Origin: a candidate division WOR-3 bacterium
Lineage (GTDB): Bacteria > Hydrothermota > Tepidihabitantia > Tepidihabitantales > Tepidihabitantaceae
Reading direction: 5' to 3'
DNA length: 64,000 bases
Assembly (NCBI GenBank): GCA_965648905.1
Contig: CBFGIT010000003.1
Span: forward strand, 93,844-157,843
The translations under genes were made by a program, and so were the position numbers. The notes beneath the pieces are model-generated. The model was not told where the DNA came from. It worked only from the letters and a program-made list of their open reading frames with translations, and made no database searches. Positions 1 to 64,000 of the stretch are shown here, piece after piece. How positions within the stretch are numbered: position 1 is the first letter of the stretch; every line of letters begins with the position of its first letter.

Positions 1-1472
1 TCTACGACCGAGACTGTACCCGAAGTGTTGTTGGCGCAGTAGACCGCGCGTTCAGTCTCATTGGCGACGAGGGCGGTTGGTTTGCCGCCGACCGGAATAC
101 GGGCAACGACTGTGTCGGCCGACCCGGCGATGACCGTGACTTGGTTGTCGGTTGCGCAGGCGGCATAGACCTTATCCATGCCGAGCGCGAGCGCGGTCGG
201 ATTGACCCCGGTGCGGACCGTCGCAAGGACACGGTTGTCTTCGCCGCTGATGACCGAAACCGTGCTGCTCCACTGGTTGGCCGAGTAGACTTTGTTCTGT
301 TCGGCGTGCCAGACGACCGCTCCGGGCCAGCATCCGAGCGGGACCGTCGAGCGCACCGCGCTGGTCGCCGCATCAATGACTGTCACGTCGCAACTGTGCC
401 AGTTGACGCAGTAGACCCGACCCGCACCTGGGTCACAGGCAATCGTCCAGGGATAGTCGCCGGCCAGAACCGTGGCGATGACCGAATCGGTTCTGGTGTC
501 AATCACCGACACACTGCCCGCACTCTGATTGGCACAGAAGACCCGGCTCGTGGTCGAATCAAAGCACAGGGCGACCGGTCGGTCCCCAACCCGCACCGTG
601 GCGAGCACGCTGTCGCCGAGCGCGTCAATCACGGTTACATCGTCGGTGTTCATGTTGGCGCAGTAGACCTTGCCGGCCGGGCCGGGAATGAGTGCCCGGG
701 GCGTGTTGCCGACCGGTAGAGTCGCGACCACGGTGTTGGTCAGCGCGTTGATGACCGTGACCGAGTTGTCGAGCGCATTGGCACAGTAGACCCGGTCGCC
801 GGCCGCGTCACAGCAGAGCAGCCGCGGGGTCAGGCCGACCGGAATCGTGGCCAGGACCGTATCGGCTCTGGCGTCCACTACCGTTACCGTGTTGTCTGTC
901 TCGTTCGCGACATATATCCGATTCAGCCTGCTGTTGCCGGCGACAAAGCAGGGTCGAGCGCCGGTCCGGACCGTGCCGAGCAAGGTGTTGGTCACGCCGT
1001 CAATCACGCTCAGACGGCCCGCAGTGTACATCGCGCAGTAGACTTTGTTCCCGGTCGCGTTGACGGCCAGAGCACAGGCCGACCAGCCGATACTGATATC
1101 CGCAAGGACCTCAAAGGTCGCGCCGTCAATCACGGTGAGCAGGTTGTCGTAGTAGTTGGCGCAGTAGACCTTGTTGGCGGCCGGGTTGTAAGCCGCGTCA
1201 ATCGTGAAGTAGCCGGAGCGCACCAAGGCGAGCTTGTCGCCCCGGATGCCGTCAAAGACGATGGTGCGCTCGCCTTCCTGGCCACTGACAAAGACCGCAT
1301 TGTTGGCGGTATTGACCGCGATTGCCCGCGGACTCAGGAGCCCGCCGAACGAGTCGGGCAACGTGATGGTTGTCTCAAGGAACTGGGCCGACCCGACCGA
1401 GACCGCAAACCACCACGCGGCCAACCGAACGGTGACCACCAAAGCTTCAGGAGCGGACCGGCACCAGGGCAT
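1..1472 (-). CDS. YVTN/YncE-family beta-propeller repeat protein, secreted (3' end outside window)
   Basis: Not in the ORF track. Manual translation from ATG 1472 gives ...SAQFLETTITLPDSFGG..., then repeated 'NKVYCAN...VTVID...VLATIPVG..P' units, open to the window edge. Start position uncertain. Confidence 0.85.
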   Translation of the reverse strand, partial: MPWCRSAPEALVVTVRLAAWWFAVSVGSAQFLETTITLPDSFGGLLSPRAIAVNTANNAVFVSGQEGERTIVFDGIRGDKLALVRSGYFTIDAAYNPAANKVYCANYYDNLLTVIDGATFEVLADISIGWSACALAVNATGNKVYCAMYTAGRLSVIDGVTNTLLGTVRTGARPCFVAGNSRLNRIYVANETDNTVTVVDARADTVLATIPVGLTPRLLCCDAAGDRVYCANALDNSVTVINALTNTVVATLPVGNTPRALIPGPAGKVYCANMNTDDVTVIDALGDSVLATVRVGDRPVALCFDSTTSRVFCANQSAGSVSVIDTRTDSVIATVLAGDYPWTIACDPGAGRVYCVNWHSCDVTVIDAATSAVRSTVPLGCWPGAVVWHAEQNKVYSANQWSSTVSVISGEDNRVLATVRTGVNPTALALGMDKVYAACATDNQVTVIAGSADTVVARIPVGGKPTALVANETERAVYCANNTSGTVSVV

Positions 1473-1480
1473 CACGCCAA

Positions 1481-1517
1481 GAGCGGGCGGGGACAGAACG
1501 CAACATCCCGCCCGCTC
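1481..1517 (-). terminator. GC-rich hairpin after the redoxin gene (terminator or stabiliser; no U-tract)
   Basis: Perfect 11-bp inverted repeat GAGCGGGCGGG (1481-1491) / CCCGCCCGCTC (1507-1517), 12 nt after the stop codon. Confidence 0.5.
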
Positions 1518-1529
1518 AGTTCATGAGTC

Positions 1530-2297
1530 CTATCTCAGGACTGAGGTTGTCACGCGACTGGTCACGGCTCCGCGTGTCAGTTCGTAGATGTACAGGCCGC
1601 TGGCAACCGGTTGGCCTGAGTCGTCAGCAAGGTCCCACTGGACCGTGTTCGCTCCGGCCGGCATTGTGCCCGTAACCAGGGTCCGTACCAGCCGGCCTGC
1701 GGCCGAGCAAACGCGCAGACTGACCGGCCCGGCCTGGGGCAGCACAAACCGCACCGCACTCGCGTGGGTAGCCGGATTGGCTCGGGCCAGCGCCAGCCCG
1801 AGCGGAACGGGTGGCTCCGGCTCAGCAACGCTGACCAGATAGGGCTCGATCCAGGACCGGATGACGTACTCGTCAAATCCTTCCATGCCACCGACCACAA
1901 TCATTGCCGTGTCAATCACGTAGTTCAGCGGAATGTAGCCGTTGATGCGATACTGGTTCCAGGCTGTGCCGTTGTCACCAAAGAATGGGAAGCTGAACTG
2001 ACGGGCGTAGTAGCGAACCGTGGTCATGTCGTCCCAAGCGTTGATTGCCATCGGCAGGAACCCCTGGTCGCGGTAGTCGTCGTACATCGCCTGGACTCGC
2101 GGTAACTCCGCGAGGCAGCCCTGTCAGCCCGAATACCAGAAGAACAGTTGAATTGTCAGACCTTGGTAGGAAGAGAGATAGTGGTAGTTGCCGGCCGTAT
2201 CCGGAATGTAGAAGTCCGGGGCCGGGTCGCCCGGGTTGGGCCCGGCAAGAAGCAAGACCGGAGAAAGGACAAGGAGTGCGAGCAGCTTGTCGCGCAT
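1530..2297 (-). CDS. Secreted AhpC/TSA/TlpA-like redoxin selenoprotein (UxxC) with FlgD-Ig/T9SS-type C-terminal domain
   Basis: ORFs 2124-2306 and 1530-2087 share a frame. The junction reads FFWYSG-TGA-QGCLAELPRVQAMYDDY, i.e. U-Q-G-C at the CxxC position. Also GDPAPDF and IPLNYVID redoxin motifs, a signal peptide, and SD AGGAGG before ATG 2297. Confidence 0.9.
2096..2114 (-). promoter_or_regulatory. Putative bacterial SECIS element
   Basis: mRNA CUCGCGG-AGUUA-CCGCGAG: perfect 7-bp stem starting 9 nt after the in-frame UGA (2124-2126), with a G in the loop. Confidence 0.75.
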
Positions 2298-2352
2298 TAC
2301 GACCACCTCCTGGGTGTCGCTTGTTACCTGACGGACAGTGCCTCGACGCCTA

Positions 2353-2380
2353 ATTGTAGCGATGCCCGCTGCTCAGTCAA
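2353..2380 (-). promoter_or_regulatory. Sigma70-like promoter of the redoxin gene
   Basis: TTGACT-16 nt-TACAAT. Confidence 0.65.
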
Positions 2381-2384
2381 TCAA

Positions 2385-3740
2385 CTAGGGCACGACGGCA
2401 AGTTTCTGTGTGATTGAACAGCCGGCGCGGTCGAGTCGAATCAGGTAGACCCCGGGCAGCATGGCCCGGAGGTCCAGTTGCAGGGATGACGCCAGAATGT
2501 CGCTCGACGACTGCCGGACGCATCGGCCTGAGGCATCGAAGATGCTGACCTTCACCGGGCCACCGGCGGGCTCGTCGAGACCGGTCATTCTTAACGTGAC
2601 AAGACCGGCTCGCGTCGGGCTGGGGCAGTGAGCCGCGCGGCCGGGTCCCGGCCTCGGCCCGAACTCGCTCGAGCCGACCGGCGGTCCCAGCCGTGCCCGG
2701 AACACCGCGCCCGACGGACCAGTCGTGGCGTAGATGAAACTGGTGTCGCCGGTCCGCACCTCGAGTAGTCGGAAGACGGTGCTTGCGCCCGGGAGCCGGC
2801 CCTCACTGGTCCAGGTAATGCCGGTATCAGCCGATGAGAAGACCTCGCCGTTCGGCGTGGTTCCAGCATAGAGGCGGCCATCGCCCGCCCAGAGCAGTGA
2901 GCGGACACCGGTTGTCGTGCCGAGACTGCCGTAACCGACTTGGTACCACGTTGTTCCTGAGTTTGAACTCGTGAACACGCGCCCGATGTTCTCCTGCGGC
3001 GCGGTCTTGGGATACGTCCCGCAGAAGATGAGCCCGGCCGGTCCCTGCACCAGGGTCGTCGCTCGGCCTGAGTCGAACATCGTGTCGGTCTCGGTCCAGG
3101 TCAGGCCGTCGTCGGTTGAGCGGTACACGAGCCGGCGTTGAGCAGCCCAGGTGCCGACATAGAGGTTACCGTCGGCAGCGGCGAGCAGGCAATACTCCGA
3201 GATTGGCGAGTACTGGGTCTGACGGACACCATTCTGCCACGTTGTACCCCGGTCGGTCGAGTAGACCGGCACGGCTGAAGAGTGAAACGAGAGCCAGTCT
3301 ATGCCCGCAACGAGCCCGAGGTCCGGCCGCTCAAGCAGCGCCCAGACCGAAGACGCGCTAACCGGAGTAGGTATCGTACCGAGCACGGACCAGGTTGCAC
3401 CATGGTCGTCTGACCGGTACACGCGGGGCTGCCATTGGCTGCCGTTCCAGGAGCTGCTGCCGGCAAAGATGGTATCACCCGCGCCGCTGACCAGTACGAA
3501 GACGCCAGGCTGGTCGCCCGGCAGGTCGGAGCGTTCCCAATTGACGAAGTCCGATGAGACAAAGACCGTGCCACTATCCAGGCCACCGGTATCAATCGTC
3601 GCCCCGGCATAGAGTCGACCGCCCTGGTCTTGGACAAGGTCGAAGACAAACTTGGCTCGGGCAAGCTGACCGGTGGCGCTCCAGTCAAGTGCCCTGGTGA
3701 CCGCCGCGAGCAGAACCATGATGGTTAGACATCTGATCAC
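2385..3740 (-). CDS. Secreted BNR/Asp-box beta-propeller protein with T9SS-type C-terminal domain
   Basis: Signal peptide; repeated SxDxGxTW Asp-boxes; C-terminal IFDASGRCV...PGVYLIRL...KLAVV. Confidence 0.85.
   Translation of the reverse strand: MIRCLTIMVLLAAVTRALDWSATGQLARAKFVFDLVQDQGGRLYAGATIDTGGLDSGTVFVSSDFVNWERSDLPGDQPGVFVLVSGAGDTIFAGSSSWNGSQWQPRVYRSDDHGATWSVLGTIPTPVSASSVWALLERPDLGLVAGIDWLSFHSSAVPVYSTDRGTTWQNGVRQTQYSPISEYCLLAAADGNLYVGTWAAQRRLVYRSTDDGLTWTETDTMFDSGRATTLVQGPAGLIFCGTYPKTAPQENIGRVFTSSNSGTTWYQVGYGSLGTTTGVRSLLWAGDGRLYAGTTPNGEVFSSADTGITWTSEGRLPGASTVFRLLEVRTGDTSFIYATTGPSGAVFRARLGPPVGSSEFGPRPGPGRAAHCPSPTRAGLVTLRMTGLDEPAGGPVKVSIFDASGRCVRQSSSDILASSLQLDLRAMLPGVYLIRLDRAGCSITQKLAVVP
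2413..2561. repeat. 149-bp direct repeat copy 1 (C-terminal sorting domain)
   Basis: Matches 3781-3929 with 6 mismatches, all synonymous. Confidence 0.9.
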
Positions 3741-3752
3741 AGGACCTCCCTA

Positions 3753-5327
3753 TCAGTTCTGAATCACGAGTTTCCCTGCCATTGAACAGCCGGCCCGGTC
3801 GAGTCGAATCAGGTAGACCCCGGGCAGCATGGCCCGGAGGTCCAGTTGCAGGGATGACGCCAGAATGTCGCTCGACGACTGCCGGACGCACCGACCCGAA
3901 GCATCAAAGATGCTGACCTTCACCGGGCCGCAAGACCACTCACCACTCATCCCGAGCACGACAAAGCCTGCCCGTGCCGGGCTGGGGCAGAAGATAGACC
4001 CGTTACCTGCCGCAGGCCTGGGCGTGAATGGACGCTCAGCCAAGCCGACGACAGCAACTTGAGGATAGTGGAAGCCCATGTCAAGCTGCTCCTGGTCCGG
4101 GACCGAGTCGGTACGCGTGGTCCACGAACGGAGCAGGGAGTCAAGGTTCAGAGGCCAGGTCCAGAGCAGCGTGTCGCCTGCGTCCACGCAGGGACTTGTG
4201 GCGGGCTGGCCTGCTCCGGTGTGGCTCAGGTAGTAGGAGCCGAGTGTGCCTGAGGCAAACAGCGGGTCGAGCGAGATGTCGCCTGGCCCGGGCGCACAGC
4301 CCGAGTAGTTGCCGCCCGGGTTGTTCCAGACGTCGTTGCAGACGAGATAAGGGAATCCATTGTAGTTGTAGACTCCGCCGCCGCCCGCGGCCGCATTCTG
4401 AACGATGATGTTGTTCTTGATGAGTGCGGAATCCTGGTAGTCCACGAAGATGCCGCCGCCGTTGGCCCAGGTTCCACCCTGGCAGGCGTTGCCGACAATC
4501 GTGTTGTTGATAATCGCCGCAGTACCTGAAACCTTGATGCCGGCGCCATAGTTCCAGAGCCCGCTCCGGTTCCGGTTGTTGACTATCAGGTTGTTGAAAA
4601 TGAGGGCCCGGGCCTGAGTCTCAACGTGAATGCCGGCGCCGTGGCCCCGGTCGCCGAGCGTGTCGAGGTTGTTCATGATGACGTTCTGGTAGATGAACGG
4701 GCTTGACCGCAAGCCGCAGTAGATCCCTGCGCCGTAGTTCCAGTACCCTTCAGCGCAGACATTGGCGGCAATCAGGTTGTAGCAGATTTCCGCGGTCGAG
4801 TTCATGTCGAGGTAGATGCCTGCGCCGTAGTTCCAGGTGTTGGTGTCGGAGCAGACGTTGGCGCTGATTTCGTTGCGGGTGATGAGCGGGCTGGCGTAGG
4901 AGCCGCACAGGATACCGCCACCGTAGTTCCGCTCGCCGTGCGCCTCGTTGCCGCAAATGCGGTTGCCGACAATCGAGGGTGAACCCGGGCAGTAGATGCC
5001 TGCGGCTGACGACGCCTTGCCGCCGCTGATTTCAAAGCCTCGAATCTCGGTGGCACGGGTCAGCCCCGAGCCCATGGTAATCACTCGGCCGTTGCCGCCG
5101 CCGCTGATGACCGTTGAGTCCGGCCCGGCCTGTGAGTACAGCTTGATGCCGTCCGTGCCCGGCCAGGTAATATTCTCTTCATAGCGACCCGGTCTGGCCA
5201 GCACCGTATCACCGGTGCGTGCCATACCTAAGCCCACGCTGATGGTTGCGGCTGAGTCGGGCACGATAATGACCCGTGCCCCGGCCCCAGCCGCCACGAT
5301 AACCAGCAACAGAACGATTCGATTCAC
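3753..5327 (-). CDS. Secreted right-handed parallel beta-helix protein with T9SS-type C-terminal domain
   Basis: Signal peptide; GDTVLARPGRYEENI; repeated N-x-I-x-x-N...YGAGIY units; SPCVDAGD; C-terminal sorting domain. Confidence 0.85.
   Translation of the reverse strand: MNRIVLLLVIVAAGAGARVIIVPDSAATISVGLGMARTGDTVLARPGRYEENITWPGTDGIKLYSQAGPDSTVISGGGNGRVITMGSGLTRATEIRGFEISGGKASSAAGIYCPGSPSIVGNRICGNEAHGERNYGGGILCGSYASPLITRNEISANVCSDTNTWNYGAGIYLDMNSTAEICYNLIAANVCAEGYWNYGAGIYCGLRSSPFIYQNVIMNNLDTLGDRGHGAGIHVETQARALIFNNLIVNNRNRSGLWNYGAGIKVSGTAAIINNTIVGNACQGGTWANGGGIFVDYQDSALIKNNIIVQNAAAGGGGVYNYNGFPYLVCNDVWNNPGGNYSGCAPGPGDISLDPLFASGTLGSYYLSHTGAGQPATSPCVDAGDTLLWTWPLNLDSLLRSWTTRTDSVPDQEQLDMGFHYPQVAVVGLAERPFTPRPAAGNGSIFCPSPARAGFVVLGMSGEWSCGPVKVSIFDASGRCVRQSSSDILASSLQLDLRAMLPGVYLIRLDRAGCSMAGKLVIQN
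3781..3929. repeat. 149-bp direct repeat copy 2
   Basis: Matches 2413-2561. Confidence 0.9.
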
Positions 5328-5372
5328 AATGCCTCCTTACAGTATTTCGAACTTCTCAGCGGCCCGGGCCGG

Positions 5373-5855
5373 TTACTGCTTGTACCCGATACGACGGAGA
5401 AAAGCCCGGCGCTCAGCCTGGTCTGATTCGGTCTCAACGCCCTTGGGTTGCTCGCCATCAATCACGCCCATGATGCCCCGGCCTTTGCCGTCATCAGCAA
5501 TGACGACCGAGACCGGATTGGCCGTGGCACAGAAAACCGAGCATACCTCCTGCAGGTTCTTGAGCTGAGGCAGGACGTTTATCGGGTACGCGCCGCGCAG
5601 GAGCAGCACGAAAACATGGCCGGCCCCGATTGAGCGGGCATTCTTCACCGCGAGCGCTTCAAGCTCAGGGTCAGTCCCCGAGTGCCGAACCAGACACGGA
5701 CCTGATGCCTCATTGAAGGCCAGGCCGAACCTGATGCCCGGCACGGTCGTGACCATCAGTTCGTGAATGTCCTCAACCGTCTTGATGAAATGGGTCTGGC
5801 CGATGATGACGTTGGCGTCGTCCGGCCGCTCGACCGCCACGCTCTCGAACTTCAC
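5373..5855 (-). CDS. Adenosine-specific kinase family protein (DUF355)
   Basis: NVIIGQTHFIKTVED, FGLAFNEASG, FCATANP, GRGIMGVIDG motifs. Confidence 0.9.
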   Translation of the reverse strand: MKFESVAVERPDDANVIIGQTHFIKTVEDIHELMVTTVPGIRFGLAFNEASGPCLVRHSGTDPELEALAVKNARSIGAGHVFVLLLRGAYPINVLPQLKNLQEVCSVFCATANPVSVVIADDGKGRGIMGVIDGEQPKGVETESDQAERRAFLRRIGYKQ

Positions 5856-5864
5856 GAGCCGCTC

Positions 5865-7301
5865 CTATCGGGCAACAAGGACCTTGCGGGTCTCGGAGTA
5901 GCCTGAGCTTTCAACCCGGTACAGGTAGGTCCCGGCCGGGACGTCCTGTCCGCCCTCGTCTTTGCCGTCCCAATGGGCTGCGAATCCAAGTCCGGGCGCA
6001 GGTGTCATGCTCAAACTGCGTACCAGCTCGCCCGAGGTATTGAAAACGTTGATTGTCGCCCGCTCGACTCTCGGATAGGAGAAGTAGAACGTGGTCGTAG
6101 TCCCGAACGGGTTGGGCGATGCCGTAAGCCCGAGCTGGCCGGGTAGCACGACGCCCGACTCACTCACGCCCACGCCCGAGACGTTGAACGTCACCATCGT
6201 GCTCTCGGGCGAGCAGACCGGCCAGGTGGTCCAGAACTCGATATCCCGGGCCAGCGAGAAGCTGTCCATTGCCCAGACATAGTAGTCCACCCTAGCCGGC
6301 GGCGTTACCGCGGGAATCGTGAAGTAGAAAGTATCACCCCGGGCCGAGTCCTCTGCGGTCGCAACCCAGGCGCCCGAGTTCACCCGGTAGCAGAGCGACT
6401 CAGCACCCCGGGCATGGTCGTCGGTGATGACCGACCAGACCGCATACGGGCCGGCAAAGGTTGTGTCCGGCCAGACCCGGGTATTGCTGAACGCGGGCGG
6501 AACCAGGTCCCAGTCCGGGACATAGCAGGACGAGAGTTGCATGAAGGTCTCGACGTTGATGAAGTCCGGGGAGGCGCCATTCTGACTCATTGCCGCGGCC
6601 ACGCCGTTTGCGCCGACAAAATGGCCGGGCACAACCCACTCGTAAATCCAGCGCCGGTCGTTCGTACCCAGGTTGTCGGTGAACACCATATTGTCACGGA
6701 TAACAAGACACGGCCAGTAGTACTCGCCCGACATCGGCACCTTGACCTTGCCCCTGGCCACAATCCGTTTGGTATGCTGTTCGACCGCCTGATACGGCAC
6801 GCCCGGGATGATTTCATACTGCCAAGAGACCGCGCTGATCCAGCCTGCGCCATAGTACATCGGCGTGGTGTAGACGTTACCGTCCGGCTGATAGTTGCCG
6901 ATGAAGCGGAAGGTCTGCTGGGTGAAGTCGATGCCGTCAATGTAGAGCCCAAACTCGTCCTTGTCCTCGTAAATCCACTGGACCGAGTTCGAGCCCAGGG
7001 TGTCGATTTCCATGATTGACGGCGCGGGTGGGTCGGTCGCCATCGACTCTGGCGCGGGCGGTCGGCCTTCGGTCGGCGAACGCAGGCCGACCCGGGCCCA
7101 CTGGCCGCCCGGATACTGGGTCAAGTTCCAGTGTTGACGCGTCGAGTCGAACGGCGTCCACATGAACAGGCTGCGGTTCTGCTGGAACCGGCCATAGGTA
7201 TCGATTTCGAGCGGGATTTCACCGCTTCCAATCATCAGATTGTGCGCCGGAAACGATGCCCCGAATCCGGCAAGGAACAGAAGGACTAAAGTCCGGTACA
7301 T
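5865..7301 (-). CDS. Secreted protein with FlgD-Ig/T9SS-type C-terminal domain
   Basis: Signal peptide; SPNPF...WDGKDEGGQDVPAGTYLYRV...KVLVAR. Confidence 0.85.
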   Translation of the reverse strand: MYRTLVLLFLAGFGASFPAHNLMIGSGEIPLEIDTYGRFQQNRSLFMWTPFDSTRQHWNLTQYPGGQWARVGLRSPTEGRPPAPESMATDPPAPSIMEIDTLGSNSVQWIYEDKDEFGLYIDGIDFTQQTFRFIGNYQPDGNVYTTPMYYGAGWISAVSWQYEIIPGVPYQAVEQHTKRIVARGKVKVPMSGEYYWPCLVIRDNMVFTDNLGTNDRRWIYEWVVPGHFVGANGVAAAMSQNGASPDFINVETFMQLSSCYVPDWDLVPPAFSNTRVWPDTTFAGPYAVWSVITDDHARGAESLCYRVNSGAWVATAEDSARGDTFYFTIPAVTPPARVDYYVWAMDSFSLARDIEFWTTWPVCSPESTMVTFNVSGVGVSESGVVLPGQLGLTASPNPFGTTTTFYFSYPRVERATINVFNTSGELVRSLSMTPAPGLGFAAHWDGKDEGGQDVPAGTYLYRVESSGYSETRKVLVAR

Positions 7302-7329
7302 AAGACCTCCGGGCTGGTTGCTTCAGGTT

Positions 7330-7397
7330 ATTCTAGGCAATCGACGGCCCGGGTCAAGGCCGGTTTCGCTTGACAGGCCCCAACGAACGGCTACTAT
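7330..7397. promoter_or_regulatory. Back-to-back divergent sigma70-like promoters
   Basis: Minus strand TTGACC(7357-7352)-16-TAGAAT(7335-7330); plus strand TTGACA(7370-7375)-16-TACTAT(7392-7397). Confidence 0.65.
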
Positions 7398-7428
7398 CCA
7401 GACCAGCAACGTAACCAAAGGAGGTTCG

Positions 7429-9072
7429 GTGAGATACGTTGTCCTTACCCTGGTCATGTGTGGCCTGGCAGGGGCGTACACGACCAGCTCGTTCCGCAGT
7501 CAGGCGACCGCCGGGCTGTGGAGCGATGACTATGACCTGCTGTTCGAGCCGGCGCGAATCCCGCTCATCGCCGGCAGCCGGGTGTATACCGGGCTGTCTA
7601 ACCTGGTCACCGGCCAGGAAGAACAGTTCGGAAGCCGAACCGACAACTTCTACTTTGTCGGCGGCTCAACCGGGCTCGGCGCGTTCCATCCCGGCCTCGT
7701 GTTCGACCGCTTTGCTGCCCGGATTCCGCAGTTCACCGGCATTACCCGCGAGTACGGTGACTCGCTGTTCGGCTCGGCGCAACTGGTCGAGACCGAACTC
7801 GAAGACCTGGATTCCAACGGGACCTACGACTACAAGCGCGTCGATGTCACCAGGGTCGAAGCCTGGGACGAAGACGCTCAGACCGACTACTATCTCGGGC
7901 TCGGCCTCAAGGCCGGCTCGCTCCGGCTCGGCGCCGGCTTTGCCCGAGCCGATAGAGAGACCGAGAACTGGAACCCGTGGGCAAACCGGGTCTGGGAGCG
8001 ACGAGACACGAATCTTGTCGACTCCCGGCTGGTTTTCTGGGAAAAGGACAGCGGCCGCGGTTCTGCGCGGTCGAGCGTCGCCGACAACCGCATCATCGCC
8101 AACGCCTGGTACGACCTGGAGTTCGTCCGGGTCGGACTCCTGGCCGACTTCTCACTATTGGGTACGAAGTACGGCTATGACGGACACCGGCAGCGCAAGG
8201 TTGACCGCAGTCCGGCTGACCCGCTGATTGCCGACTACGTCAACGAGCGTGTCACCGACACGGTAGCCCTGCCGTTCTCGGGCAACCGGATGTCGGCAAC
8301 GCTCTCTCTCTTCTACGTGCCGAGCGAGCAACTGGAGAGCCGGTTCTACCTCTCGGCCGCGAGCCGAAGCAGCTCAGCCGCGTCCGATGCAGCCGGGCTC
8401 TACGCGTACCTGGCCGACAGCGTGACCCGACCCGGCAAGGACACGGTATGCGACTCATCGCTTGTCCGGTACTCAGGCAAACAGGCCGGCACAAACCTGA
8501 GCTTGAGCACCCGCCAGCTTATCACCGTGACCCCGGCGTTCCGGTTCGGCTTTGGGCTTGGGTTCTCGACCGAGACCGCAAACGACTCCCTGGTCGGTGC
8601 GTGGACTGAGCGTTCCTTCGCCGCCCACAACAACGGCGACACCATTGCCGGCCGCGAGGACTGGCGCCGCCGGATCTGGTCTTCTGAGCAATGGCTCGAC
8701 CAGATCACCTCGAGCACGAACACCATCAGCTTGCCGGTCGGGCTTGAGTATCGGGTCATTCCCGCGGTCGCATTGCGCCTGGGCTTCAGCCACTTCATCA
8801 CCTGGAGCGACCGGACCTGGGTCGAGCAACTGGTCGGCTCGTCACCCGAGCTTACCCGAATCGACTACGGCGACGGCTCCTACTTCGAGTACTTAGGCTC
8901 GGCCGAAACCACACCCGGCCAATCCGAAACCCAGCGCCGCACCACCCACACGACCCGCTACACCTATGGCATCGGGTTCAACCCGATTGACAACCTGCAG
9001 ATTGACTTGATGGGCTTTGCCCGGCTGACCGACCTCACCAACTGGCGACTGTCGGCCACGCTCAAGTTCTGA
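7429..9072 (+). CDS. Putative outer-membrane beta-barrel protein
   Basis: SD AAGGAGG then GTG 7429; signal peptide; alternating beta-strand pattern; C-terminal WRLSATLKF with terminal Phe. Confidence 0.75.
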   Translation: MRYVVLTLVMCGLAGAYTTSSFRSQATAGLWSDDYDLLFEPARIPLIAGSRVYTGLSNLVTGQEEQFGSRTDNFYFVGGSTGLGAFHPGLVFDRFAARIPQFTGITREYGDSLFGSAQLVETELEDLDSNGTYDYKRVDVTRVEAWDEDAQTDYYLGLGLKAGSLRLGAGFARADRETENWNPWANRVWERRDTNLVDSRLVFWEKDSGRGSARSSVADNRIIANAWYDLEFVRVGLLADFSLLGTKYGYDGHRQRKVDRSPADPLIADYVNERVTDTVALPFSGNRMSATLSLFYVPSEQLESRFYLSAASRSSSAASDAAGLYAYLADSVTRPGKDTVCDSSLVRYSGKQAGTNLSLSTRQLITVTPAFRFGFGLGFSTETANDSLVGAWTERSFAAHNNGDTIAGREDWRRRIWSSEQWLDQITSSTNTISLPVGLEYRVIPAVALRLGFSHFITWSDRTWVEQLVGSSPELTRIDYGDGSYFEYLGSAETTPGQSETQRRTTHTTRYTYGIGFNPIDNLQIDLMGFARLTDLTNWRLSATLKF

Positions 9073-9078
9073 GGAGGA

Positions 9079-10281
9079 ATGATGAAAAGACTATTCCTGC
9101 TTGGTGCTCTGCTGCTTGCCGTGGCCTGCCAGAAACCGGCCAATGAACTCGACGTCGACACGAATCTGCCGCTTGAGACCGGGGCCGGGAACCTGCCTCG
9201 GGTCTGGTCTGTGACCCCGTCGTTGCGGGGAATGCTCCAGGACGATAACCCGGACGTCGCCGGGGTCCAGGCCACGGTCATGGTCCGGTTCCGCGACTTC
9301 ATGGACCCGGCTTCGGTCACCGACAACGTCAGCGTGCTCAACACAACCACCAACCTGCTCCTCAACGGACTGGAAACGTGGTACAATGCCGATGCCCGCA
9401 CCCTCTATCTCCGGCATTCGAACTGGGCCCAGAGTAGCGCGTACCTCCTGACCATCGGCACCGGCGGCGCCCGGAACCGCTGGGGCAAGCCGCTCGACGG
9501 CAACGGCAACCGGACCGAAGAAGGCACGCCCTACGACGACTTCCTGACCACGTTCTACACCTCAGGCACGACCCCGGACAGTTGCGTCTCGACCATGCCG
9601 CCCGTGGTGCAGACGTTCGACCCTGATACCGAGGCGATTGACGACACGATGCCTGATATCACCATCAGCTTCTCCGAGTTGATGGACACAACCACGCTCA
9701 CCACGGCCAACTTCCTGCTCAAGGATACAACCGGTTCATCAGTGCCGCTGGAGCGTGTCTGGGTGAACGACATGGCCGTCTGCTTCCGGCCGCGCGCCGG
9801 CTCGCCCCTGCTCTACGGCATGAAGTACACGATGACCGTGACGAGCAGCGCCGTGCGTGCCCGCGGCCTGCCGCGCACGCCCGGCCATGTCCTGCTGCTT
9901 GATGCCGACGCCGACGGGCCGGAAGAAAACGAACCCGACTACCTGAGCTACTTCCTCTGTGATACGCTCGACGCCCCAAACGTCGACGGCATCACCCCGA
10001 CGAACAACGGCCTGCTCTTCGACTTCAACGACGACATGGACGAGACCACGTTGACTTCGGCGAACGTCCGGGCGTTCGACCGCGATGGTTATGTCCCGGG
10101 TACGTTCGTCTTCATGCGGGTCTCAGGCGACACGCGCCTGGCGTACTACTTCTCGCGGCCGGTGAACGGAACCCTGCGGGCGTTTGTGTCGAACGAGGTC
10201 AAGGCGAAGAATGGCCGACGCCTCGACGCAAACGACAACGGTATCGGCGGCGAGCCACAAGACGACTACTGGTGGCCGTAG
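9079..10281 (+). CDS. Lipoprotein with repeated Ig-like (Big_5-like) domains
   Basis: Lipobox LAVAC; three F-x-x-x-MD-x-x-(S/T) repeats, each followed by an LD...D(Y/F) segment. Confidence 0.75.
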   Translation: MMKRLFLLGALLLAVACQKPANELDVDTNLPLETGAGNLPRVWSVTPSLRGMLQDDNPDVAGVQATVMVRFRDFMDPASVTDNVSVLNTTTNLLLNGLETWYNADARTLYLRHSNWAQSSAYLLTIGTGGARNRWGKPLDGNGNRTEEGTPYDDFLTTFYTSGTTPDSCVSTMPPVVQTFDPDTEAIDDTMPDITISFSELMDTTTLTTANFLLKDTTGSSVPLERVWVNDMAVCFRPRAGSPLLYGMKYTMTVTSSAVRARGLPRTPGHVLLLDADADGPEENEPDYLSYFLCDTLDAPNVDGITPTNNGLLFDFNDDMDETTLTSANVRAFDRDGYVPGTFVFMRVSGDTRLAYYFSRPVNGTLRAFVSNEVKAKNGRRLDANDNGIGGEPQDDYWWP

Positions 10282-10299
10282 TGCACCCCTGATCCGATT

Positions 10300-10328
10300 C
10301 CGGGCCCTGGGCTTTGTCCGGGGCCCGG
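10300..10328. terminator. Hairpin between convergent genes, probable terminator
   Basis: CCGGGCCC...GGGCCCGG stem, followed by TCTGTTT on the plus strand. Confidence 0.55.
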
Positions 10329-10341
10329 TCTGTTTGCCGCG

Positions 10342-11091
10342 CTACTTCTTCAGCGCGGCCTTGGAGAAGATGTAGTCCGGGATATCAACGTTGAACCGGA
10401 CCGAGTCGAGCTTGAACTCGGTCCCGAGCCCGGCCTTGAGCACGTCGCGGAACACGGCCTTCCGCGCCAGCCACCGGCCGTCGAACTGCCCGACTTCCTT
10501 CACTTCCATGGTCTTGAGCAGCTTGCCGCCTTTGGAGTACCGCTCGTCCCGAAGCACCAGGTCACGTTCCTTGTCCACCCAGAGCTTGCGCTGCTGGTAG
10601 GCGACGTCGGCCGACTTCGCCACGAGCTCAAGCTGCCAGACCGGCCGGCCTGCGACCGTATCCGTGCCGGTGACAGCGGCATCGTAGCTGCTGGCCAGGG
10701 TGCGGTCTTCAAGCAGGTCCTCATACGAAAGGTCTGACCCCGAAACTGACTGGCGCAGCATGTGGCCGGATATCAGTATTGTCCGGTCGCTGGCCGGCGA
10801 GTAGGTCCAGAGCTGGCTGCCGAGCTTGAGCATCTTGGTGCCCTTATCGCGCTCCGGAGCCAGGTACTCGCTGAACGACCGGTCCGCGCCGCTGACCCAG
10901 GACCTGGTTCTGATGGTACGCGTGCCCCGGCGGCCGTGAATCGTCATCTCGCCCACCACCACCTTGTTGCCTGCGACGGCATTGGCATCGATGCGCTCAA
11001 GCAGGGCCTTGCCGTCGGGCAGCTCTGCTGCCAGACACAGACCCAGGAGTAGAACACATGCCGCCCCCAGACGTTGGACTCTCGACTTCAT
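10342..11091 (-). CDS. LolA-like outer membrane lipoprotein-sorting protein
   Basis: YLAPERDKGTKMLK, LWTYSP, GSDLSYEDL, FSKAALKK motifs. Confidence 0.85.
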   Translation of the reverse strand: MKSRVQRLGAACVLLLGLCLAAELPDGKALLERIDANAVAGNKVVVGEMTIHGRRGTRTIRTRSWVSGADRSFSEYLAPERDKGTKMLKLGSQLWTYSPASDRTILISGHMLRQSVSGSDLSYEDLLEDRTLASSYDAAVTGTDTVAGRPVWQLELVAKSADVAYQQRKLWVDKERDLVLRDERYSKGGKLLKTMEVKEVGQFDGRWLARKAVFRDVLKAGLGTEFKLDSVRFNVDIPDYIFSKAALKK

Positions 11092-12356
11092 CCTGAAAAC
11101 TCCTTTGCCAGCACTGCGGTCTGGCGTCGGTATACCCCGAGTCCGGAGATGGCCGCGCCGATGAACGTTGCAAGTAGTCCGGGCACAAGACCGATGACCG
11201 CGCTCTGCGGCTCGATGCGCGCGCGCAGCACGTCGTCAATCACCATCGTCGCATTGGGCATCATGCCCGAGATATTGATGCCGACCTCCTGCAGGTACAG
11301 GCTGAACCCGAGCCCGACCAGAGTGCCGGCGGCCGAGCCTGCAATCCCGATGACCAGCGCCTCAGCCAGAAGCGACCGGTACACCTGCCATTTCGACTCG
11401 CCGATTGCCAGCCGGATGCCGATTTCGCCGTAGCGCCGCAGACTGCCCATCAGCCCGGCATTCCAGAGCACCACTGCCATTGCGGTGACGAATATCCCGA
11501 CAATCAGCGCGGTCGCCGCACCGATAAGGTCGAACATCGAACCCAGGCCGCTGGCAACCCGCATCGTCTGCATCTCGGGTGCGAATTCGTCCTCGCCCGC
11601 GTGCGCACGGTTGAACCGGGCTGCCAGTTGCGCTGCCTGCCGGTCGTCATAACCCGCGCCAGGCAGAAACCCGAGCACCTCGTCTGCCGCGTCGTTCATG
11701 TCCAGGGCCTGCTGGATGTCGTGGATGTCAGCAACCAGGGCGGCCCGGTCCATCGCCGACACGCCGAACCGCACCGTGCCCGACAAGGTGAAGTTCTGCA
11801 CTGCCATGCTGCCGTACATCGTCGAGGAGATGAGCGTCACCTGGTCCCCGGGCCTGACCCCGAGCCGGTGCGCAAAGGCGTCGGACAGAAGCACCTCGCC
11901 CGGCTTCTGGGGCAGTTGGCCCGAGGCAAGCGACTGCTCGAGCCGGAGGACGCGACGCTCAGCGCTGCCTTCGGACAGGTCCACGGCCAGACCCGCAGCC
12001 GGCGACTGCACGCGCGTGCTGCCGGTCGAGTCGGGCACATCGACCAGGCCGCCGAAACGGGTGCGCGGGGTCCAGACTGCTTCCGGAAAGTCGCGCCTGA
12101 GCTCGCCGATGACTTCGTCCAGGCCGAGCAGGGCGAGTTCGTTGGTCGCATCAGTGCCGGCCCGGGCCCGGGCACGCGTCGTCACCTGCACGTGGCCGGT
12201 GACGAAGTTCGCGGTTGCCTGGAACATCGCGTCGGACGCGCCGCGCAGATAGTTATCCATCAGGACGACCAGCGACACGCCGATCGCCACGGTCAGGAAC
12301 GGAAACAGACTCCGGCTCCGGTCGCGCATCAGCCCCTTGACCAGGAAGCCAATCAT
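11088..12356 (-). CDS. ABC transporter permease (FtsX/LolE-like)
   Basis: Transmembrane segment plus large periplasmic loop; RRYGEIGIRLAIG. Start placed at ATG 12356 because the upstream ORF part is heptamer repeat. Confidence 0.88.
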   Translation of the reverse strand: MIGFLVKGLMRDRSRSLFPFLTVAIGVSLVVLMDNYLRGASDAMFQATANFVTGHVQVTTRARARAGTDATNELALLGLDEVIGELRRDFPEAVWTPRTRFGGLVDVPDSTGSTRVQSPAAGLAVDLSEGSAERRVLRLEQSLASGQLPQKPGEVLLSDAFAHRLGVRPGDQVTLISSTMYGSMAVQNFTLSGTVRFGVSAMDRAALVADIHDIQQALDMNDAADEVLGFLPGAGYDDRQAAQLAARFNRAHAGEDEFAPEMQTMRVASGLGSMFDLIGAATALIVGIFVTAMAVVLWNAGLMGSLRRYGEIGIRLAIGESKWQVYRSLLAEALVIGIAGSAAGTLVGLGFSLYLQEVGINISGMMPNATMVIDDVLRARIEPQSAVIGLVPGLLATFIGAAISGLGVYRRQTAVLAKEFSG

Positions 12357-12370
12357 GACCGCGTCCCCAC

Positions 12371-12405
12371 ATTCTGCATTCTGCACTCTGCACTCTGCAC
12401 TCTGA
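12371..12405. repeat. Heptamer tandem repeat (A(T/C)TCTGC x5)
   Basis: attctgc attctgc actctgc actctgc actctga in the gap between permease genes. Confidence 0.85.
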
Positions 12406-12414
12406 CTTCCCGCC

Positions 12415-13605
12415 TCACGTCATTCTCCCGGACAGCGCCTCGGTCGGCTTGAGTTTGGCAATCCTGCGCGTCGGTATCCACGAGACGAACGTGGTCACGA
12501 CAAAGACGAGCACGGTCGTGCCCAGAATCAGGCTCGCGGTGAACGCCGGGTACAGCCTGTCACCCATGGCAAAGCCCCAGGTGTCGCCGCCCGGCAACGA
12601 GAAGCCGTTGCGTTCAAGGTAGTAGAAGAACGGCCCGCCATAGGCGAGTCCGAGCAGGGCGGCCAGCACGCTGTGCAGGCCACCTTCAAGTGTGAACATG
12701 ACAATGACCTGGAGTCGGGTCATGCCCAGGGCGATGAGCATGCCGATTTCCCGCCTGCGTCGGAATATCGAGAGCACCTGGGTGTCGAACATCGCCAGCA
12801 TCGCCAGCAGGAACAAGACCGTGAACATGATCGACTGGCCCACGGTCTTGGACCGAACCATCATTCGCAGGTCCGAGAGCAGGTAGGCGGGCGTGCGAAA
12901 GGTCCAGCCCGCACGGGACATGACCGAATTGTCCGGCAATTCGGATCGTGTCCCAGGCCCCTTAGCCACGGTGACAACCGTTGCCTGGCCCGGCATTGCG
13001 GCGAGCTCGCGCAGCTTATCAAGCGGCACCCACACCTGGCCGTGGTCAACCGTAGCAACGCTGGTCTCGAAGACTTCCACGACCCGTCCGTCGCGCGCGT
13101 CAAACGCGCCGCTGGCGTCGCGCCACTGCACGGTCACGACGTCGCCAAGCCCGAGCCCGGCCGACCTCGCCATCCGGCGGCCCAGAAGCACAGGCAGGTC
13201 CTCGTCCTCGGCCAGCCTCGCGGTCGGGATGGAAAGCACCTTCTGAGCCGGGTCGATGCCCTTGATGAACACCGGCATCAGGCGGCCCTGCGGGTAGATG
13301 CTGCCCTGGACAATGAGTATCGGCGCGGCCTTGCCCGCCTCAACCAGCGCCGCAAGCTCGCTCGGCACCACGGCATGGGCATCGGCCAGGGTCAGCGGGT
13401 CAAACGGGTCGTAGCCCTGGGCCCAGTACTGGCCGCCGCCGACTTCGAATGCGATTGACGAATCCTCGGCCTGCTTGTTCACGCCGCGCAGCATGCCCTG
13501 GCCGAAGATGATGGCGACGAACGCGAACGACAGGGCCAGGGCGTTGAGAAACGTCCTGATGCCCGCCCCGCGCAGATTCCGAATCGCGAGCCTGAGGACA
13601 ATCAT
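12415..13605 (-). CDS. ABC transporter permease (FtsX/LolE-like)
   Basis: LAIRNL at the N-terminus; RRREIGMLIALG; LKPTEAL at the C-terminus. Confidence 0.9.
   Translation of the reverse strand: MIVLRLAIRNLRGAGIRTFLNALALSFAFVAIIFGQGMLRGVNKQAEDSSIAFEVGGGQYWAQGYDPFDPLTLADAHAVVPSELAALVEAGKAAPILIVQGSIYPQGRLMPVFIKGIDPAQKVLSIPTARLAEDEDLPVLLGRRMARSAGLGLGDVVTVQWRDASGAFDARDGRVVEVFETSVATVDHGQVWVPLDKLRELAAMPGQATVVTVAKGPGTRSELPDNSVMSRAGWTFRTPAYLLSDLRMMVRSKTVGQSIMFTVLFLLAMLAMFDTQVLSIFRRRREIGMLIALGMTRLQVIVMFTLEGGLHSVLAALLGLAYGGPFFYYLERNGFSLPGGDTWGFAMGDRLYPAFTASLILGTTVLVFVVTTFVSWIPTRRIAKLKPTEALSGRMT
12915..12954. repeat. REP/MITE-like palindrome inside the permease CDS
   Basis: GGGACATGACCGAATTG-TCCGG-CAATTCGGATCGTGTCCC. 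Confidence 0.75.
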
Positions 13606-14327
13606 GATATCAGACCCGTCTGACTCGGCTGATTGGTCTGGGTCCGGTCATCGACCACCGCGCCGTCAATGAGCGATATCTTGCGCCTCAGGTAGCCGAT
13701 GACCTTCTCGTCGTGGGTCGAGAAGACAAAGGTCGTGCCCAAATCGCGGTTCAGCTCGACCATGGTCGCGAGTATCTTGTGCGAGTTCTCGGCATCAAGG
13801 TTCGCGGTCGGCTCGTCGGCAAGGACAATAGAAGGCCGCTTGACCACGGCCCGGGCAATCGCGACGCGCTGACTCTCGCCCCCGGAAAGCTGGGTCGGTT
13901 TCGACCTGGCCCGGTCGGCCAGACCGACCCATTCCAGCGCGGCCATCACTGCCTTGCGCCGCTCAGCCGGGCTCATGCCCAACAGCAGCAGAGGAAACTC
14001 GACGTTCTCATAGGCCGTGTACACTGGCAGCAGATTGAACGTCTGGAATATGAAGCCAATCTGGCGCGAGCGCAGGGCCGCAGCCTCGCGTGCGGACAAG
14101 GTCTCCACCCGATGACCCAGCACGGTCGCGCTGCCCGAGCTCGGCGTGTCGAGCGTGCCGATGATGTTGAGCAAGGTGGTCTTGCCCGAACCCGACGGCC
14201 CGACCAGCCCGGCAAACTCGCCCTTGTGGAACGTCAGGCTGATGCCTTTCAGGGCCACAAGCTCGGTCCGGCCCATCGGATACTTCCGCACCAGATTCTC
14301 GGTGCTAATCACCACGCCGTCATTCAT
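13602..14327 (-). CDS. ABC transporter ATP-binding protein (LolD-like)
   Basis: GPSGSGKT, LSGGESQRVAIARA, LADEPTANLD. Start uncertain (14327-14381). Confidence 0.92.
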   Translation of the reverse strand: MNDGVVISTENLVRKYPMGRTELVALKGISLTFHKGEFAGLVGPSGSGKTTLLNIIGTLDTPSSGSATVLGHRVETLSAREAAALRSRQIGFIFQTFNLLPVYTAYENVEFPLLLLGMSPAERRKAVMAALEWVGLADRARSKPTQLSGGESQRVAIARAVVKRPSIVLADEPTANLDAENSHKILATMVELNRDLGTTFVFSTHDEKVIGYLRRKISLIDGAVVDDRTQTNQPSQTGLIS

Positions 14328-14344
14328 CACTGCCTCCGATTCCT

Positions 14345-14400
14345 CTTCTGCCTTCTGCACTCGGGCTTCTGCCTTCTGCATTCTGCCTTCGTCCTTCTTA
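14345..14400. repeat. Heptamer tandem repeat (CTTCTGC-like x8)
   Basis: cttctgc cttctgc actcggg cttctgc cttctgc attctgc cttcgtc cttctta. Confidence 0.85.
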
Positions 14401-15432
14401 ATGGTTGTACCCCACCATCACCTGCACGCCCCTGCCCTGGCTCGAATTGGAAACGCGATTCTGCATCGTGTCTCCGCCTGGACCCCAGAACGCGGAGAAG
14501 TAGAACATCCATCGGTCCAGCGTCCGCTGCCAGCCGACATGGCTGTAGACGTCCTTGTTGCTCCAGTCGTACATCACGATACCGCGCAGGTTGTCCAGAA
14601 GCCCGAGCGGATAGCTGACCATCAGTGCCGAGAACTGCCGGCCTTCATCCGACTCCACCCCCTCGGTAAAACTGCCGACAACCATGTGCTCGGCCACCAC
14701 TGCCAGCCCGTTGCCGACGCCGAAGGTGTAGTCCAGGCCAACAGTCGCCGACCACTGCCACCAGTCCGTGTCTGCGAACCTGTGAACAGCTTGCCTCATG
14801 GTTGTTCCTTCGAGCCACAGGCCCACGCCGACGTCCCATTTCCCATCAATTCCCAGCCGGTCTTCGTCCATCTGCACCTGCACCGGGAAAGGGCTGATTG
14901 CGGTATCCTGCGTTCGGCGGTGGTGATAGCTCGCCGCGAGTTCGCCACGCGGCACGGGTAACTGCGCCCGGCCGCCGAACTCAGGCCTCCAGCGCTCAGA
15001 GCCGATATACTCCCAGCCCTTGGGTTCGGAGTTGCCGACCAATCCCCATGCCCAAAGGTTCGCGTTGTTCTGGAAATAGTAGCGGCCGAGCAGGCCATAC
15101 ACGCCATCGGTCAGACCCAAGGGGTCGCGCGGGTCCAGTCGGTCAAACCACATCAAAGGCCGCAGCAACGTGGCCGAGCCGAAATTGATTTTCTGCAAGC
15201 CTGCCCGCGCCTCAAACCTTGCGGTCGAGTACCGCACCCAGAACCGGTACGGCCTCACCTTGACGTGCGTGCTGATGCTGTCCACTGAATGCGCCATTGC
15301 CGAGGCAAAGGCGTTCACCGACGCCTCGGCATCGAACCGCCCAAACTCAGCCTCCAGTTCCGGAATCAAGCGCAGCCCGGCCGGCACTGTCAACGGCGAA
15401 AGTCCGAGCCCGAGCCACCCCGCGAGCATAAT
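14398..15432 (-). CDS. Putative outer-membrane beta-barrel protein of the Lol-like operon; 5' end abuts the RAYT element and may be truncated
   Basis: RAGLQKINFG, FDRLDPRDP, DGVYGLLGRYYF; aromatic-rich strands; no clear signal peptide before the element boundary. Confidence 0.65.
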   Translation of the reverse strand: MMLAGWLGLGLSPLTVPAGLRLIPELEAEFGRFDAEASVNAFASAMAHSVDSISTHVKVRPYRFWVRYSTARFEARAGLQKINFGSATLLRPLMWFDRLDPRDPLGLTDGVYGLLGRYYFQNNANLWAWGLVGNSEPKGWEYIGSERWRPEFGGRAQLPVPRGELAASYHHRRTQDTAISPFPVQVQMDEDRLGIDGKWDVGVGLWLEGTTMRQAVHRFADTDWWQWSATVGLDYTFGVGNGLAVVAEHMVVGSFTEGVESDEGRQFSALMVSYPLGLLDNLRGIVMYDWSNKDVYSHVGWQRTLDRWMFYFSAFWGPGGDTMQNRVSNSSQGRGVQVMVGYNH

Positions 15433-16160
15433 GGGGACGCTACCCATTTCCCCGCCTCGCTCTGCCGCGCGGCAGCGCGCGCAGGCGTCGCCCCGCCTGC
15501 CGCTCCAGTTCGTCAACGAAGCTCGCGCTGCCCATCGGCCGCCCGGTGCGCGTGCGCATGCGCAGACGCTCCAGTTCCTCGCTGTCGTCCTCTGTCTTCA
15601 GCCACTCGGCCCAGTCCTCGATGGATGACAGCAGACCGCGCCTGTCTGAGAGCAGCGGGTCATGCCGCACGCCGGTGTGGCCTGCGGCGCTGCTCCACAG
15701 GTAGTCCTGAGCAGCGCGCACCATTCCGGCCCGCACCGGGTTCTGCTCGACGTACCGCACCGCCAGCAGGGTGTGCACCGGGTCCATCGGGCACGAGAAG
15801 AACCGCTCCTGCCACAGCCGTCCGCTCCAGCCCTGAGTCTTGTTCACATGCTGGGCGTAACGCAGGTTCACCGGTTTCAGCACCCGGGCAAGCGAGCTCT
15901 CGTGCTCGGGCACCACGACCAGATGGAGATGATTGTCCATGAGGCAGTAGGCCAGAAGCTCCAGCCCGCAGTCCTGCGCGTAGGCGTGCAGCAGGCTGAG
16001 GAACCGTCTGCGGTCGTTGTCGGAATAGAATATCTCAGTTCGTCGGTTACCGCGCTGGGTTACATGGTGCGCAACACCGGGCACGACCAGCCGGGCGATT
16101 CTGGCCACGGGCTATCATACGACGAGGCTGACAGGCGTCAAGTAAATAGGTAGCGTCCCC
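15433..16160 (-). mobile_element. RAYT-like (Y1 HUH) element bounded by 17-bp terminal inverted repeats
   Basis: GGGGACGCTACCCATTT (15433-15449) versus the reverse complement of 16144-16160, GGGGACGCTACCTATTT (16/17 identical). Confidence 0.8.
15440..16108 (-). CDS. REP-associated tyrosine transposase-like protein (Y1_Tnp/RAYT)
   Basis: HHVTQRGNRR, YCLMDNHLHL (HUH), GRLWQERF, YVEQNPVRAG, YLWSS; the stop codon lies inside the TIR. Confidence 0.92.
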   Translation of the reverse strand: MARIARLVVPGVAHHVTQRGNRRTEIFYSDNDRRRFLSLLHAYAQDCGLELLAYCLMDNHLHLVVVPEHESSLARVLKPVNLRYAQHVNKTQGWSGRLWQERFFSCPMDPVHTLLAVRYVEQNPVRAGMVRAAQDYLWSSAAGHTGVRHDPLLSDRRGLLSSIEDWAEWLKTEDDSEELERLRMRTRTGRPMGSASFVDELERQAGRRLRALPRGRARRGNG

Positions 16161-16161
16161 T

Positions 16162-19035
16162 TCAGGGTTTCCTGAGCAGCGGTTTCAGGTAGCGGCCGGT
16201 GTGGCTGCCCGCGGTGGCTGCGACCTGTTCAGGTAAGCCCTGGGCAATGATGCGGCCGCCTTCGTCCCCGCCTTCCGGCCCTAAGTCGACAATCCAGTCC
16301 GCACACTTGATGACCTCAAGGTTGTGCTCGATAACTACCACTGTGTTGCCCCGCTCGACCAGCCGGTCAAGCATCCCGAGAAGCAGCCGCACGTCCTCAA
16401 AGTGCAGGCCTGTAGTCGGCTCGTCGAGCAGGTAGAGCGTGCGACCCGTGGCAATCTTCGATAGCTCGCGCGCGAGCTTGATGCGCTGGGCCTCGCCGCC
16501 CGAGAGCGTCGGCGCGGGCTGACCGAGCTTGATATAGCCCAGCCCCACATCCTTCAGCAGCTTCACCTTGCGCTCAATCACCGGCACGTTGGCGAAGAAC
16601 TCGACCGACTGGTCCACGCTCATGTCGAGCACCTCGGCGATGTTCTTCATCTTGTACTTGACGTCCAAAGTTTCGCGATTGTAGCGCCGGCCCTTGCAGA
16701 CCTCGCAGGTGACATAGACGTCAGGCAGGAAGTGCATCTCGACCTTGATGATGCCGTCGCCCGCGCACGCCTCGCACCTGCCGCCCCGCACGTTGAACGA
16801 GAACCGGCCCGGCTTGTACCCGCGCATGCGCGCGTCCTTGGTCCGGGCAAAAAGCTCGCGGATGGGCGTGAACGCATTGGTATAGGTCGCCGGGTTGGAG
16901 CGCGGGGTCCGGCCAATCGGCGACTGGTCGATGTTCACGACCTTGTCGACCCGCTCGATGCCGGTAATCCGGTCGTATGCGCCCGGCTTCTCGCTTGAGC
17001 CGTAGAAATGGCGGGCCAGGGCCCGGTACAGGATATCGGACATGAACGTACTCTTGCCTGAGCCGGACACGCCGGTGATGCACACGAACCGGCCCAAGGG
17101 TATGGCAATGTCCACATTCTTCAGGTTGTTCTCACGACAGCCGATTACGGTCAGCCAGCCTGAGTCGGCGCTCCGCCGCTGCGCCGGCAGCTCAATCCTG
17201 CGCTTGCCCGACAGATACGCGCCGGTCAGCGAGTTGGCGTCGCGTCGAATCTCATCGGGCGTACCCTGGGCCACGATTCTGCCGCCCTGTTCGCCTGCAC
17301 CCGGGCCTAAATCGATGACATGGTCCGCCTCAAGAATCGTCTCCTCATCGTGCTCGACCACCAGCACGGTGTTGCCCAAATCGCGCAGGCCCGTGAGGGT
17401 CGATAGCAGTCTCCGGTTGTCGCGCTGGTGCAGGCCGATTGAGGGCTCGTCCAGGATGTAGACCACGCCCACCAGCCCGGACCCAATCTGGGTCGCCAGC
17501 CGCACCCGCTGCGCCTCGCCGCCGCCCAGGGTCTCGGCCGTACGGTCGATGGTCAAGTAGTCCAGTCCGACCGAGACCAGAAACCCCAGCCTGCGCTTCA
17601 GCTCCTTGACAACGTCGCGGGCAATCTGCTCGTCGCGCGGCGAGAGCGCGAGTTCCTCGGAAAAGTACCGGTTCGCGGCCTTGATTGACATCCGCGTCAT
17701 GTCCGCGATGTTCAGCTCGCCGATGCGCACGGCCAGGGCCTCCGGCTTCAGCCGCCTGCCCTGGCACGCCGGACACGGCAGCACTGACATGAACCGCTCG
17801 ACCCACTCGCGCCTCCCTTCGGACTCGGTCTGCTTGTGGATCCGCTCCAGATACGGCACTGCGCCCTCATACTTCCCGTCCCATTCCCACTCCCACTTGT
17901 CGTTCGCCACCTTATAGTGGAACTCCTCATCCGAGCCCTGGAGAATGATGCGCCGGGCCGACGCGGGCAGGTCTTTCCACGGCGTGGTCAGCTTGAACTT
18001 GTACCGCCGGGCAAGAGACTGCAGCTTGGCGAGAAACCACTCGCCCCGCTCAGAGAGGTCGCCCCACGGCTTCAGAGCGCCGTCCAGGAGCGACAGGTTC
18101 GGGTCGGAAATCAGCCGGTCCGGGTCAATCTCCATCATTGTGCCCAGACCATGGCACTTCGGACATGCGCCGTGCGGCGAGTTGAACGAAAACAGCCGGG
18201 GCGTGATTTCCTCAAAGCTGAACCCGCAATCCGGACACGCCAGTGCCGCAGAAAACACCCGGTCAGCCCCCTCATTCTCGCTTCTCGCTTCTCGCTTCTC
18301 GCTTCTGCCTTCGGCATTCTGTACCGCGACCACACAAAGCCCATTTCCCTCTTTGAGCGCCAGCTCCACCGAATCGGCCAGCCGCTTCCTCACCTCAGGC
18401 TTGACCGTAAGCCGGTCCACCACCAGCTCAATCGTATGCTTCTTGTACTTCTCCAGGCTCGGCACTGCCTCGATTTCGTACAGCTCGCGGTCCACGCGCA
18501 CGCGGATGAAACCTCTCCGCTTCGCCTGAGACAGAAGCTCCTTGTACTCGCCCTTGCGGTCCCGCACCAGGGGCGCAAGCACGACAAGGCTCATGCCCTC
18601 GGGTTCGGCCAGCAGCGCGTCGACAATCTGGTCCGTGGCCTGGGACGAAATCGGCTTTGCGCATTTCGGGCAGTACGGCTTGCCCACCCGGGCAAACAGC
18701 AGCCTCAGGTAGTCGTAGATTTCCGTGACCGTGCCCACGGTCGAGCGCGGGTTCCGGGCCGAGGTCCGCTGCTCGATGGCAATCGCGGGCGAAAGCCCGG
18801 AGATAGAATCGCAATCCGGCTTCTCAAGCATCCCGAGGAACTGCCGCGCATAGGCAGAAAGCGACTCGATGTAGCGGCGCTGGCCCTCGGCATAGATGGT
18901 ATCAAACGCCAGGGACGACTTACCCGAGCCGGAAATCCCGGTGATGACCACGAGCTTGTTGCGCGGGATTACTACGTCGATGTTCTTGAGATTATGCTCG
19001 CGTGCGCCACGAATCCTGATTACGTCATCTGTCAT
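16162..19035 (-). CDS. uvrA: Excinuclease ABC subunit A
   Basis: GAREHNLKN, two Walker A motifs (GSGKS), Zn fingers, [17 protein letters not shown]. Confidence 0.98.
18274..18322. repeat. Heptamer tandem repeat inside uvrA
   Basis: attctcg (cttctcg)x3 cttctgc cttcggc attctgt, encoding [16 protein letters not shown]. Confidence 0.85.
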
Positions 19036-19139
19036 GGGAGACGGCAGAGTATAGACCGACGCCGGGCGGAATCAAGCCGCCCCTGGCAACTCGGGCCATT
19101 GGGCGGGTCCCGAGACTCAGTAGGGTCTTCTGCTGCTGG

Positions 19140-20591
19140 CTACTCTACCTTCACTACCCTCGCGAAGGCCGTGCACCTGCCGGCGTCGAGCCGGCAGAAG
19201 TAGGTCCCGGCTGGAAGCGCTGTCGGCGAGTCGCTTCCGGCGTCCCAAGTTAGCGCGTGCAGACCCGGCGACTGCCTGCCTCGAAAGAGGGTCGCCACGT
19301 ATCTGCCGGCTGCGTCGTACGCACAGAGAGCCACGTCAGACTCACCCGGAAGGCTATACCTGACGGTAGCTCGCCGGTCAGCCACGCTCGGCGAAACGGT
19401 GAGCTGACATCCGCGTGATGGGCCCTGACTCTCTTCTATGATTCCAGGGGCAACTGTTCGGCGCGCAAGTCGCAGATAGCGAAGGTCATCGACAAAGCAC
19501 ACATACAGAGTCCCGGCCGGGTCCTGAGAAAACGATGGGCCTATCCCTCCCGGCGATGGAATCGTCTCATGAGTCCAGCCGGGCGGGGTGCGGTATGAGT
19601 TGTAGAGTGGGTCCATGGTCGAACTAGCGGCAATGTGGGGAACACCTCCGACGAATGCCAGGTCCGCGGCTTCCTCTCCTCGTCCAAACGGGCCACGAAC
19701 CAGTTCCACCGTCCAGCTATCCGGGACGCCGACTCGGTAGTAAAGTCCCCAGTCCGATGTGTACGCCAGATGGTCGCGACCGTCCGGGCCAATCTCGGCG
19801 GCGTACGGCTCGTAGCCCGACATCCACAGCCTGCCCACGGTGTCCCACTGCCAGGTGCCGGCCACTCTGGAAGCCAAGAGAAGCAGACCTGTGTCGGTCG
19901 GCCCTTCATCGGGTACGCCGAGCCAAATGGAAACACGGTTGGCTGGCCCGGCCGCCAGCACAGGCGTCGGCACGTAGAACCAAGCGCCGTGTTCAGTCCT
20001 GGACCAGATGGTCTCCTTCGTCCAAGTGTCGCCGACTCGCTCGGCAACGCGAATCTCGTAAGTTGACTCGCTGTTCACGCGAGCGTAGGCCACGATGCAG
20101 GCACCGCTGGAACTCACGCGGTAGCTCGGTCTCCGGCTGGATATCACGCGGCTGAACCAAGGGCCGCTGTCAACACAGGTCGTCGTCCAACTTGAGCCGG
20201 CGTAATATGCGTGGTGAAGCTGCCAACTATCCTGCTGCACGCCGAAATGCTTGGTGTAGGCAAGACTCGGCCGGCTTGCAGCGTCACTCCGAATTGCGGA
20301 TGGGTAGGGTCCCGAATACGTGGCACTGTCCACGATGCAGAATCTCCAAGTGGAGTCAAGGCGAAAGGCGTGACGCAGCAGGCTGCCGTGATGACCTGCA
20401 AGTTCGCAGGCGTATGCGAGGTGTGTTCCTCGTTCCCCGAGTGCCAGTACTCGACACTCCTCTATCCAGTTGCTACTATCAACGGTCTCAACGGCCCAGT
20501 TCTGGCCAAGGACGAGAGAGGCGAACGCGGCCGTGCAGAACACGACCGCGCTCGAATGACTTGAGAAAGCTCGTCGCACTGAGGACGACAT
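19140..20591 (-). CDS. Secreted repeat (beta-propeller-like) protein with T9SS/FlgD-type C-terminal domain
   Basis: Signal peptide after ATG 20591; W-x-x-E-T-V-D / HLAY repeats; YDAAGRYV...LPAGTYFCRL. Confidence 0.8.
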   Translation of the reverse strand: MSSSVRRAFSSHSSAVVFCTAAFASLVLGQNWAVETVDSSNWIEECRVLALGERGTHLAYACELAGHHGSLLRHAFRLDSTWRFCIVDSATYSGPYPSAIRSDAASRPSLAYTKHFGVQQDSWQLHHAYYAGSSWTTTCVDSGPWFSRVISSRRPSYRVSSSGACIVAYARVNSESTYEIRVAERVGDTWTKETIWSRTEHGAWFYVPTPVLAAGPANRVSIWLGVPDEGPTDTGLLLLASRVAGTWQWDTVGRLWMSGYEPYAAEIGPDGRDHLAYTSDWGLYYRVGVPDSWTVELVRGPFGRGEEAADLAFVGGVPHIAASSTMDPLYNSYRTPPGWTHETIPSPGGIGPSFSQDPAGTLYVCFVDDLRYLRLARRTVAPGIIEESQGPSRGCQLTVSPSVADRRATVRYSLPGESDVALCAYDAAGRYVATLFRGRQSPGLHALTWDAGSDSPTALPAGTYFCRLDAGRCTAFARVVKVE

Positions 20592-20592
20592 C

Positions 20593-21343
20593 CTACTCGA
20601 CCAAGGTGAGCTTGGTTGTTCTTCTCTCACCTCCAACTAGCAGAACGACATAGTAGGAGCCGGCGGACAGGGCTGCGCTCAGTTGGTCAGCGTCAACAGC
20701 GTGATAGCCCGCCGTTTTGTACCTGTTGACCAAGGTTCCTACATGACGGCCCGAGACGTCCCACAGCTCCAGACAGACATTGCCGTTCTCCGGCAGGCCG
20801 TACCGGATGGCGGTCCCGCCACCGCGACGGGCAATCTTCTTTGCAGCAAGTGACACCGTGCGGGGCAGCGAAGTGACCTCTCCCGCAGAACCGCGAAGCG
20901 CCTCAATCCCGACACGGCAGGTCGTTTGCCTAGGTAGATACTGGTCGTAGCAAACACCCATGTAGTCGTCGACGCTCGGCCTCGGCTTGTAGCAGGTGAC
21001 TTCCAGTATGCCCTCAGTGGCGGGGGTCACCAGGAAAGTGACCGTTCCGCCAGCACCAGTCCAGCCGACGGCGTAGACGTCGCCGTCCTTGTGAAGGCAG
21101 ACGCGCACCTCTGGCAGCCCGTCCCCGGCTACTGTCCGAACGACCACGGTGAAACGAGTAGTGACACCCACGGGTATGTACCCTGGGTGTTCCGCGATTA
21201 TGTTGCACGGCTCGTTAATCCACGGTTCGAACTCGGGCGTCCCAAACAGGTTGTGGGCATGCGAGACGTACCATTTGTACGAGACGCCGGGTACGGTGCT
21301 CAAGAGGATTTTCGATGCGGCCTCGACGCCGGAAAGTGTGAAG
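20593..21343 (-). pseudogene. 3' remnant of a secreted protein (gingipain/C25-like C-terminal Ig plus sorting domain) truncated by the IS
   Basis: HNLFGTPEFEPW resembles the C25 NLLGDP motif; Ig segment; WDVSGRHV...AGSYYVVL...KLTLVE; the frame runs into the IS end. Confidence 0.7.
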
Positions 21344-21418
21344 TGAAATGTTTCACAGAAAGTGAGACAGAATTGGCTTCTGATTTGGGGAGGGTTATGA
21401 TAGCGTAGAAAGGCGATA

Positions 21419-21724
21419 ATGGACCAAGAACCAAGAGCTGCAAGACGGGCGTTCAGTCCGCAGGAGAAGCTGGAAATACTGCTGGAGGGCGCGACGACCG
21501 GCAACGTTGCCGAGGTCTGCCGCCGCCGTGGGTTGAGGGTCAGTATGTACTACCGATGGCGGGCCATGCTGTTCAAGCATGCCGGCGCTGTGTTCGCACA
21601 TGGCAACGGCGGGACAGGCCAGTGTCAGGTCGCAGCACTGGAAGAGCAGTTACGCCGTAAGAACGCGGTGATCGCCGAGTTGACCCAGGAGAACCTGGAC
21701 CTAAAAAGGGGGCGCTGGCATTGA
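21419..21724 (+). CDS. IS transposase OrfA (HTH plus coiled coil)
   Basis: RRAFSPQEKLEILLE...VAEVCRRRG...YYRWR...ENLDLK. Confidence 0.9.
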   Translation: MDQEPRAARRAFSPQEKLEILLEGATTGNVAEVCRRRGLRVSMYYRWRAMLFKHAGAVFAHGNGGTGQCQVAALEEQLRRKNAVIAELTQENLDLKRGRWH

Positions 21725-22782
21725 GTGACCATCCCCGAGCTTTGAGCGAGAACTTCAACCAGGTTGCCGCCTGGGTCGAAGCGACCCGGCAGCGCAGCGG
21801 CTGGCCGGTCCGCACTATTCTGGCCAGGCTGGGCATCACGCCGGCACGCTTCTATCGCCTGCGCGCCCGACAGGCGGTTGAGGTCGGCATCCGAGACGAC
21901 GCGCAACTGGTGCGCCGCAGTGTCCGGGAACTGCTGCCTGAAGAGCGGATGCTGGTCCTGGACTATGCTTTGGCCTTTCCGGACTCACGTCATCGGGCAC
22001 TGGCCTATGAGCTGGCTGATGCCGCTATCGTGTGCGCATCACCCGCGACAGTCTATAGGGTGTTGAGCGAGAAGGGGTTAGTTCCTGGCGGGCGGGCGGA
22101 GCGGGCGGCGGTGACAAGCGGGTCTGACCGTAGGCGGGCGCGACTGCCGGACGAGCGCTGGCTGTTGGACTGGACCTATCTGACGATCGTCAGGCGCTGG
22201 TGGTATCTTTTCTACCTGATGGACGAGTACTCGCGGTACGTGGTTCACTGGGAGCTGTGCTGGCGGATGGACGAGTCGGCCACGACCGCGGCGATTGAGC
22301 GTGCGCTGATGGTGCCGGGACGCAAGCGGCAGCCATCGATCCAGACGGACAACGGGCCGGCCTTCATCAGCCGTGACTTCAAGAGCTACCTGGCCGGGCA
22401 TGGCATCAGGCACGATCGGATACATCCCAACTGCCCTCAGGAGAACGGGATTGTCGAGCGTGGCATCCGGACCTGCAAAGAGCTGGCTGGTGACGAGTTC
22501 GACGAGGTCGGACTGGCGCGGATTGAAATCGGCCGGGCGGTTGAGTACTATAACTGCGAGCGGCGGCACAGTGCGCTTCAGTATCTGCGGCCGATCGACT
22601 ACTATCGTGGTGACCCAGAGGCTCTGCTGGTGGCACGGGCTCGGCGCATGGCGGCGGCCCGGGAACACCGCCGGCAGACTAACCTGGCCTTCAACCGCGC
22701 GTCACAGGACCGGTGGAAACGGGCCGCAAAACAGGCAGAGGACTCCCTAAATCCGATGCCCGTTTTGTCTCATTTCGCGTGA
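21721..22782 (+). CDS. IS transposase OrfB (DDE integrase core)
   Basis: WLLDWTY, DEYSRY, TDNGPAF, PQENGIVER, YYNCERRHSAL. Confidence 0.92.
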   Translation: MSDHPRALSENFNQVAAWVEATRQRSGWPVRTILARLGITPARFYRLRARQAVEVGIRDDAQLVRRSVRELLPEERMLVLDYALAFPDSRHRALAYELADAAIVCASPATVYRVLSEKGLVPGGRAERAAVTSGSDRRRARLPDERWLLDWTYLTIVRRWWYLFYLMDEYSRYVVHWELCWRMDESATTAAIERALMVPGRKRQPSIQTDNGPAFISRDFKSYLAGHGIRHDRIHPNCPQENGIVERGIRTCKELAGDEFDEVGLARIEIGRAVEYYNCERRHSALQYLRPIDYYRGDPEALLVARARRMAAAREHRRQTNLAFNRASQDRWKRAAKQAEDSLNPMPVLSHFA

Positions 22783-22791
22783 AGCAGTACA

Positions 22792-22872
22792 GACCATTAT
22801 GCCGACGACGGCCAGTACGGCAGCGACAATGCGCTCAAACAGGACAGAACCGGAGCCTATGAGGTCACCCAT
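22792..22872 (-). pseudogene. 5' stub (signal-peptide-like) of a gene cut by the IS
   Basis: ATG 22872 gives MGDLIGSGSVLFERIVAAVLAVVGIMV and then the IS end; preceded by TTGACA-16-TAGACT (22908-22881). Confidence 0.55.
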
Positions 22873-22959
22873 ATCCTGCCAGTCTACCCTTGCCGGTCTG
22901 CCTGTCAAGCTGGCGGCACCCGGCCCCGGGACCTCGGGTCGTCTGCCGCGCGGCCCGGC

Positions 22960-23157
22960 TCAGTTGTCGGGCTGGGATTTGTCGCGGACGACCGGTGGAA
23001 GCTCGCTGCTGCGCCGCCGGGCCCGCGACTCGGCGGCGCGCGTCCGGAGCTGCCGCAGCCACTCGTCCACGCTCAGCCCATCCCGAATCCGCTTCTCCTC
23101 GGCCTCGCGCCGGACCTTGTGCAGCCACTCCATCCAGTCCAGACCATCAATCTTCAT
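22960..23157 (-). CDS. Small protein, putative antitoxin
   Basis: 65 aa, charged and helical; overlaps the 3' end of the PIN gene. Confidence 0.6.
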   Translation of the reverse strand: MKIDGLDWMEWLHKVRREAEEKRIRDGLSVDEWLRQLRTRAAESRARRRSSELPPVVRDKSQPDN

Positions 23158-23628
23158 AGAGCACCACCTGTTCAGGCGTCCTGATATTCACAAACTGATA
23201 CCCCTCGCGCAGGTTGACCGCATTGAGCCTGCGCTCGGCCCACTCGTTCGCCAGATGCCTTAGGTTCAGAGAGACGATGACGTCGGCGCGGCCGACAGTT
23301 GCGAAAGCGGCGTGCCGGGCATCCAGTACCTCGACCGGAGGGATGACTCCGTCTCGAACGTACAACTCGGCCAGCCGGGTCACCTCCGCCTCATCCGCGT
23401 CGAGTACGTCCAGTTGGTCGAGCAGTGCGAGCAGTCTTGACCGCACGGGTTCGGCGGTCTGGCCGAGCTCCTCCTCAGCCAGCGGCGAGACCGCAGCGTT
23501 CAGCAGGCCCATCGATAGCTGTCGGAACATCGCCTGCCTGCTTCCCGTCGGACGGCGTTCCGTGGCTCCTCGTCGAAGTAGAAGCCGAAGACCGAAGTCT
23601 CGATGTAGTGCAGGGGCTGGTGTTCCAT
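23147..23628 (-). pseudogene. PIN-domain (VapC-like) toxin, frameshifted near 23537
   Basis: The N-terminus MEHQPLHYIETSVFGFYFDEE (from ATG 23628) is in a different frame from MFRQL...DARHAAFAT...IVSLNLRHL...IRTPEQV. Confidence 0.8.
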
Positions 23629-23878
23629 TGGCTCAGGATAGCCGGTTCCTCTCCGGTGTCAAGCGCATGGCGAGACTCTGAGTCCGAGGTTGAACCACCG
23701 TGGGCAGAAAGGAACGGACGCGGCCAGCAGTGAGAGCTTCCGGACTTCTGCGTTCTGGCTTCTCGCGTCCACCTTTGACCGGGCGCAGGTCACACCGGGC
23801 TCTGTGGCTGACCTTGTGTCGGCTCCAAGCCCGGCCTTTGTGTTCTTGGTGCGCTTGGTGGTTGAGTGCCGGAATCAG

Positions 23879-23907
23879 GAGAGCCGGCCCGAGTCGGGCC
23901 GGCTCTC
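23879..23907 (-). terminator. GC-rich hairpin after the second selenoprotein gene
   Basis: GAGAGCCGGCCCG-AGT-CGGGCCGGCTCTC, perfect 13-bp stem, no U-tract. Confidence 0.5.
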
Positions 23908-23925
23908 GACACTGAAGCTGCCGGG

Positions 23926-24810
23926 CTAGTGGACCACGCGCAGACGCACGGTCTCGGTCTGCTCCGGGGTCCGAACCGTGCAGTAGTAGACTCCAGGCTG
24001 GTAGCCGGCAGTGTTGATGTTCAAGGACGAACCCTGAGCCTCAATCGTCTCGACCGCGCGGCCGGTCGCGTCCCGCACGGTCATGGTCATGGGGCCGGAT
24101 GCGCCGTCAAGGCTGATTGCTGTCCTGCGGTCAGCCGGGTTGGGCAGGCATCGTACCGTCGGCACGGCACGGGCTGGCCGAGCTTCGCTGATGCCACTGA
24201 CCGGCACAAGGGTGATGTCGTCGGCGGAGACCTCCGCCCACGGCGACCCTCAGCCGCCTGAGGTGCCGGCGTAAACCGACACCTTGAGCTTCTGGACAAA
24301 GCGAATCGGAACGTCGGGCAGGTTCTGGGTCAGTTCGTCGTAGACGTTTATCTGGAACCGGTTCCATTCGGTGTTGGGCACCTGAATCAGATGGCTCGTG
24401 CCGGTGGAAACCCAGTTGCAGTACGGGCTGGGGTAGTAGAATCTGGTGTCGCCCTGAAAGGCGTTGTCACGGTCGTAGTAGCCGAGAATCACCGCCGAGA
24501 CCGGCCAGCAGGTCGAGGAGCCGGCCCCGAGGTTCATTTTGGCCCAGAATGAGAAGTCGAGGTTGAGGTTCGTGACGCTGACCATCTGGTCGAGCGCGGT
24601 CGAGCCGGCCCCGAGATACTGCTGCAGGTATGCCTCATAGTCCGGGTCCGGGTGATAGCCGGTTCCCCGGTCAAAAGTGTGGGTTCCGGCCCCGACCGGG
24701 TTCTGGGTCCAGCCGACCGAAAGGTCCTGCTCAAAGTCACCGTTGACGAGCAGGTTCTGGCCCAGGGCAGACCCAAGCACAAGCAGCGCACATAATAGCA
24801 GTCTAGACAT
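23926..24810 (-). CDS. Predicted secreted selenoprotein: jelly-roll/CBM-like domain plus T9SS-type C-terminal domain
   Basis: ORFs 24250-24837 and 23926-24207 share a frame. The junction reads YAGTSGG-TGA-GSPWAEVSADDITLVPVSGISE. Signal peptide, NLLVNGDFE at the N-terminus, PNPA...DATGRAV...PGVYYC C-terminal domain, SD GGAGG before ATG 24810. Confidence 0.8.
24223..24238 (-). promoter_or_regulatory. Putative bacterial SECIS element
   Basis: mRNA GGCGGA-GGUC-UCCGCC hairpin starting 11 nt after the UGA (24250-24252). Confidence 0.78.
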
Positions 24811-24950
24811 CGACGAACCTCCAGTTAGCATTGACACATGATAGCCGATGGCCGGCCCGAGTCAAACCGGGCTGCCATCCGTTCTTGACATGCTGCATCC
24901 GGACACTATCTTGGAGTCGTGCAGTCTGCCTCATTTGCCCCGGACCGCTG

Positions 24951-25565
24951 ATGAACTTACCGCTGCCGGCTCTCGGTCTATCGTTCCTGCTTGGTGCTCT
25001 TTCCGGGTCTATCCCGTTCGGCCTTCTGGCCGGCCGTCTGGCCGGCACCGATATCAGACAACGCGGCTCCGGTAACATCGGCTTCACCAATGTCCAGCGC
25101 ACGGTCGGCTGGAAATGGGCCTTGCCGGTTCTCGTGCTGGACATTGCCAAAGGCATCGCGCCGGTCCTGGTCGCGTCCCGGCTCGGGCTTGAGCCGGTTG
25201 CGGCCGGGCTTGGTGCAGTGCTCGGACACGTGTTCACTCCCTGGCTCGGCTTCAAGGGCGGCAAGGGTGTGGCGACCACGTTCGGAGTCGCGGCCCTGCT
25301 CTGCCCGAGAAGCTTCTGGCCTGACCTCGGTCTGTACTTTGTCCTTTTGCTCCTGACCGGTTTCATCTCGGTGTCGTCCCTTGCCTTTGCCGCGACTCTG
25401 CCCTTCCTGACCGCGGTGCTCTACGCCGGGCACGTCCCGCTGCTCGTCTTTGCCCTGACCGTCTCGGTCGTCATCATCCTGCGCCACGTTGACAATATCC
25501 GCCGTCTGGCCGCCCGCACCGAGCCGCGGCTTGGGCTCTGGAACCGGCTCTTCCGCAAGACATGA
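24951..25565 (+). CDS. plsY: Glycerol-3-phosphate acyltransferase PlsY
   Basis: GSIPFG, DIRQRGSGNIGFTN, LDIAKG, GHVF, FKGGKGVAT, RHVDNIRRL. Confidence 0.95.
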   Translation: MNLPLPALGLSFLLGALSGSIPFGLLAGRLAGTDIRQRGSGNIGFTNVQRTVGWKWALPVLVLDIAKGIAPVLVASRLGLEPVAAGLGAVLGHVFTPWLGFKGGKGVATTFGVAALLCPRSFWPDLGLYFVLLLLTGFISVSSLAFAATLPFLTAVLYAGHVPLLVFALTVSVVIILRHVDNIRRLAARTEPRLGLWNRLFRKT

Positions 25566-26560
25566 GCGTCAAGGTTGCTTTTGTCGGAGCCGGGCGCTGG
25601 GCCCTGGCTCTTGCCGGTCATCTGCACCAGCAGGGCTGCGCCGTGTCGTTGTGGGAAGGGAAGGCGGCAAACCTGGAGCGGCTCAGGCGCACGCGCCGGC
25701 ATCCTGACCTGCCCGACACCTTTGTGCTGCCCGAGCCGGTTATGGTATCGGGTGACCCGGCCCAGGTGTTTGCCGATGCCGGGCTGGCTGTTTTCGCCCT
25801 GCCGTCGGATGCGCTCGATGCCGTGGCCACCGGTCTGCGCAGCATCATTGCCGGCTCAACGACAATCGTGACCGTCACCAAAGGCATTGACCCGAACACG
25901 CACAAGCGCATGTCCGCGGTGCTCAAGGCCAGGTTTCCTGCTCAGCCGATTGTCGTCCTTGCCGGCCCGGGCATTCCGTACGACTTCGCGGCCGGCGACC
26001 CGACCTCACTCGTTGCCGCGTCCGACCACGAGCCGGCCACCGTGCTGGTCCGGGATACCTTCAGCGGCAACAGCCTGCGCGTCTACTCTCATCCGGACGT
26101 TGTCGGGGTCGAGCTGGCCGCGGCAATGAAGAACGTCATCGCTCTGGCCGCGGGCATCATCGACGGCATGGGCCTGGGCATCAATGCCAAGTCGGCCCTG
26201 CTCACGCGCGGGCTGGCTGAGACGATTCGTCTTGGCCTGGCGTTCAATGCCAATCCCTTGACCTTTGCCGGGCTGGCCGGCATGGGCGACCTTATCGTTA
26301 CCGCCTTTTCCGAACACTCGCGCAACCACGCCTTGGGTGTCATGCTCGGCCAGGGCGAGAAGCTCGAAACCGCCCAGGCCAGGCTCAACGGCGTGGCTGA
26401 AGGTGTCGGCTCGACCCGGACTGCCCGCGCCCTGGCCGCACGCCAGCGCGTCGAACTGCCGATTACCGACGAACTCTGCCGGGTGCTCTACGAAGGTGCG
26501 GAGCCGCGCGAGAGTCTTGAACGCCTGCTGCGCCGCAGGCCCAGACCCGAGGTCTGGTGA
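25562..26560 (+). CDS. gpsA: NAD(P)H-dependent glycerol-3-phosphate dehydrogenase
   Basis: GAGRWA, TKGI, DVVGVELAAAMKNVIA, GLAGMGDL, SRN, VAEG. Confidence 0.95.
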   Translation: MSVKVAFVGAGRWALALAGHLHQQGCAVSLWEGKAANLERLRRTRRHPDLPDTFVLPEPVMVSGDPAQVFADAGLAVFALPSDALDAVATGLRSIIAGSTTIVTVTKGIDPNTHKRMSAVLKARFPAQPIVVLAGPGIPYDFAAGDPTSLVAASDHEPATVLVRDTFSGNSLRVYSHPDVVGVELAAAMKNVIALAAGIIDGMGLGINAKSALLTRGLAETIRLGLAFNANPLTFAGLAGMGDLIVTAFSEHSRNHALGVMLGQGEKLETAQARLNGVAEGVGSTRTARALAARQRVELPITDELCRVLYEGAEPRESLERLLRRRPRPEVW

Positions 26561-26880
26561 TGGCCGGAAGCAAGTACTACTCCGTAGTTCAGACCTGCCG
26601 AATGCTCGGGGTCAAGCCCCACATTCTCCGTTACTGGGAACGCCAGTTTGAAATCAAGCCCCGGCGCAACTCGGCCGGCCGGCGCATCTACTCGGCCGAG
26701 CAGATTGAGAAACTCCGCCTCATCAAACACCTGGTCCATACTGAGAGACTGACGGTCAAAGGCGCCCGTCGCCGTCTGGCCGGCATGTCCAGTGCCGCCC
26801 CGGCTGCCAAAGACCGCCGGACCACACTCCTCTGGATCAAGAAGGAGCTCGTCTCCATTCAGGCGCTGCTTTCATCTTGA
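26557..26880 (+). CDS. MerR-family HTH regulator
   Basis: GVKPHILRYWE...PRRNSAGRRIY...LTVKGAR. Confidence 0.9.
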   Translation: MMAGSKYYSVVQTCRMLGVKPHILRYWERQFEIKPRRNSAGRRIYSAEQIEKLRLIKHLVHTERLTVKGARRRLAGMSSAAPAAKDRRTTLLWIKKELVSIQALLSS

Positions 26881-28136
26881 GAGAACAGACCACCACCGCC
26901 CCATCGGGGGCAGAACTGGGCACTGCCGGCTCCAAGGTTTTCGGTACCAGCGCTCCCCGCAAACACGTCGCGCGGCCGAGCAGCGGTGCGCAGCGTCTGC
27001 TGATACTGAGTCCTGCCACCAGGGCAGACCTGGAGGAGCCACTCGACCGCTTCAAGCAGTTCCAGGTCTGGCACCTGTACGGTAGCCGGACCGGTGATAC
27101 CGCTGGAGCCAGTGACTCGGTGCGTTCGGTTCGCTTCAGGGGGCCGGTTGATGCGCTGCTGAAGACCTTGGCGGTCAGACCGTCTCTTATCCAGGGCTCG
27201 GAACCCTACTATGTACTGACTGGCCTGCTGCTGTCCGCTGTCGCACTCCTTGCCGCCGGATTGCTCCGGGTTCCGTACTACTTCCCGATGTTCGAGAACA
27301 TCGCGCCAGAGGTCAAGTTCAGGAACTTCAGACTGGGTCTACCGCTGGGATGGCTGGTGACGCCGCTGCTCAAGTGGTTCTGCCGGGTTTACGCTCAGCG
27401 GGCCAGTTGCATCTTTGCGCTGAACAAAGGTGCGGCCCAGAACCTACACGACTTGGGTATCCCCGAGCACAAGATCGTCAGGCGAATGTACGGTACGTGG
27501 GGCGTCGACGTCAATCGCTTCAGTCCTGAGCGCGACGGAACTGAACCATCCCTGGGGGACAGTACCATCCTCTTTATCGGGCGCATCGTCCCGGAGAAGG
27601 GCATCGCCGTTCTCCTGGATGCATTCACCGCGGTACGTCGTCAGGTGCCGACGGCACGCCTCGTCCTGATCGGCGATGGCCCTGGCGTACCGCTGGTTCG
27701 CGACTTCACGGCCCGGCACTCGCTGCATTCGGTGGTATCCCTGCTGGGGGTCATTCCGAACTGCAACCTGCCCCGCTACATTCGTGCAGCCCGGGTCGTG
27801 GCCGCGCCGTCCCTGACCACGGCCCGGTGGATGGAGCAGGTAGGCATGGTAAACATCCAGTGCATCGCCTGCGGGACGCCGGTCGTGACCACCGATTCCG
27901 GAGCGATCCCGGAGTTCATAGACAAGGGCGTCACGGGACTGGTCGTACCTGAAGGGGACTCGGCGTCGCTGGCCCGGGCGCTGCTCGCGGTCCTCTCCGA
28001 CACCGAACTGCACGAACGGCTGTCACGGCAGGGCCGCGCAGCCGCGCTGCACTTCTACGACATCGAGGCCAACATCCGCGCTGTTGAGTGCAAGCTCGTC
28101 GAGTTGCTCCGTCAGCGCCGGGTCACGGACGCGTAG
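26877..28136 (+). CDS. Glycosyltransferase family 4
   Basis: FIGRIVPEKG, EQVGMVNIQCIACGTPVV, GAIPE. Confidence 0.88.
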   Translation: MREQTTTAPSGAELGTAGSKVFGTSAPRKHVARPSSGAQRLLILSPATRADLEEPLDRFKQFQVWHLYGSRTGDTAGASDSVRSVRFRGPVDALLKTLAVRPSLIQGSEPYYVLTGLLLSAVALLAAGLLRVPYYFPMFENIAPEVKFRNFRLGLPLGWLVTPLLKWFCRVYAQRASCIFALNKGAAQNLHDLGIPEHKIVRRMYGTWGVDVNRFSPERDGTEPSLGDSTILFIGRIVPEKGIAVLLDAFTAVRRQVPTARLVLIGDGPGVPLVRDFTARHSLHSVVSLLGVIPNCNLPRYIRAARVVAAPSLTTARWMEQVGMVNIQCIACGTPVVTTDSGAIPEFIDKGVTGLVVPEGDSASLARALLAVLSDTELHERLSRQGRAAALHFYDIEANIRAVECKLVELLRQRRVTDA

Positions 28137-28145
28137 CGACCGTGC

Positions 28146-29288
28146 TCATCCACGCTCGGTCCTCAGCCAGTTGTACTTCAGCCGGCGGCCGAAGAAGTAC
28201 TGCCCATAGCCAACCAGCAGCGCCAGATTGGCCCAGAGGAAATACTGCACCACCAACAGCCTGCGCCAGCGGGCTCGAACCACCAACACTAGTGGTGTCG
28301 TCACTATGAACAGCGCCTGCACGACAGACAGGACGGCGAAGACCGCGACCGCTGAGCGTGCGATGCAGAGCAGTAGAATCGACAGCAGCATGAAGGGCAC
28401 CAGCATTCGCAGGAACTTGTGCGACAGCATGATCCATGCCCTGACGCCCTGTGTCGGCAGCAGCAGCCCCGGCATTCTCAGCAGTATCTGGAGGCTGCCG
28501 CGGCTGTTTCTCGCCTTCCGCACGAACTCCACGCTGGCACTCTCAACTCTGGTCATGGATACCGCACGGGGTTCGTAGACGGCGGCGTACCCTTCCCTGA
28601 GGGGACGTGTGCCCAGCACGAAGTCGTCAAGAATCGTCTCGGGTGGAATCGGCCGACACAGCCGGCGGCGAACCATCATCGCCCAGCCGTAGGCCCCGAC
28701 CGATGCCCCGAGTTCGCCTTCGAGGCCCTTGATCCAGTTCTCGTACCGATCCCAGAGGCCCTCAGCCGCGTGGCCATCCTTGCTTGTCCGCAGGTAGCGG
28801 AACAGCACGACCCCAACACCCTCGTCGCGAAACCTCGCCGCGCCGGCGCGCACCGATTCCCGCGACAGCAGCACGTCGGCGTCCGTGAACAACACGACGT
28901 CGTTGCGCGCGGCGCGGATCAGCATGTTCAGTACGGCCGATTTGCCCAACCGCTCGTTGACAGAATGCAGTACTACCCCTCTGTCCGCGAAGCTTCCCAC
29001 GATCTCGTCAGTCCGGTCGGTCACGGCATCAGTCCCGACCAGGATCTCGACCTTGTCCGGAGGGTAGTCCAATTCCAGGCAGTTCTGAAGCTTGGCGGAG
29101 ATGTTAAGTTCCTCGTTCCAGGCGGCGATGGCAATGGTGATAGACGGCAGGTCGCCGGACGGCGGCGCGGGGTTGTCCCGTTTGAACAACCTTGCTGCCG
29201 CCAGGAGTAGCACAGGGAACCCGACCCAGTGATAGCACACGATCCCCATCGGAATCCAGAAGAAAATGATGTCCACGATTGCCGGCAT
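28146..29288 (-). CDS. Glycosyltransferase family 2 (CESA-like, membrane-bound)
   Basis: IAAWNEE, TDRT, GKSAVLN, FTDAD, DDF; start at ATG 29288 inferred. Confidence 0.9.
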   Translation of the reverse strand: MPAIVDIIFFWIPMGIVCYHWVGFPVLLLAAARLFKRDNPAPPSGDLPSITIAIAAWNEELNISAKLQNCLELDYPPDKVEILVGTDAVTDRTDEIVGSFADRGVVLHSVNERLGKSAVLNMLIRAARNDVVLFTDADVLLSRESVRAGAARFRDEGVGVVLFRYLRTSKDGHAAEGLWDRYENWIKGLEGELGASVGAYGWAMMVRRRLCRPIPPETILDDFVLGTRPLREGYAAVYEPRAVSMTRVESASVEFVRKARNSRGSLQILLRMPGLLLPTQGVRAWIMLSHKFLRMLVPFMLLSILLLCIARSAVAVFAVLSVVQALFIVTTPLVLVVRARWRRLLVVQYFLWANLALLVGYGQYFFGRRLKYNWLRTERG

Positions 29289-29469
29289 GGCTACGCTACG
29301 CCTGGACACCGGACCGGCAACACCGGTGCCGGGGAACGGCACGGCTCGCGACCGGCATGCCCGTGAGCATCCGAGCGGAATGCGCGGTGGCGTTCTGTAG
29401 CTGGCCACTTCGTCGCGGGCACACAGTGAACACGGCTGCGGGTGGCGGACACGCCGGACAAGCAGCTTC

Positions 29470-30462
29470 TCAGAGCACTACCTGCAGTCTCACTCCAACA
29501 CCGCTGGAGGACACGCCGCCCGGAATCGAGTTCGTTGCCCAGTAGGCATGCCGGTAGCCGAGGATGAGTTTCAGCCGCTCGCCGGGGATATTGACATTGC
29601 CGCCCACGACCAGCGCAACGTCGTACCTGTCATCAACCTGTAGTTCGGCGTCAATGCGACCCGCGGGCTCCAACCACGGCAGCAGGACGCACGAACACTG
29701 AATGTATGCTCCGTTGCGCACGTACCGACCGATGACCGCATGCTGCACCTCCGCCGCCAGCCGGACTCTGGCACCTTCGAACCATGCCTCCCCGGCGAGG
29801 TTCGCAAAGGTTTCCCCCGCGTCACCCGTCCTGCCGTAGTAGCCGCGACAAGCCAGCCCGCTGCCGGGAAGCAGACCGGGCTTGAACACGACCCGTCCGC
29901 AGAAGTCCTTCCACACGTTGTTGTCCAACACTCCCTGGCCAACGCCGCTGCCGTTCAGACACGCGGCAGCGACCGCGAACCATTCTCGATCACAGGAGAG
30001 CATAACGCCCACGTCCTGGACGGACCGAGGTTTCAGCCAGCGCCGGACCGATGAGTAGTCCAGAAGCCTAAGCTGCTGCAACGGCGTGAGTGCCTCGTAC
30101 CCAAGGGGCGGTGTCAACTGACCAGCCCGCACGCCGAGTCCATTGAACCAGTGCAGGTCCACGTACAACTCGCGGGCGACGGGCGTGAACAGGCGGGCTA
30201 CATCCACCTGCATCCGCAGCGCGGCAACGGAACCCGCCTGCGCCGTTATTCCGAGAAGCGCCGTCGTCACGGCGAAGCTCTGTGCCCGGCTGGCGACACC
30301 GCTCACCCGGGAAGAGTAGTAGCTGCCGTCGACCCAAGTCAGGGCGTCCACCATGACCTTGGCGTCAGCAGGTGTCACCGCTGCCTGGGTCAACGTCGGC
30401 GCCAACAACCAAGCCAGCACCAGCGCGACATTCAGCTTGCTCAAGTGTCCTCCATATCGCAT
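29470..30462 (-). CDS. Porin-like outer-membrane protein (OprO/P-like)
   Basis: Signal peptide; RAGQLTPPLGYE, DVGVM, NGSG...DNNVWKDFCGR. Confidence 0.7.
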   Translation of the reverse strand: MRYGGHLSKLNVALVLAWLLAPTLTQAAVTPADAKVMVDALTWVDGSYYSSRVSGVASRAQSFAVTTALLGITAQAGSVAALRMQVDVARLFTPVARELYVDLHWFNGLGVRAGQLTPPLGYEALTPLQQLRLLDYSSVRRWLKPRSVQDVGVMLSCDREWFAVAAACLNGSGVGQGVLDNNVWKDFCGRVVFKPGLLPGSGLACRGYYGRTGDAGETFANLAGEAWFEGARVRLAAEVQHAVIGRYVRNGAYIQCSCVLLPWLEPAGRIDAELQVDDRYDVALVVGGNVNIPGERLKLILGYRHAYWATNSIPGGVSSSGVGVRLQVVL

Positions 30463-30588
30463 ACGGTTTGCTTTGGGAGATTCTCGTTCCGTCCGCCTCG
30501 ACGAACCGGTTGAGCGGCGATGGCCTCGTGCAGCACTTGATATCGACCGCAGGCGGTACGAGACAGCGGGATCATCAAACTCGTCATG

Positions 30589-31803
30589 CTAGCTGCCGAC
30601 CGGTGAGCGCGCACGGGCGCTCACCTGGCCGTACAGGGCGGCGAATGCCTGGGCCACGCTGTCCCACGTGTAGCGGTTGGCAACCAGCCGTCTCCCGGCA
30701 CATCCAAGCTTCTGCCGCCGTATTGGATCCCGCAGCAAACTAACAACGGCATCAGCAAACTCCTGAGGCTCGTCCGCGACCAGTATGTTCTCGCCGCTGA
30801 CGAGCCCGTCAATCCCCTCGCACCCCATCGAGGTTGATACAACCGCCTTGCCTAGTGCCAGAGCCTCGAGGATCTTGACCCTGATACCGCTCCCGACCCG
30901 CGTCGGCACCACAAACACCGAACTGCGCTCCACAAGCGGACGTATGTCCGGCACGAAACCGGTAACCACGACCCGGCGGCCGTCCGACCGGCGAACAATG
31001 TCGGAAGGCGGGTCGCTGCCCACAACACGACAGACGACGGTCGGCACCTGCACCAAGACGCGGGGCACGACTTCATCGAGGAACCACCTTACGCCGACCG
31101 CGTTGGGTAGCCACCGCATGAGGGCGACCGAGATAATGGAGTCGGGTTCCTCAGGCGCCGGCTGCGCCGAACCTTCTGCCACGTCGACACCGACTCCGAT
31201 GACGTCGACCGGCACCCCTCCACCAAGTCGCGACAGGATCGCCGCATCGACAGAGGTAACCGCCACTCGTCGGTCGAAGCGCGGCAAGTATTCCCTTTCG
31301 TAGGCCAGAAGACGGGCATGCTGGATGGCGGCATACGCCCGGGCGAACGGATTGACCTGACTGTCCCGGAACCTCGCCATCATCGTCGAGTCCACGTTCT
31401 GGGTTCTGAGGATCACCCCCAGCCGCAGCTCGCGTGCGATGGCGAGACCGTAGCGGGCCATGTGCAGGAAGTCAGTCTGAATCACGTCGGGTCGGAACTC
31501 CTGCGCCGCCCGCCGTACTAGATCCATGAATCCCCGGGGCTGGTTCTTACGGTAGGAGTACGGCACGCGGGAGAGGAGACTCACGATCATCCCACTGAAG
31601 TGCATCTTCATGTCCGCGGGCATGGCCCAGACCGGGAACTCCCGACTGAACTCGGGTGCGACCGTTTCTCCGACCTGCACCGGAAAGACGAAACCCACCT
31701 GGTGTCCGATGCGGGCCAGCGCCTGAGCCGCGCGGTAGACGGCGATTCGACCCCCATCGACCGGCGGGTATGGGACATTCTGTACTATCTCGAGGATTCG
31801 CAT
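30589..31803 (-). CDS. Glycosyltransferase family 4
   Basis: PYPPVDGG, TGFVPDIRP, GSGIRVKILEALALGKAVVST. Confidence 0.92.
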   Translation of the reverse strand: MRILEIVQNVPYPPVDGGRIAVYRAAQALARIGHQVGFVFPVQVGETVAPEFSREFPVWAMPADMKMHFSGMIVSLLSRVPYSYRKNQPRGFMDLVRRAAQEFRPDVIQTDFLHMARYGLAIARELRLGVILRTQNVDSTMMARFRDSQVNPFARAYAAIQHARLLAYEREYLPRFDRRVAVTSVDAAILSRLGGGVPVDVIGVGVDVAEGSAQPAPEEPDSIISVALMRWLPNAVGVRWFLDEVVPRVLVQVPTVVCRVVGSDPPSDIVRRSDGRRVVVTGFVPDIRPLVERSSVFVVPTRVGSGIRVKILEALALGKAVVSTSMGCEGIDGLVSGENILVADEPQEFADAVVSLLRDPIRRQKLGCAGRRLVANRYTWDSVAQAFAALYGQVSARARSPVGS

Positions 31804-31879
31804 GCGGCCAGCTTCCAGTAGTATGGAAGATGAGGTTCAACGTGCTGCTTATCCAGCATAGGTATGACGCCACGAGCTG

Positions 31880-33055
31880 TCAAGAAACGCGGGGTATCGT
31901 CCGCGTGCCGCCGCTCGTGTACCGTCCTGCACTCCGTCGGGATTCAGCCAGTTGCCGGACCTCGCCGACGAACTGCTGTGCCGCTCGCCGGCAGTCGAAC
32001 ATCATAGCCCGCTCACGGCCTGCGCGCGCCATCATCTCCAGTTGCCCGGCATCCGCCAGCAGGGCATGCAGCCTCGCCGCCAAGTCCTGCGGGTCGCGCG
32101 CCCGGAAATAGCGAGCAGCCGCTCCCCCGACCTCTGGCAGGCTCGAGGTCCAACTGCATAGCACGGGACAGCCACAGCTCATTGCCTCTGCTATCGGCAG
32201 TCCGAAACCCTCGTAGGCACTAGGGTACACCATCAGCGCGGCGCCGCGGTACAACGCGACGAGGTCGCCATCCGAGACCGGGCCGAGGCAGCGCGCGCGC
32301 CCACCGGCCTCGAGACGACGGATGCGTCTGAGTATCGGGCGGCATTTCCAGCCTGGGCTGCCCACGATGACCAGCAATGGGGTCGGCACTAGTTCGAGGG
32401 CCCTCAACAGAGTCCCATGTTCCTTGCGGGGCTCGATCGTGCCGACCGTCAACAGGTATGAATCCGGAATGCTGTACTTACACCGGACATCGAGACCGTC
32501 GCTTGCTGCAGCCCGTCCGCGGAAGGCCGGATCTACGCCCTGGTAGAGGACGCGCAACTTCGTCGCTGGCACCTGCAGGCAGAGCTGTGCCAAGCGCGCG
32601 GAGGCCTCCGAATCCACCAGCACCCGGTCAGCGACGCGGGCGACCCGCGCAAAATGAAGTCGTGCCGCGATTCTGGCACGCAGCGGCATCGTGCCCGGCA
32701 TGACAACCGCGGTAAGGTCGTGGATCGTCAGCAGGCGGAGGCACCCGTCAAGACGACCAACCGGTAACATGTGGTTCTGCCCCCAGAACACATCGATACG
32801 GTCCTCGCGCAGCATGTCCGGAACGTATCGCTGCAGCCAGTACATCGTAGCCCGACCCTCGCCGGGACGGGAGACCCTCAGCTGCCATCGCCCCGGGGGT
32901 AACGGTACCTCCACGGTGCGTGGCGAGTAGAGCACGACCTCAACGTCGCTTGTTTGTTCAAGGACGGCGGACAACAGGCCGACTATGTGCCGCGCGATGC
33001 CCGCCCGCGGCGCCCGGAAAACGCTGACATCAACGCCCAGCCGCAAGCTAGCCAA
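31880..33055 (-). CDS. Glycosyltransferase family 4 (mannosyltransferase-like)
   Basis: TIHDL, VGTIEPRK, YEGFGLPIAEAMSCG. Confidence 0.92.
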   Translation of the reverse strand: MASLRLGVDVSVFRAPRAGIARHIVGLLSAVLEQTSDVEVVLYSPRTVEVPLPPGRWQLRVSRPGEGRATMYWLQRYVPDMLREDRIDVFWGQNHMLPVGRLDGCLRLLTIHDLTAVVMPGTMPLRARIAARLHFARVARVADRVLVDSEASARLAQLCLQVPATKLRVLYQGVDPAFRGRAAASDGLDVRCKYSIPDSYLLTVGTIEPRKEHGTLLRALELVPTPLLVIVGSPGWKCRPILRRIRRLEAGGRARCLGPVSDGDLVALYRGAALMVYPSAYEGFGLPIAEAMSCGCPVLCSWTSSLPEVGGAAARYFRARDPQDLAARLHALLADAGQLEMMARAGRERAMMFDCRRAAQQFVGEVRQLAESRRSAGRYTSGGTRTIPRVS

Positions 33056-33115
33056 GAGTACTCGTCACCGCGGGGCGGCATTCACGTCCGAAGTCCAGGC
33101 TCAGGGACGGTCTGA

Positions 33116-34351
33116 CTAGCACAGGGATTTTGCCACAGGAGGCAGCCCCCGTGCTGACGGTCGAGCGCCGGCCTTCATAATCCCGAGCACTTCCTCAGCG
33201 GCCTGACGGAAACTGAACTGCCGGGCCCGGGCCAGACCGGCAGCGACCATCGCCACGAGTTGTTCCTCATCGAAAAGCAGCTCCTCCAGCCTCCGGGCCA
33301 GATCCCGGCTGTCACCGGTCCTGAAGTAGCGGGCGGCAGAGCCGCCCACCTCCGGGAGGCTTGACGACCAACTGCACAGCACCGGACACCCGCAGGCCAT
33401 CGCCTCGAGAACGGGCAGGCCGAAGCCCTCGTACACCGATGGGAACACAAACAGCCGGGCAGCTGCGTACAGCGCCGGAAGATCAACGTCATCAACCCGC
33501 CCCAAGTGCCGGACCCGTCCGGCCCGCTCCATCGCTGCGATCTCGCGCATCGCGCTCTCGGCCTTCCACCCTACGCCGCCGACAATCACCAGGAGCGGTG
33601 TCTGTGGGAGCAGAGCGAGTGCAGCCAGCAACGTCGTGTGGTGCTTGCGGGGCTCGATCGTACCAACCGAGAGCAGATAGGTCTCGGGTAGTCCGTACTT
33701 CCCGGAGGCGACGTCCTTCGCCCGGGCGGTCGGTTGCGGACAGAACCGGTCGCTTGCGCCGAAGTAGACTCTCTTGACCTTGTCGGGCGCAACGCCCAGT
33801 AACCGGACGATGTCGCGGGCGGTCGAATCGGAGTCGGCGACGACCGCGTCCGCCGCACGACAAGCCCGCGCCAAGTAGTACCGACGGGTCAGGACCGACG
33901 TGAACCGGAGCGTGCGGGGACATACGAACGGGACAAGGTCATGGACGGTGAGAATCCGGAAGCAGGGCCGCCGGAGGCGCAGAGGGAGCATGTTGTTCTG
34001 CCCCCAGAACACGTCCAGTCCGTCCTCCCGGGCCCACCTCGGAACCTGCGTCTGGACCCACGGGTTCACGAACCGACCCTCCAACCCGGTGCCGGTCCTC
34101 AGACGCCAGCGGCCCGGCGGCAGCGCAATCTCGACCGGCCGCGGCGCGTAGAAGATGAACTCCACCGCCGGGTCCTGACGCAGCATCTCGCTGATCATGC
34201 CGTCCAGGTAGCGGGCGATCCCTGCCTTGGTGGCGACGTAGGATGACGCATCGACCCCAACCGTCAGGGTTCCATCCCTGGCCCGCCCTCCAGCCGACGG
34301 CGCCGGGGCCGCTTCCACGCTTGGCTCTCGCAGCGACCGACTCAACGGCAT
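33116..34351 (-). CDS. Glycosyltransferase family 4 (paralog of the neighbouring gene)
   Basis: TVHDL, VGTIEPRK, YEGFGLPVLEAMACG; shares VFWGQNxMLP with 31880-33055. Confidence 0.92.
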   Translation of the reverse strand: MPLSRSLREPSVEAAPAPSAGGRARDGTLTVGVDASSYVATKAGIARYLDGMISEMLRQDPAVEFIFYAPRPVEIALPPGRWRLRTGTGLEGRFVNPWVQTQVPRWAREDGLDVFWGQNNMLPLRLRRPCFRILTVHDLVPFVCPRTLRFTSVLTRRYYLARACRAADAVVADSDSTARDIVRLLGVAPDKVKRVYFGASDRFCPQPTARAKDVASGKYGLPETYLLSVGTIEPRKHHTTLLAALALLPQTPLLVIVGGVGWKAESAMREIAAMERAGRVRHLGRVDDVDLPALYAAARLFVFPSVYEGFGLPVLEAMACGCPVLCSWSSSLPEVGGSAARYFRTGDSRDLARRLEELLFDEEQLVAMVAAGLARARQFSFRQAAEEVLGIMKAGARPSARGLPPVAKSLC

Positions 34352-34382
34352 CGGGCAGAGTATACATCGCGCGGCAGCATGG

Positions 34383-35849
34383 TCAACAAGCCGACCGCAG
34401 CTCCGGCAGATGGGCCGCGTGACTCGGGTCCATTTGCTGGCGAGTGCGCGCCGTCGCCAGCGTCAGTCCAATCAGCAGCCCCAGCAGCATGAACGCGCCA
34501 TGCGACCAGATGACGCAGTCGAGCAGACCTTCCACACCGAAAGCAATCAGCCCTGCGTTCAGGCCTGCGGCAAGCCACTTCCCGTCCGTGCGTTCGCGTC
34601 TGATCTGCCGATCAAGCTGCAGGAACGAACGGCCCATGAGGTAGACCAGGGCACCGAGACCGACCACGCCCAGATCCACCAAGAACTCAAGAAAGAGGTT
34701 GTGGGTATTGTAGACCCGTCCGGTCGCCATTGGCGCAGGGTAACCGTACAAGTGCTTAACATGCCGGAAGTTCTCCATGCCGACCCCGAGCAGCCAGTTA
34801 CCTGCCAGAACGCGAAGCGCATAGACCCACAGAAGATACCGCCCCCACAGGGATGGATCACCGGCTGAAGTCTCGCCGACTCGACTGACCAGCGCTCCCC
34901 GGAAGACGTCCATCGATAGCAGGGCAACCGAGCCCAAGGTCAGCGGCAGAAGCAGCCAGACGGACCGCGTGCGGGCAAACATGTACATGAAGGCCACGGC
35001 AAAACCCAGCCATGCAGCCCGCGCCCGCGTGACGACCAGCACGGCCACCAGCAGCAGCACGACCGCCAGCAGCGCGACGCGCACGGATCCCCGGCGTGTG
35101 TCCATCGCCGCTCCTGCGGCCACCATCCCGAAGACGGCAGCGTGTGCGCCCACCGTGTTCAGGTTGATCACGGTGCCCTGGAAGTCGATCGTCTTGCCCA
35201 AGTCACCGATGGCACGGGGAATCAGGAACGGAAAGACAAGAGAAGCGACCGCGTAGCCGGCAGCCATGATGTAGATGACGGTCCTGACATCATTCAGGTT
35301 ACGGGGGATCTCGGCTGCCAGCCATGTGAGCACAAACACCTGGGTGGCAAGCAGTGAGTAGTACGGCAGGTACGACGAATTCCAACCCCGCATGCGGGCG
35401 TTGACGTAACTGACCGCGATGCACACCGCCAGCAGGACCAGCGGCACGCGGTACCACTTGGATGTGGCGGCCCGGGAGCACGTTTCGCCGCCCCCAGTCC
35501 ACACGGACCGCGTGACCTGCAGGAAGGCAAGCAGGGTGATAACCAGACCGTACATCACGAGGTGCATGTACGCGTGCGGGGCAAGCCCCAGCATGGTGAA
35601 AGGCAGCAGTGCCGCAAAGTAGAACAGCAACGACGAGTCACTGCGAATCAGAGCCAGCAGTACAACCACCTGCACCGGAACCAGCAGCAAGGCAATACCA
35701 AGAAGGACCAAGCCGTGCCAGAATGCCCACCCCGCCAGCACAGCCGCCAGCGCCTCCAGTACGACCAGCCAGAAAACCGGCTGTCGGACACAGCCTGGCA
35801 ACGCAGCGGCGGACCGGCGGTCAAGCATTGCGGGCACGCACAAAGCCAC
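34383..35849 (-). CDS. O-antigen ligase/polymerase (Wzy_C) family protein
   Basis: Many transmembrane segments; TRARAAWLG, GRYLLW, LGVGMENF, HNLFLEFLVDLG. Start may be ATG 35828. Confidence 0.88.
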   Translation of the reverse strand: MALCVPAMLDRRSAAALPGCVRQPVFWLVVLEALAAVLAGWAFWHGLVLLGIALLLVPVQVVVLLALIRSDSSLLFYFAALLPFTMLGLAPHAYMHLVMYGLVITLLAFLQVTRSVWTGGGETCSRAATSKWYRVPLVLLAVCIAVSYVNARMRGWNSSYLPYYSLLATQVFVLTWLAAEIPRNLNDVRTVIYIMAAGYAVASLVFPFLIPRAIGDLGKTIDFQGTVINLNTVGAHAAVFGMVAAGAAMDTRRGSVRVALLAVVLLLVAVLVVTRARAAWLGFAVAFMYMFARTRSVWLLLPLTLGSVALLSMDVFRGALVSRVGETSAGDPSLWGRYLLWVYALRVLAGNWLLGVGMENFRHVKHLYGYPAPMATGRVYNTHNLFLEFLVDLGVVGLGALVYLMGRSFLQLDRQIRRERTDGKWLAAGLNAGLIAFGVEGLLDCVIWSHGAFMLLGLLIGLTLATARTRQQMDPSHAAHLPELRSAC

Positions 35850-37299
35850 GCACGGCGTCGAGATCGGCGGCGCCGAGGGCCCCGGTCAGGAACAGCAACG
35901 CAACGTAGACCGCGGGTGCGACGACAAGTCCGGGCCAGGCGCGCCAGGCCGATACCAGCACGGCAAGAACCGCAGCCGGCACCGCGGCAGCAACGGCCCG
36001 CGCGGTCGTGGCCGCGAGCACGCCCGGACGCAGCCGATGGGGGGCGCGCAGGCATCCGGCCAGCAGAACGGCTACGCCTGCGGCCTCCGCCGAGGCCAGG
36101 GCAATCGCCGCACCGGTCGCACCCAGCGATGGGATCAGCAGGAAGTTCAGAGCGGCGTTGACCGCAGCGCTCACGCCCGCTTGGCAGGTGACGAGCCGCT
36201 GGCGGTTCGCGGAGAAGAGCAGGTTGCTCAGCATGACGTTCAGGGTGGCAAATGCGCCCCACCAGACCAAGACGACCAGCACCCGTACCGCACCGGCGTA
36301 GCCGCCGCCGTAGAGGACGGCCACGACCGGCTTCGCCAGCGCCAGACCGAGCACGCCCTGCGCGACCGCCAGGTTGATAGCGAACCGCAGGGACCGCTCT
36401 GCCGGCTCGGGCCAGCGCTGCGGGTCTGCCGCGAACAACCGGGATATCACCGGGTACACGGCGCCGGAAAAGGAAACGCCGAGGAATCCGACACCCGCGA
36501 CAAGCCGAAAGGCAGCACCGAACTCACCCACCGCTACCTCCCCGGTGATCTTGGACAGAATCGTCGAGCCGCTCCAGTAGTAGAACGCCACCAAGATGGT
36601 GGTGATCCAGAACGGCGTCGAACTGCGCAACAGGGGAACCCATCTCCGCAGTCTGAAGTCCAGCGCCGGGCGGACGAAGCGCATGGACACGGTCGCGAAC
36701 AGCACCACGGCCGCCAGCACACTCGCCGCAGTCGCGACGACGGCGTAGCTCACGACCGACGGTGCCAGCCGCGACACCGCGATGGCGCCGGCAATCATGA
36801 CCACCGTCTGCGCGATCCTGGCCAGTGCCGTATAGGCGTTGCTCTCGAAGGCCTGCACGACGTTGGCGTAGAAGAGCACCAGCATGTTCGAAACCATCAT
36901 CGCGCTGCAAACCGCGACCACCTGCACGGTCGCGCCGGGGTATCCCAAGAGTAGAGCCGCCCCGACGGCCGTCGCCGCGACCAGGAGCGATGACGCCAGC
37001 CTGATGCTGACGCCGCGGCTCACGAATCCGTACGCCACGCCCCGGTCGCGGGCAATCTCTCGCGTCGCCAGCATACCGATGCCCAGGTCCGCCAGCACGG
37101 AGAAGAGGCTGATGAAGGCAAGGCTGAATGACAGCACCCCGAACCCGGCCACGCCGAGATGTCGGGCCGCGGTCGTGTAGAAGACGAGCGACATCACCCG
37201 ACCGGCAGCATCGGCGATTGCCAAGAAGAAGGTGTTGCTCGCTACGCTCCGGCTGGCCGGCCCGGTCGACGGAGCCGAGGCGTGGCCCTCAGGATCCAT
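35821..37299 (-). CDS. wzx: Polysaccharide flippase
   Basis: ARHLGVAGFG, ADLGIG..REIAR, VGEFGAAFRL, LLIPSLGATGAAIA; start ATG 37299 inferred. Confidence 0.9.
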   Translation of the reverse strand: MDPEGHASAPSTGPASRSVASNTFFLAIADAAGRVMSLVFYTTAARHLGVAGFGVLSFSLAFISLFSVLADLGIGMLATREIARDRGVAYGFVSRGVSIRLASSLLVAATAVGAALLLGYPGATVQVVAVCSAMMVSNMLVLFYANVVQAFESNAYTALARIAQTVVMIAGAIAVSRLAPSVVSYAVVATAASVLAAVVLFATVSMRFVRPALDFRLRRWVPLLRSSTPFWITTILVAFYYWSGSTILSKITGEVAVGEFGAAFRLVAGVGFLGVSFSGAVYPVISRLFAADPQRWPEPAERSLRFAINLAVAQGVLGLALAKPVVAVLYGGGYAGAVRVLVVLVWWGAFATLNVMLSNLLFSANRQRLVTCQAGVSAAVNAALNFLLIPSLGATGAAIALASAEAAGVAVLLAGCLRAPHRLRPGVLAATTARAVAAAVPAAVLAVLVSAWRAWPGLVVAPAVYVALLFLTGALGAADLDAVRGFVRARNA

Positions 37300-38524
37300 C
37301 CACCGCGTCTCGGCTCTTTGCCCGGGTGCGAACCCGCGGCAAGGTGGCGGCCAGGCGCGCCAGGAAACCCATCCATGCGCCATGTTCGTCGGGGCGCGTT
37401 TCGCGCAGCACGCTGAAGTACTCACCGACGAAGGCCATCGCCAGCCCAGTGGCCAAGCCGACGAAGAACACGGCCGCAACCATCGCGGCCCGTCGCGGAT
37501 AGCTCTTGCGCTCCGGCGGGACCGCGTAGTCCAGCACGGTCAGGGTAGGGGCATCGCGGGCTTCGAGGATGCAGGCGTACTGATACTGCTGGTACAGCGT
37601 CGCGTATGATTCTTCCTGTATCCGGTAGTCGCGGTAGCGACGCGTGAACTCCGCGGCGACATCGGGTAGACGCTCAAAGGAAACGCCGAAGCCCACGCCG
37701 AAGCCCGACGCCGTGTTGCCGCGCTCCAGCTTGGCCAGCTCGCCGCGGAAGCCGGCTACTTCCCGAGCCAGGTTGGCGACGTACGGGTTGTCCTCGCTGG
37801 CCGCGGTCCTCGCGGCCTGCAGCTCTGCTTCTCTGGCACTCAGTTGCGACTTCAGCCTGGCATAAGCGTCAATCGCTGCCCTGGTCTCATCGTCGACCGC
37901 TGCTACCTTGTGTCGCTGCTGGAACGTTCTCATTGAGTCACGTGCCTCTGCCAAGGTTGTCTCGACCTGCGCGAGCCGATGTTCAATGAACATCCGCATA
38001 TTACGGCCGCGACTGATGTTGGAGTGCCGTAGAAAGCTGTCCAGCTCCGCGACGTACGCGTTGGCAACCTTGGCGGCCAGCGGGCGCGTCTTCGCCTCGA
38101 CGACGATGCGGACGATGCCCTGGTCGGTCGCGCCGATGTGCGTCATCTTGCCCAACTGCTTGGCGGCACCTTCGGCGACGTTCTTGCGTATGCGGTAGTA
38201 GTAGGCGATGCTGCAGCGTTCGGCGACGCGGCCGGTAATCGTTCCGCTGCGGAGAATGCCGACCATCAGGTCTGATGCCGGCGAACCGCCCATCATGCCA
38301 GCTCGCAGCTTACCCAGGCTGCCGGTCATGCCGCCACTGAGCAGACTCGTCATCCCGAACAGGTCGCCCTCATCGTTGGGAGGAAGAAGTTGGGCGGTGG
38401 CGGTGTAGCGTGGCGGCAGCAGAAAGCTGACAATCACCGCCAGTGCGGTCATCACGACCGTGTTCCAGAAAATGAGCTTGCGCCACTTCAGAATGACGCC
38501 TAGATACTTGACGAGGCGGTTCAC
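37289..38524 (-). CDS. wzz: Polysaccharide chain-length determinant (Wzz/GumC-like)
   Basis: N-terminal TM followed by PPRYTATAQLLPP; coiled coil; VLDYAVPPERKSYPRR followed by a TM. Confidence 0.85.
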   Translation of the reverse strand: MNRLVKYLGVILKWRKLIFWNTVVMTALAVIVSFLLPPRYTATAQLLPPNDEGDLFGMTSLLSGGMTGSLGKLRAGMMGGSPASDLMVGILRSGTITGRVAERCSIAYYYRIRKNVAEGAAKQLGKMTHIGATDQGIVRIVVEAKTRPLAAKVANAYVAELDSFLRHSNISRGRNMRMFIEHRLAQVETTLAEARDSMRTFQQRHKVAAVDDETRAAIDAYARLKSQLSAREAELQAARTAASEDNPYVANLAREVAGFRGELAKLERGNTASGFGVGFGVSFERLPDVAAEFTRRYRDYRIQEESYATLYQQYQYACILEARDAPTLTVLDYAVPPERKSYPRRAAMVAAVFFVGLATGLAMAFVGEYFSVLRETRPDEHGAWMGFLARLAATLPRVRTRAKSRDAVDGS

Positions 38525-38549
38525 GCTGGTAGTGTAGGGAAACTCGCCG

Positions 38550-39692
38550 CTAAGTCAAACGCTGCCTGCCGCAGTAGTGGCTGAGCGCGGCCCGAATTCG
38601 GCCTGCTGCCTTGCCATCACCGAACGGGTTTGCTGCCCGGGCCATCGTGCGGTAGGCTGCCGGTGAGCTGAGCAGCCGCTCTGCCGCCGAGACAATCCGG
38701 TTGACGTCAGTGCCCACAAGCCGGGCGGTTCCGGCCTGAATCGCTTCGGGCCGCTCGGTCTTGTCGCGCATGACCAGTACCGGTTTGCCCAGCGCCGGCG
38801 CTTCTTCCTGAATCCCGCCGGAATCGGTGAGTACGAGGTAAGACCGCGCAAGCAGTCGGGCGAACGCCGAGTACTCAACCGGCTCGATAAGGTGGATGCG
38901 CTTCTGGCGGCCGAGCAGCCTGTAGACCGGCACATGGACATTCGGGTTGGGATGAACCGGATAGACTATCTCGACGTCAGGGTTACGACGCGCCAGGCTC
39001 TTCAGAGCCCGGCAGATGCGAACGAGTGGTGGGCCGAAGCTCTCCCGGCGATGGGCGGTGACGAGGAGGAGCTTCTGGGTCGGAGGAAACGGCCCGATTC
39101 CCTTAGTCGGAATCGGGTCATGTCCCTTCTGGTTCTGCAACACCAGCCTGAGGGCATCGATGACGGTGTTGCCGGTCACACGGATGGTCTTGCGCGGCAC
39201 GCCTTCACGCAGCAGGTTGTCCCGGGCCCAGACTGTGGGTGCGAAATGGAGGTCGGCGAGCGAGCTGATAAGACGACGATTCATTTCTTCCGGGAATGGC
39301 GCGTACTTGTCGCGCGTTCTCAGACCGGCTTCGACGTGACCGACCGGAACCCGGCAGTAGAAGGCGGCAAGAGCAGCAGCCAGGGCAGTTGTTGTGTCAC
39401 CCTGTACCACGACCATTGCCGGCTTCACTTCATCCAACACCGATTCAACGCCGCGCAGGGTCTTGACGGTGACATCAAAGAGCGACTGCCCCTCCTGCAT
39501 GATATTCAGGTCGTAGTCAGGCCTGATGTCGAACAACTCAATCGTGTGGTCGAGAATGCGCCGGTGTTGCGCCGTCACCAGCACCACCGGTCTCCACTTC
39601 TTTGGATGCCGGCGCAGTTCGAGTATCACTGGTGCGAGTTTGATTGCCTCGGGCCGGGTGCCGAAGGCGAAAACGATGGGGCGTCGCTTCAA
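38550..39692 (-). CDS. wecB: UDP-N-acetylglucosamine 2-epimerase (non-hydrolysing)
   Basis: FGTRPEAIK, VQGDTTT, HVEAGLRT, HRRES, TDSGGIQEEAP, NPFGDG. Confidence 0.97.
   Translation of the reverse strand: MKRRPIVFAFGTRPEAIKLAPVILELRRHPKKWRPVVLVTAQHRRILDHTIELFDIRPDYDLNIMQEGQSLFDVTVKTLRGVESVLDEVKPAMVVVQGDTTTALAAALAAFYCRVPVGHVEAGLRTRDKYAPFPEEMNRRLISSLADLHFAPTVWARDNLLREGVPRKTIRVTGNTVIDALRLVLQNQKGHDPIPTKGIGPFPPTQKLLLVTAHRRESFGPPLVRICRALKSLARRNPDVEIVYPVHPNPNVHVPVYRLLGRQKRIHLIEPVEYSAFARLLARSYLVLTDSGGIQEEAPALGKPVLVMRDKTERPEAIQAGTARLVGTDVNRIVSAAERLLSSPAAYRTMARAANPFGDGKAAGRIRAALSHYCGRQRLT
39084..39126. repeat. REP/MITE-like palindrome inside wecB
   Basis: Coding strand GGGACATGACCCGATTCC-GACTAAG-GGAATCGGGCCGTTTCCT, encoding GHDPIPTKGIGPFP. 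Confidence 0.75.
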
Positions 39693-42166
39693 TGTGCCTC
39701 TCCCCAGTTTAGACCGACGCCGACGCTGACCTCAAGGGGCACGTCGAGTTTCCAGGCGTTCTGCATCTCTGCCCTTACCAGTTCCCGTGCTTGCTCCACC
39801 CGTTCCTTTCGGATCTCGAAGACCAGCTCATCGTGCACTTGCAGGATCATGCCGGTTCCAAAGTCCTGTCCGGCCAGCTTTTCTTCGAGCCGCAGCATCG
39901 CCTGCTTCATGATGTCCGCGGCGGACCCCTGGACCGGAGCATTGATGGCCGCGCGTCGGGCAGCTTCTACCTGCGTCCGGTTGCCGTCGGCAACGCCCGG
40001 CACGGGTCGAATCCGGCCCGATATCGTCCGAACGACGCCGGACTCCTTTGCCTTGTCGATCAAGTCCTCGCGCCACCGCGCAACACCGGAGAACCTGAGC
40101 ATGTACTCATCGAGGAAACTCTGCGCCTGCTCGACCGGGATATCGGTCCGCCACGAAAGGCCATAGCCGCCCATGCCATAGATGAGACCGTAGTTGACCA
40201 TCTTGGCAATCCGACGGTGCTCTTCTGTGACCTTGTCTTGGTCAATCCCGAGGATCGCGGCCGCGGTGTGTACATGAATGTCCGCGCCCGACTTGAATGC
40301 CGCAATGAGCGCCTCATCCTGAGACAGGTGAGCAAGCACCCGCAGCTCAATCTGTGAATAGTCGGCAGACAACAGCATGCTGCCTTCGCCGGCGATGAAC
40401 CCCTGGCGGATGCGCCGGCCGACCTCGGTGCGTATCGGGACGTTCTGCAGGTTCGGGTCCGACGATGACAGCCGGCCGGTTGCGGTTCCGGTCTGGTTGA
40501 ACCGGCAGTGAATCCTGCCAGTTTCAGGGGCGGCGGTCACGCACAGGGGCCTAAGGTACGTGCCGCGCAGCTTGGCCATCTCTCGGAACTTGAGGACCAG
40601 CCGGGCAATCTCGTGTTCCTTGGCCAGTTCGTCAAGCACGTCGGCGCTCGTCGAGAACCCGGTCTTGGTCCGCCTGCCTTTGGCCAGTTTGAGCTTGTCG
40701 AACAACACCTCACCGAGCTGCTTCGGCGAACTGATGTTGAACTCGACCCCGGCCAACGCATGTACCTGCTGCTCAATCCGCCTCTGCTCACTGCCCAGTT
40801 CCTCTTCCAGTTCGCGAAACAGTTGCACGTCGACCTTGATGCCCCGTTCCTCCATGCGTGCGAGCACCGGAACCAGCGGCATGTCGAGATGCTCAGCAAC
40901 CGGCGCAAGTCCCAGCGCCTGAACCTGAGGCACCATCTGCTGGTAGACCGCCCAAACCTCTGCCGGCCGCGCCTGGGCTGCGACCGGCCGGACGGTGCGG
41001 CCGAGCACCTGCATGACTATGTCTTCAAGTTCGAACCGCTTTCGGTTCGGGTCCAGAAGCCACGCGCCGATTTCCACGTCGAACAGGGGCATGCTGATAT
41101 CTACGCCGGTGCTTCGCAACGCCTTTGCCTGATCTTTGAGCCGGTGGCCAATCTTGAGCAGGGCTTTGTCCTCTAGGAGCTGGCGAATCGCCTCCCGGTC
41201 CGCCTCGGGCACAAGCGCAGTCTTCTCGCCGTCAGAGACCCAGAGTCCGGTCCCAGATGAGAACTCCAGCGCGACTCGGCGTCGGCGTCGCAGTTCGTCA
41301 ACACCGCGAAACTCGCTGACCTCGACCGCCTTCGCCGGCTCAGGCTCAGCCTCGGCCAGCATGTCGCGAAAATCCATCTCCCGGAATATGTCTTGCAGCT
41401 TGCGCGCATCCCCTTTGCCCGGCACTAGTGCCTGCTCGCTTACCTCAAGCTCAACCTTAGTGTCGATTGTCGCCAGCTCCTTACTGAGCCGTGCGAGCTC
41501 GGCATGGGGCATAACACGCTTGTCGAAATCAATCGCCCGTTCAACTGAGCCGTGCTTCATGAGGATGTCCAAGGCTCGCTTCGGCCCAACGCCCGGCACT
41601 CCAGGAATGTTGTCAGAGGCATCCCCGCTTAGCCCCAGAAAGTCAGGCACTTGGGCCGGAGCAACGCCCAGTTTCTCCTTCACGTCCTCAGATTTGAACC
41701 GCTTTCCCTTCCACGGGTCGTACGCGGTGATCCTGCCGCCGACCAGTTGCAGCAGGTCCTTGTCCGAGGTGGCTATCGTCACGTCGTAGCCCTTGGCCGC
41801 GAACTGAACCGCCAAGGTCCCCAGCACATCGTCGGCCTCGGTATTGGGTTTTTCGAACAGCGCCAGGCCCCATGCCTTGACCATGTCCTTGACAATCGGT
41901 ATCTGGCGCGGCAGTTCGTCGGGCGCAGGCGGCCGTTGAATCTTGTACTGCTCGTACTTCTCGTGCCGGAACGTCCTGCCCGGAGCGTCAAACACAATTG
42001 CGACCAGTTCCGGCTTCAACTCACCAAGGAGTTTGCGCAAGGTTTGGGCAAAGCCGAAGATCGCCGAAGTGTTGAACCCCTTTGAGTTCCTCAGTGGATT
42101 CCGAATGAACGCGAAGAAACTTCGATAGATGACCGAATGGCCGTCAACCAGCAGTAGCGTCTTCAC
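39689..42166 (-). CDS. polA: DNA polymerase I
   Basis: LLVDGHS, EADDV, GDASDNIPGVPGVG, TATGRLSS, ADYSQIELR, QVHDEL; GTG 42166 overlaps the upstream stop. Confidence 0.97.
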   Translation of the reverse strand: MKTLLLVDGHSVIYRSFFAFIRNPLRNSKGFNTSAIFGFAQTLRKLLGELKPELVAIVFDAPGRTFRHEKYEQYKIQRPPAPDELPRQIPIVKDMVKAWGLALFEKPNTEADDVLGTLAVQFAAKGYDVTIATSDKDLLQLVGGRITAYDPWKGKRFKSEDVKEKLGVAPAQVPDFLGLSGDASDNIPGVPGVGPKRALDILMKHGSVERAIDFDKRVMPHAELARLSKELATIDTKVELEVSEQALVPGKGDARKLQDIFREMDFRDMLAEAEPEPAKAVEVSEFRGVDELRRRRRVALEFSSGTGLWVSDGEKTALVPEADREAIRQLLEDKALLKIGHRLKDQAKALRSTGVDISMPLFDVEIGAWLLDPNRKRFELEDIVMQVLGRTVRPVAAQARPAEVWAVYQQMVPQVQALGLAPVAEHLDMPLVPVLARMEERGIKVDVQLFRELEEELGSEQRRIEQQVHALAGVEFNISSPKQLGEVLFDKLKLAKGRRTKTGFSTSADVLDELAKEHEIARLVLKFREMAKLRGTYLRPLCVTAAPETGRIHCRFNQTGTATGRLSSSDPNLQNVPIRTEVGRRIRQGFIAGEGSMLLSADYSQIELRVLAHLSQDEALIAAFKSGADIHVHTAAAILGIDQDKVTEEHRRIAKMVNYGLIYGMGGYGLSWRTDIPVEQAQSFLDEYMLRFSGVARWREDLIDKAKESGVVRTISGRIRPVPGVADGNRTQVEAARRAAINAPVQGSAADIMKQAMLRLEEKLAGQDFGTGMILQVHDELVFEIRKERVEQARELVRAEMQNAWKLDVPLEVSVGVGLNWGEAH

Positions 42167-42894
42167 GCCGAACCGCAGCGGGCCGCGCGCGCCAGCAGCG
42201 TCGCTCGGACATAGGCCTCGAACGACGAGCCCGCATCCTGCCACCAGCCCTTAAGGACGTCGTGCGACAGCTGGCCCTGCTCAAGGTACCGGTTGTTTAC
42301 ATCGGTAATCTCAAGTTCGTTGCGCCGCGACGGCTTCAGAGTCCGAATGATGTCGAACACCTGCGCGTCGTACATGTAGCAGCCGGTCACGGCCAGTCTG
42401 CTGCGGGGCCGCTTCGGTTTCTCAACAATCCTCACTACCTTGTCCCGGCGCACCTCGGCGACGCCGAACCGCTTCGGCTCATCGACCTCTTTCAGAAGAA
42501 TCCGTGCGCCCCGGTCCTGCTGACGGAACTTGATCACGTACGGCGTCAAGTCTTCTTCAAACAGGTTGTCGCCCAGAATCGCGACAACCCGTTCACCTTC
42601 GACAAAGTCCTCAGCCAAAGCCAGCGCCGCAGCAATCCCCCCCGAGCCCTCCTGATAAGTATAGTGGATCCGCCTGAGTCCGAACTCCTTACCGTTCTCG
42701 AGCAGGCGCAAGAAGTCACCGGCGCTGTTACCACCGGTCACGACCATCACGTCCTTGATGCCCGCCTGGACCAGCTTTTCGATCGGGTAATAGACCATCG
42801 GCCGGTCATAGACCGGCAGCAGGTGCTTGTTGGTTATCTTGGTCAGCGGCAGCAGGCGCGTGCCCGAACCACCGGCGAGGACGACACCTTTCAT
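42163..42894 (-). CDS. Glucose-1-phosphate thymidylyltransferase (RmlA/SpsI-like, short form)
   Basis: LAGGSGTRLLP, KHLLPVYDRPM, LGDN, EKP, SRRNELEITD. Confidence 0.92.
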   Translation of the reverse strand: MKGVVLAGGSGTRLLPLTKITNKHLLPVYDRPMVYYPIEKLVQAGIKDVMVVTGGNSAGDFLRLLENGKEFGLRRIHYTYQEGSGGIAAALALAEDFVEGERVVAILGDNLFEEDLTPYVIKFRQQDRGARILLKEVDEPKRFGVAEVRRDKVVRIVEKPKRPRSRLAVTGCYMYDAQVFDIIRTLKPSRRNELEITDVNNRYLEQGQLSHDVLKGWWQDAGSSFEAYVRATLLARAARCGSA

Positions 42895-42995
42895 CTTGCC
42901 GAGTATAGCCGTGCACCGCAGACAATCAAGCCAGGAGCGGTCGCCGCTGGCGCGGGCATTGACGTCCGGCCTGTTCTTTGTAACACTCTGACACG

Positions 42996-44897
42996 GTGAG
43001 CCACATCCCTAGACCCGGCAGCCGTGGCTGGTTGATTCCGGCCCTAATCCTGGCCGCAGCCGCAGGCCTACGCACGTGCTACTTCCTGGTCTACAACGCC
43101 CGGTTACCCTTTGCCCAGCACCCGTTCGGCGACGCCGAGCTGTACCTGACCTGGGCAAAGGAAATCGCTGCCAGTGCCGCGCCTGCAGGTGTGTTCTATC
43201 GTGCGCCGCTCTACCCGTATCTTGTCGCCCTGCTGCTTGCAGCGCGGTCCAGCCTTGGCGCAATTTATCTGTTCCAGATGTTGCTCGGACTTGGCACACT
43301 GGTTATCAGCTTCCTCGTGGCACGGCGGCTGTTCGGATATGCTGCGGCCTGCATCGCCCTGGGTTTGCTCGCCTTGACCGCACCGCTGCTGTTCTTTGAG
43401 AGCAAACTGCTCGGCGCCACGCTGGTGCTGTTCCTTGTCACGCTCGGTACGTTTCTTGTCGTTGTCGCGGCGGAGAGACGCCGTCGCTGGTCATGGCTCT
43501 TCGCCGGTGTATGCTTCGGACTCGCCGCAATTACCTGGCCCGGCACGCTCGTCGTATTTGGCGTAATCTGCATCTGGGCCTTGGCCGGGCGGGTTGTCGG
43601 CCACAAAGCACTGCCCTTGGGCATCGCTGCCTGTCTTTCCGTCGTCCTAGTCGTGACCATACGCAATGCTGTGGTCGGAGCCGACTTCGTTCCCATCAGC
43701 GCGAACGGCGGGTTCACCTTCTATCAGGGCAACAACCGTCTTGCCGCCGGCACCTTGGCTCAGCCGCCTGAAGTCTTTGAGTTCCTGCACCATGGTCGGC
43801 ACCTGACGACCATCGCTGAGCAGGAGGAGTTCGAGCGGCGCTTTGTCGCAGCCCAGCTCGGCTACGAACCCAAATCCTCCCGGGTCTCGCAATTCTGGCT
43901 GCGCCGCGCTCTGTCCTGGATGACGGCTAACCCCGGTCCGTTCCTGCTCCTGCTCGGCCGCAAGGCCGTGCTGGCCCTGTCCGACTACGAATCGCCTTCA
44001 GACCACAACATCGAACTGGAAAAGAGCCTGGTCTGGCCCCTGCGTCTCGCCTTTGTCCGGTTTGGCATGGTGCTTGCACTGGCCGTACTCGGACTGCTGC
44101 TGGCCCGTGACCGGCGCGCCTGGCTGCTGTACGCGGTGGTCGCTGGAACGTTCGCCGTGCTTCTCTTGTTCTACGTTGCTGACCGCTACCGTCTGCCTAT
44201 GCTCCCGGCGCTGGCGATTCTTGGCGGTGCAGGCGCGCACCGGTTGTGGCGTCTGGCTCGTCAACGCCGATTGAGCGCGATTCCAGTTGCTGCCACTGCT
44301 GCGGCCTTCCTTCTGTCCACGTTTGGCTTCACGCTGCCCCTGCGTCGTGGTTCAGACCTGCTTCTGGCCAACGCCTGGACCAATCTCGCCACCGCACACC
44401 TGTCTGCTGGCAACCCGGACGCGGCCCGGTCGGCGTGGCGGCAGGCTGAGGCAGTCTACGTCCGACATGCCGCAACCCTGAACCGACAGGAGCAGCTTGC
44501 CGCCGCCGAGGTGGCGCGGCTGCTGAGGACAGTTGTGCCTGCCGACATGGCCCAGGCCACCGACTTCCTGCTGCACGGCGACACCACTGCGGCGATTCGG
44601 CTGCTGGAGACATCCATTGCCCGCGATTCCTCCGACCCAACGGCATGGCTTCTTCTGGGTTCTCTCTACGGTTTTCAGCGACGACATCACGACGCACGGC
44701 TGGCATTGTCTCGAGCGGTACGGATGTTCCCGGACGACCCGGCACTCAGGTACAACCTGGCGCTTGCTGCTTTCCGAGAAAATGACTTCGGCACATCCCT
44801 AGCCGCAGCGGAGGAGTTGCTGAAACTCGTCCCGGGCCACGAACCAGGTCGCCGCCTTGCCGAAGCTTCCCGCCACCGCCTTGCCGGACCCAAGTGA
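42996..44897 (+). CDS. GT-C fold (PMT-like) membrane glycosyltransferase with C-terminal TPRs
   Basis: GDAELY..WA, FYRAPLYPY, NGGFTFYQGNN, RYRLP; TPR-like AWLLLGSLY and YNLALA. Confidence 0.8.
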   Translation: MSHIPRPGSRGWLIPALILAAAAGLRTCYFLVYNARLPFAQHPFGDAELYLTWAKEIAASAAPAGVFYRAPLYPYLVALLLAARSSLGAIYLFQMLLGLGTLVISFLVARRLFGYAAACIALGLLALTAPLLFFESKLLGATLVLFLVTLGTFLVVVAAERRRRWSWLFAGVCFGLAAITWPGTLVVFGVICIWALAGRVVGHKALPLGIAACLSVVLVVTIRNAVVGADFVPISANGGFTFYQGNNRLAAGTLAQPPEVFEFLHHGRHLTTIAEQEEFERRFVAAQLGYEPKSSRVSQFWLRRALSWMTANPGPFLLLLGRKAVLALSDYESPSDHNIELEKSLVWPLRLAFVRFGMVLALAVLGLLLARDRRAWLLYAVVAGTFAVLLLFYVADRYRLPMLPALAILGGAGAHRLWRLARQRRLSAIPVAATAAAFLLSTFGFTLPLRRGSDLLLANAWTNLATAHLSAGNPDAARSAWRQAEAVYVRHAATLNRQEQLAAAEVARLLRTVVPADMAQATDFLLHGDTTAAIRLLETSIARDSSDPTAWLLLGSLYGFQRRHHDARLALSRAVRMFPDDPALRYNLALAAFRENDFGTSLAAAEELLKLVPGHEPGRRLAEASRHRLAGPK

Positions 44898-44911
44898 CCG
44901 GCGCGGAAGTA

Positions 44912-46036
44912 CTAGAGCTGCTTTTCCATCACCCGATAGTGTTTGTAGACCTCGGCCCCCAGTTCCCGGTCGAAGTCATTGATGAGACGGTTGTCCTCGA
45001 GGTTCCAGGACAACTCGCACCACTGATACCCGCGGCGCCGCATGAACAGCTCGGTCTCGTAGAAGAGCAACACGGGCAGGCCCAGGCGGCGGTACTCCTG
45101 CTTGAACCCGAACACCAGCGCGCGCGCGCCGGTGATCCGTCTCTTGTAGTACAGGAACTTGACGACCTCAATCGGCCCGAGCCGGCCGGCGAGCCGCTTG
45201 AGCACCTGATTCATGTCCGGCAGAGTAATTGACAAGCCAGCTGGCTTCCCGTCATAGAAAGCCAGAAGTACCATCTCCGGTACCGCGAAGTTCTTCAGGT
45301 TCGCGGCCAACAGGTCCATCTCCCGACTGGTCATCGGTGCAAAGCCCCAGTTCTTCTGCCACGACTCGTTGTACAGCTCTTTGATCAACGCCATCTCATG
45401 GTTCAGGTCCTTCATGTTGACCGGCCGAACCGTAATGCGGGGATTCTGTCTCAGCTTATCTGCCAGTTCGATGAACCGCTGGGGCATCGGTGTCGAGCTG
45501 TACTTGATAAACGCCAGCAGGTCCTTGGCCTTGACCAGACCCCAGTTCTCAGCCAGCCTCAGATAGTAGGGCGGGTTGTAGGGCATCATCACGACCGGCG
45601 CCTGGTCATAGGCATCGAGCAGCCAGCCCCACTCATCGTTCGATGAAGGACTCATCGGCCCGCGCAGGACATTCATGCCCTGCCCCCTGACCCAGGCCGC
45701 TGCTGCGTCGAACAGCGCACTGGCGGCCATCTGGTTGTCTTCGCATTCGAAGAAACCGAATGAGCCGAGCCGCTCGTTCCAGAGCTGGTTGTAGTTGTCA
45801 TCCACCTGGGCGCTGATTCGTCCGACCACGCGGCCATCCTCTTCGGCAAGGAACAACACACCTTGCGCGTGCTCCCAGAACGGATGGTGCCGGTGGTCGA
45901 GCATCGCCCGTACTTCCTTCTTCAAGGGAGGCACCCAGTTCGGGTTGTTACGGTACAGCCGGAACGGCAGGTTGATGAACTGCCGCATCTGGGCAGTGGT
46001 CCTGACCGACGTGATGGTGACCACGCTAGAGCTCAA
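44912..46036 (-). CDS. GNAT-family N-acetyltransferase (YghO-like)
   Basis: FINLPFRLY..NPNWVPPL, GRISA, FGFFE, MPYNPPYY, NWGFAP, ELSWNLEDN. Confidence 0.88.
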   Translation of the reverse strand: MSSSVVTITSVRTTAQMRQFINLPFRLYRNNPNWVPPLKKEVRAMLDHRHHPFWEHAQGVLFLAEEDGRVVGRISAQVDDNYNQLWNERLGSFGFFECEDNQMAASALFDAAAAWVRGQGMNVLRGPMSPSSNDEWGWLLDAYDQAPVVMMPYNPPYYLRLAENWGLVKAKDLLAFIKYSSTPMPQRFIELADKLRQNPRITVRPVNMKDLNHEMALIKELYNESWQKNWGFAPMTSREMDLLAANLKNFAVPEMVLLAFYDGKPAGLSITLPDMNQVLKRLAGRLGPIEVVKFLYYKRRITGARALVFGFKQEYRRLGLPVLLFYETELFMRRRGYQWCELSWNLEDNRLINDFDRELGAEVYKHYRVMEKQL

Positions 46037-46167
46037 TCGGGTGGAGTGTAATCATCTTAGCGTAATCGACATTAGCTCACTCCTGCCCATTGTCAAGATA
46101 TTCATTCGCCCGTAATTGCTGGCGCCACACGGCTTGACCCGACCGCAACCCGAATCTAGGCTTCAGA

Positions 46168-46917
46168 ATGCCGCTGTGTCGGAATCGCGAACTGGTTCGG
46201 CTGCTCTTGGAGCAGCATCGTCCCTTGACCGAGTCGCTCTACAACCTGACCTTCGAGACGCTGGGGGGCAAGGCCCGCTGGGTTAGAGTTGATCGCCTGG
46301 ACCAGCCCCGGGCGTTGCTTCTGTCCGGCCGCCGCCTGAGTCTGTTCGCCACGAGCACGCAGGCCGCAGCCCGGGTCCTGGTCGAGACGCCCCGCAACCT
46401 GCGCATGCAGTTCCGCGCGACCCCACCTCGTTTCGTGGCCCTCGTGCGCCAGCTCTGGCGCGGCCCGGACCAAGATCGGACCATTCGGGTCAACCCGTGC
46501 TATCTCTACGCTCTGCTCGACCCACGCAAGCTCGTCACGAGTACGGTTCGAGGCATCACCACGCTGCTTCCCGATGACGCCGAGACCATTGTCCGGAATT
46601 CACCGTACAACCGTCGGGTTAGTTATGTGCGCGAGCGCATCAAGCTCGGCCCGGGCTGCGGCATCCGGATTGACGGACGCCTGGTCGCCTGGGGTCTTAC
46701 GCACGACGATGGTTCGATGGGCTTCCTCTACGTGCTGCCCGAACATCGGGGTAAAGGGCTGGCCCGAGCGTTAACAACAGCATTGGCGCAGAATCTGCTC
46801 CGGCTCGATGTCCGGCCGTTCATGTACATCGTGCGGAACAACAATGCATCGGTCACGCTGACCAGCAGTATGGGCTTTGAGCGGTGCGGCACGCTCTATT
46901 GGTTCGGAACCGAGTAG
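46168..46917 (+). CDS. GNAT-family acetyltransferase (FR47-like C-terminal domain)
   Basis: HDDGSMGFLYVLPEHRGKGLA, NNASV...MGF. Confidence 0.85.
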   Translation: MPLCRNRELVRLLLEQHRPLTESLYNLTFETLGGKARWVRVDRLDQPRALLLSGRRLSLFATSTQAAARVLVETPRNLRMQFRATPPRFVALVRQLWRGPDQDRTIRVNPCYLYALLDPRKLVTSTVRGITTLLPDDAETIVRNSPYNRRVSYVRERIKLGPGCGIRIDGRLVAWGLTHDDGSMGFLYVLPEHRGKGLARALTTALAQNLLRLDVRPFMYIVRNNNASVTLTSSMGFERCGTLYWFGTE

Positions 46918-46920
46918 TCG

Positions 46921-48129
46921 CTAGCCGATGCCGCCGGCCGAGACTTCCTTCAATGCCCTCAGCTCGTTGACGAGCTGAGTCGCCTCGTAGGTCGTGTTAG
47001 CCCGCAGCAGCAGGCAACCTTTGTGTTCCTTGCGCTCGGCCCGAGGCAAGGACCCAAGGAACTCCTCGACCTCACGCGGCGGAATCCCGAGATACCCGGC
47101 AAGGAATTCAGAGCCGGTGTTCACAACGACGATGACCTCGTCCTTGCCTGGGAACGGCCACCGGTCCGGGTCGACCGCGACGACGATTGTCCCTTCGGCT
47201 GCAGCTTTGCCCTCGGCATCCGGCGGGAAGTACTCGAATCCCCGACGCCTCAGCCCGATCTCGTCGAGGCCGAGCAGTTTCACCAGTATCTCCTGCTGCT
47301 TAGGACTCGCGTCCGAGGCCGGAAACGGCTCACGTGCTGCACCTGCGGCCTCGCGCTTCTGGGTCGAGCCGAAACCGGCCATGCTGGCGTATTCCTTGCG
47401 GTGAATCGGCGCTTCGGTCTCATGCCGGGACGGTTCGGGCCTGGACGGTGCCGGTTTCGCTTCTGGCCGTGCCGCTGCCGGCTCAGGCTTGTGGACTGAA
47501 GCCTTAGGCGCAGGGCGGTCCTCAGGAAACAGCCTGGGCCGCACGACCTCAACGCCGTCACCGCGATACAGCTCAAAGCCGAGTGGCCGCACGTCGAGAT
47601 TCATATTCCTGAGGTAGGAAAGCATCTCGCGCGCCGCGTTGTCGAACTCGGGAACCACAAGGACAATTGGGAACCTGCCTTTGTTCAGACAGTCCTCAAC
47701 GCCCGACCGGAAGGCGGCTGCTGAGAAACTCGGCCCCACCCGGGACGAAACCCAGTCGGCCAGTGCCATACCGAGTGCCTCATCAAAAAGCGCGGCGAAG
47801 GCCGGGTACTTCTGGTGCCAGAGCCGGCCATTTGCGGCCAGGATATCGCTGATGACACCAGCAGCGTTGCCTTCCAGTCTCATATCCGGACACCCGACCA
47901 GTTGGACTCCACCCCGCTCGTCAACCGCCACGAGCACCCGTCCGGAAACCGGCTGCGGTACTACAACTGCTGCCCGGGGCATTGGGCCGCTCGGCTCGAC
48001 CATGCCGAGGAACTCGGGCGACTGGACAGTCAGCTCTACCAAGTCAATCGGCTGACCCCGCGCAGTAACTGTGGCCGCAGACCAGCGGTCGCCGAACTTG
48101 CTGACCCGGATGCAACAAGGGTTCATCAC
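46921..48129 (-). CDS. Hypothetical protein with degenerate PD-(D/E)xK nuclease-like domain
   Basis: VLVAVDERGGVQLVGCPD...GRLW...GRFPIVLV; paralog of 48126-49040. Confidence 0.7.
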   Translation of the reverse strand: MMNPCCIRVSKFGDRWSAATVTARGQPIDLVELTVQSPEFLGMVEPSGPMPRAAVVVPQPVSGRVLVAVDERGGVQLVGCPDMRLEGNAAGVISDILAANGRLWHQKYPAFAALFDEALGMALADWVSSRVGPSFSAAAFRSGVEDCLNKGRFPIVLVVPEFDNAAREMLSYLRNMNLDVRPLGFELYRGDGVEVVRPRLFPEDRPAPKASVHKPEPAAARPEAKPAPSRPEPSRHETEAPIHRKEYASMAGFGSTQKREAAGAAREPFPASDASPKQQEILVKLLGLDEIGLRRRGFEYFPPDAEGKAAAEGTIVVAVDPDRWPFPGKDEVIVVVNTGSEFLAGYLGIPPREVEEFLGSLPRAERKEHKGCLLLRANTTYEATQLVNELRALKEVSAGGIG

Positions 48130-49040
48130 TTTGGTGGCGGTCGTTTGCCCGCCATCACGCCCGGCTTTGTGCCCGGTGCGGGCACTGGTCCTTCGGGCTC
48201 ACGCTCGGGGCCGGCTCTCCCCGAGGATTCAGATGACTTCGCAGCCGGCGCGCCGGGCGGTGTGCGGCCCGGTCGGGCAACACCTGAAGGTGATTGGGCC
48301 GGACGGAAGGTCCCGCTGGTCGTCTTGGCAGGGATGTCCGGCCGCGACGGGACAACTGGGGCCGGTCGAACCGCAGTCGGGACGTCAGCACGAAGTTGAA
48401 CCGGGAGCGCAACCTCAATGCCGGAACTCGTGTAGACCCCTGCCCCGACCAGTCGGACTGGCAGACCGAACCCGCTCAGGTAGTCAAACGCCTCGCGGGC
48501 GCTCTGGTCAGTAGGTACCGCCACCAGCACGACCGGGAATCGGCCCGCGGTCAGGTTCGCGGCAATCCCTGAAAGAAGCATTTCATCAGTCCAGTCAGGC
48601 ATGGCCCGCTCATGGACCGCTTCAACCACGCTCTTGCCCAGCGGCTGCTCAACCAAAGCCAGGAACTCCTCGACCGGCATGCGCCAGAGCCGCCCTGTCA
48701 GACCGAGCACGTCGCCGGCCAAGAGAACTCCCGAGCTGGGATCCTTTTCATCCGGGCAACCGACCAGTGTGACGCCGCCTGCCTCGTCAATCGCAACCAG
48801 CAGACGGTCGGTACGCATGCCGGGCTGAATCACGGGCACGGTGATTCGCACCGGCGCGTCCGGATGGCCCTGTCCGGTCAGAAACTCGGGCGCCTCAAGC
48901 ACCAGACCGAGTGCGTCAACCGCAATGCCACTCGGCTCGGGCAAGAACGAAATCCAGCCGCGTCGCTCCTCGCGGCTGCGTACACAGTAGCTTCCGGCTG
49001 TGGCCTTTGAGCCGACCGAAGGACTGCTGGCTGCGTCCAC
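48126..49040 (-). CDS. Hypothetical protein with degenerate PD-(D/E)xK nuclease-like domain and Pro-rich tail
   Basis: LLVAIDEAGGVTLVGCPD...GRLW...GRFPVVLV. Confidence 0.7.
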   Translation of the reverse strand: MDAASSPSVGSKATAGSYCVRSREERRGWISFLPEPSGIAVDALGLVLEAPEFLTGQGHPDAPVRITVPVIQPGMRTDRLLVAIDEAGGVTLVGCPDEKDPSSGVLLAGDVLGLTGRLWRMPVEEFLALVEQPLGKSVVEAVHERAMPDWTDEMLLSGIAANLTAGRFPVVLVAVPTDQSAREAFDYLSGFGLPVRLVGAGVYTSSGIEVALPVQLRADVPTAVRPAPVVPSRPDIPAKTTSGTFRPAQSPSGVARPGRTPPGAPAAKSSESSGRAGPEREPEGPVPAPGTKPGVMAGKRPPPK

Positions 49041-49150
49041 GGCGAATGGTAGCCGTTCTCGCCCGTAGTGTCAAGTGAAGCCGGCCCGACCGCTGCTCCA
49101 CCCGAACGCGTCCGACCGCGGCGCCGGGTTCACTGCCGCACCCGAGACAG

Positions 49151-49179
49151 AAAGCAGGGGAGGCTTCCGCCTCCCCTGC
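49151..49179 (-). terminator. Rho-independent terminator of the OmpA-family gene
   Basis: GCAGGGGAGGC/GCCTCCCCTGC 11-bp stem followed by TTTC on the minus strand. Confidence 0.75.
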
Positions 49180-49199
49180 AATCAGCAGACCGGACTGGC

Positions 49200-51206
49200 C
49201 TACTGCTGTCCGAGAATGACGAACTCGACCCGACGGTTCAGGGCACGGCCTTCCGCGGTGCTGTTGTCGGCAACCGGGCGCGACTCGCCGTATCCCTTGG
49301 CCGTCAGTCGGCCCTGCTCGATTCCGAGATTCTGAACCAGGAAGTTGACGACTGCCCAAGCCCGGCCGTCAGAGAGCTTGAGGTTGTACTCGTCTGAGCC
49401 CTGGCTGTCAGTATGACCCTGAATCTCGACTCTGATGGACGGATTCTCTTTGAGAATCTTGGCCGCATCCTCGAGCGCAGGACGCGATTCGGGTTTGATT
49501 GTCGTCTTGTTGACATCGAAGTAGATGCCCCTCAAGGTAATGGCCATGCCTTCCTTGACCAAGCCGAAGTCCTTGACCATAGGCTTGTCCTTCTGGAGCA
49601 CTACCGCGGCCGACTGGGAGATGTAGCCGTCAGCCGTGACCGTGACTGCATAGGAGCCGACCGGGATCTCCGCGCTGTACACCCCGGTGGCCGGGTCAGT
49701 GGCCACATCCGGCACGCCGGTATTCGGGAAGCTGACGGTGGCAGCCAGCGGTGAGTTGTCCTTCTTGTCCGACACTCTGCCGGTAATGGTTGCCTTCATC
49801 GCTTCGGGCGTGAGGCTGAAGGCAGGCGCAGCAACCTGTCCTTCCTCAACCTTCACGGTCAGCGTTGCCGGGAAGTAGCCTGGGACCCGGGCGGTAACCG
49901 AGTAGACTCCAACGGGAACATCGTCCAGACGGAACGCACCGGTTGCCTCATCCGATGTCTGCGTCGGAATCGTTGTCCCCGGGAATTCGATGTTGGCGAC
50001 CAGCGGCCGGCTGGTTGTTGCGTCAACCACGGTGCCGGCGATGACGCCGTAGGTCACAAGCGGTCGCAGCTTGAACTGGTACTGCGCGGTCGTGCCGGTC
50101 CGGACTTCAATGGGCACGGCCTGACGCTGGTAGCCATCGGCCGTAACCTCGACGACGACCACACCGACCGGCACTTTCTTGACACGGAACACGCCGTTCG
50201 CGTCTGCGGTAAGCGGGGCGAGCCTGGCATTCTCCGGGAAGCTGATGTTGGCCGCCAGCCCGACGCCGGTACGGGCATCGGTGACAGTGCCGGCAATCTC
50301 GCCGTACTGAGCCGGCGCACGCTTGCCAAACGGCGTGGCAAAGCCGAACCCGGCGATGATCTCGTTCGGGTGTACCTTGTCGCCGCCCACTTCTGGGCCG
50401 AAACTGAACGTGTAGGCGAGCTTGAACATCATTGATGTGGCCGAACCGAATGCCACTCCCGGCGTTATGTGAATATGACCGTTCTCAGTGTCGAAGATTC
50501 CGTCGCCCTTCGGCATGTCGGGCTGCTGAGACAGGAACTCAGTGAACAAGGCGAAGCCCTTGCCCTGAAGCTCGACGCCAGCACCATAGCGGGTTTCGTC
50601 AGCATAGGGGCCCGGCATGCCTTCGACCTTGTTGATGAGCTTGCCGTAATTGAACATGAAGTTCGGTGCTGACGGCAGCACATCCTGCAGATGCAGCGTG
50701 GCCAGCGCGCTCCAGGCAAGTCGATCAGAAGGAAAGACGCAGTACGGGTCAAGCGGTGTCCAGCCGTCTTTCTCTTCGCGGGTCATGAAGGTGTAGGATG
50801 CAGCCCCACCCAGTTTGAGCACAGGCAGGACCGGAACCGATAACTTGCCGCCCGCCTTCAGATCGTGATAGCCCCAGATGAAGCCGTCTTCAGTCGCAGA
50901 CTTCACGGTCTGGAACACACCGCCCCAAGAGCCAAAGAGCTCCAGGCCGACGTACTTTGTTGCCACGGGCGCATAGCTCAGCTCCGGTGCAATCAGGTCC
51001 GCGACCCAACCGCTCTTGGCGGATTCGGCTCCGACCAAGTCAGCACTACGCGCTAGGGCATGCAGGGAAAGCGTCAATCCGGCTTCCTGCTCGACGAGTG
51101 CGTTCTGCACTCGGAGCAGACCTTTACCGCCACCGATGCCAGGATAAGCCAACACCAGGGCAGGCACGAACAGGGTCAGTAACACTGACAACGTTCGGTT
51201 TTTCAC
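49200..51206 (-). CDS. OmpA-family protein with N-terminal barrel-like region and three carboxypeptidase-regulatory-like domains
   Basis: Signal peptide; three G-x-V-x-D...PL-x-A repeats; IQGHTDSQGSDEYNLKLS..RA, GYGESRP, NRRVEF. Confidence 0.92.
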   Translation of the reverse strand: MKNRTLSVLLTLFVPALVLAYPGIGGGKGLLRVQNALVEQEAGLTLSLHALARSADLVGAESAKSGWVADLIAPELSYAPVATKYVGLELFGSWGGVFQTVKSATEDGFIWGYHDLKAGGKLSVPVLPVLKLGGAASYTFMTREEKDGWTPLDPYCVFPSDRLAWSALATLHLQDVLPSAPNFMFNYGKLINKVEGMPGPYADETRYGAGVELQGKGFALFTEFLSQQPDMPKGDGIFDTENGHIHITPGVAFGSATSMMFKLAYTFSFGPEVGGDKVHPNEIIAGFGFATPFGKRAPAQYGEIAGTVTDARTGVGLAANISFPENARLAPLTADANGVFRVKKVPVGVVVVEVTADGYQRQAVPIEVRTGTTAQYQFKLRPLVTYGVIAGTVVDATTSRPLVANIEFPGTTIPTQTSDEATGAFRLDDVPVGVYSVTARVPGYFPATLTVKVEEGQVAAPAFSLTPEAMKATITGRVSDKKDNSPLAATVSFPNTGVPDVATDPATGVYSAEIPVGSYAVTVTADGYISQSAAVVLQKDKPMVKDFGLVKEGMAITLRGIYFDVNKTTIKPESRPALEDAAKILKENPSIRVEIQGHTDSQGSDEYNLKLSDGRAWAVVNFLVQNLGIEQGRLTAKGYGESRPVADNSTAEGRALNRRVEFVILGQQ

Positions 51207-51415
51207 AGCTCCTCCTTATGGTTTGGGGTTGTGCCAGCTTTGACAGAACGCCAAGTCACATGACCCGGCAGCCGAACACAACTCGTCTTTCAAATTGCAG
51301 GCATCACCGCGCCTGTCGCCTATGGATTCCACACGAAACCCGCTCCCGCGGACCACAGGTGAGGGAACCTGCCTTGCGCGCCGCAGGCTGCCTGCCGCGC
51401 AGGCCGCGGCTACTA

Positions 51416-52042
51416 TTATTTCCCGAAGTTCTTCGGGTCGTCCCAGAAATCGCCGAACTGCATCTGGGCCACGCCCTGAGCCTTGACTCGCCGTCCGGAG
51501 ACCGAGTCGATGGCCGTGAACTCGAAGTCGGCCTGGACGATGTCCAATGTACCCATGTTCTCGGTGGGGTCGTCACCGATGTCGCCGGCGAAGTACTTCT
51601 GCTTCCACCATGCCTGGGCAACGACGAGCCTGGCCTCGGTCGCCTTCTTCAGGTCCTGCTCAACCGGAACCGTTATCGTCAGTGGGATGGACAGGTCGTC
51701 GTAGGACTTGCCGCTGCCTGCCAGAGTCGTGTAGGAAACGGTGTACTCCTTAATCTCGGCATGGAACGGAGTCCATGCCGGGAGACCGGCACCAATTTCG
51801 ACGTACTGGAACTCGAATCTGCAGGTGTCGTCACGCATGGCGACGATATACGAGAGTTCCTCCTCACTGTCCGGGATGGTCGGGTCATTCCAGACCGCCC
51901 AGTCCGCAATGTCACAGTAGATGGGCAGGCCGCGGTTGATGCTCACGACCCGCAACACGTCCTCCCGCTCGGCGCACGAGCAGGAAAGGAGCACACCGGC
52001 AAGCGCAGCGACCAGAGAAAATCCGAATACGACTCGAGGCAT
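51416..52042 (-). CDS. Hypothetical lipoprotein
   Basis: SD AAGGAGG, ATG 52042, hydrophobic stretch ending LLSCSC; promoter TTGACA-16-TACAAT at 52099-52072. Confidence 0.75.
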   Translation of the reverse strand: MPRVVFGFSLVAALAGVLLSCSCAEREDVLRVVSINRGLPIYCDIADWAVWNDPTIPDSEEELSYIVAMRDDTCRFEFQYVEIGAGLPAWTPFHAEIKEYTVSYTTLAGSGKSYDDLSIPLTITVPVEQDLKKATEARLVVAQAWWKQKYFAGDIGDDPTENMGTLDIVQADFEFTAIDSVSGRRVKAQGVAQMQFGDFWDDPKNFGK

Positions 52043-52583
52043 AACGTTTCCTCCTTTGGTCATTTACGTTTATTGTACCCTCCCCTCTCCGGCTGTCAAG
52101 CAATGCGCGCGTGACCCAGGCAGCACATTGACGTTCGAGCCGGTGCAGTGGGCTCGCAACCAGTTGAAGATTGCTGAAAGAACGGCGGCTCAGACAGTGC
52201 CAGACGATGCCTGTGCCAGAGAACGATGTGCAATTCGCGGGTCGGCTGGCACTTACACGAGACCTGGGTCAGGGAGAGGCCGTACCCCGGGTAGCGGTCG
52301 CGTGTGCGACCGAAAGCGCAGTTGAACGGACGTCTGCCTTGGCCTTGTCGCCTTCGATACCGCCTACGCGTGTCTGAGTCCTCCCCGCAGAGTTGCTTCT
52401 GACCATCTCTCACGTGCTTCGGGGAACGTAAGTCGAAGCATTGGGCCGAGCATGTCGACGGGCAAGTACGTCGGCTGATGACTGAACTCGCGAGGTGGCA
52501 GATGTCGTGACGCTGGTCCCGGCCCCGCTGCTGACGCCTTGCCCGGGAATTGAAACTGTCCCGGCAGACTGCGCCTTGCGGAG

Positions 52584-52611
52584 TTGACATCGCAGGATAC
52601 CGGTCTAGAAT
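52584..52611 (+). promoter_or_regulatory. Sigma70-like promoter of yebC-ruvCAB
   Basis: TTGACA-16-TAGAAT. Confidence 0.7.
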
Positions 52612-52690
52612 TGGTCGCACGACATATGCTGCTGGCAAACTACTCAAATACTGACCGGAGCAGCGGCTCCGATTCCTAAGGAGGCCCAAC

Positions 52691-53446
52691 ATGTCAGGAC
52701 ACTCCAAGTGGTCGACCATCAAACACAAGAAAGGCAAAGCCGACGCGGCTCGCGGTCGGGCTTTCTCCAAGCTGATAAGAGAAATCACGACCGCGGCGAG
52801 AATCGGCGGCGGCGACCCGGCCGGAAACCCGCGACTACGCACGGCGATGGACTCGGCCAAGGCGATTAACATGCCCGCGGAGAATGTCGAGCGGGCAATA
52901 AAGAAAGGCACCGGTGAGCTGCCCGGAGTCACCTACGAAGAAGTCACCTACGAAGGCTACGCCCCGGGCGGGGTAGCCTTGATGGTCCGGGCGCTGACCG
53001 ACAACAAGAACCGCAGCACTGCCGAAATCCGACACGTTTTCGACAAGTACGGCGGCTCAATGGGCTCAGCCGGGTGTGTTGCCTGGCAGTTCAAGCCGCA
53101 AGGTCTCATCCTCGTGAACAAAGAAAAGGCTGATGAGGATGCCGTTCTCACCGCGGCACTGGAAGCGGGCGCAGATGACGTACAGACCGAGGCGAGCGCA
53201 TTTTCGATAGTCACGCCGCTGGACAAGTTCGAGGCGGTGAAGAAACAGCTCAAGGCCGCAGGCATTGAGTGGGAAAGCGCCGAACTGACCCAAATCGCGG
53301 CCAATACTGTGCCGGTGTCCGAGGCTGATGCTCCCAGAGTTCTCAAGCTGATCGATATGCTTGAGGAACTGGAAGAGGTCCAGCAGGTCTATGCCAATTT
53401 CGACATCGCCGACGAGGTGCTCGAACGGGTCACGGCCGGAGCTTAG
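52691..53446 (+). CDS. yebC: YebC/PmpR family protein
   Basis: MSGHSKWSTIKHKK, YEGYAPGG, TDNKNR. Confidence 0.97.
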   Translation: MSGHSKWSTIKHKKGKADAARGRAFSKLIREITTAARIGGGDPAGNPRLRTAMDSAKAINMPAENVERAIKKGTGELPGVTYEEVTYEGYAPGGVALMVRALTDNKNRSTAEIRHVFDKYGGSMGSAGCVAWQFKPQGLILVNKEKADEDAVLTAALEAGADDVQTEASAFSIVTPLDKFEAVKKQLKAAGIEWESAELTQIAANTVPVSEADAPRVLKLIDMLEELEEVQQVYANFDIADEVLERVTAGA

Positions 53447-53452
53447 TCTGAC

Positions 53453-53986
53453 TTGAGGATTCTGGGGATCGACCCCGGACTTGGCGCGACCGGCTACGGC
53501 GTGATTGCCGACGGCCGCGCCGTTGCTTTTGGCACGATTACCACCGACACGCAGGCTGCCATCCCAGACCGGCTTCATGCCTTAGGCCAGGCGCTGAAGC
53601 AGGTCATCCGTCAGACCAGACCTGAGCGATGTGCGCTTGAGACTTTGTTCTTCAAGGGCGGTGGTGCCCGAAGCGTCATCCGCTCGGCCGAGTCTCGGGG
53701 CACGATTATCTACACCCTCGCCTGCGCACGGATTCCGGTGGTCGAACTGACGCCCGCGTCAATCAAACTGGCGCTAACCGGGAGCGGACGTGCTTCCAAG
53801 GGACAGGTCAACTACATGGTTCGGGCTCTGCTCAAGCTCGGTGACCGCGTGCCCGAGCATGCTGCTGACGCGCTGGCCGCGGCCTACTGCCTCGGCCGCC
53901 GGGTGTCGAACCACGACCGCACCCCGTCAACTTCACGACCGCGGACCCGGAGGCACTGGCCGGTTCCGCCCGGTGACAAGCTGTGA
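53453..53986 (+). CDS. ruvC: Holliday junction resolvase RuvC
   Basis: ILGIDPG..ATGYGV, TGSGRASK.QV, AADALA. Confidence 0.95.
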   Translation: MRILGIDPGLGATGYGVIADGRAVAFGTITTDTQAAIPDRLHALGQALKQVIRQTRPERCALETLFFKGGGARSVIRSAESRGTIIYTLACARIPVVELTPASIKLALTGSGRASKGQVNYMVRALLKLGDRVPEHAADALAAAYCLGRRVSNHDRTPSTSRPRTRRHWPVPPGDKL

Positions 53987-54543
53987 TTTCACGTCTGCGC
54001 GGGGTCGTGAAGGAGAAGGAACCAACCCGGCTTGTGCTCGAGTGTGCAGGAATCGGCTTCGAAGTCTGGGTTCCTCTCTCGACCGCACGTGAGCTGCCCG
54101 CGCCCGGACAGGAGGCCGAGGTGCTGATAGAACCGCGCTTTGTGCGGGACGGGCTTCTCCTGTATGGGTTTGTTACCACCAGTGAGCGCGATGTTTTCCG
54201 CCTGCTCACCTCAGTATCAGGTGTTGGCCCCAAGGCCGGACTGAACTTGCTGTCAAGGTTCTCGCCGGTCGAGATAGCGCAGTTCATCCGGCAACGCCGT
54301 GCCGACGTCCTGCGCACCGTGCCGGGCCTTGGACCAAAGAAAGTGGAAAGCATCCTGACTCAGCTTGAGGGTACCACAGCCGGGTCCGCACCGGGCAGCT
54401 CTCTGCTGGCCGATGCCGAATCCGCGTTGCAGAACCTGGGTCTGACCAGAAAAGAGGCCCGGGAGCGGCTGGCCCGCATCAATGCGTCTGACGCAATGAC
54501 CCTGCAGGAACTGCTCAGGCTGGCCTTGGCGCAGCGAGGGTAG
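53983..54543 (+). CDS. ruvA: Holliday junction branch migration protein RuvA
   Basis: MISRLRG, LYGF, VSGVGPK, VPGLGPK. Confidence 0.95.
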
Positions 54544-54544
54544 T

Positions 54545-55576
54545 GTGGTACGGGACGAGAGGCTCTCCTCACCCCAGCGGATGCGGGGTGAAGATGCCCT
54601 GGACGAAGCGATTCGGCCACGCCGGCTCGAGGACTTCGTGGGGCAGAATAGGCTCAAGGACAATCTCAAGGTATTCATCGAAGCCGCCCGGCTCCGTTCT
54701 GAAGCGCTGGAGCATGTACTTCTCTTCGGGCCACCCGGTCTGGGCAAAACAACCCTGGCCCACATCATCGCCCACGAGATGGAAGCAGAAATAAGGTCCA
54801 GTTCCGGCCCGGTGCTGGAGCGGCCGGTCGACCTAGCCGGGATTCTGACCGGACTCGGGGCCAGGGACGTCCTGTTCATTGACGAAATCCATCGAACGAA
54901 CAAGGCGGTTGAAGAGTACCTTTATCCGGCGCTCGAGGACTTCTCAATCGACGTCCTCATTGACCGGGGTCCCGGGGCACGTTCGGAAAGAATCATGCTG
55001 AGGGACTTCACGCTGGTAGGCGCGACAACCCGCTCCGGGCTGCTCACCGGCCCGCTCCGGTCGAGATTCGGCATATCCCTTCACCTCGATTACTACCCGG
55101 CAGAGGATTTGCTGGAGATTGTCCGTCGCTCAGCCAGGATTCTGAAGGTCAAAATTGACAATGACGGGGCATGGGAAATCGCTCGCCGGTCACGTGGCAC
55201 CCCCAGAATCGCCAACCGGCTCCTACGGCGAGTTCGAGACTTCGCCCAGGTCAAAGGCAAGAAGAAGGTAGACTTGGAGATAACCCAGTTCGCCCTGGGG
55301 CAGTTGGAAGTTGATGGACTCGGGCTGGACCTGATGGACAAGAAGATACTCCTGACCATCATTGATAAGTTCGGCGGCGGTCCGGTGGGGATATCGTCTC
55401 TGGCCGTGGCAGTAGGCGAGGACGTCGGCACCCTGGAGGAGGTTTATGAACCTTTCCTTGTTCAGGAAGGCTTGGTCAAGCGCACCCCACGCGGCCGCGT
55501 GGCCCTGCCCCTAGCCTTCCGGCATCTGAGACGGCAGCCCAGCGCCGGTTACCAACAGCGGCTGGACTTGGGCTGA
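54545..55576 (+). CDS. ruvB: Holliday junction branch migration helicase RuvB
   Basis: [42 protein letters not shown]. Confidence 0.98.
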
Positions 55577-55795
55577 ACCGCAGCCCGGCACGAGCCATCG
55601 TTCTTGTGCTGGGCGGCCATGCCACCGCTGGTTGGTCTCCAGAGACCCTATCGGTTGAGCCACGGCCTCCACCGGCCACTACCGATTGACCAGGACCGAC
55701 CGGCCGTCCTGCCTGACGCGTCTAGTGATGTTCCCTGGTCCGACTGGCCAGCCTGATTTTCTTGACAGAGACGGGATTATCAAGAGTATGTTAGC

Positions 55796-56437
55796 GTGCG
55801 AAAGGCGTCTGTTGGCCTGGTCTGCCTGTGCGCGGCCTGTCTTGTGCCCAAGAGCCAGACCGTGGGCAGCACGGTCGGCACCATGCCGCCCTCTTTCATG
55901 TTCCGCGACTGGAGTGCGGACACGGTACTGCCGACCGGGCGCTACATGGGCAGGTTCAAGGTAACATACTACTGGGCTGTGGAGGAAGCAGACTACCCGC
56001 AGTCCAAGTCCAACCCCCTCTATCTGGCCGACGGCAGCCTGCTGGGGCGGTTCTCTTCGGCGTTTGTGAAGGCATTCAAGACCGAGTCTGCCGCCAAGCT
56101 CCGAGACGGCAGGTGCATCAGCTACCTCAAGCGACGGGGCCGGGCCGAGGTCGTGGACCAGTTCCTCGGCTACGGCGGACACAAACTCGTCGAGCTGAAG
56201 TCGATCGCTGTGGACCCGCGCGTAATTCCATTAGGGTCAATCGTTTACATACCTCAGGCCGCTGGCGTCATGGTCGACGGCAAGCCCCAGTCCGGACTGT
56301 TCTACGCCCACGACATCGGCAGCGCAATAAGAGGCAAACACATCGACATCTTTGTCGGCCGCAGGGCCAACATGGCGTGCTTCAGCTCAGCGGGAATGCA
56401 GAGTTCGGGTAGCGTCGATGTCTACGTGCTCGAATAA
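55796..56437 (+). CDS. 3D-domain (MltA-like) lipoprotein
   Basis: Lipobox-like LCAAC; SIAVDPRVIPLGS, AHDIGSAIRGKHIDIFVG. Confidence 0.88.
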   Translation: MRKASVGLVCLCAACLVPKSQTVGSTVGTMPPSFMFRDWSADTVLPTGRYMGRFKVTYYWAVEEADYPQSKSNPLYLADGSLLGRFSSAFVKAFKTESAAKLRDGRCISYLKRRGRAEVVDQFLGYGGHKLVELKSIAVDPRVIPLGSIVYIPQAAGVMVDGKPQSGLFYAHDIGSAIRGKHIDIFVGRRANMACFSSAGMQSSGSVDVYVLE

Positions 56438-57253
56438 CTGACGACGGCTGGCTGTCCGGTCCAATTGGTCCAGCAGCTCACTGGTCAGCTTCTGGCGCAC
56501 GGCCTCCTGCTGGAGTTCGGCCAGGGTCGCAACCCGAATGCGGCGTCGGTGCAACCAATCCAGTAACAACCTGAAATCCTCTCTCCCCCATTCAGTGAAC
56601 GCCTCGGGTCTTGGGACAATCCGGTGCAACAGCAGGACCGTCAGCTCACTAGTGCGGATGCGGGCCATGACGTCGTCTCGCCGGGTCGTGTTTCTGAGTT
56701 CCAGGGTCGGGATTCGGTACGGGTCTCTGAGCAGGTCGGGCAGTCCGGGCCTTACCGCCCGGCCGAGGCTGTAACCGGCCTTCTGCACCAGCCGGCGTAT
56801 CCGCTGATTCATGTCGCCATATGGGTAGACAAACGTGACCACCCGAACGCCAAACAACGACTCCAGTGTCTCCTTTGAACCACGGATTTCGGTCCAGGCC
56901 CGCGCACTGTCCAATCTGGTCAGATGAGGATGAGACAGGCTGTGACTGGCAATCTCGACGCAGCACGAGTCAATCATCTTCTGCACCTCGGCCTGGCTCA
57001 TAAAACGGTCGCTGGGCTCGTAAGAAGCTGCCACATTGGTGATGTAGTTGCAGATCGGGGCGAGCGTAGCGGTCATCCGGTACTGTCTCAGCAGAGGGTA
57101 GACGTAGGCAAAGACCGCGTGGTAAGCATCATCAATCGAGAGCACGACCGTGTGGCCTGACAGGTCAAACGTATCAAGAACCGGTGCGGGCGGCAGAACC
57201 GGTCGCGCCATCTGAGCCAGAGTCATCAGCAGGAGAATTAGGGAACTAGTCAC
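56387..57253 (-). CDS. Polysaccharide deacetylase family protein
   Basis: LSIDDAY, EIASHSLSHPHL, FVYPYG, LLLH; GTG 57253 follows TTGTCA-17-TATCAT. Confidence 0.9.
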   Translation of the reverse strand: MTSSLILLLMTLAQMARPVLPPAPVLDTFDLSGHTVVLSIDDAYHAVFAYVYPLLRQYRMTATLAPICNYITNVAASYEPSDRFMSQAEVQKMIDSCCVEIASHSLSHPHLTRLDSARAWTEIRGSKETLESLFGVRVVTFVYPYGDMNQRIRRLVQKAGYSLGRAVRPGLPDLLRDPYRIPTLELRNTTRRDDVMARIRTSELTVLLLHRIVPRPEAFTEWGREDFRLLLDWLHRRRIRVATLAELQQEAVRQKLTSELLDQLDRTASRRQLFEHVDIDATRTLHSR

Positions 57254-57340
57254 CCGCTCCAATGATAGACTAACTGCACGACGTTGACAAGACGTGCTGG
57301 TTTGGCAGACTGCTAGGCAGATGGTTCGCAACCCCAACGC

Positions 57341-58987
57341 ATGAAGGTCGTACTGGCCCAGCTGAACCCGGTCGTCGGCGACCTGACCGGCAACGTGTCC
57401 AAGGTACGCGATACGCTGTCACGGGTTGCTCCGGGTCGACCAGACCTTGTCGTGTTTCCCGAGCTGTTTCTGGCCGGGTATCCGCCGCGCGACCTGATCA
57501 GCCGGCGCTGGTTTGTCGAGAAGGCTGAGGCAGCCCTGGCCCAGGTCATTGAGCTGAGCCGGAACTTCCCGGAACCGGGGATTGTCATCGGTGCGGTAGT
57601 CCGCAACCAGACCACGTCGGGGAAAGGGCAGGCCAACGCCGCGGTGCTCATCGCCGGCGGCAAGGAGCTGCACCGTCAGGCCAAAACTCTGTTGCCGACC
57701 TACGACGTCTTTGACGAGGCAAGGTACTTTGACCCGGCTTCGCGCTCAAGCCCGGTTGAGTTCCGAGGCGAGCGGCTCGGACTCACCGTCTGCGAAGATG
57801 CCTGGAACGTGCCCGAGTTGCTCGGCCGCCTGCCCTATGACCGCGACCCGGTGGCCGAGCTGGCCGGTCAGGGCGCGACCCTGCTCATCAACATCTCGGC
57901 CTCACCGTTCACCGCGGGCAAGGAAGCGCTGCGCCACCGGTTGCTGTCCGGTCACAGCTACCGACACGGACTGCCGCTGGTCTTTGTCAACCAAGTCGGG
58001 GCGAACGACGAACTGGTGTTCGACGGCCGCAGCATGGCCCTGGACTGCTCAGGTCTTGTCCAGACCGTGCTGCCGGGATTCGCTGAGGAAGTAGAGGTCG
58101 TCGATACGCGTATCAAGGGCAGTGCTGACCGGTTCCGGCCCCAAGAACCGGTTGAATCGGTCCACGACGCGCTCGTCCTGGGCATCAGAGACTACGTTCG
58201 CAAGTGCGGATTCGGAAGCGTCGTGCTCGGTCTGTCCGGAGGAATTGACTCGGCGGTCGTCTGCTGTCTGGCAGTCACCGCCCTGGGCCCGGACAACGTC
58301 CTGGGCGTGACCATGCCGTCCGAATACTCCTCTCCGGGCAGCGTTGCCGACTCACGGACACTGGCCCGCAATCTGGGCGTGAGGCTCATCGAGATGCCCA
58401 TCACGCCGGTCTACCATCAGTATCTTGAGACGCTCAAAGGTGAGTTCGGCAAGCTGGCGCCGAACATTGCCGAGGAGAACATCCAAGCCCGCGTCCGGGG
58501 CAACATTCTGATGGCACTCTCAAACAAGCATGGCCACCTGGTTCTCTCCACCGGCAACAAGAGTGAGCTGGCCGTCGGCTACTGCACACTCTACGGTGAC
58601 ATGAGCGGCGGCCTGTGCGTACTTGCCGACGTGCCCAAGACCATGGTCTACCAGCTTGCCCGTCACATCAACCGCACGCACCAGGTCATCCCGCGCGCGA
58701 TTATCGACAAGCCGCCGTCGGCTGAACTAAGACCGGGCCAGACCGACCAGGATACCCTGCCGCCGTACGAAGTGCTCGATGAGATAATCAGGCGTTATGT
58801 TGACGAGGGACATTCGCCGGACCAAATCATCGCCGCTGGTCACCGGCCCGAGACAGTGCATTGGGTGGTGCGGGCTGTGAACTCAAGCGAGTACAAGCGC
58901 CGGCAGGCCGCACCCGGCATAAGAGTAACCAGTCGGGCCTTCGGCATCGGCTGGCGCATGCCGATTGCGGCCCGCTACGCAACCTGA
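57341..58987 (+). CDS. nadE: Glutamine-dependent NAD+ synthetase
   Basis: Nitrilase domain (FPEL, VCEDAW) plus GLSGGIDS, ENIQAR, TGNKSE, PPSAEL. Confidence 0.97.
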   Translation: MKVVLAQLNPVVGDLTGNVSKVRDTLSRVAPGRPDLVVFPELFLAGYPPRDLISRRWFVEKAEAALAQVIELSRNFPEPGIVIGAVVRNQTTSGKGQANAAVLIAGGKELHRQAKTLLPTYDVFDEARYFDPASRSSPVEFRGERLGLTVCEDAWNVPELLGRLPYDRDPVAELAGQGATLLINISASPFTAGKEALRHRLLSGHSYRHGLPLVFVNQVGANDELVFDGRSMALDCSGLVQTVLPGFAEEVEVVDTRIKGSADRFRPQEPVESVHDALVLGIRDYVRKCGFGSVVLGLSGGIDSAVVCCLAVTALGPDNVLGVTMPSEYSSPGSVADSRTLARNLGVRLIEMPITPVYHQYLETLKGEFGKLAPNIAEENIQARVRGNILMALSNKHGHLVLSTGNKSELAVGYCTLYGDMSGGLCVLADVPKTMVYQLARHINRTHQVIPRAIIDKPPSAELRPGQTDQDTLPPYEVLDEIIRRYVDEGHSPDQIIAAGHRPETVHWVVRAVNSSEYKRRQAAPGIRVTSRAFGIGWRMPIAARYAT

Positions 58988-59006
58988 GTCCTGGCCGGGC
59001 CGTCTT

Positions 59007-59237
59007 CTACCGGGCGGAATCGGGCAGCTCAAGGAGCTTGGTACGGCTCCTCTGGCCTGAGACGATCCGCACGCCGGTCTTGGGAACACGGTAATACCGG
59101 GCCACAACCCTGAGCACGGCATCGTTGGCCGCGCCTTCTCGGGCGTGCGCCTTCACCCGGACCACCAGCGTATTATCAGCCAGGCGCGTCACCTCATCGG
59201 CAGACGCGCCTGGCTTGACTAGAACCCTGACTCTCAC
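59007..59237 (-). CDS. DUF167 (YggU) family protein
   Basis: VKPGA, AREGAAN, IVSGQRSRTK. Confidence 0.88.
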   Translation of the reverse strand: MRVRVLVKPGASADEVTRLADNTLVVRVKAHAREGAANDAVLRVVARYYRVPKTGVRIVSGQRSRTKLLELPDSAR

Positions 59238-59289
59238 GACCTCTTGCCTCGCCCCTCGCCGCGCCCGCAGGCGAAGAGCGGACGATGGT

Positions 59290-61737
59290 CTAGAGGTGTC
59301 CGCCGAAGTGACCTTTGTACCGATCCATCAGCTCGGCCCGTTTGCCCGCGTTCCAGCCGGAGACGCGTGAGAAATACCCGGTGACGCGCGTGATGTAGTC
59401 GACTTCGGCCGAGCCGCAGTAGGTGCAGACGTCGGAGAGCCCACGGCTGGTCTTGAAACAGCAGTTACAGGTCGTGAACTCCGGAGAAAAGGCAACCTGA
59501 GCGTTACGCGAGTGACGGAAGGTCTTGACCACGAAGTTGGCGATTGACTCTCCGGGCGGCCGGGCGTCGGCCAGCCAGACGTGGGTCAGTGCCCCGGCAT
59601 CAATCATGTCGTGGAACTTGCCTTCCATGTACACCCGATCAATCGGGTCAACCGGATGGCCGACGTTGAGATAGGTTGAGTTGGTGTAGTAGGCCGAGTT
59701 GTTCTCAATCGACCCCTTCACCACCCGCTGGGCGCAGTCCGAGTAGTGCTCCAGGTCGAGCTTGGCCAGCCGATAGGCCGTCGACTCGGCCGGGGTCTGC
59801 TCGATAACGAACCGCATGTTGTGCTCTCGTGACAGTCGCTGGCATTCGAGGTTCAGGAAAGCCATGACCTTGAGCCCGAACCGGAACGCCTGGTCGCTCT
59901 CATGCAGTTCCTTGCCGAGGTGATACTGCACCAGTTCGTTCAGGCCGAGTACGCCGACCAGATAGGTGGCGCGGTGCATGCGCAGGTACGGCTCGCCGTC
60001 CCGGTCCATGGTCAGGAGTGCCAGGGGGCCGTCCTGCTTCAAGGCGAGCAGGGTCTCAAGGAAGTTCCGCTTCTGCATGTGCGCCTTGACCACGAGTTCG
60101 AGGTCGCTCCTCAGCCGGTCGAACAGAGCGGCGTCGTCGTGATTCGCCAGGTACGCGGCCCGGGGCAGGTTCAAAGTGACGTTCTGCAGGGCCGAGTAGC
60201 GCATCCGCCACGGCGTATGGGCGTCGCACAGGTCCGAGCGCTCGAGCTTGAAGCTCAGCCGACAGCACTCGGATATCTTCGCGGTCTCGCCCCGGTCGAA
60301 GACGAAGTAGGTGTTCCCCTTCTCGGTCGCCACGTCGGAAATGTGCAGCAAGAAGTCCTGCGCTCCCGGGGTCTCGAAGAACCGGTCGGTCAGATGGACA
60401 AGCGGCTTGGGGAAGAAGAACGGCCGGCCCGACGCATCGCCTTCGCGGTAGATGTCGAATATCGCCCAGACGAACCGCTGTGCCTCGGACAGGTACTCAC
60501 GGTACTTCTTGCCCGTGTACTGGCCGCCCGGCCCCAGCGCATCGACGTCCTCAAAGTGCTGGGGAATCTCCCAGTACAGGTTGATGTCGGAGAAAATCGC
60601 CTGACCGCCGCGGGCCACGTTCTGCTGAGAGTACTCGAACACGAGCATCTGGGCCAACTGATGCACCTCACGGTCGCTCATCCCGACCAGGAACGGCGCG
60701 AAGAAGATGTTAACCGCATCCCAGCCGATTGCGCCGGCAAAGTGCCCCTGAAGTGCGGCCGAGAACTTGACCATGTGCGCCAGCAGCGTATCAGGATGCT
60801 TGGCCGGATGGGCCATCGAAAGGGCATTGGGCAGCGACAGACCGAACTTCTTGACGTACTCAAGCGACTGGCCCGAGCAGTACGGCCGGTTGACAAACCC
60901 TAGGTCGTGAAGATGAATGTCACCCCGGGTGTGAGCATCGGCCACGTCCTGGTCGAAGACCGAGGAGAGCGCGAACTGCTTCAGGGTCCACTCGGCCAGC
61001 GTCATGTTCGTCGCCTCGGGGTTGTGCGGGACGTTGGCGTTCTCCTTGTTCTTGAAAAGCAGGATACGCTCGACGTCGTAGGTCGGGACTCCGAGCCGGG
61101 TGTGCCGGCGATACTGCTCCTCCAGGCCCCGTTCGAGCAGCTTGGCGTTGACCAGCTCGCGCACCAGACTCGAGTTGAGTCGCTTGATACTCGAGTTGAA
61201 AATCGCGTCCTCGACTTCCTCGGCAATCTTCTCGGCCTCCTTCGGCTCGAGGTTCGCCTCGCGCACCAGGGCGCGCGCGATCCGGCTCCGGTCCCACTGG
61301 ACGATTGCGTCGCCACTGGAACGAACGAACAGGGCAAAATCGGTCGCCTCTTTCTGAGAAGTGACGATGCTCTTGAGCTTGCTCCGGCGCTCGCGTGCCA
61401 GCCGCCGCTGCTCACGATAGAGAATGTACGCCTTGGCCGTCCGGGCATGGCCGTTCTCAATCAGGGTCTTCTCCACCGCGTCCTGAACTTCCTCGACCCT
61501 GGGCACGTGGTCGCCGCGCTGCTCCAGCAGGTAGCGTTGCACCCGTTCGGCCAGGCTCCGAGCCAAAGCCCGGTCCTCACCGCCGACCGAACGGGCGGCC
61601 TTGAAGATCGCCGCCGTAATCTTTTCCAGGTCGAAGGGCACGGTCGAGCCGTCGCGCTTCTGGACCGAACGCAGCCGGTCAGTACCCGACGCCTGGGCTT
61701 CGGACTTCTTGTGGACTTCGTTGTCCGGCTTATCCAA
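59290..61737 (-). CDS. nrdD: Anaerobic (class III) ribonucleoside-triphosphate reductase with two N-terminal ATP-cone-like domains
   Basis: VQKRDG ATP cone, HLHDL, RPYC, QTPAES, C-terminal Zn motif, RVTGYF glycyl radical site. Confidence 0.96.
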   Translation of the reverse strand: MDKPDNEVHKKSEAQASGTDRLRSVQKRDGSTVPFDLEKITAAIFKAARSVGGEDRALARSLAERVQRYLLEQRGDHVPRVEEVQDAVEKTLIENGHARTAKAYILYREQRRLARERRSKLKSIVTSQKEATDFALFVRSSGDAIVQWDRSRIARALVREANLEPKEAEKIAEEVEDAIFNSSIKRLNSSLVRELVNAKLLERGLEEQYRRHTRLGVPTYDVERILLFKNKENANVPHNPEATNMTLAEWTLKQFALSSVFDQDVADAHTRGDIHLHDLGFVNRPYCSGQSLEYVKKFGLSLPNALSMAHPAKHPDTLLAHMVKFSAALQGHFAGAIGWDAVNIFFAPFLVGMSDREVHQLAQMLVFEYSQQNVARGGQAIFSDINLYWEIPQHFEDVDALGPGGQYTGKKYREYLSEAQRFVWAIFDIYREGDASGRPFFFPKPLVHLTDRFFETPGAQDFLLHISDVATEKGNTYFVFDRGETAKISECCRLSFKLERSDLCDAHTPWRMRYSALQNVTLNLPRAAYLANHDDAALFDRLRSDLELVVKAHMQKRNFLETLLALKQDGPLALLTMDRDGEPYLRMHRATYLVGVLGLNELVQYHLGKELHESDQAFRFGLKVMAFLNLECQRLSREHNMRFVIEQTPAESTAYRLAKLDLEHYSDCAQRVVKGSIENNSAYYTNSTYLNVGHPVDPIDRVYMEGKFHDMIDAGALTHVWLADARPPGESIANFVVKTFRHSRNAQVAFSPEFTTCNCCFKTSRGLSDVCTYCGSAEVDYITRVTGYFSRVSGWNAGKRAELMDRYKGHFGGHL

Positions 61738-62194
61738 TGCTTCCCCCGCTTTCTAGGTTCTTAAGCTCTTCAACGAACTTCTCGGGCGTGTCGAACTGAC
61801 GGTAGACTGATGCGAAGCGCACATAGGCGACCGGGTCGAGCCTGCGGAGTTCGGTCAGAACCATGCTGCCCAGCTCGACCGAACTAACCTCAAGTCGGTT
61901 CTGCTCGCCAAGCTTCGACTCGACCGAGTCAACCAGCCGCTCAATCTGCTCCCGGCTGAGCGGCCGCTTGCGACAGGCAAGCATCACTCCGGCAAGCAGC
62001 TTACCCCGGTCATACGGCTCATTGCCGCCGCTGCGCTTGATGACCACGAGCGGTGCCTGCTCCACATACTCATAGGTCGTGAACCGGCGCCCGCACTGCG
62101 AGCACTCCCGCCTCCGTCGGACTGCCGCGCCGTCGCGTGCCGGCCGGGAATCAAGCACTCTGTCATCATCAGCACCGCAGAAAGGACACTTCAT
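61730..62194 (-). CDS. nrdR: Transcriptional repressor NrdR
   Basis: MKCPFC, VLDSR, RRRREC..C..RFTTYE, AYVRFASVY. Confidence 0.98.
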   Translation of the reverse strand: MKCPFCGADDDRVLDSRPARDGAAVRRRRECSQCGRRFTTYEYVEQAPLVVIKRSGGNEPYDRGKLLAGVMLACRKRPLSREQIERLVDSVESKLGEQNRLEVSSVELGSMVLTELRRLDPVAYVRFASVYRQFDTPEKFVEELKNLESGGSIG

Positions 62195-62210
62195 ATTGTA
62201 TTACGCTAGC

Positions 62211-62238
62211 ACTATACCATACAACTGCTGGTAGTCAA
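62211..62238 (-). promoter_or_regulatory. nrdR-nrdD promoter with overlapping weak NrdR-box-like site
   Basis: TTGACT-16-TATAGT with extended -10 TG; ATACAACTGCTGGTAG at 62219-62234. Confidence 0.65.
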
Positions 62239-62350
62239 CAGGTGATTCTTATATCCCGGTAATTCACTAAGTCTTTTCTAAACAGCAGCTTAGCAAACCA
62301 AACGGCCCGAAGACATGTCGCTCAGGGGTTTGCGCCTACGTTTCGAGCAT

Positions 62351-62366
62351 ACACAACATGTAGTAG
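62351..62366. promoter_or_regulatory. NrdR box
   Basis: ACACAACATGTAGTAG resembles the NrdR consensus acaCwAtATaTwGtgt and lies upstream of nrdR-nrdD. Confidence 0.7.
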
Positions 62367-62388
62367 CTAGTTTGCGCGTCTGGCGCTG

Positions 62389-62409
62389 CTATCCACACAG
62401 TTATCCACA
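62389..62409 (+). promoter_or_regulatory. Tandem DnaA boxes
   Basis: CTATCCACA (62389-62397) and perfect TTATCCACA (62401-62409). Confidence 0.7.
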
Positions 62410-62432
62410 TGTTGTCAACCAATTGGCTTCTG

Positions 62433-63413
62433 TCATGTCAAGTGGTCGTAACCGCTGAGCTGCAATTCTACCAGTCGGCCGGCATGCTCAAGCCACAGGC
62501 CGGCCCCTCTCTCGACCCGGCCAATCCGGGCAATCTGCACTCCATTGACAATTCGCGGCACACGTCCGCGGCTCGTGAACAGAAGCTCGTAGTCTTCGCC
62601 CGCGGAGAGAACGAAACGCAGCCACTCAACTCCCCGTGCCGCAACCACGCGCCTCACTTCAGGCAGGACCGGCAGTCGGTCCACCACCAGCACCACCTTG
62701 ACTCCGCTCTGTTGGGCCAGGTGGGCCGCATCGGTTGAAAGCCCGTCCGACGTGTCAATCATGCCGCCTATCTTTGGGCCGAGTGCCTTCATCACCTCAA
62801 GTCTCGGCCCCGGGTGCAAGTGCCGGTCGACAAGCACCTTGGCCCAGACCGGCACCACTATTTGCCTCCTGCCTTTCGCCGCTCGCCGTTCAGACGCACC
62901 GGCCAACACAAGCCTGCCCGCTTCGGCTGTTCCCAGACTCCCGGTAACATAGAGGCTGTCGCCCGGTCTTGCGCCGGAGCGCAACTTCGGCTTCGCGGCT
63001 CGGCCGATCACGGTCAGAGTAAGAACCAGCCGGTCCAGCGCGACGATGTCACCGCCGGCGACTTCGCAGCCCAGCTCTTCGCATACCCTGTCAATGCCCT
63101 GATAGAGCGCCCGCACCGCGGACGAGCTGGTCGAGCCGGGCAGACCAAGCGCCACCACCACGACTCTGGGCTGTGCGCCCATTGCCACCACGTCCGAGAC
63201 AGCGCCGCACGCGCAGCGTGTCCCGACCTGCCCGAAAGTCATGTACGAAAGGTCAAAGTGCACACCCTCAGCATATGTGTCGGTTGTAACCACCGTGCCA
63301 TCTGCGAGCACGCACGCGTCGTCACCGATGCCGACTCTGACCCAGCCGCGGGTACTGACCGTGCGCTCTATCAGGTGGATGACTCCGGCTTCACCCATCT
63401 GGTCGATTCTCAT
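62433..63413 (-). CDS. thiL: Thiamine-monophosphate kinase
   Basis: GIGDDA, EGVHF, SDVVAMG, GGD, RSGARPGD, IDTSDGL, GEDYELLFT. Confidence 0.96.
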   Translation of the reverse strand: MRIDQMGEAGVIHLIERTVSTRGWVRVGIGDDACVLADGTVVTTDTYAEGVHFDLSYMTFGQVGTRCACGAVSDVVAMGAQPRVVVVALGLPGSTSSSAVRALYQGIDRVCEELGCEVAGGDIVALDRLVLTLTVIGRAAKPKLRSGARPGDSLYVTGSLGTAEAGRLVLAGASERRAAKGRRQIVVPVWAKVLVDRHLHPGPRLEVMKALGPKIGGMIDTSDGLSTDAAHLAQQSGVKVVLVVDRLPVLPEVRRVVAARGVEWLRFVLSAGEDYELLFTSRGRVPRIVNGVQIARIGRVERGAGLWLEHAGRLVELQLSGYDHLT

Positions 63414-63510
63414 TCGCTCATGATAGCCTCCGCGGCTGACTGTGCAACACCTGCCGCCCTGCTCCTCTGGACAGCGCCGGGCCGAAGACTAGAATCTGGG
63501 TCGAGGCGTC

Positions 63511-64000
63511 ATGCTGCTGACAACACTGCTGATGCTCGCGCTGGCACAGACTCGACCGGATACAACCGAGGTGTCCGGTGATGTCTCTGGTATCTGGGCC
63601 CCTGCCGGCACTCCGTACGCGGTGGTCGGAGAGACCAGAGTGCCGGCAGGTGAGACTCTACGCATTATGCCCGGGGTCGAGGTCCGCTTCCGTGGCCGCT
63701 ATCACTTCTTCGTCAACGGCCTTCTGAAGGCGGTCGGGACCGAAACCGAATCGATTGTCTTCACCCGGGACCAGCCGATTGAAGACCACAAGTGGAAAGG
63801 CCTGCGGTTCGACTCGTGCGCAGCAGGATGCAGCCTCGCGTTCTGCCGGCTCGAGCACGTGAAGAACGATGGGCCTTACCCTGAGGTGCGCGGCGGTGCG
63901 GTCTACTGCCGCAACTCGTCGCCGGTCATCTCCCATTGCGCCCTGTGCCACAACTACTCGCACAACGCCAATGCCAACGGCGGTGGTGGTGGTGTCTTTG
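63511..64000 (+). CDS. Secreted right-handed beta-helix protein (3' end outside window)
   Basis: Not in the ORF track. Manual translation MLLTTLLMLALAQ...VSGDVSGIW...PYAV...LRIMPGVEVRF...GTETESIVFT...WKGLRF...GGAVYCRNSSPVI. Confidence 0.82.
   Translation, partial: MLLTTLLMLALAQTRPDTTEVSGDVSGIWAPAGTPYAVVGETRVPAGETLRIMPGVEVRFRGRYHFFVNGLLKAVGTETESIVFTRDQPIEDHKWKGLRFDSCAAGCSLAFCRLEHVKNDGPYPEVRGGAVYCRNSSPVISHCALCHNYSHNANANGGGGGVF

Follow-up and report, generated by a model that had tools for sequence, protein, structure and literature searches.

A predicted selenocysteine redoxin with a T9SS-type tail, encoded by a gene split at an in-frame TGA in candidate division WOR-3

Within a 64,000-nucleotide stretch of a candidate division WOR-3 genome (contig CBFGIT010000003.1, positions 93,844 to 157,843 of the forward strand; the whole stretch is hereafter the window), a single TGA separates two minus-strand reading frames that together resemble a secreted redoxin. 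Is this TGA a stop, or is it read as selenocysteine (Sec), and in the latter case what enzyme is made and where is it sent? The TGA (2126-2124) joins a frame of 57 codons, opening with an ATG at 2297, to one of 197 codons whose TAG ends at 1530. Once it is taken as U the frame contains no further stop, so that 2297-1530 on the minus strand forms one 255-codon frame encoding 255 aa (P0001), with the active-site peptide FFWYSG-U-QG-C-LAELP. A Shine-Dalgarno sequence, GGAGGT, read directly from the DNA, lies 7 nt upstream of the ATG (2305-2310, minus strand), and further upstream is a sigma-70-like promoter match (TTGACT-16-TACAAT, 10/12 positions, 2353-2380, minus strand), which is a consensus match alone, with two such sites between 1400 and 2500 against 0.3 expected.

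The protein collection stores P0001 as separate pieces of 57 and 185 aa and lacks the full-length protein. Its close database matches are mostly rear fragments labelled 'hypothetical' or 'T9SS/FlgD domain protein'; only seven among the 65 closest cover the active-site half and, judging by their letters, none of these derives from a TGA gene read with Sec. The first-pass annotation had proposed that the TGA unites two open reading frames at a CxxC site and that gene callers split the gene there; the continuous frame and the alignment with ResA described below bear out the former, and the stored pieces the latter. We conclude that this is almost certainly a single thiol-redox selenoenzyme gene wrongly split by gene callers at its Sec codon. 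The surroundings of the locus (1-7301, minus strand) are a run of genes encoding proteins with a signal peptide and a C-terminal tail, among them a YVTN propeller, a BNR protein, a beta-helix protein and a 478-aa protein of no named type, and the window carries two near-identical tail-coding stretches at 2401-2550 and 3781-3930.

The genome itself (G000, 99.6% complete) is equipped for Sec insertion, as the first-pass annotation would need: selA, selB and two selD genes score above their cut-offs, and a tRNA-Sec is found at 72 bits. Both selD genes (C8:87932-90890 and C4:87631-88671) are of the Sec type, each with an in-frame TGA of its own. One selD lies directly behind selB, which itself terminates with TGA. 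Because TGA ends ordinary genes in this genome (selB, and 65 of 244 tail-bearing genes), genome-wide recoding of the codon does not apply.

The named homologues of P0001 belong to candidate division WOR-3. The redoxin part was matched in 44 of the 61 genomes searched, and in 33 of 36 within the same family. For the alignment we took the best match from 30 genomes together with the genome's own paralogue, and among the 33 aligned hits the column reads TGA in 28, TGC in three and GAC in two, such that most relatives carry either TGA or Cys there. The 28 TGA rows include P0001, its 472-aa paralogue on C21 and one frameshifted copy, leaving 27 that are intact. In the frameshifted copy (L048, G028:C5 near 71200) the loss of one base in the SECIS region shifts the frame, through either error or recent mutation. 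A phylum-wide sample, in which 13 candidates were scored per genome and which thus gives a lower bound, yielded matches in at least 27 of 201 genomes from four families, three of them additional; TGA-x-x-Cys was seen in all 17 readable rows (14 directly, three after column correction), and hairpins were weaker in the most distant family.

One genome, G014 (92% complete), departs from this pattern: selA, selB and a strong tRNA-Sec match were not found in it, its redoxin has Cys and the stem has decayed. G015 and G022, which hold the remaining two Cys copies, have selB and tRNA-Sec. An absence of Sec machinery from the whole genus g14, drawn from selA alone, was rejected because G022 encodes selB and tRNA-Sec as well as five TGA copies of a sister family; such an absence holds for G014 only and, at 92% completeness, is not proven there. 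Full-length relatives without the attacking residue also exist, with DxxS (two loci and P0010), DxxC (P0009), SxxC (P0011, 84% identical) or WxxC (P0062); the loci concerned are L041, L042 and L070. The DxxS copies are arranged in tandem with a TGA copy; a perfect stem persists in one of them.

A perfect 7-bp hairpin 9 nt downstream of the TGA, also noted at first pass, is indeed there (CUCGCGG-AGUUA-CCGCGAG, 2114-2096, minus strand) and appears in both the MFE and the centroid structure. The bacterial SECIS consensus as given in PMC13188914 has a loop of 3-9 nt, a stem of 4-16 bp, a G at one of the two leading positions of the loop, a distance of 16-37 nt between UGA and loop, and an MFE of -7.5 or lower. 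The hairpin agrees on all four points, with a 5-nt loop beginning A-G-U, seven pairs, 16 nt and -17.2 kcal/mol (over 40 nt), and it is both conserved and covarying; Rfam returned no SECIS match at gathering score on this locus. Its energy is ordinary (z -1.56 for 40 nt, with 14 of 200 shuffles equal or better; z -0.8 to +0.3 for longer windows) and, being within the range of shuffles, was discarded as evidence for a SECIS. Genome-wide, a loose hairpin lies 3' of 20,659 of the 93,297 TGA triplets examined, and a scan by hairpin only was likewise set aside, its 879 candidates being mostly spurious. The hairpin stands above chance because of the comparison among homologues, not because of its energy.

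That comparison is informative at several levels. Six of the seven pairs are kept in all 27 intact TGA homologues, five without variation and one by compensatory change (U-A in 15 rows, G-C in 12), and the outermost pair in merely seven of the 27, so that the conserved core consists of the inner six pairs and an A-G-U-U-N loop. At the codon level, CTC (Leu) at position +4 always occurs with CGA at +9, and CGC (Arg) at +4 always with CGC. The codons GCG-GAG-TTN-CCG are fixed in the 27 rows, and flanking synonymous sites are variable. On a tree built with the two covarying residues masked and the frameshifted row excluded, the Leu/CGA state requires five changes, at least three of these being forced by well-supported branches. 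The loop Leu is encoded by TTA or TTG in all 26 cases, compared with 9% usage across the tail-bearing genes of this genome. Finally, among homologues chosen for the same peptide (pattern C[LR]AELPR; 83 distinct contexts), a perfect 6-bp stem accompanies 42 of 44 TGA genes and none of 26 Cys genes. Taken together, the covariation, the same-peptide control, the tree and the Leu codons show a SECIS kept by selection independently of the protein sequence.

Machinery, homologue column and covarying hairpin thus support the original reading of the TGA as Sec, and on these comparative grounds we regard it as very nearly certain that codon 58 is decoded by SelB at the hairpin. The competing reading, that the TGA is a real stop (through a nonsense mutation, a sequencing error or the presence of two genes) or is translated as Trp or Cys, can draw on the ordinary hairpin energy, on a Trp at this column in one database homologue (P0062, at the protein level) and on an ATG at 2087 that could begin the rear piece. 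It has to contend, however, with the same TGA in four families of the phylum, a covarying stem tied to that TGA, the use of TGA to terminate ordinary genes in this genome, and a rear piece that would have neither signal peptide nor active site; we give it very little weight. A nearly identical SECIS (CGCGCGGAGTTGCCGCGC) is also found in TGA homologues from Acidobacteriota (L078-L080, L082, L083, L087, L088, L094, L104, L108, L113), which encode long proteins that have a TGA-x-x-C TlpA domain at their end and lack the tail.

What kind of enzyme does the restored frame encode? Residues 19-156 (1830-2243, minus strand) form a thioredoxin-fold domain of the ResA/TlpA/DsbE type, as indicated by Pfam AhpC-TSA (residues 22-134, E 1.8e-13) and Redoxin matches above cut-off and by structure comparison. 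An AlphaFold model of P0001 (mean pLDDT 83) has ResA as its best Foldseek matches and aligns by VIA-align with Chlorobium DsbE 3gl3 over 135 residues (Z 19.3, rmsd 1.9 Å), showing the thioredoxin fold with a TlpA-type N-terminal hairpin and insertion. The in-frame TGA (2124-2126, minus strand) places Sec58 at the first position of U-x-x-C, in line with the first Cys of ResA, and the resolving residue Cys61 (2115-2117, minus strand) is Cys in all 27 intact TGA rows. W54, C61, E64, P66 and P123 are invariant in 15 homologues and line up with the active site of ResA; P123 (1929-1931, minus strand), in an IPLNY loop that aligns with the 'LPTSF' of ResA, takes the thioredoxin cis-proline position as judged by alignment. 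The protein accordingly fits the site W-x-x-x-C-x-x-C-x-x-E-x-P, with U for the first C, plus the proline loop. It falls below the curated cut-offs for ResA (NF002854, 53.7 against 170) and TlpA (NF047696, 19.8 against 230). A peroxiredoxin (AhpC/TSA proper) was rejected because FFWYSGUQGC lacks the PxxxTxxC/U motif given for that group in PMC13188914. From fold and site, P0001 is predicted to be a ResA/TlpA-type Sec thiol-disulfide oxidoreductase.

The N-terminus resembles a short cleavable signal, judged by eye from its basic start and hydrophobic stretch (residues 1-18, 2244-2297, minus strand); A18 is nearly invariant among 15 homologues, and residues 1-17 are disordered in the model. Across 46 loci no redox neighbour is conserved within 1.5-2.5 kb. 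The neighbours that do recur, named by eye, are a ParB-like gene, an M23-like gene and an ABC binding protein; a conserved redox operon was not found. Nor was a linked CcdA/DsbD electron donor found, the sole DsbD_TM gene lying on another contig in an arsenic-resistance cluster. In that cluster (L176, C31:12232-15864) ArsR-like, arsenite methyltransferase, CcdA-like, thioredoxin-like lipoprotein and permease genes are grouped, and it holds the only DsbD_TM gene found.

Classical ResA, DsbE and TlpA enzymes are membrane-anchored and fed by DsbD or CcdA. P0001 shares the fold, the motif and the proline loop with those of Bacillus (ResA), Chlorobium (DsbE) and Bradyrhizobium (TlpA) (PDB 1st9, 4nmu, 3gl3, 1jfu), but differs in carrying Sec where they have the first Cys, in its additional tail, in scoring below the NCBIfam cut-offs and in having no linked CcdA/DsbD.

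UxxC redoxins as such are known: the catalogue of 119 prokaryotic selenoprotein families in PMC13188914 lists in its Table 1, as predicted, a 'Prx-like thiol:disulfide oxidoreductase' (PF00578) and a 'Redoxin family protein' (PF08534), both UxxC. P0001 has the same Pfam domains above cut-off, the UxxC motif and a consensus-fitting SECIS within its ORF, and differs from these families in its signal peptide and T9SS-type tail. In the main text of that paper the words T9SS, FlgD and 'secret' are absent and no T9SS cargo is mentioned. The Omp28-related selenoprotein NF045500, which is 'GOS_C' in the same Table 1 and is described there as UxxC and related to a Bacteroidota envelope protein, belongs to a different thioredoxin-like family that P0001 does not match; NF045500 may already cover tail-bearing selenoproteins. 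Two-domain proteins of the same architecture (269-280 aa), with Cys at the attacking position and uncharacterised, occur in Gracilimonas mengyeensis (WP_142455704.1), KSB1 and Marinimicrobia. The closest functional parallel is HBP35 of Porphyromonas gingivalis, which according to PMC2907840 and PMC3120885 is an active thioredoxin exported by the T9SS and anchored to A-LPS, with an unknown physiological role. By description rather than by alignment of the two proteins, HBP35 is like P0001 in having a signal peptide, a thioredoxin motif and a CTD; unlike P0001 it has CxxC, binds haem and uses a canonical Bacteroidota T9SS with the Gld/Por motor. HBP35 shows that export by the T9SS and thioredoxin activity are compatible (same sources). 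A Sec redoxin with both a signal peptide and a T9SS-type tail was not found described in the literature searched, which missed most subscription journals; as far as we could find, it is well supported that P0001 combines known chemistry with a known export tag in a new way.

The C-terminal tail (residues about 167-255, 1533-1799, minus strand) is an Ig-like domain of the FlgD_ig/T9SS-CTD type. It is all-beta in the model (pLDDT about 90) and matches Pfam FlgD_ig at residues 181-240 (E 6e-10). The T9SS sorting-domain model TIGR04183 (Por_Secre_tail) gives P0001 18.4, below its cut-off of 23, and is passed by seven of the 15 sister proteins scanned. A profile of 22 aligned tails matched FlgD best (E 1.6e-12, positions 18-78), followed by the PorU tail 6za2 (6.6e-9) and further by a streptococcal peptidase domain, PorZ 5m11 and, over nearly the whole length, the solved T9SS sorting domain 8glj_D. 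In both fold searches the redoxin domain took up the matches, and the fold match of the tail rests on sequence profiles. When a tail-derived profile was run against the genome, 244 of its 245 matches were terminal and one was internal. T9SS cargo is defined in PMC11285876 by a signal peptide and a terminal Ig beta-sandwich of 70-100 aa, an architecture that P0001 shows, with the signal peptide called by eye. According to the same paper, such tails are species-specific. The same FlgD-type domain occurs as internal repeats in the Firmicute Acetivibrio. A flagellar role for the FlgD-like tail was rejected because FliG was not found in any of seven genomes, with four controls scoring.

Candidate components of the secretion route are encoded in the same genome. 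SprA scores 471 (cut-off 200) and was matched in 57 of the 61 genomes; at least three genes are of the PorV/PorQ family (PorV_fam scores of 166, 141 and 137, cut-off 90), and two PorU-like genes reach 357 and 354, under the equivalog cut-off of 420. One PorU-like gene has a PorV-family gene as its direct downstream neighbour, and about 2.3 kb separate the C21 paralogue from another gene of the PorV family. GldM and GldN were found in none of three WOR-3 genomes, compared with both of two Bacteroidota controls, a search that diverged homologues may escape; GldK gave only partial matches under the cut-off. As a set, the T9SS-like elements of this genome comprise SprA, two PorU-like genes, several PorV/PorQ-family genes and about 244 tail proteins (C10:6292-11847, C7:80295-84690, C39:3127-7107, C21:25454-26656 and C13 near 49788). 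A WOR-3 T9SS without GldM and GldN is possibly motor-less or differently powered.

On this gene content and architecture, the best reading is that P0001 is probably exported by a T9SS-like route. The first-pass proposal, which places the protein at or beyond the outer membrane, fares well on the SprA, PorV and PorU-like genes and the terminal position of the tail, and less well on the missing GldM and GldN and on a tail that stays below the TIGR04183 cut-off.

P0001 has company in this genome. A coding-potential scan combined with the tail profile identified 17 genes that encode both a signal peptide and a terminal tail and contain an in-frame TGA with a hairpin behind it: two redoxins, seven members of a family with an unnamed domain, three BNR propellers, two Omp28-like UxxC proteins and three singletons, the last with shorter tails that the tail profile left unscored. 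Where coding was detected on both sides of a stop before a tail, that stop was TGA in 15 cases, TAG in five and TAA in two; 14 of the 15 TGA cases belong to the set, whereas six of the seven TAG and TAA cases begin a signal-bearing gene of their own and one is unclear. The TGA case at C10:45805 was left out of the set for weak upstream coding. On raw counts, the 17 genes themselves terminate with TAG (16) or TAA (1) and none with TGA, compared with TGA in 65 of 244 tail genes overall. Judged from sequence, P0001 is part of an unusually large predicted tail-tagged selenoproteome of about 17 genes.

The window holds a second such gene (23926-24810, minus strand; TGA at 24252-24250 followed by a hairpin), encoding a 294-aa protein, P0002, whose N-terminal domain is unrelated and whose tail passes TIGR04183 (34.5 against 23). 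It belongs to the unnamed family, other members of which lie at C23:28099, C14:53495, C31:24859, C30:23990, C52:9825, C1:71467 and C27 about 1925. The N-terminal domain of this family, about 190 aa long, matches nothing in Pfam or NCBIfam and conserves an SSTCWP Cys and a GxU-G motif. The family was matched in 53 of the 61 genomes. Among 38 rows read, four of which had been picked as exceptions, 34 have TGA at the column; the family's hairpin covaries as well (GGCGGAGGUCUCCGCC / GGCGAAGGUCUUCGCC, AEVSA to AKVFA).

The three tailed BNR/sortilin-type propellers (C1:78387, C10:62914 and C9:69997; L127-L129) have the motif SCGxxC ... EGxG-U-GxAELF, with TGA in all 24 loci read; their family was not seen in the selenoprotein Table 1 of PMC13188914. 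Three Omp28-like UxxC genes (C18:18745, C17:41249 and C1:118060; L130, L131, L135) comprise two with a tail and one encoding a probable lipoprotein, the latter gene sitting directly upstream of a ResA-like CxxC gene. Their column reads TGA in six and Cys in 30 of 36 rows, with close Cys paralogues in the same genomes, and the two tail-bearing sisters match NF045500 weakly (60 and 29 bits, cut-off 200). The singletons (C16:1978, C11:21813 and C8:33864; L132-L134), with signal peptide and short tail, have the motifs CU, GU-CxxxC (FG-GAP) and CxxU; the C16 gene has TGA in five of five close homologues.

How might such a protein work? With strong comparative support, SelB and Sec-tRNA would bind the hairpin 3' of UGA58 and insert Sec. 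The signal peptide, to go by its sequence, would then carry the chain over the inner membrane; by homology and gene presence, a SprA/PorV translocon would read the Ig tail and a PorU-like sortase would cut or anchor the product. Since the tail is encoded beyond the UGA, termination at that codon would leave a product without the export tag, and read-through alone can supply it. Outside, given the ResA-like site, the Sec58 selenolate would attack a disulfide or selenylsulfide, and Cys61 would resolve the mixed bond. Because no dedicated DsbD/CcdA partner is in view, the most likely role, and the weakest step of this scheme, would be that of an exchange catalyst on secreted proteins, including co-cargo bearing Sec or Cys, rather than a membrane-fed reductase; such a catalyst could act as an isomerase, or as a reductase that draws on ambient sulfide or small thiols. 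We therefore favour, as a reasonably likely explanation, a WOR-3 ResA/TlpA-type Sec oxidoreductase that is sent to the cell surface or the medium.

Two other accounts accept the Sec and part company over what follows. P0001 could be a true selenoprotein that stays in the periplasm, its tail a structural or docking Ig domain, or one on which a motor-less SprA idles, and its site fed by CcdA as in ResA and TlpA. That GldM and GldN were not found, that the tail scores below the T9SS cut-off and comes closest to FlgD, that FlgD-type domains form internal repeats in a Firmicute and that the closest folds are periplasmic reductases would all fit this account, as would the presence of one CcdA-like gene. 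It is harder to square with the location of that gene in an arsenic cluster, with a tail that sits strictly at the end of 244 diverse proteins, with sister tails that pass TIGR04183, with the retention of SprA in 57 of 61 genomes or with at least three PorV/PorQ-family genes, and we consider it unlikely. Alternatively, the protein could be exported as we propose yet have a main job other than disulfide catalysis, such as soft-metal binding, a structural selenylsulfide, or a UGA that acts as a selenium-dependent gate for surface display. Intact full-length relatives with DxxS, DxxC, SxxC or WxxC have persisted, among them two that form a tandem with a TGA copy, and in most sister genes the TGA falls in a domain other than thioredoxin (beta-sandwich-like, or a BNR or FG-GAP propeller), invariably ahead of the tail; a C-terminal tail, however, is necessarily 3' of any internal codon. 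Against this second account stand also the invariance of C61, E64, P66 and P123, which match the ResA active site, and the replacement of Sec by Cys in a genome without the machinery, and it appears less likely still.

Taken to its full extent, exported catalysis would mean that an entire selenoproteome of WOR-3 bacteria, from 17 or more genes and of at least six unrelated domain types, leaves the cell by a T9SS without the known Gld motor, that P0001 acts outside the cell to form, rearrange or mend Se-S bonds in the other secreted selenoproteins, and that selenium supply sets which of these reach the surface; we offer this only as a speculative and, on balance, doubtful proposal. Selenium supply would decide the surface proteins in such a case since every export tail is 3' of its UGA.

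At the level of the genome, WOR-3 annotation is systematically wrong for TGA genes of this kind, and the SprA/PorV/PorU set without GldM and GldN is a separate lead on T9SS-like export outside the Bacteroidota. The SECIS described here is a textbook example of an RNA structure steering a protein, with a Leu/Arg change tied to a synonymous Arg codon. If our favoured reading is true, a Sec enzyme beyond the outer membrane extends where bacteria use selenium, and it raises the question of how a U-x-x-C site is re-reduced beyond the reach of a membrane electron donor. The family itself, with UxxC, CxxC, DxxC, SxxC and DxxS members, forms a natural series for testing why Sec was chosen.

Follow-up and report, generated by a model that had tools for sequence, protein, structure and literature searches.

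Given that a single in-frame TGA interrupts an otherwise continuous reading frame on the reverse strand of the window (the whole stretch of 64,000 nucleotides from a candidate division WOR-3 genome that was analysed), we asked whether this codon ends a short gene or whether it is read as selenocysteine (Sec) within a longer one. The frame starts with an ATG at 24810 and closes with a TAG at 23928..23926, giving an 885-nt unit, and a first-pass annotation of the DNA had proposed that the TGA at 24250-24252, which is present as codon 187 of this strand, specifies Sec. The conservation of the codon, a covarying hairpin, the Sec machinery of the genome and the predicted fold all support this core claim, and codon 187 of gene 24810..23926 is almost certainly a selenocysteine codon, not a stop. 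Read in this way, the product begins with a putative signal peptide, which is followed by a CBM-like jelly roll and, after a linker, by a T9SS sorting domain (Table 1). Very probably, the locus is a single, intact gene that encodes an exported selenoprotein and in which the UGA-encoded Sec, a SECIS element, the jelly roll and the T9SS tail belong together and are shared with a family. That family, to which the gene almost certainly belongs, is large, undescribed and made up of exported sugar-binding-like proteins.

Table 1. Features of gene 24810..23926 and its flanks, in the direction of transcription (window coordinates)
Feature	Position	Strand	Remarks
Sigma-70-like promoter candidate, TTGACT-16-TATCAT	24838..24865	-	10/12 positions; consensus match only
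Shine-Dalgarno sequence GGAGG	24818..24822	-	7 nt 5' of ATG; read off the sequence
Whole CDS	23926..24810	-	294 residues with UGA as Sec, plus TAG stop
Putative signal peptide, residues 1-17 (MSRLLLCALLVLGSALG, then QN)	24760..24810	-	assigned by eye
Jelly-roll (CBM-like) domain, residues 18-205	24196..24759	-	
Cys101 codon (SSTCWP), candidate Sec partner	24508..24510	-	Cys in 29/29 clade members
UGA codon 187, almost certainly decoded as selenocysteine	24250..24252	-	column is TGA in homologues
UGA plus extended SECIS stem-loop	24209..24252	-	44 nt, -23 kcal/mol, z-score -2.47, 5/200 shuffles as good
SECIS core hairpin GGCGGA-GGUC-UCCGCC	24223..24238	-	inside W-A-E-V-S-A codons; starts 11 nt past UGA
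Last jelly-roll beta-strand, residues 191-203	24202..24240	-	3' of UGA; block 191-200 pLDDT 98
Flexible linker, residues 204-222	24145..24201	-	pLDDT 55-67; residues 207-214 below 50
T9SS type A C-terminal sorting domain, residues 223-290	23941..24144	-	TIGR04183, PF18962
13-bp GC-rich hairpin, terminator-like without U tract	23879..23907	-	about 19 nt past stop

Upstream of the gene, the promoter candidate is one of four sigma-70-like sites that a consensus scan found in the region, compared with a mean of 0.4 in shuffled sequence. Downstream, a 71-nt stretch containing the post-stop hairpin folds with -37.5 kcal/mol (z-score -4.15, equalled by none of 200 shuffles), and the hairpin was left unflagged by a consensus terminator scan. 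A search of sequencing runs listed no RNA run as containing the stretch. One hot-spring metagenome DNA run contains 22% of the sampled words, which is uninformative on expression or habitat.

The relatives that we collected align with the coding sequence over its full length, each with one in-frame TGA. All 29 first-round homologues have TGA at the column of codon 187, within the conserved surroundings YTSGG-U-GxPWAEVSADDxxL, and the same holds for 72 of the 75 extracted homologous domains, distant members included. Because the homologue sets behind this second count were chosen from rows already marked as holding one TGA, 72/75 is not an unbiased rate, and the fairer figure comes from 151 genomes sampled evenly across the phylum, in which an in-frame TGA is found in 80 of the 82 matches at E<=1e-10. 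In the organism's own genome, all eight N-domain paralogues (8/8) contain such a codon, with a single internal TGA per family gene. A global recoding of TGA was considered and rejected on these grounds, together with the fact that TGA is the commonest stop of the genome, where it closes 891 of the 1806 frames with 300 or more codons. Since column and hairpin recur together in 72 of the 75 domains, the pattern lies far beyond chance, and the coding sequence past the UGA is conserved in frame as well (GxPWAEVSADDxxL). Under closer inspection of the relatives retrieved from databases, 122 of 199 terminate at the UGA column. Another 17 read through it, five of them (P0057, P0079, P0086, P0098 and P0124) with an aligned Cys, which in P0086 precedes the Sec position by one residue, the Sec position itself being Ala. 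The other 12 have different residues, Val, Leu, Gly and Pro among them, or an alignment gap (two cases), so that the jelly roll can evidently exist without the Sec site. Overall, TGA predominates in the tabulation of this column and Cys forms a minority.

The hairpin that had been described 11 nt past the UGA was recovered at 24238..24223 and has a 6-bp stem and a GGUC loop, with 17 nt between UGA and loop. With the -23 kcal/mol of the 44-nt stretch of UGA plus stem-loop, it fits a published bSECIS model, which asks for an apical loop of 3-9 nt with G at loop positions 1-2, a stem of 4-16 bp, a UGA-to-loop distance of 16-37 nt and an MFE of -7.5 kcal/mol or below (PMC13188914). The likeness to the fdhF element of E. 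coli claimed in the first-pass annotation, namely the 11-nt spacing and the sequence AGGUCU, was matched in both respects on the DNA of strain K-12, where 11 nt separate the UGA from GGUUGCA-GGUC-UGCACC. In both genes the hairpin is part of the coding region and has a GGUC loop, and the two elements are nearly identical, the main differences being that the WOR-3 stem is a perfect GC-rich helix of 6-7 bp, whereas the fdhF stem has a bulged U, and that the host proteins are unrelated, that of fdhF being a formate dehydrogenase. Among the Rfam models, no bacterial SECIS family matched the hairpin, the only hits being chance matches with E > 3.

Covariation of the stem was examined in the alignment of 71 hairpins (alignment A3), in which 89.9% of the cells of seven base pairs are paired, against only 24-58% in controls slid along the same hairpins. 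Compensatory changes, with both sides altered, occur at five of the seven stem pairs and in 52 cells, a level reached by none of 500 shuffles, a count that is no probability given that the aligned sequences are related. These changes can be followed through the protein, where a switch from E/S to K/F to R/L corresponds to an RNA pair that is G-C, A-U and G-C in turn. Covariation is also seen at synonymous sites (GCA...UCU), and GGCGAA/UUCGCC is one compensated stem that exists in nature. The apical loop reads GGUC in 67 of the 71 hairpins (variants are GGUU and AGUU), and the UGA-to-loop spacing is 17, 20 or 23 nt across 70 canonical hairpins. A strict scan of the organism's own genome for SECIS elements with GGUC or GGUU loops returned 37 sites, with a real-looking coding context in seven family members only, and the redoxin gene within the window has an AGUUA loop; this motif is no general detector of the genome's other selenoproteins.

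The means for Sec insertion are encoded in the same genome, which contains selA (560 bits), selB (348 bits), two copies of selD, each with an in-frame TGA, and a tRNA-Sec with anticodon TCA. The full machinery that serves fdhF in E. coli (SelA, SelB, SelD and tRNA-Sec) is hence also found in this WOR-3 organism. At least 13 Sec genes were counted in the 3-Mb genome: the eight jelly-roll paralogues, two UxxC redoxins and three 'EGSGUG' proteins. Across the sample of 151 genomes, selA accompanies the family in all 36 family-positive genomes, and two close relatives without selA (G014 and G039) are also without the jelly-roll family, which is restricted to those members of the WOR-3 phylum that use Sec.

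At the protein level, the structure prediction shows a helix at residues 2-15, in the signal-peptide region, followed by a beta-jelly-roll of the CBM4/16/61 type whose final strand is encoded past the UGA. The first reading of the locus had argued that a stop at the TGA would leave the fold incomplete, and the predicted structure agrees: strand 191-203 belongs to the confidently modelled jelly roll, which argues for one gene, not two. An equivalent hydrophobic N-terminus is found in every aligned homologue, with the sequence ALG-QN recognised by eye in gene 24810..23926. Residues 1-205 have no Pfam or NCBIfam match at E<=1 and thus fall under no curated CBM family model. The nearest fold class comprises CBM4, CBM16, CBM61, CBM70 and the CBM-like C-terminal domains of phage tailspikes; in contrast to these modules, the WOR-3 domain has no sequence-level membership and contains Sec, the likeness residing in the predicted fold. 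We know of no CBM that contains selenocysteine.

We also looked for cysteines that could act as partners of the Sec. In the protein of gene 24810..23926, the Sec stands in the context SGG-U-GSP and has no adjacent Cys. Sister subfamilies have CU, CUxxHC or CxxU around the Sec, and overall a vicinal Cys is found in 33 of 72 members. Cys101 is missing wherever a Cys adjoins the Sec, and 10 of the 72 Sec forms have neither type of cysteine. In a neighbour-joining tree (Biopython), the Cys101 type forms essentially one clade, so that its mutual exclusion with the vicinal Cys represents roughly one or two evolutionary events and not 62 independent observations. From its conservation, Cys101 is a plausible partner of Sec187 in this clade. 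The Cys of the PYCNW motif seems less likely to play this role, since it is kept in only about half of the 29 clade members.

Beyond the jelly roll, the sorting domain is recognised by TIGR04183 with 34.5 bits (cut-off 23) and by PF18962 with 28.7 bits (cut-off 27). The 14 codons that had been described as running from the UGA straight into this domain are there, but the connection is not direct: they hold the hairpin and the last beta-strand, and the linker follows. The own genome encodes a homologue of the SprA translocon (456 bits summed, above cut-off) and two full-length PorU-like proteins, which with 357 and 354 bits stay under the curated cut-off of 420 bits. The protein resembles T9SS type A cargo in its succession of putative signal peptide, functional domain and C-terminal sorting domain, and differs from known cargo of this type in that its gene holds a Sec codon. 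It is not alone in this respect, as a UxxC redoxin with a T9SS tail is encoded within the same window and other T9SS-tailed genes of the genome have a UGA ahead of the tail-coding part. The genome does contain a set of exported selenoproteins, as postulated in the first-pass annotation.

The same annotation had gone further, suggesting that these proteins receive their sorting signal only in the presence of selenium. In its strict form, this explanation holds that the codon is mainly a selenium switch for the T9SS sorting signal and export, and that the selenol is chemically idle. Full-length cargo does need Sec insertion, and termination at the UGA would remove the sorting signal both in the 14 of 72 members with a linker and sorting domain of 107-116 codons past the UGA and in at least 14 further members that extend for 249-490 codons; the other genes with a UGA ahead of a T9SS tail fit this idea as well. 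However, 12 of the 72 Sec members end 16-27 codons past the UGA and have no sorting domain, yet keep both UGA and SECIS, so gating is not supported as the rationale of the design. In addition, the UGA always occupies the same place in the structure, the loop before the last strand, instead of lying anywhere upstream of the tail, a potential partner Cys adjoins the Sec in close to half of the members (33/72, see above), and the Cys found at the column in five of the 17 read-through relatives is the usual mark of a chemically used Sec. We therefore consider an idle selenol improbable, and selenium gating of the sorting signal would be a consequence of the Sec, not its reason.

An even smaller probability attaches to the idea that the UGA is decoded without Sec, be it by near-cognate read-through, for instance with Trp or Cys, or by programmed partial termination that yields two products. 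Stable hairpins 3' of stop codons can promote read-through, and the hairpin described here could act in this general way; the presence of selenium in the protein is deduced by comparing sequences. Against this stand the SelB-type GGUC apical loop at fdhF spacing, the constancy of this loop while the stem covaries, the strict co-occurrence of the family with selA (36/36) together with its absence from the two selA-less relatives, and the fact that the commonest alternative residue in relatives is Cys, the analogue of Sec. Least probable of all, to a degree that makes it hardly credible, is that the TGA is a true stop, the frame behind it being the remnant of a pseudogene, the result of an assembly error or a small gene of its own. 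Public annotation agrees with such a view, in that the closest database entries are 'hypothetical proteins' of 186 residues, and the sole start codon of the downstream frame, a GTG at 24207, could open a 93-residue ORF. Yet, as had been pointed out for the downstream domain, no GGAGG-like ribosome-binding sequence was seen by eye upstream of this GTG, and the 885-nt unit as a whole is flanked by a promoter-like element on one side and a terminator-like one on the other. Moreover, the supposed break recurs at the same column in 72/75 homologues, in many genomes and in eight paralogues, the frame behind it is conserved as protein and completes the fold, and homologues occur in closed or near-closed contigs (one genome, G005, is a single contig), which speaks against assembly chimeras.

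We therefore return to the reading of an exported selenoprotein and ask how its family relates to those already known. Besides the eight paralogues in its own genome, public data hold no fewer than 449 clusters of the family when grouped at 50% identity, and its UGA-truncated relatives carry the NCBI label "hypothetical protein", candidate division WOR-3. The impression that no known selenoprotein family matches was confirmed, with no fit in Pfam, in NCBIfam or in a catalogue of 119 prokaryotic selenoprotein families, where the present family is absent and no CBM and no CBM-like or T9SS family is listed (PMC13188914, Table 1). No selenoprotein model of NCBIfam release 20.0 matches the N-domain, and the BSepDB supplement makes no mention of WOR-3, T9SS, sorting domains or carbohydrate. 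Full-text literature accessible without subscription yielded neither a description of a jelly-roll selenoprotein family in WOR-3, CBM or type IX contexts nor anything relevant that would connect T9SS, or type IX secretion, to selenoproteins or selenocysteine. Some likenesses are nevertheless found at the level of motifs. The sister subfamilies share motifs of the CU and CxxU type with catalogued selenoproteins such as SaoL, HgcA, MbdU and KCU-star, in which these motifs mark metal-handling or redox proteins (PMC13188914), while the product of gene 24810..23926 differs from them in having no Cys adjacent to the Sec and a fold that is not thioredoxin-like. The UxxC redoxin of the window, with its T9SS tail, recalls exported thiol-disulfide oxidoreductase selenoproteins.

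Taken together, these results suggest the following sequence of events. During translation, UGA codon 187 would be recoded to selenocysteine by SelB carrying Sec-tRNA(Sec), which, by analogy with known elements, would bind the fdhF-like hairpin within the W-A-E-V-S-A codons, and the Sec would be placed in the jelly-roll loop just before the last strand. The product would then leave through the Sec translocon and subsequently the type IX system, to be released or attached to the surface. Where Sec insertion fails, translation would give a fragment of 186 residues, probably useless because neither the last strand nor the sorting signal would be made. We infer that the most likely role of the selenol is to build a site on a surface loop that is redox-active or binds metal, with Cys101 as its presumed partner in this clade and a vicinal Cys (CU, CUxxHC or CxxU) in the sister clades. 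It is tempting to speculate, albeit with considerable doubt, that some members of the WOR-3 phylum use T9SS to present an enlarged set of secreted selenoproteins on their surface, and that the jelly roll is a new module for catalysis or for metal/chalcogen binding outside the cell, lectin-like in its scaffold and with a ligand site centred on a selenol that pairs as Sec-Cys101 here and as CU, CUxxHC or CxxU in the sisters. If this were true, the extracellular chemistry of the family would fall outside every known selenoenzyme class.

Among the selenoproteins characterised so far, a thioredoxin-like fold that carries a redox motif is the rule in most cases (PMC13188914). Here, the Sec would reside in a lectin-type jelly roll on T9SS-exported proteins with many paralogues per genome, which, if true, is a new structural and cellular context for this amino acid and would mean that this uncultured phylum has several times as many selenoproteins as counted before. 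It would also expose a systematic annotation error, with 122/199 relatives truncated at the UGA and their downstream halves lost or mis-called. Owing to the near-identity of the SECIS with the fdhF element, expression in E. coli may offer a direct test of the recoding.

We consider it very likely that the UGA interrupting this gene is a genuine, conserved selenocysteine (Sec) codon served by an fdhF-like SECIS element. The gene, which encodes a readthrough product of 294 residues, is a member of a large secreted protein family that has a CBM-like fold and occurs in Sec-using WOR-3 bacteria. The only part of the product that Pfam and NCBIfam recognise is the T9SS type A sorting domain at residues 223-290 (TIGR04183, NCBIfam, 34.5 bits versus a cut-off of 23; PF18962, Pfam, 28.7 bits versus a cut-off of 27), while residues 1-205 have no match in either collection at E≤1. 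A GC-rich 13-bp hairpin lies 3' of the TAG. The neighbours are unrelated to the selenoprotein gene: plsY and gpsA lie upstream on the opposite strand, whereas downstream there are a PIN-domain gene and an IS integrase. The TGA, hairpin and sorting domain had been read correctly in the first-pass annotation, apart from one point: the 14 codons that follow the UGA are indeed sense and in frame, but instead of running straight into the sorting domain they encode the hairpin and the last β-strand, after which a 19-residue linker precedes the sorting domain.

Features of the selenoprotein gene and its surroundings (window positions)
Feature	Position	Strand	Remarks
Promoter-like TTGACT-16-TATCAT	24865..24838	minus	
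GGAGG	7 nt 5' of ATG	minus	
ORF start ATG	24810	minus	frame to TAG 23928..23926
Sole internal in-frame TGA	24252..24250	minus	codon 187
SECIS hairpin GGCGGA-GGUC-UCCGCC	24238..24223	minus	16 nt, begins 11 nt past UGA
Possible partner of PIN-domain gene	23500-23628		42-residue ORF, upstream of PIN-domain gene
Weak PIN-domain gene	23147-23530	minus	E 6e-4, immediately downstream of selenoprotein gene
IS-type integrase	21721-22782	plus	rve E 2e-19, immediately downstream of selenoprotein gene
Redoxin	1530-2297	minus	predicted signal peptide, AhpC/TSA domain with WYSG-U-QGC (U58), Ig-like FlgD_ig/T9SS-like tail

The host genome encodes the machinery that such a reading demands, namely selA (560 bits), selB (348 bits), tRNA-Sec (72 bits, anticodon TCA) and two selD genes (L001, G000:C4:87631-88554, and L002, G000:C8:88040-88942), each of which has an in-frame TGA and is thus itself a selenoprotein gene. 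The selD copy on contig C8 adjoins selB. Global reassignment of TGA was ruled out, since this codon closes 891 of the 1806 frames that reach 300 codons or more in the genome (62% G+C). Across 151 genomes sampled evenly from the phylum, 36 have a family match at E≤1e-10, and selA occurs in 47, including all 36 of these; the other 11 have selA and no family member. Both close relatives without selA, G014 (same family) and G039 (same order), are also without the N-domain family. Such co-occurrence is to be expected of a Sec-dependent family, although related genomes are not independent observations.

The UGA itself is conserved. Searching the host genome in six frames with the readthrough protein gave 14 matches, six to the sorting domain only and eight covering the N-domain, all eight with exactly one in-frame TGA; the same is true of nearly all the N-domain matches listed for 60 relatives, where the open frames measure about 300, 640 or upwards of 1000 residues. 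The 29 N-domains from the first loci all place the TGA at one column, within the conserved motif YTSGG-U-GxPWAEVSADDxxL, whose GxPWAEVSADDxxL segment lies in frame beyond the TGA. After addition of six loci flagged as lacking a stop or having odd stops and of 40 more distant matches, TGA occupies the Sec column in 72 of 75 domains, the exceptions being one Cys and two with neither, a ratio that is biased because the 40 distant loci were picked among matches already marked as having one TGA. The 151-genome sample, with an in-frame TGA in 80 of the 82 matches listed (E≤1e-10), provides a fairer estimate; one of the two TGA-less matches is a 60-residue fragment ending short of the Sec column.

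The hairpin behind the UGA has the properties of a bacterial SECIS element, for which a 2026 review (PMC13188914, section 5) gives an apical loop of 3-9 nt with a G at the loop's two leading positions (usually GG or GU), an upper stem of 4-16 bp, a UGA-to-loop distance of 16-37 nt and an MFE of at most -7.5 kcal/mol. With its GGUC loop, 6-bp stem, 17-nt distance and -23 kcal/mol over the 44 nt counted from the UGA (z-score -2.47), the hairpin falls within all four of these ranges. The previously claimed likeness to fdhF holds on E. coli K-12 DNA, where the UGA is followed by 11 nt and then GGUUGCA-GGUC-UGCACC; the GGUC loop, the 11-nt spacing and the AGGUCU motif are common to both genes. Of the 72 Sec-bearing homologues, 70 have a canonical hairpin of this type, at a distance of 17, 20 or 23 nt from the UGA. 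In locus L033 the closing pair is mismatched, and the distant member L043 (G060:C8), which has an NCST-U motif and a longer loop ahead of the last strand, carries a different SECIS, an 8-bp hairpin CACCUCUG-GUG-CAGAGGUG with a GUG loop 34 nt from the UGA.

Covariation, a check that the first-pass annotation had proposed, supports the stem. The compensatory variants comprise GGCGGA/UCCGCC, GGCGAA/UUCGCC, GGCAGA/UCUGCC, GGCGAG/CUCGCC, GGCAAG/CUUGCC, AGCCGA/UCGGCU and GGCACA/UGUGCC, and 67 of the 71 hairpins in the alignment keep a GGUC loop, the variants being GGUU and AGUU. Over seven pairs, 89.9% of the cells in this alignment are paired (99.4% in the 29-sequence set), with two-sided changes at five pairs (52 cells); none of 500 shuffles came up to the real alignment in pairing or covariation, and pairing falls to 24-58% when the partner is shifted by 1-3 columns. 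Synonymous third positions also covary (GCA with UCU), which shows that selection acts on the RNA, and the peptide switch AEVSA/AKVFA/ARVLA is a reflection of the stem pairs at protein level.

No description of the family was found in the reachable literature, and its members are systematically truncated in databases. A word-indexed search returned 51 relatives of 163-246 residues with at most 64% query coverage, those with names being "hypothetical protein" of candidate division WOR-3, and an exhaustive profile search gave at least 449 representatives at E≤1e-3 (239 at ≤1e-10, 89 at ≤1e-30). Among 199 database proteins, 122 stop no more than three residues from the Sec column, a further 60 are fragments, and 17 continue past it. 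Five of the latter (P0057, P0079, P0086, P0098 and P0124) align a Cys there, although in P0086 this Cys precedes the Sec position, where the residue is Ala; the remaining 12 have Val, Leu, Ile, Gly, Pro, Asn or an alignment gap. The suggestion that the protein matches no known selenoprotein family agrees with Table 1 of the review, where none of the 119 prokaryotic selenoprotein families and subfamilies is a CBM-like or T9SS-cargo family. The BSepDB supplement does not mention WOR-3, T9SS, sorting domain or carbohydrate, and nothing relevant was found in the open-access full-text literature.

An AlphaFold2 model from a 27-sequence alignment (mean pLDDT 89.9) places a β-sandwich at residues 18-205, a disordered linker at 204-222 and an Ig-like sandwich in the sorting domain. 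Sec187 lies in the 184-190 loop, which connects strand 174-183 to strand 191-203; the latter, the last of the sandwich (pLDDT about 98), is encoded after the UGA, so that stopping there would, as proposed, leave the modelled fold incomplete. In the clade of the window gene, all 29 members have Cys101 (of SSTCWP) and no Cys near Sec; 33 others lack Cys101 and have a Cys no more than four residues ahead of Sec or six behind it, in motifs including CU, CUxxHC, UGGC and CSTU. Neither kind of Cys is present in ten members, and no member combines the two. This distribution suggests a Sec-Cys pair whose Cys may be supplied from either of two places. The Cys101 type forms nearly one clade in a neighbour-joining tree built without the Cys101 and vicinal-Cys columns, and the mutual exclusion thus represents only one or two events. 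In the review's catalogue, the CU and CxxU motifs that the sister clades show belong to redox or metal/organometal-handling selenoproteins.

It had also been proposed that the UGA serves to make the sorting signal dependent on selenium. Full-length cargo does depend on Sec being inserted. Of the 72 members with Sec, however, 12 end 16-27 codons past the UGA, a stretch that only just accommodates the SECIS and the final strand, and have no sorting domain. Gating is therefore not borne out as the purpose of the UGA; rather, Sec is retained for the sake of the N-domain itself.

The broader idea, that the host genome exports a set of selenoproteins, stands. The window redoxin, itself a secreted selenoprotein and weakly similar to the NCBIfam "WAxxUGC" ResA-like selenoprotein model, has a hairpin CUCGCGG-AGUUA-CCGCGAG 12 nt past its UGA. 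A screen of frames bearing T9SS tails brought up, outside the window, a second exported UxxC redoxin (contig C21, frame -2; NFWQSS-U-PQC, T9SS-like tail, hairpin GCGCGG-AGUUA-CCGCGC) and three paralogous "EGSGUG" proteins (contigs C1, frame +2; C10, frame +0; C9, frame -1) with a conserved EG(S/R)G-U-G(T/N/S)AELF motif at around residue 400, two of them with an 8-bp hairpin about 33 nt past the UGA. The recoding mechanism is ordinary; the novelty lies in the kind of protein that carries Sec and in how large the secreted selenoproteome is. The genome also encodes a SprA translocon homologue (456 bits) and two PorU-like proteins (about 355 bits each, below the 420-bit cut-off). An iterated sorting-domain HMM, whose profile may have drifted, gave 254 Ig-like/T9SS-tail matches in 3.0 Mb, and the count of T9SS-tailed cargo looks unusually high. 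In the long paralogues (L012, L014, L017 and L027), the 640-residue forms, roughly 350 residues (about 210-560) separate the Sec module from the T9SS tail; this middle region matches no Pfam family at E≤0.01, and part of the jelly roll recurs in it as a second, weaker repeat.
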